Assembly (NCBI GenBank): GCA_964244895.1
Contig: CAXTKV010000137.1
Span: forward strand, 1 to 14,704
DNA: 14,704 nucleotides
Direction of reading: 5' to 3'
DNA from: an uncultured Deinococcales bacterium
GTDB taxonomy: Bacteria > Deinococcota > Deinococci > Deinococcales > JAAFIG01
Positions 1 to 14,704 of this stretch are shown here, one piece after another. The notes under the pieces were generated by a model. It had not been told where the DNA came from and made no database searches. It saw nothing but the letters and a program-made list of their open reading frames with translations. Positions within the stretch are counted from its first letter, which is position 1, and each line of letters starts with the position of its first letter. The position numbers were made by a program, and so were the translations under genes.

Positions 1-1
1 T

Positions 2-2380
2 GCGTTCACGATCAGTGGCACGCTGAGCTTGAAGTACACCGTCTCACGCACCTGGTTCGAAAACGGCACCGGTGCCGCTCCAGATTTCGACATGGATCGC
101 CTGAACATCGGCTTCCCGTCGTCTGGCGGATCGGCTCCCGCGAACGCGCGCGATTTCGCGGATTTCGGGAATTCTCAGTACCCGGTCAACAACTCTGGCG
201 TCGCGGCCACGGGTCAGGCCTACACCATCGCGGGCGGTTCTGTCGGAACCCCGACGACCCCGACCGGCAACCGTGAGGGTGCAGTTGACGCGAACATCGG
301 CTTGAACTTCACGCTCCGTCCGCGCAACCTGCTCTCCGATCCGGGCAACTTTCCGGCGGGTTCGATCACCATCGGCCTGAAGCTCGACAACGGCGACGAT
401 TACTACACCAACTCGCAGGCCGACACGAGCAAGCTCGCGGGCATCAAGCTCAACCTGACGGGTCTGTCGGCGGCCTTCAAGGTCGGCGCAGCGCCAGCCA
501 TCGTCAACTTCGGCGTCAAGCCGGGGTTCGCCTTCACCAAGTACAGCTTCAACAACGCTGGCGGTCGCGGTGACGGTTTCGTGGCCGACATCGGCGGCGC
601 GGGATTGCCACTGGATGCGGCCCTGTCGGTGGTCTACGGCTCGCGCTCGGACGAGTTCAGCGGCCCGACCCAGACGCTGTTCTCTCGCAGCCTGACGCCG
701 AACGCCGATCCGACCAAGACCGGCACCTACGCCGCGCCGGTGGTCACATTGAACGCCAACGTTCCGAAGTTGACGGTCACGACCGGCGGTCGTCGCGGTA
801 TCACCCGCCTGGATTTCGACACGACCGTTCGCGGCAGGTTCGTCGTGTACTACGACAACAACGTCTCCATGACCTCCCCGACCTTCGATTCGGGAACGGG
901 TCAGAGCTGGTCGTTGCGTTCGGACGCCGCTGCCGGAAACTTCTCCGGTGGTCGCTCCAACACGATCGTGCAGATCGTCTTCGTTCCCAGCCGGGGCATC
1001 ACGGGCGCCAACGGTGACAACTCGTACTTCACCGGTATCAAGGGCACGCTCAGCATCATTCCGGGGCTCACCGGCGGCGTGTACTACGCGATCGAGGGTG
1101 GAGATGTCCTGACCGGCACCGGCCCGAGCACCAACTACGGTCTGTTCGGCGCGGGCAAGCTGTTCGGCCTGATCGATCTCGAGGGCGAGCACAGCATCAG
1201 CTTGAAACCCGCCAGCGCCGCCCAGAACGCCTCGTACATCAAGGCGGGCGTGACCCTGGGGATCTTCTCGGTGGGCGGGAATTACCGCTTCATCGAGAGC
1301 GGCTTCAACCCGATCGGCGACGACGGCAATTACCCGTACAAGACCAACCAGTCGGGCTTCGGCGTCGATGTCGGCCTGAACAACCTCTTCGGCTTTTTGA
1401 CCGTCTCGGGTTACTTCGATTCGCGCACCAAGCTCGGCGGCGCGAACCTGCCGAACGGCCCGAAGCAGCCGACCTGGGGCCGCCCGGATACGGCCACCGG
1501 CGCGACCAACTTCGGTTTCGCAGCCTCGATCAGCGTCATCGGCTTCGCCATCGGTGGCGGTTTCGATTCGATCAGCGAGACCGGCAACGGCTGGACCACG
1601 ACGGCCTTCAACGTCACCGCCAAGCACGACGGCAGCAAACCGACCGCGCTGATCAAGGGGCTCAACCTGGCGCTCGGGTACTACAGCGAAAGCTACGCCG
1701 GGGACGCGGGCAGCATCCAGTACGACCCGGTCACGGGCACGACCAAAACCTTCGCCAGCCCGGTTGCGGCGACCGGTTCGCAGCTTTCCACGCTGGTGGC
1801 CTACGCCGACTTCACGATCGGCGCAGCGGGCTCGTTCCAGATCATTCCGGCAGCCTGGTTCACCAGCGCCAGCTACAACGGTGCCAACAACACCGCCACC
1901 GGCCTGGGCGGCAAGCTGACGGTCAACATTCCGTTCCTGTTCGGCTCGACCCTCGGCCTGGCGGGCGCCTACGACCAGACGAGCTACGGAGCCGGTTCCG
2001 GCACCCTGGGCGGGGTTGCGGGCACGGCCAGCACCACCTGGCTCAGGGCTGGATTGAGCTTCCCCAGCTTCTTCCTGCCGAACTCGACGTTCTCGGTCGC
2101 GGTGGCCTCGCGCACCGACATCAACCGCGACGGCAACGCTTTCGGCCCGAGCTTCGCATCGCCGGACTCGGTCGGGGCTTCGTACTTCTCGCCCTCGAGC
2201 CCCTGGGGTCGCGACGGCACCGGTCGCGGCGGTTCGCTGAGCGGCCTGTACCTGGGCTGGAGCTACTACGGCTTGCAGTTCGGTTACGGCATCTTCAACC
2301 TCGTGCCGTTCTCGGGCTCGAGCGCTGGCAAGAGCACCTGGGGTCAGGAGTTCACCATCGGTTACAGCCTCAAATTCTGA
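2..2380 (+). CDS. slpA: S-layer / outer-membrane beta-barrel protein, SlpA-like (Deinococcus-Thermus type); 5' part lies outside the window
   Basis: The frame is open from position 2 (AFTISGTLSLKY...), so TTG at 29 is not the true start. The protein is Gly/Ser/Thr/Asn/aromatic-rich with many alternating amphipathic beta-strands and ends in the OMP signature ...EFTIGYSLKF (terminal Phe). Codon use is strongly C-ending, as for a highly expressed gene, and a strong terminator follows. The N-terminal SLH/coiled-coil region is not visible. Confidence 0.8.
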   Translation, partial: AFTISGTLSLKYTVSRTWFENGTGAAPDFDMDRLNIGFPSSGGSAPANARDFADFGNSQYPVNNSGVAATGQAYTIAGGSVGTPTTPTGNREGAVDANIGLNFTLRPRNLLSDPGNFPAGSITIGLKLDNGDDYYTNSQADTSKLAGIKLNLTGLSAAFKVGAAPAIVNFGVKPGFAFTKYSFNNAGGRGDGFVADIGGAGLPLDAALSVVYGSRSDEFSGPTQTLFSRSLTPNADPTKTGTYAAPVVTLNANVPKLTVTTGGRRGITRLDFDTTVRGRFVVYYDNNVSMTSPTFDSGTGQSWSLRSDAAAGNFSGGRSNTIVQIVFVPSRGITGANGDNSYFTGIKGTLSIIPGLTGGVYYAIEGGDVLTGTGPSTNYGLFGAGKLFGLIDLEGEHSISLKPASAAQNASYIKAGVTLGIFSVGGNYRFIESGFNPIGDDGNYPYKTNQSGFGVDVGLNNLFGFLTVSGYFDSRTKLGGANLPNGPKQPTWGRPDTATGATNFGFAASISVIGFAIGGGFDSISETGNGWTTTAFNVTAKHDGSKPTALIKGLNLALGYYSESYAGDAGSIQYDPVTGTTKTFASPVAATGSQLSTLVAYADFTIGAAGSFQIIPAAWFTSASYNGANNTATGLGGKLTVNIPFLFGSTLGLAGAYDQTSYGAGSGTLGGVAGTASTTWLRAGLSFPSFFLPNSTFSVAVASRTDINRDGNAFGPSFASPDSVGASYFSPSSPWGRDGTGRGGSLSGLYLGWSYYGLQFGYGIFNLVPFSGSSAGKSTWGQEFTIGYSLKF

Positions 2381-2395
2381 TTTGAGGCGTGCGAG

Positions 2396-2427
2396 GTGCC
2401 GCCGGAGTGATCCGGCGGCACTTTTTT
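2396..2427 (+). terminator. Rho-independent terminator of the S-layer gene
   Basis: Perfect 11-bp stem GTGCCGCCGGA-(GTGA)-TCCGGCGGCAC followed by TTTTTT, 15 nt after the stop codon. Confidence 0.93.
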
Positions 2428-2443
2428 GGCTCGCGCGTTCAGC

Positions 2444-2569
2444 CCAGGAAATACCTTCCTGGACGCCGTTCTCGAGGAGCATCGGGTAGAACCGGAAGCT
2501 CGGGCGAACAGCGGCACCGTCCCGGACGCAGATTCTGATGCTCAAAATACATCGTCCCAGACGATGTTC
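2444..2569. repeat. Cluster of REP-like elements (two reverse copies, one forward copy)
   Basis: CCAGGAAATACCTTCCTGGACGC (2444-2466), CACCGTCCCGGACGC (2515-2529) and CGTCCCAGACGATGTTC (2553-2569) match the window-wide consensus GCGTCCWGGACGGTGTTCTCGAG or its reverse complement. Confidence 0.65.
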
Positions 2570-2648
2570 GTGGTGGCCGAGATGCGACTGGGAGCGTGCG
2601 ACACGCGGTTTCTCGAGGCTCGAACCTCGGGTATCGCGAGACATGCGG

Positions 2649-2654
2649 TATCCT
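2649..2654 (+). promoter_or_regulatory. -10 box (TATCCT) of a probable leaderless ruvC transcript
   Basis: TANNNT hexamer, then exactly 6 nt, then GTG at 2661; no SD sequence. Confidence 0.65.
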
Positions 2655-2660
2655 CAGTCC

Positions 2661-3164
2661 GTGATCGTCGTCGGCGTTGACCCCGGATTGGCGAACCTCG
2701 GCATCGGCGTGGTGCGCGAGGAAGGCAAGACGCCGCGCTTCGTGGCCAGCGAACTGGTGCGCACCTCATCGGAGATGAGCACGCCCGAACGCCTGATGAT
2801 GATCCACCGCGCGCTCCAGAGCGCGCTCGAGGTTCATCAGCCCGAAGCGCTCGCGATCGAATCGCAGTTTTTTCACCAGCAACCCGGCACGGCCTTCAAG
2901 GTCGGCGAGGCCGTCGGCGTGGTGCTGCTGGCCTGTGCGCAGCACCGCATTCCGGTCTTCGAGTACGGCCCGATGGAGGTCAAGCAGGCGCTCGTCGGCA
3001 CGGGCGGCGCGAGCAAGGAACAGGTGATTTTCATGGTGCGCGCGACCCTGGCGTTGACCAAAAACCCGGAATCCACGCACGCGGCGGACGCGCTCGGGCT
3101 GGCCCTGACGCACCTGGCGAGCCGCCGCGTGCGCGAGGCGGGACAGCTTCTGAGGCGGGCGTGA
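2661..3164 (+). CDS. ruvC: Crossover junction endodeoxyribonuclease RuvC
   Basis: Motifs (M)IVVGVDPGLANLG, ERL..I, AIESQFF, EYGPMEVKQALVGTGGASKEQV and HAADALGLALTH. Start placed at GTG 2661 because of family length and the -10 box spacing; ATG 2643 is an alternative. Confidence 0.95.
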   Translation: MIVVGVDPGLANLGIGVVREEGKTPRFVASELVRTSSEMSTPERLMMIHRALQSALEVHQPEALAIESQFFHQQPGTAFKVGEAVGVVLLACAQHRIPVFEYGPMEVKQALVGTGGASKEQVIFMVRATLALTKNPESTHAADALGLALTHLASRRVREAGQLLRRA

Positions 3165-3210
3165 AAGACAGTCAGGGATCGACCAGACTGGTATCACTCA
3201 AACGTTGTAC

Positions 3211-3264
3211 CTCGAGAACACCGTCTGGAACGGCATTCCCAGGAATACGCGCTGAACGGTATTC
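3211..3264. repeat. REP-like inverted pair (second copy degenerate)
   Basis: CTCGAGAACACCGTCTGGAACGGC (3211-3234, reverse copy) and ACGCGCTGAACGGTATTC (3247-3264, degenerate forward copy). Confidence 0.6.
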
Positions 3265-3276
3265 ATCGGGGAACGC

Positions 3277-3999
3277 GTGAACGCCGCCGTGATCGTCGGG
3301 CTGGCGTTCGCACCGGCGCTCTTCTGGTTCTGGTTTTTCGCGCGGCGCGACCGCAACCCGGAACCGGCGGGATTGCTGCTGCGCACGTTCCTGTGGGGCG
3401 CACTGATGGTCATTCCGGCGGGCTTACTGCAGGTTTTTCTCGAATCCATCGGATCGAGCGCTTTCGGCGCGGGCATCGGCGCGGGCCTGCTGCTGTTGGT
3501 GGTCGGGCCCATCGAGGAAGTCTCGAAGTTCATCGCGGCCCAGAGCATCGCCAAGAACAAAGCCTTCGACGAGCCCATTGACGGCTTGATTTACGCGACC
3601 GCCGCCGCGTTGGGTTTCGCGACGCTGGAAAACGCGCTCTACATGTTCCAGAATGGCGCGAGCATCATCTTGATTCGCGGGCCGATCAGCACGCTCGGGC
3701 ACATCCTGTTCGCGCTGCCGTGGGGATACGCGATGTCGCTCAAACGCTTCCGTGGAGGCCACTGGGTGCTGCGGCGCGGCCTGCTGCTGGGCGCTTTGCT
3801 GCACGGGCTTTTTGACGTGTTCCTGATCGGCAGCGGCACGACCGGCTTCGAATGGTTGCTCTTGCCGTTCATCCCGTTGATGATCGTGATGTGGCGCTTG
3901 GCCAACCAGTATTACGCGCGCACCAAGGACGGTTTCGCGCCCGAAGTGCGCACGGTTGCGCTCGAGCATCGGGACGCGACCGAGGGCGTCTCGGGTTGA
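3277..3999 (+). CDS. PrsW-family intramembrane glutamic protease
   Basis: Multi-pass hydrophobic protein with the PrsW motifs DRNPEP, GPIEEVSK (EExxK), FDEPIDGLIY, GFATLEN, GH and HGLFD. Confidence 0.9.
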   Translation: MNAAVIVGLAFAPALFWFWFFARRDRNPEPAGLLLRTFLWGALMVIPAGLLQVFLESIGSSAFGAGIGAGLLLLVVGPIEEVSKFIAAQSIAKNKAFDEPIDGLIYATAAALGFATLENALYMFQNGASIILIRGPISTLGHILFALPWGYAMSLKRFRGGHWVLRRGLLLGALLHGLFDVFLIGSGTTGFEWLLLPFIPLMIVMWRLANQYYARTKDGFAPEVRTVALEHRDATEGVSG

Positions 4000-4065
4000 G
4001 GGACAGAGGGAAACTCGAGACCCACGATTTTTGCCGCAGCCGATGAATCGAACTCGAGCACACGA

Positions 4066-4133
4066 CTCGAGAAGACCATCCCGCACACGAATTCTCGAGA
4101 TCAGAAATAAGCGTCCAGGACGGTGTTCCTGGG
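4066..4133. repeat. REP-like inverted pair
   Basis: CTCGAGAAGACCATCCCGCACACG (4066-4089, degenerate reverse copy) and GCGTCCAGGACGGTGTTCCTGGG (4111-4133, forward copy). Confidence 0.65.
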
Positions 4134-4187
4134 GCTCAAACGATTCAATAAGCCGTTTGTCGGATGGCTCCGGGAATCAAACGGCGC

Positions 4188-4330
4188 TATGCTCCAGGCA
4201 CCGACTCGAGTTCCTCGACGGCCACGACCGCCCTCGCTGAAAGGCTCATCGCTTGACCCGCCGCCGCTAAACCCAACTGACCCGAGTAGCCCCGATTGAC
4301 GGGGCGGTTTCTCTCGAGCATTGGAGGTTT
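4188..4330 (+). promoter_or_regulatory. Candidate promoter/attenuator leader of the ABC-F gene (possible 36-aa uORF at 4189-4299)
   Basis: TATGCT hexamer at 4188-4193. Hairpin GCCCCG-ATTGA-CGGGGC (4289-4305) followed by GGTTTCTCT. GACCGCCCTCG (4226-4236) could alternatively pair with 4300-4309. SD GGAGG at 4323-4327. Confidence 0.4.
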
Positions 4331-4334
4331 TGCG

Positions 4335-5939
4335 GTGAGCTTGTTGTTGAAGCGCGCGACCAGACGGTTCGCGGACAACCTGATTTTTGAAGACATCGCC
4401 CTGGAATTGCACCCCGGCGAACGCGTCGGTTTGCTGGGGCGCAATGGCAGCGGCAAGACGACCCTGATGCGCGCGCTGGCTGGCCTGGACGCGCTGGACG
4501 CGGGCAGCCTCGTGCGCGTGGGTCGGGTCGCGTACCTGGCGCAGCGCGGCGATCTGGACGCTGGGCGCTTGCGCGAGGTCGCGCTGCCCGAATCGTGGCG
4601 GGTGTTGAAAGCGCAACTCGAGGCGGCGCAACTCGCGTTGGCTCAACCCACGCCGGAACACCTGGAAGATTACGCCGTGGCCGAAGAGGATTTCCGCGCG
4701 TCGGGCGGGTACGAACTCGAGGCCAGGGCCGAAGAAATTCTGGCCGGGTTGGGGCTGGACGGTGGGCGCTCAAGCGACGCGCTCTCCGGCGGGCAATCGC
4801 GGCGGGCGCTGCTGGCGCGCTTGCTGATCGAGCCCGCCGATTTTTACTTGCTGGACGAACCAACCAACCACCTCGATCTGGAAAGCGCGCTCTGGCTCGA
4901 GGCGTGGGTCAAGGCGAGCGGCGCTGGTTTCCTGATCGTCTCGCACGACCGCGCGTTTCTGGACGCGACCGTGACGCGCTGTTACGAACTCGAACGGCAC
5001 GCATTGAACGAGTATCCGGGCAATTATTCGGCGGCCATGCGAGAAAAACAAAGCCGCCTCGAGGCCGCCACGATCGCCTTCCAGCAGCACGAACGCAAGG
5101 TGCGCCAGCTCGAGGAACAGGCGCAACTGGCCGCCCAGCAAGCCTCCAGAGCCGAGAACAAACACCGCGCGGGCAACCGCGACAAGACCACCGCCAGCCA
5201 CCTGATGAACCGCTCCACCCACAAGCAGGGCAGGCGCGCGTTGGCGCTCGAGAGGCGCATCGAGCACCTGGGCGAGAAAGAAAAACCGTACACGGATCGG
5301 TTCATGACCCGCATCAAGCTCGAGCGCGTCGATCACGGCCCGAACGAGGTGCTGACCCTGCGGGATGTTTCGCTCGAGCGCAACGCTCGAACGGTTCTGG
5401 ATGGCGTTTCGTTTCACATCCGTCGCGGCGAGCGCGTCGCGCTGATCGGGCCGAACGGTGGCGGCAAAAGTACCTTGCTGGCGGGCATCCTGGGCCACAT
5501 CTCGAGCGTTGGAACCGTTCAAAAGGGCGTGGGTCTGAGCATCTACTGGGCGGGGCAGAACACCGAAGAACTGGATGCGTTCACCAGCCTGGAGGGCGCG
5601 CTGCTGGGTGCGAACCCGGATCTTCAAACCCGTGAAATCTACGCGCTGCTGGCCGGGCTGGGCTTGCCGAAAGAACCATCCAGGCCGATCACCAACCTGT
5701 CCGGCGGTCAGCGCACGCGTTTGTCGCTGGCGCGGCTGAGCGTGACCTCGGCGCACCTGCTGGTGCTGGACGAACCGACCAACAACCTGGACGTGGACGC
5801 CATCGAAGCCCTGGAAACATTGTTGCTGGATTACCCCGGAACGGTGCTGTTCGCTTCCCACGACCGGCGTTTGATCGAAACTGTTGCCACCCGCACGCTC
5901 GAGGTTCGGGGCGGTCGCGCGCTGGAGATCGAGGTTTGA
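4335..5939 (+). CDS. ABC-F family ATPase (ribosome-associated; possibly of the antibiotic-resistance/ARE type)
   Basis: Two NBDs and no TM segments: GRNGSGKT/LSGGQ/LLDEPTNHLD/SHDR and GPNGGGKS/LSGGQ/VLDEPTNNLD/SHDR, joined by a YPGNY...EKP helical linker. GTG 4335 lies 7 nt after GGAGG and is preferred over TTG 4296. Confidence 0.93.
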   Translation: MSLLLKRATRRFADNLIFEDIALELHPGERVGLLGRNGSGKTTLMRALAGLDALDAGSLVRVGRVAYLAQRGDLDAGRLREVALPESWRVLKAQLEAAQLALAQPTPEHLEDYAVAEEDFRASGGYELEARAEEILAGLGLDGGRSSDALSGGQSRRALLARLLIEPADFYLLDEPTNHLDLESALWLEAWVKASGAGFLIVSHDRAFLDATVTRCYELERHALNEYPGNYSAAMREKQSRLEAATIAFQQHERKVRQLEEQAQLAAQQASRAENKHRAGNRDKTTASHLMNRSTHKQGRRALALERRIEHLGEKEKPYTDRFMTRIKLERVDHGPNEVLTLRDVSLERNARTVLDGVSFHIRRGERVALIGPNGGGKSTLLAGILGHISSVGTVQKGVGLSIYWAGQNTEELDAFTSLEGALLGANPDLQTREIYALLAGLGLPKEPSRPITNLSGGQRTRLSLARLSVTSAHLLVLDEPTNNLDVDAIEALETLLLDYPGTVLFASHDRRLIETVATRTLEVRGGRALEIEV

Positions 5940-5943
5940 GATC

Positions 5944-6009
5944 CGGGAAAACCGTCCTGGACGCATTTTCTCGAGGTGATCAATTCGCGTGCTGGACGGT
6001 CTTCTCGAG
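5944..6009. repeat. REP-like inverted pair directly after the ABC-F stop
   Basis: CGGGAAAACCGTCCTGGACGC (5944-5964) is complementary at 17/21 positions to GCGTGCTGGACGGTCTTCTCG (5987-6007). Confidence 0.75.
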
Positions 6010-6182
6010 CAGATCGCGGCGTTTTAGCACGAGGTCGCCCGTAGGGGCACGTCACAGACTTGCCCTCGAGACGCGCCCGAGGCGTATCCGAAGGCTCGAG
6101 ACGATCCGAGGCTGCCTTGAGCTTTTCTTTAATCAACCCATTTTTGGGTCGTCGGGGACTATGCACCCGTGTTCGCGTGCCC

Positions 6183-6188
6183 TAACGT
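6183..6188 (+). promoter_or_regulatory. -10 box (TAACGT) of a probable leaderless AAA+ ATPase transcript
   Basis: TANNNT, 6 nt, then GTG at 6195; no SD sequence. Confidence 0.6.
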
Positions 6189-6194
6189 GATTTT

Positions 6195-7196
6195 GTGACC
6201 CCAAGCGCACTCAGTGAGTACCTCACCCAACTGGTGAGCCACAAGATCAAGATTTCCACCATGCTGTGGGGGCCTCCGGGCGTCGGCAAGTCCAGCATCG
6301 TGGCGCAGACCGCCAGGCAGCACGACCTGGAATTCGTGGACGTGCGCCTCAGCCAGCTCGCGCCGACGGATTTGCGCGGCCTGCCAGTGCCGGAAAACGG
6401 GGTTAGCAAGTGGTTCCCGCCGGAGTTCTTGCCCAAAGGTGGACAGGGAATTCTTTTTCTGGACGAACTGAACATGGCTCCGCCGACCATGCAGGGCATG
6501 GCGCAGCAGTTGATTCTGGATCGCAAGGTCGGGTCTTACACGCTGCCGGAAGGCTGGTTCATCTGGGCAGCGGGCAACCGCAAAGAAGACCGCGCCGCCG
6601 TGTTCGACATGCCCGCGCCGTTGGCGAACCGCTTCTTGCACCTGGAAGTCGAACCCGACCTGGAGAGCTTCAAGGCCTACGCCTTCGCAGCGGGCTTGCA
6701 CGAGCGCATCCTGGCGTTCCTGGCGTTCCGACCGTCCTTGTTGCACGCGGTGGACACCAAGCACCCGGCCTGGCCGAGCCCGAGAAGCTGGGAGATGGCC
6801 AGTACGCTTCTAAAGGCTGGGCTCGAGATTGCGCCCGTGATCGGCGCGGGAACCAGCGCGGAATTCGATGCGTTCGTCAAGGTCTACGAGGTGCTGCCGG
6901 AACTCGAGCCGATTTTGTCGGGTCGGGCGCTGGATCGGGCCTTCCCGGACGAACCGAGCGCGCGTTACGCGATCACGATGGGCTTGACCTTGCGCGCCGA
7001 GGATGCGACGCAAGCCCTGAACGCCTTCCGCTGGCTGGCGGACGTGGCCTCGCCGGAATGGGTGCAGCTTTTCGCCGCCGATCTGTTCGGACGGATGCGC
7101 ACCAAAGGGCAGATGGGCGTGCTGGCGGAACTCGTCGGGCAGGACGCGCGCTTGCAGGAATTCCTGCGCGAGTACCGGCAGCTCGTGGGGCTCTGA
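6195..7196 (+). CDS. MoxR-like AAA+ ATPase (type associated with DUF2201 vWA proteins)
   Basis: Walker A WGPPGVGKS, VDVRLSQLAPTDLRGLP, Walker B ILFLDELN, sensor I AAGN, arginine finger PLANRF and sensor-II-like PSPRSWE. Confidence 0.92.
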   Translation: MTPSALSEYLTQLVSHKIKISTMLWGPPGVGKSSIVAQTARQHDLEFVDVRLSQLAPTDLRGLPVPENGVSKWFPPEFLPKGGQGILFLDELNMAPPTMQGMAQQLILDRKVGSYTLPEGWFIWAAGNRKEDRAAVFDMPAPLANRFLHLEVEPDLESFKAYAFAAGLHERILAFLAFRPSLLHAVDTKHPAWPSPRSWEMASTLLKAGLEIAPVIGAGTSAEFDAFVKVYEVLPELEPILSGRALDRAFPDEPSARYAITMGLTLRAEDATQALNAFRWLADVASPEWVQLFAADLFGRMRTKGQMGVLAELVGQDARLQEFLREYRQLVGL

Positions 7197-7248
7197 GTTG
7201 GTCAGGGATCAGAAGCCCTCGGAAACCGGACGCTCGAGATCGCGTATT

Positions 7249-7316
7249 TCGGGAAGACCGTTCAGGATTGCCTTTTTTGAATTCGCAGGGATGCCGTCCT
7301 GGACGGTGTTCTCGAG
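7249..7316. repeat. REP-like inverted pair between the AAA+ and repeat-protein genes
   Basis: TCGGGAAGACCGTTCAGGATTGC (7249-7271) versus GCCGTCCTGGACGGTGTTCTCGA (7293-7315): 18/23 complementary. The second copy contains the perfect core palindrome CCGTCC-T-GGACGG. Confidence 0.75.
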
Positions 7317-7335
7317 CCCTGTACCCGATCAGACG

Positions 7336-7417
7336 CACCGCGCGTCGAGGGTGCACGCTCACCGCGGATCGAGGATGCACGCTCACCGCGGATCGAGGAT
7401 GCACGCTCACCGCGCGT
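7336..7417 (+). repeat. 24-bp tandem repeat, 3 copies plus a partial copy
   Basis: Unit CACCGCGGATCGAGGATGCACGCT is exact at 7360-7383 and 7384-7407, variant at 7336-7359, and partial from 7408. There are no spacers. Confidence 0.92.
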
Positions 7418-7432
7418 TCAAGCCGAGAGGAG

Positions 7433-7438
7433 TAGCGT
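7433..7438 (+). promoter_or_regulatory. -10 box (TAGCGT) of a probable leaderless transcript of the HEAT/LRV gene
   Basis: TANNNT, 6 nt, then ATG at 7445. A GAGGAG at 7427-7432 could alternatively act as a somewhat distant SD. Confidence 0.5.
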
Positions 7439-7444
7439 AAACCC

Positions 7445-10168
7445 ATGCTCGAGCCGGATCGGAACAATCAGGCATCGCTCGAGGTGCTGCGCGAGGCGAG
7501 CGATCCGCGCACGGCTCAGGATCGGCTGAAACGGCTGGCATCGCACCGCGACGAGCGCGTGCGGCGACTCGTGGTCAGCAACCCGAACGCGCCGACGGAG
7601 GCGCTCTACAGGCTCTGCGTGCGGCACCCGGAAGCGTTCCTGCAAAATCCGGTGCTGGAGCTGTTGATTCTGGAAAACCCGAACCTGCTGGCTGAAATGC
7701 CTGAATACGCGCGCTCGAGCCTGCTGTCGTGCGAGGACGCACCGATGGTTTTCCTGGAGTGGAGCGAGAAGTGGAACGAGGGCGTGCTGGCCGTACTGCA
7801 GAACCCTAACGCGCCGAAAGCCCTGCTGGAACGGCTGGTGGATCACGCCGACGAGCGCGTGGCGCGAGCCGCGAAACTGCACGTCAACGCAGACGCTGAG
7901 TCCGAACGCGATCCACTGGCGGAAGCGATGAACGCCGTGTCGAAGGCCGCGCTCGAGCGCGATGGCGAAACGATCAAGGACTTGTTCGCCCTCGAGGCCG
8001 TGCCCGTCTGGGCGCTCGAGCTGCTGTGCCAGGATTCGGACGCGGAATTGCGCGCGCTGGCCGCAGCGCACCCGGACGCGCCGCCCGCCGTGCTGGAACG
8101 CCTGGCGCTCGACGAGGAAGAACCCGTCCGGCAGCGCGCCGCGGCGCACCGGAACGCTTCCGGCGATTGGAGTGAGCGCTACCGCAAGCTCCAAACGATG
8201 GAGGCGCTCGAACCTGAACGGGTAGAAGGTCTGGCGGGTGCGGGATCGTGGGCGCGCAAACTGGCGGCGCGTCACCCGAACGCGCCATTGGCCTTGATCG
8301 TGGGCTTCGCCAGCGACGAGGACTGGCGCGTGCGCGAGGCGGTCGCGCAGAATCCGCAGTTGCCATTCGACACGCTCGAGGCGCTTTTCAATGACAGCGA
8401 CCGGGATGTGCGGGCGGCGGCGGCATCGCACCCGAGGGCGAGCGTGGCGCAACTCGAGCGGCTGGCAGGGGACACCGACGAACGCGTCCGGCAGGCGATC
8501 GCGGCGCACCCGAACGCGCCTCAAAGACTGATCGAGCATCTCGAGCGCGCCGCCAGCAACGACCCGAGCCTGAACGCCCAGGAACTCGAGGTCGTGCAGC
8601 GTTACGGCGAGTGGGGCCGTCAGATCGCGGCGGCGCACCCGAACGCCGACCGGGGCACCCTCGAGCGCCTGTCGCGCGACGAGATCTGGCGCGTGCGTCA
8701 GGCGGTCGGGCACAACCCTTGCGCCAACCCAGCGATTCTGGAAGGGCTGGCGCAGGATTCGGATTCCGACGTGCGCGGGGCGGTTGCGCAGAACCCGAGT
8801 GCGCCCTTGCACGTCCTCGAGACGCTGTCGCTGGACGCGCACAACGAGGTTCGCAAATCGGTCGCGCACAATCCGAACGCCAGCCCCGCAATCCTCGAGC
8901 GCCTGGGCGCGGACGACCACTGGACGGTGCGGCAAGCCGTCGCGGCGCACGCCAACGCACCGGATCAGACCCTGGTGATGCTGGTGCGCGATGCCGACCG
9001 CGACGTGCGTCAGTCCTTGATCGAACGGCCCGCGTTGCCGGAGGCGGTACTCGAGGCGCTGTTCGCGGGCTGGCTGGAACCGATCGATCTTTCCACGGAC
9101 AAGCTGAACGACCTCTACCGCCGCGCCCTGCGGCTCGATCCCGATTTGCCGGATGCGTTCCTGGCGTCGCTCGCGGTCGGCGAGGAGTGGGCCAGATTGC
9201 TGGCCGCGAGGCACGCGAACACGCCCCAGGGCGCGCTGGAACACCTCTCAAGCGACAACGACTGGCGCGTGCGTCAGGCCGTGGCGCAAAACCAGAACGC
9301 GCCGTGGGCGGTGCTGGCGCGGATGCTAGACGACCACGACGCGGATGTCCGCACCGCCGTGGCCAGCCACGCCAACGTGCCGCAGAGCGCGCTGGAACGG
9401 CTGGCGCACGACGCGCACACGGGCGTCAGAACGGCGGTGCTGGCGCGCGAGGACGCGCCGCAGGCCGCGCTCGAGACGCTGGCGGGCGACGAGGAAGAAG
9501 AAGTCCGCCGCCGGGCGCAAGCCGATCCTCGGGTGCCGCGCGAACTGGTCGAGGGTTACGCGCGGGCTGAAGCTCAGGATACTGGGCTGGAACCCGCCGC
9601 GCTCGAGGCGCTTTCCTTGGGCGGTGCGTGGGCCAGGGGTCTGGCGGCACGGCACCCGAACACGCCGCAGAGCGCGCTGGCGCGGCTGGCGACCGATGAG
9701 CGCTGGGTGGTGCGCCAGGCCGTGGCGGGCAACATCAGCGCTGGAGCAGGGCTGCTCGCCTCGATGGCGGCGGATTCCGATCTGGATGTCAGACGCTCCC
9801 TGGCGGGCCACCCGAACACGCCTCAGGATGCCCTGGAAACGCTGCTGCACGATGCCGAGGACGGCGTGCGCCGCGCCGCGCTGAGCAACCCGAACCTGAG
9901 CGCCGAACTGCGGATCGCGCGTCGGCGGCGCGCCATCGGCGGTTGCGTTCGGGCCAAGGAAAGCCTCAACCGGGTGATCGGATTGTCGCACCCGGACGTG
10001 CCGGAATCCGAACTGATGAAATCTCGGCACCTGGCTTCAGGTGAATGGCTCGAGCGGCTGGCGTTGGCGCTCAATCCAACTTTGCCGCAGACGGGCATCG
10101 AACGCCTTTCGCGCGACGGCAACCGGATCGTGCGGGCGCTCGCCAAATCCAGGCTGGAGAAGCCGTGA
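7445..10168 (+). CDS. HEAT-like / leucine-rich-repeat-variant (LRV) alpha-solenoid protein, 907 aa
   Basis: More than 20 copies of a ~24-aa unit (H/N)PNAP..LE.LA.D....VR.AVA. Distinct N-cap (PEAFLQNPVLELLILENPNLL) and C-cap (WLERLALALNP...DGNRIVRALAK). No catalytic motif, signal peptide or TM segment seen. Confidence 0.88.
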   Translation: MLEPDRNNQASLEVLREASDPRTAQDRLKRLASHRDERVRRLVVSNPNAPTEALYRLCVRHPEAFLQNPVLELLILENPNLLAEMPEYARSSLLSCEDAPMVFLEWSEKWNEGVLAVLQNPNAPKALLERLVDHADERVARAAKLHVNADAESERDPLAEAMNAVSKAALERDGETIKDLFALEAVPVWALELLCQDSDAELRALAAAHPDAPPAVLERLALDEEEPVRQRAAAHRNASGDWSERYRKLQTMEALEPERVEGLAGAGSWARKLAARHPNAPLALIVGFASDEDWRVREAVAQNPQLPFDTLEALFNDSDRDVRAAAASHPRASVAQLERLAGDTDERVRQAIAAHPNAPQRLIEHLERAASNDPSLNAQELEVVQRYGEWGRQIAAAHPNADRGTLERLSRDEIWRVRQAVGHNPCANPAILEGLAQDSDSDVRGAVAQNPSAPLHVLETLSLDAHNEVRKSVAHNPNASPAILERLGADDHWTVRQAVAAHANAPDQTLVMLVRDADRDVRQSLIERPALPEAVLEALFAGWLEPIDLSTDKLNDLYRRALRLDPDLPDAFLASLAVGEEWARLLAARHANTPQGALEHLSSDNDWRVRQAVAQNQNAPWAVLARMLDDHDADVRTAVASHANVPQSALERLAHDAHTGVRTAVLAREDAPQAALETLAGDEEEEVRRRAQADPRVPRELVEGYARAEAQDTGLEPAALEALSLGGAWARGLAARHPNTPQSALARLATDERWVVRQAVAGNISAGAGLLASMAADSDLDVRRSLAGHPNTPQDALETLLHDAEDGVRRAALSNPNLSAELRIARRRRAIGGCVRAKESLNRVIGLSHPDVPESELMKSRHLASGEWLERLALALNPTLPQTGIERLSRDGNRIVRALAKSRLEKP

Positions 10169-11463
10169 GCACCGTCCAGGACGAGAAAAAACTTGTGCGT
10201 CAGGGACAGGACAATGCCACCGCGAACCCGATCCGCATGGAATCGTCCGATCCGCTCGAGGAGCGCCTCGATCCTGAAACACCGACCTCGCCCGAGGTGC
10301 CGCGAGCCGTCCCGAACCTCGAGCGGCAGATCAGCGCGTCCTTGTTGCGCTTGCGGATGCGCTCACCGTTTTTTGCCACGCTGGCCTTATTTGCCAAGTT
10401 CAAGCCGACGCTGGACTTACCGACCGCCGCCACCGACGGGCGCGACGTGCTCTACAACCCCTTTTTCATGGGCAAATTGCCGCAGACGCACTTCGATGCG
10501 GTGGTGCTGCACGAAGTCCTGCACGCCGCCATGCTGCACGTGCCACGGCGCGGACACCGCGACCCGCAAGCCTGGAACATCGCCGCCGACATCGTGGTCA
10601 ACGGCATCCTGATTCAGAACCAGTTCGAGCTTCCCGAGGGCGCAGTCCGCGACGAGAACCTGGAAAAATACAGCGTCGAGGAGGTCTACGCGCTCCTGCC
10701 GCGCCAGGGAGGCCAGCATCACCTCGAGACCCAGGACTTGCTGGAACCCGGCGAAGACCCGAACCCCGACCAATCAGGGGATGCCAAAGGGCGCGACCAG
10801 GACGGCAGCCTCAAACAATCGCGGCGCGCCAAGCTCGAATCGCACTGGCGGCAGGCGGCGCAACAGGCCAGCGTGATCGCGCGCGGCGTCAATCAGGGCA
10901 AGCTTCCGGCGGGCGCGGAGCGGCTGTTGAGCGCGACCTCAGCCGCGCGGCTCGACTGGCGCACGCTGCTGTGGCGCTACCTGACGCGCACGCCGACCGA
11001 TTTCGAGGAATTCGACCGGCGCATGGTCGGACGCGGCCTGTACATCGAATCGCTCGAGGGTCAGAGCTTGCGCGTCTACGCGGCGGTGGATACCTCCGGC
11101 AGCGTCGATGACGCGCAGGTCAAGGATTTCCTGGCCGAGCTGCGCGGTATTTTGCGCGCTTACCCGCACGTGCAATGCGATCTGTATTACGCCGACGCGA
11201 GCGTCTACGGGCCGTACCCGCTGCTGGGCGACGGCGAGATTCCCGCCCCGCAGGGCGGCGGCGGCACGGACTTCAGGCCGTTCTTCGAGGCCGTATCCCA
11301 GCGCCTCGAGGCGCACGTCTCGAGCGTAACGGTCTATCTGACGGACGGCTACGGGGATTTCCCCGACGAAGCGCTCGAGGTTCCGACGCTCTGGGTGGTG
11401 ACGCCCGGTGGCCTGGACGCCGACAGCTTCCCGTTTGGCGAGGTCGTCAAGCTGATCGACTGA
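10165..11463 (+). CDS. Putative metallopeptidase-vWA protein (DUF2201_N + DUF2201/vWA-like)
   Basis: N-domain PFFATL...TAATDG...LHEVLH (HEXXH)...WNIAADIVVN, an acidic linker, LDWRTLL, then a vWA domain with complete MIDAS (VDTSGS, GGGGTDFRP, YLTDGYG). GTG 10165 overlaps the upstream TGA (GTGA) with GGAG at 10156-10159; ATG 10237 is an alternative start. Confidence 0.9.
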   Translation: MSTVQDEKKLVRQGQDNATANPIRMESSDPLEERLDPETPTSPEVPRAVPNLERQISASLLRLRMRSPFFATLALFAKFKPTLDLPTAATDGRDVLYNPFFMGKLPQTHFDAVVLHEVLHAAMLHVPRRGHRDPQAWNIAADIVVNGILIQNQFELPEGAVRDENLEKYSVEEVYALLPRQGGQHHLETQDLLEPGEDPNPDQSGDAKGRDQDGSLKQSRRAKLESHWRQAAQQASVIARGVNQGKLPAGAERLLSATSAARLDWRTLLWRYLTRTPTDFEEFDRRMVGRGLYIESLEGQSLRVYAAVDTSGSVDDAQVKDFLAELRGILRAYPHVQCDLYYADASVYGPYPLLGDGEIPAPQGGGGTDFRPFFEAVSQRLEAHVSSVTVYLTDGYGDFPDEALEVPTLWVVTPGGLDADSFPFGEVVKLID

Positions 11464-11489
11464 TCGCGGTGCCCGCTTTGAAACTGACA

Positions 11490-11533
11490 ACACCGTCCAG
11501 CACGCAAGCTAGAACTCGTGTGCTGGACGGTGT
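11490..11533. terminator. REP-derived hairpin between convergent genes, possible bidirectional terminator or 3' stabiliser
   Basis: ACACCGTCCAGCA (11490-11502) is the exact reverse complement of TGCTGGACGGTGT (11521-11533), extendable to 16 bp with one G-U pair. No U-tract. Confidence 0.6.
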
Positions 11534-11563
11534 CCTCGCGGCATCCGAGGCGCGTCTTGCAGA

Positions 11564-12088
11564 TCAGGCTCGAGGGCTGGGATACAAGACGGCCTCGATG
11601 GCCGCTTTCTGGGCGGTCTCGAGCGTGCCGCGCACGTCGAAGCTCGGCCAGGGCCGCAGGTTCCGCATACTGCGCGAGGACACCGCGCCGACCGTGATGC
11701 GCCACGCGCCCTGGTTTGGGCCGCGCACCTCCATCGCGTGACCATCGATCTCGGCCTCGATCAGCAGCACGCCATTCGACTCGAAATGCTTTTTCCAGTT
11801 GACGGTTCGGCTCAGCGCGGGCGGCTGCGCGGGCCAACGGCAGGCCGTACCCAGGTTGAAACCGCGCAGGCGCGAATGCATCCGATCCTGGGTCGGGTTG
11901 ATCGGGTCGAGGCGCGGCGTGAACTCGATCCGACCCGACCAGAAATAACGACCCGGAACCCAGCCGGAACGGTCGAAGTACGCTTCCAGGATATCGCCCT
12001 CGCGCAGGGCGCGACCGTCCAGGTAGTACTGGTGCTGATCGTCGTCTTTGCGCAGCGTGATGCGTTGAGCGGTTTCAAAACTTGGCAT
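11564..12088 (-). CDS. Hypothetical protein, 174 aa (N-terminal region reminiscent of DUF5348-like small beta domains)
   Basis: ATG preceded by SD GAGGA at 7 nt spacing. Protein-like composition with aromatic residues (YYLDGRALREGDILEAYFDRSGWVPGRYFWS). Fills the gap between flanking features. The domain resemblance is from memory only. Confidence 0.7.
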   Translation of the reverse strand: MPSFETAQRITLRKDDDQHQYYLDGRALREGDILEAYFDRSGWVPGRYFWSGRIEFTPRLDPINPTQDRMHSRLRGFNLGTACRWPAQPPALSRTVNWKKHFESNGVLLIEAEIDGHAMEVRGPNQGAWRITVGAVSSRSMRNLRPWPSFDVRGTLETAQKAAIEAVLYPSPRA

Positions 12089-12234
12089 GCTGGGTTCCTC
12101 AATCCTTGAACAGCAAGGGTTTGACCCAGGTGCTGCTGGGGTTCAGCCCGCGAGCGGGGAATGCTCCAGCTTACTCTTCGGCTGCGCAGCCGAATGAGAT
12201 GCCCCTCAAATCGTGATCGGTGATATCGAATCCG

Positions 12235-12268
12235 TTTTGATTTGATCCATATTTTGATCAAATCAAAA
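12235..12268. promoter_or_regulatory. AT-rich perfect inverted repeat, probable transcription-factor operator
   Basis: TTTTGATTTGATC-(CATATTTT)-GATCAAATCAAAA: 13-bp arms with an 8-nt spacer, about 150 nt upstream of the 12088 start. Confidence 0.6.
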
Positions 12269-12326
12269 TCGCGCTTCTTTCGCGAAGGATTTCATGTGAC
12301 TCGAGACTAACGACGAGGCTGCCGAC

Positions 12327-12380
12327 AAAGCGCGTCCCAGACGGTGTTCTTGCCACCTAACACCGTCTGGGACGCGCTTT
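12327..12380 (-). terminator. Perfect 22-bp hairpin built from two REP-like copies; terminator of the small membrane-protein gene
   Basis: AAAGCGCGTCCCAGACGGTGTT-(10-nt loop)-AACACCGTCTGGGACGCGCTTT, 3 nt downstream of the stop codon that ends at 12384 on the minus strand, with short T runs on both strands. Confidence 0.8.
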
Positions 12381-12383
12381 TGC

Positions 12384-12623
12384 TTATTTGATCAGGTTGG
12401 CTTGCTTCAAACCGTAAGCTGCCAGCCCACCGAGCGCCGCGACCAGCGCGACCTGTCCGATGAACTGCCCCAACCAACCCAACAGCGCGTTACCGAGCAA
12501 TCCAGCGACCGCTCCGGCCACGCCCGAGATCACCATCGCTTGCGTGCCCCCAGAAAGTTTTTGCGTCTGCGAAACCACCACACCCGCCACCGCACCGATA
12601 ATCAACGCAATCAACCAGGACAT
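12384..12623 (-). CDS. Small Gly-rich membrane protein, GlsB/YeaQ/YmgE (transglycosylase-associated)-like, 79 aa
   Basis: MSWLIALIIGAVAGVVVS...ISGVAGAVAGLLG...VALVAALGG. ATG at 12623 has SD GGAGG and a CATAAT -10-like hexamer (12642-12647) upstream. The longer 173-aa ORF call overlaps pcp and is over-extended. Confidence 0.75.
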   Translation of the reverse strand: MSWLIALIIGAVAGVVVSQTQKLSGGTQAMVISGVAGAVAGLLGNALLGWLGQFIGQVALVAALGGLAAYGLKQANLIK

Positions 12624-12780
12624 GTCGTACCTCCGTGTTCCATTATGCGAGAGATTGAAGGATCGTTCCCGGAACCAGCGTTCCTGGCTCCTGATTCTGC
12701 GTCCCGAAGGGCATTCGCAGAATACGCCCAGGCTGGCGCGAGACGCGCCGAAGCCAGAGCGGGACGCGGCGAAGCTCGCG

Positions 12781-12786
12781 TAGAAT
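12781..12786 (+). promoter_or_regulatory. -10 box (TAGAAT) of a probable leaderless pcp transcript
   Basis: Near-consensus -10 hexamer, 6 nt, then GTG at 12793; no SD sequence. Confidence 0.75.
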
Positions 12787-12792
12787 TCGCGC

Positions 12793-13485
12793 GTGAACCA
12801 GAAACGCACCCCGCAGACGCTCCTGCTAACCGGTTTCGAGCCTTTCGGCGGCGACTCGAGCAATCCCTCCTGGGCAATCGCGCAAGCGCTCGACGGGCTG
12901 GGCATCGAAGGGTTCAGGGTCAGTTCTCACCGCCTGCCCGTGGACGGATCGCGCGCGCCGAAGGTCCTGACGAAGCTGATCGATGCGAAACAGCCAGCCG
13001 CCGTGGTGATGCTCGGCCTGGCGCGCGGGCGCGTTCAGATCGCGCTCGAACGGGTCGCCATCAACGCGCTCGATTACCGCATCCCGGACAACGCGGGACG
13101 CGTGCGGCGCGATCAACCGATCATCAAGAACGGCCCGGACGCGTACCTGACGACCCTGCCCACCGAGGCCATCCTGCGGGCCTGGTACGAACGCGCGATG
13201 CCCGGCTACGTCTCGAACACGGCGGGTTTGTACCTCTGCAACCAGGTCTTCTACGCCGCGCGCCACCACCTGGCCTCGAGCGGGCGGGATCGCGTTCCTG
13301 CCGGATTCATTCACCTGCCGAGCGACGAATCCCTGGTGCTGGACAGTCTCGAGGCTTTCGTGCCGCTCGCGTTTCAGATCGAGACGGTTCGCGCGGCGCT
13401 CGAGGTTACGGGCAGCCTTCTGAAAGGGAACCAGCAGCGGGCATCTCGGGCTTCGGGTGCGACCACAACGCGGCCAGTGCGATAA
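12793..13485 (+). CDS. pcp: Pyroglutamyl-peptidase I (peptidase C15)
   Basis: LLTGFEPFGGDSSNPS, catalytic Glu in IALERVAIN, RIPDNAG, catalytic Cys in SNTAGLYLCN and catalytic His in GFIHLP. Confidence 0.95.
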   Translation: MNQKRTPQTLLLTGFEPFGGDSSNPSWAIAQALDGLGIEGFRVSSHRLPVDGSRAPKVLTKLIDAKQPAAVVMLGLARGRVQIALERVAINALDYRIPDNAGRVRRDQPIIKNGPDAYLTTLPTEAILRAWYERAMPGYVSNTAGLYLCNQVFYAARHHLASSGRDRVPAGFIHLPSDESLVLDSLEAFVPLAFQIETVRAALEVTGSLLKGNQQRASRASGATTTRPVR

Positions 13486-13577
13486 GAACACCGTTCTCGC
13501 TCATCAGACCGCACCTAGCGGGCTATTCGCGCTCCAGCACGCGTATGTAAGGTTGCGTCCAGGACGGTGTTCCTGAG
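13485..13577. repeat. REP-like inverted pair (first copy truncated)
   Basis: AGAACACCGTTCT (13485-13497) and GCGTCCAGGACGGTGTTCCTGAG (13555-13577). The latter is identical to 4111-4131 over 21 nt. Confidence 0.7.
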
Positions 13578-13616
13578 ATACGCGAGCTTGAACGCCGTTC
13601 GGGAGATACTCTTCGC

Positions 13617-14414
13617 ATGGGCCAGTTGCGAGATCCCGAAAGCGTCAAGCGGCAGTACGCGACCGAGGAACACCTGAACGTCCGTCAGCAGACGCACGCG
13701 CGCTACACCGTCGGCATGAGCCTCGAGGCCGCCGTGGACGCCGCGCTCGAATTGCGAACCACGGACGACTTGCTGGACGTGGGCACCGGGCCGGGCAGCT
13801 TTCCGGGGCGCTTGCGCGAGTCTGGTCACGTCGGGCGTCTGGTCGGGCTGGATCAGTCCGCAGGCATGATCCAGAGGGCCGCGGCATCGTATTTGGGTGT
13901 GGAATTCATCGTTGGGGACGCGATGAATCTTCCTTTCGAGGACATGAGCTTCGACGCGGTTTCGGCGCGACACATGCTCTATCACGTTCCGGACGTGGCG
14001 CGGGCGATCCGGGAGGCGCGGCGCGCGCTGAAACCCGGCGGGCGATTCCTGGTGCTGACCAACGCCGACGGTTACATGCGCGAGTTCTGGGAGGCCGCAC
14101 TGGAGGGTATCCGACCGATTCCCGAATTCGGGGCATTCGTTCGAGAACACGAAAACCCGCGCTACCACCACGCGAACCTTGAGCGTGAGATCGCCACGGT
14201 TTTCGGGCGCGCGAAACTCGAGTCGCTGGAGGGCGCGCTCGAATTCCCGAGCGCCGAACCCGCGCTGGCCTACTTCAATTCCTTAAGAACCCAGTACGGT
14301 CTGGACGAGCCGACCTGGGCGAAAGGGCGCGAGGCGTTTCAGCGCGTACTCGAGGAAACCGCGTACCCGTGGCGCGTCTCGAAGCGGGTCGCGGTCTTGA
14401 CTTCAACCCGTTGA
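13617..14414 (+). CDS. Class I SAM-dependent methyltransferase
   Basis: Motif I LLDVGTGPG, followed by LVGLDQSAGMI, GDAMNLPFEDMSFDAV, HMLYHVPD and RRALKPGGRF. Confidence 0.92.
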   Translation: MGQLRDPESVKRQYATEEHLNVRQQTHARYTVGMSLEAAVDAALELRTTDDLLDVGTGPGSFPGRLRESGHVGRLVGLDQSAGMIQRAAASYLGVEFIVGDAMNLPFEDMSFDAVSARHMLYHVPDVARAIREARRALKPGGRFLVLTNADGYMREFWEAALEGIRPIPEFGAFVREHENPRYHHANLEREIATVFGRAKLESLEGALEFPSAEPALAYFNSLRTQYGLDEPTWAKGREAFQRVLEETAYPWRVSKRVAVLTSTR

Positions 14415-14702
14415 GCGCGGCGGGATTGCACCGCGATGCTCGAGCTTGGCGCTGGCGACCCGGTTGGCGAGAAGAGCGGATTCCAATGGCGTCTGGCCGC
14501 GCGTCAGCCCGTGCAGGAACGCGCCATTCCAGGCGTCACCCGCGCCCGTCGTGTCCCTGAGGTGGCGCGGCGACACGGCGGGCGCGCGCGTGACGGCGTC
14601 ACCTTGCGCGATCATCGCGCCGTCCTGACCGAGCTTGATCGCCACCACGGACACCCGCGCCGCGAGCGCCCGAGCCATCGCCTCGGGTTCGAATTTGGCA
14701 TC
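14403..14702 (-). CDS. PfkB-family carbohydrate kinase, C-terminal part (5' end outside window)
   Basis: VVAIKLGQDGA and the PfkB signature DTTGAGDAWNGAFL...AN. The frame stays open to the window edge. Its 3' end overlaps the convergent methyltransferase by 12 nt. Confidence 0.92.
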   Translation of the reverse strand, partial: DAKFEPEAMARALAARVSVVAIKLGQDGAMIAQGDAVTRAPAVSPRHLRDTTGAGDAWNGAFLHGLTRGQTPLESALLANRVASAKLEHRGAIPPRSTG

Positions 14703-14704
14703 GT

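Follow-up and report, generated by a model that had tools for sequence, protein, structure and literature searches.

The question raised by this locus is whether three neighbouring genes, encoding a MoxR-clade ATPase, a giant repeat protein and a putative peptidase fused to a vWA domain, belong to one machine, and whether such a machine would serve protein remodelling and proteolysis within the cell or its defence against phages. The window, that is, the whole stretch of DNA analysed here (14,704 nucleotides), is an entire contig of an uncultured Deinococcales bacterium. As a preliminary description of this DNA had stated, the three open reading frames (6195-7196, 7445-10168 and 10165-11463) all lie on the + strand; they are flanked by genes for SlpA, RuvC, PrsW, an ABC ATPase, a pyroglutamyl peptidase and a methyltransferase. 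These flanking genes are housekeeping genes, and the locus is outside phage or prophage DNA. NCBIfam yielded no family for the triad proteins, Rfam gave nothing, and a promoter and terminator scan of the window remained at chance level. Our analysis indicates that the trio is conserved and is likely to form one uncharacterised protein-remodelling machine, with the following features:

6195..7196, + strand: MoxR-clade AAA+ ATPase, 333 aa, GTG start (AAA_5, PHROG 1297)
6270-6293, + strand: Walker A of the ATPase, residues 26-33
6453-6467, + strand: Walker B of the ATPase, residues 87-91
7336..7415, no strand: 24-bp tandem repeat, 3.3 copies, within the 248-bp spacer between ATPase and solenoid genes
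7445..10168, + strand: LRV/HEAT-like alpha-solenoid, 907 aa, 26-residue repeats, no catalytic domain (Pfam LRV)
7607..7762, + strand: 52-residue module ("cap"), predicted docking tag, solenoid residues 55-106
9947..10165, + strand: conserved C-terminal end module of long solenoids, residues ~835-907
10165..11463, + strand: DUF2201_N putative zincin peptidase fused to DUF2201 vWA, 432 aa (PHROG 1314)
10510-10524, + strand: HExxH (HEVLH) of the peptidase-vWA protein, residues 116-120
11089-11103, + strand: MIDAS DxSxS of the peptidase-vWA protein, D309-x-S311-x-S313

The best profile matches of the first protein are AAA_5 (Pfam, E 2.6e-7) and midasin, which is also the closest solved structure by sequence (E 9e-12); PHROG 1297 matches with E 2.5e-83, and the gene is linked to a vWA partner with a MIDAS. 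The Walker A and B motifs, sensor I and arginine finger, which had been described as intact, were all located: the sequence places sensor I at N128, the arginine finger at R146 (before strand 5) and sensor II at R197, and these key residues, together with those of both Walker motifs, are invariant in 95/95 homologues.

The third protein consists of DUF2201_N and DUF2201 (Pfam) and matches PHROG 1314 with E 2.9e-74; the label "HNH endonuclease" of that PHROG does not suit it. The reported fusion of an HEVLH zincin motif to a vWA domain with a full MIDAS was confirmed (T368 and D394 complete the MIDAS), and the vWA fold was confirmed on a structure model (Z 14.1, rmsd 2.2, 134 aligned), which the vWA domains of Rea1-MIDAS and NorD also match with Z 11-12. 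HExxH is kept in 87 of 97 peptidase homologues, and H116, H120, H125 and D142 in all 97, a pattern suggesting that catalysis has been selected for; the catalytic glutamate is missing in the other 10, including a second copy in the window's own genome. The zincin fold of DUF2201_N is putative, judged from this motif conservation and from weak profile matches to M48, HtpX, MJ1213 and SprT-like peptidases (E 0.014-1, the SprT-like match being the one at 0.014). The fold-search lists for the whole protein were filled by the vWA domain, and zincins were absent among the listed matches.

Between these two genes lies the giant 907-aa HEAT/LRV repeat gene of the preliminary description, which scores 257 bits with Pfam LRV and in which a repeat profile built here recognised 26 units, of which 18 scored more than 8 bits. 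Its AlphaFold2 model is almost wholly helical (pLDDT 91), and Foldseek led from this model to the HEAT solenoids of PP2A-A and karyopherin. The protein is acidic (pI 5.3), a domain search detected no WGR or BRCT domain in it, and no solved structure matching either the solenoid or the peptidase-vWA protein by sequence was found. Because 248 bp separate them, the ATPase and LRV genes are not coupled; the tandem repeat in this spacer, whose 24-mer has no other match in the genome, is probably incidental. At the other junction, the claimed GTGA overlap (10165-10168) is present, with the GTG start of the vWA gene lying over the solenoid stop and GGAG just upstream, but the translational coupling derived from it can only be suggested, because the peptidase-vWA frame extends back without a stop to ATG 10045 and its first ~48 residues are not conserved.

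Peptidase-vWA was found in 18/18 genomes of the window's family, and the order ATPase-LRV-vWA was complete in 15 of them. In two further genomes the LRV gene directly precedes the vWA gene, one of these loci being cut by a contig end and the other having no ATPase in the 1.7 kb available, and in the last genome the contig ends within the vWA gene. Of the 80 GTDB loci with the best ATPase matches, 55 had a gene for an LRV or module protein near the pair; these were distributed over Deinococcota, Cyanobacteriota, Chloroflexota, Armatimonadota, Abditibacteriota, Verrucomicrobiota and Pseudomonadota; the corresponding number for LRV in metagenome loci, many of them short, was 48/80. No other neighbour recurred across phyla beside the pair. 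The triad is thus a recurrent module, and the concern that such pairs might rarely have an LRV neighbour is answered by 55 of 80 loci. What did not hold is the placement of the solenoid between the two genes as a fixed layout: across GTDB loci, the LRV gene may precede, split or follow the pair, and it forms arrays of up to seven paralogues, and phages and one Chloroflexota clade have the pair without it.

These exceptions are informative about the third gene. Peptidase-vWA was encoded at 70 of the 80 viral loci that have the ATPase, LRV or the module at none of them, and in 50,697 phage records there were 548 matches to peptidase-vWA and 0 to the solenoid. A quick-search tree of 95 ATPase rows, rooted at the midpoint, placed 18 of its 27 LRV-less members in a single Chloroflexota clade (SH-aLRT 97), where the module was found genome-wide in 1/18, a genome with a second, LRV-linked ATPase copy. 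At the other LRV-less GTDB loci the module was present elsewhere in the genome in 7/7 cases (genome completeness not given). The third gene is therefore dispensable to the pair, being absent from all 80 viral loci and, as the module, from 17/18 genomes of the Chloroflexota clade. In 14 of these 18 Chloroflexota loci a small unnamed gene on the opposite strand follows the pair, never together with LRV; in the ESM Atlas its product gave a sub-threshold staphostatin look-alike (0.88). Four columns of the ATPase and six of the vWA protein separated LRV-linked from LRV-less members, and no clear docking patch was seen among these specificity columns.

That phages and one Chloroflexota clade have the pair alone, together with the 248-bp spacer, could be taken to mean that the solenoid gene stands by chance beside a two-gene chaperone that works independently of it. 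However, the linkage outlasts the shuffling of gene order across seven phyla, and the module was found in 0/49 genomes lacking the ATPase; this explanation is largely refuted, and we give it hardly any credence.

The last of these counts comes from a census of 121 Deinococcota genomes with a completeness of 90% or more, in which the ATPase was called at an E of at most 1e-60. The 52-residue module near the solenoid N-terminus was found in 69/72 ATPase-positive and 0/49 ATPase-negative genomes, which ties the solenoid to the pair at genome level, and the three ATPase-positive genomes without it carry the ATPases that diverge most (51-59% identity). Within genera, the module and the ATPase were both found in 58/63 Deinococcus genomes, and in 6/13 against 7/13 genomes of another genus. 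Because the kin are not independent, this co-occurrence amounts to a few gains and losses; in addition, some census genomes were among the loci used to build the module profile.

The consensus core of the module is FPxxxLxNPxLxLLxLENPN. Among 86 members there was no meaningful Pfam match (four had a weak ubiquilin-like match), and in the ESM Atlas the module region led to unnamed LRV clusters only; when the N-terminal region, LRV repeats included, was used as the profile, 23,160 cluster representatives matched. Beside the pair, the module is borne by LRV, ankyrin, pentapeptide, WGR-LRV, DUF1963 and unnamed bodies, which vary in fold and in length (about 160 to 1450 aa). In the window's genome it occurs in the triad solenoid only, and that genome's own NACHT-LRV protein does not have it. 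Short genes consisting of the module plus repeats lie elsewhere in many Deinococcus genomes, mostly after DUF2239 or beside an exonuclease, as judged from 40 regions picked from the listed extra matches plus two LRV loci. Because a constant module on variable bodies tracks the ATPase, the simplest reading is that the module is a predicted docking tag on exchangeable adaptors. A conserved module glutamate was also considered as a MIDAS ligand, and this idea was dropped since no module glutamate is invariant.

The same variety of bodies bears on whether the solenoid is the client itself, with a structural or scaffolding role, whose folding, assembly or trimming would fall to the pair. The stop/start overlap of the solenoid and peptidase-vWA genes would suit such a role, as would the ability of MoxR-vWA pairs to assemble complexes and the other small conserved gene that follows the pair in 14/18 LRV-less Chloroflexota loci, and assembly with processing, acting on virion proteins, has been proposed for the pair of jumbo phages (Iyer et al. 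2021; PMC7824862). Nevertheless, module-borne bodies so different in fold and length fit poorly with a single structure. In phages EK8 and phiFa, moreover, the pair lies near helicase and rII genes or RNase H and not near structural genes, and its context in S-TIM5 and XaC1 is mixed. We therefore consider it decidedly unlikely that the solenoid is the client.

The reading we prefer, to which we give about an even chance, is a housekeeping-like, ATP-driven machine for remodelling and proteolysis, in which the ATPase and the peptidase-vWA protein are aimed at clients by an exchangeable solenoid adaptor. By analogy with known MoxR-vWA pairs, the ATPase would hexamerise, the MIDAS would hold an acidic residue of the client, and ATP hydrolysis would pull on it. 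The 52-residue module would dock the solenoid onto the ATPase or onto the peptidase-vWA protein, the repeat surface would bind the client, and the zincin domain would cut whatever the motor exposes; cutting is suggested because the zincin residues are conserved. Complex prediction with peptidase-vWA, ATPase, solenoid residues 1-150 and Mg gave 0.81, against 0.70 for a control in which peptidase-vWA was replaced and 0.00 for the partner-replaced controls; we count this result neither for nor against the reading. A bolder version, tentative and well short of even odds, is that this is a new class of energy-dependent bacterial protease unlike Clp, Lon or FtsH, made of a MoxR hexamer and a zincin-vWA protein and served by adaptors with one 52-residue tag; versions with WGR or ligase would act at DNA breaks, and phages would carry the adaptor-free core. 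Such tagged adaptors are comparable with the F-box or UBX adaptors of eukaryotic machines.

The triad is conserved in the manner of housekeeping genes and unlike a defence system. The ATPase was found in 58/63 Deinococcus genomes, with a single match in each and in a syntenic position, and in 0/23 genomes of another Deinococcota genus. In 18 close pairs, pairwise dN/dS spanned 0.015-0.13 (ATPase), 0.04-0.28 (peptidase-vWA) and 0.14-0.29 (solenoid), and all three genes stayed below 0.3 in 18/18 pairs; by this pairwise, gene-wide measure the solenoid is under purifying selection and is not hypervariable. The genes belong to no system of PADLOC-DB 2.0, the only match being a weak one to IetA (17 bits) over the Walker A region. 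A scan of 36 LRV or module proteins for toxic effector domains found none; one of the 36, an unlinked NACHT protein, is not a partner. Among 281 flanking ORFs at 44 loci (crude filter, counted without a background rate for comparison), clear defence genes occurred at about four loci, namely Wadjet, two methyltransferases and one endonuclease, and the other matches resembled housekeeping relatives or Uma2-like genes. The preliminary description had proposed an anti-phage sensor-effector as one of two functions; for this lineage, a near-core single-copy ATPase, a solenoid under purifying selection and few defence neighbours argue against it.

In a conflict role, variable solenoids would recognise proteins of an invader, and the ATPase-protease would respond by destroying these or by arresting the cell, which would make a fifth ternary type of MoxR-vWA system. 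Several observations would be consistent with this, including diverged paralogue arrays in cyanobacteria (seven in one), Wadjet genes, two methyltransferases, an endonuclease, TIR and WYL near single loci, and a constant module on variable bodies that resembles the grammar described by Kaur et al. (2020; PMC7159879). On the Synechocystis plasmid pSYSA, the genes lie between a type I-D CRISPR locus, a DUF262 gene and toxin-antitoxin pairs, and the solenoid with the module is slr7023 by primer mapping, a gene that can be disrupted with segregated strains and that has been used as a neutral integration site (PMC8272380). Microarray data also exist for sll7029, the candidate pSYSA ATPase. Against a conflict role stand the lack of PADLOC membership, the near-core, single-copy and syntenic ATPase of Deinococcus, the low solenoid dN/dS (0.14-0.29 with Calothrix and Ktedonobacter pairs included), the lack of effector domains in the 36 proteins, the small number of loci with defence genes (about 4/44) and the presence of the same pair in lytic phages (548 records). 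On balance, we regard a conflict function as unlikely.

A narrower form of the remodelling and proteolysis machine would act at damaged DNA: recruited by its solenoid to breaks or to DNA-trapped proteins, it would clear them with the zincin and the motor; a eukaryotic analogue is the protease Wss1/SPRTN with Cdc48/p97. WGR is fused ahead of the module in betaproteobacterial triads and occurs in 21/26 proteins picked for a late-starting match, against 0/9 others. An NAD-dependent DNA ligase, often fused to BRCT and WGR, lies at or near the triad in 2/80 GTDB loci from two phyla and in 5/80 metagenome loci, two of which are apparently the same DNA. The short module genes of Deinococcus adjoin an RNase_T-family exonuclease at six loci and directly follow ddrB at one, and the weak SprT-like match of the peptidase (E 0.014) points the same way. 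A BRCT-like start spotted by eye on one module protein was not confirmed by a profile check and was discarded. By contrast, the window's own solenoid is acidic (pI 5.3) and has neither WGR nor BRCT, and the ligase links fall mostly in one clade. In 34 promoter stretches the radiation-response motif was absent upstream of the ATPase, with five loose matches far from the start, while the ddrB control gave a near-perfect palindrome.

Data from Deinococcus deserti also bear on this point. Deide_12060, Deide_12070 and Deide_12080, encoding an ATPase (340 aa), a hypothetical protein (378 aa) and an LRV protein (467 aa) beside DegV and an Fe-S oxidoreductase, are likely counterparts of the triad, matched by synteny and size. 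In the supplement of a published study (PMC4007540), the likely ATPase and LRV proteins appear in the unstressed proteome, each with its own leaderless start, and the first column of reads shows no clear rise for the likely triad genes on irradiation (47 to 71, 84 to 46 and 92 to 74). The same source gives 93 to 618 reads after irradiation for another MoxR, Deide_18710; its radiation-induced operon Deide_18730-18690 was considered as the triad and rejected, as it is a separate locus. Taken together, we judge a specialisation for damaged DNA to be rather improbable.

The housekeeping-like machine with exchangeable adaptors that we prefer would matter because the family is large, is carried by hundreds of phages and is as yet uncharacterised. 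Since the shared tag accompanies the ATPase, the adaptors of any genome can be predicted from it, and it sets the minimal construct for testing binding. Tractable hosts have the system, including Deinococcus, where it is near-core, D. deserti, where the likely counterparts are expressed, and Synechocystis, with its slr7023 strain.

Among known systems, RavA-ViaA, CbbQ-CbbO, NorQ-NorD, CoxD-CoxE and midasin likewise combine a MoxR-clade motor with a MIDAS adaptor, and their clients are known; to our knowledge, none of them has a vWA-fused peptidase or a solenoid partner, and we know MoxR-vWA pairs as remodellers, not as proteases. The MolR/YehI-YehLMPQ cassette of E. coli also has MoxR, vWA and a large helical partner that can bear WGR, along with SWIM and DUF5682 companions, but the vWA protein described here differs in having a peptidase domain, and no SWIM or DUF5682 gene was present in the window or among the recurrent neighbours of the triad. 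The two-gene core has already been described, without experiments, in jumbo phages by Iyer et al. (2021; PMC7824862). That phage pair of MoxR and metallopeptidase-vWA (PHROG 1297/1314) belongs to the same two families and has the same fusion of an N-terminal peptidase to vWA, whereas the genes analysed here are chromosomal, near-core in Deinococcus and accompanied by a solenoid that is absent from 80/80 viral loci. The ternary conflict types presented by Kaur et al. (2020; PMC7159879), namely VMAP, iSTAND, FtsH and beta-propeller, are similar in joining MoxR, a MIDAS-vWA protein and a third gene with a constant module on variable bodies. They differ in that the third gene here is an LRV solenoid, the vWA protein carries a zincin, no effector was found and hypervariability is lacking; "LRV" has 0 occurrences in the main text of that paper, and the MoxR studied here, whose Walker A starts at residue 26, lacks a VMAP-type N-terminal extension. 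The preliminary description knew of no functional characterisation of the LRV triad, and no published account of it turned up in the mostly open-access literature searched. The triad is real, conserved and uncharacterised, and within the MoxR-vWA kind it is set apart by the peptidase-bearing vWA protein and the tagged solenoid partners.

Two repeats and one unassigned ORF lie within or around the triad of MoxR-type ATPase, LRV solenoid and peptidase-vWA genes in the window:

5944-6007, 11490-11533 and near 13554: REP-like palindromic repeat
7336-7415: 24-bp tandem repeat, 3.3 copies
11564-12088, minus strand: 174-aa ORF, convergent with the triad

For one 17-mer arm of the REP-like repeat, the genome contains 248 exact copies and 1569 near ones (0-4 for shuffled motifs); the 24-bp tandem repeat was found at no other site in it. 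The 174-aa ORF had no match in Pfam, NCBIfam, PHROG or PADLOC and no counterpart in the flanks of the relatives.

Other genes of the compared loci include:

L115:1547-7969, L165:5823-9931, L200:5203-9681 and L155:3619-9891: NAD-dependent DNA ligase adjoining the triad
L118:9695-10084, minus strand, and 13 other Chloroflexota loci: conserved protein of about 125 aa
L148:16267-18183, Synechocystis pSYSA: slr7023, a module-bearing solenoid gene
L316-L353, Deinococcus: short module-plus-repeat genes

Most of these ligases are fused to BRCT and WGR, with DUF4246 in addition at L200; a TIR gene lies upstream at L115, and L165 has a gene resembling it. Topoisomerase C-terminal repeats form the C-terminal end of P0155, a 1492-aa protein matched by the module region. 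The Chloroflexota gene is convergent with and immediately 3' of the peptidase-vWA gene; its product has no Pfam match and was not found to co-occur with LRV in the loci examined, and it is possibly an alternative partner or inhibitor. On pSYSA, slr7023, which serves as a neutral integration site, is 4 kb away from the ATPase and peptidase-vWA genes. The majority of the Deinococcus short genes form a unit with DUF2239, often also including a gene of about 105 aa without a Pfam match; rplL or rpmG is a frequent neighbour, and in a single case (L331) the short gene is immediately 3' of ddrB.

Elsewhere, the genome itself encodes:

C85 15846-16934 (L064): second peptidase-vWA
C29 32372-33601 (L066): second ATPase, on a different contig
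L067:3200-5617, minus strand: NACHT plus LRV/HEAT protein

The second peptidase-vWA is missing the catalytic glutamate and has no adjoining ATPase. Relatives carry similar orphan copies as well. In another genome, L354 (G004:C3) has several LRV-family ORFs of about 350 aa each inside 15 kb, none matched by the module profile. The L067 protein, which is without the 52-residue module, resembles NLR-type proteins of bacteria.
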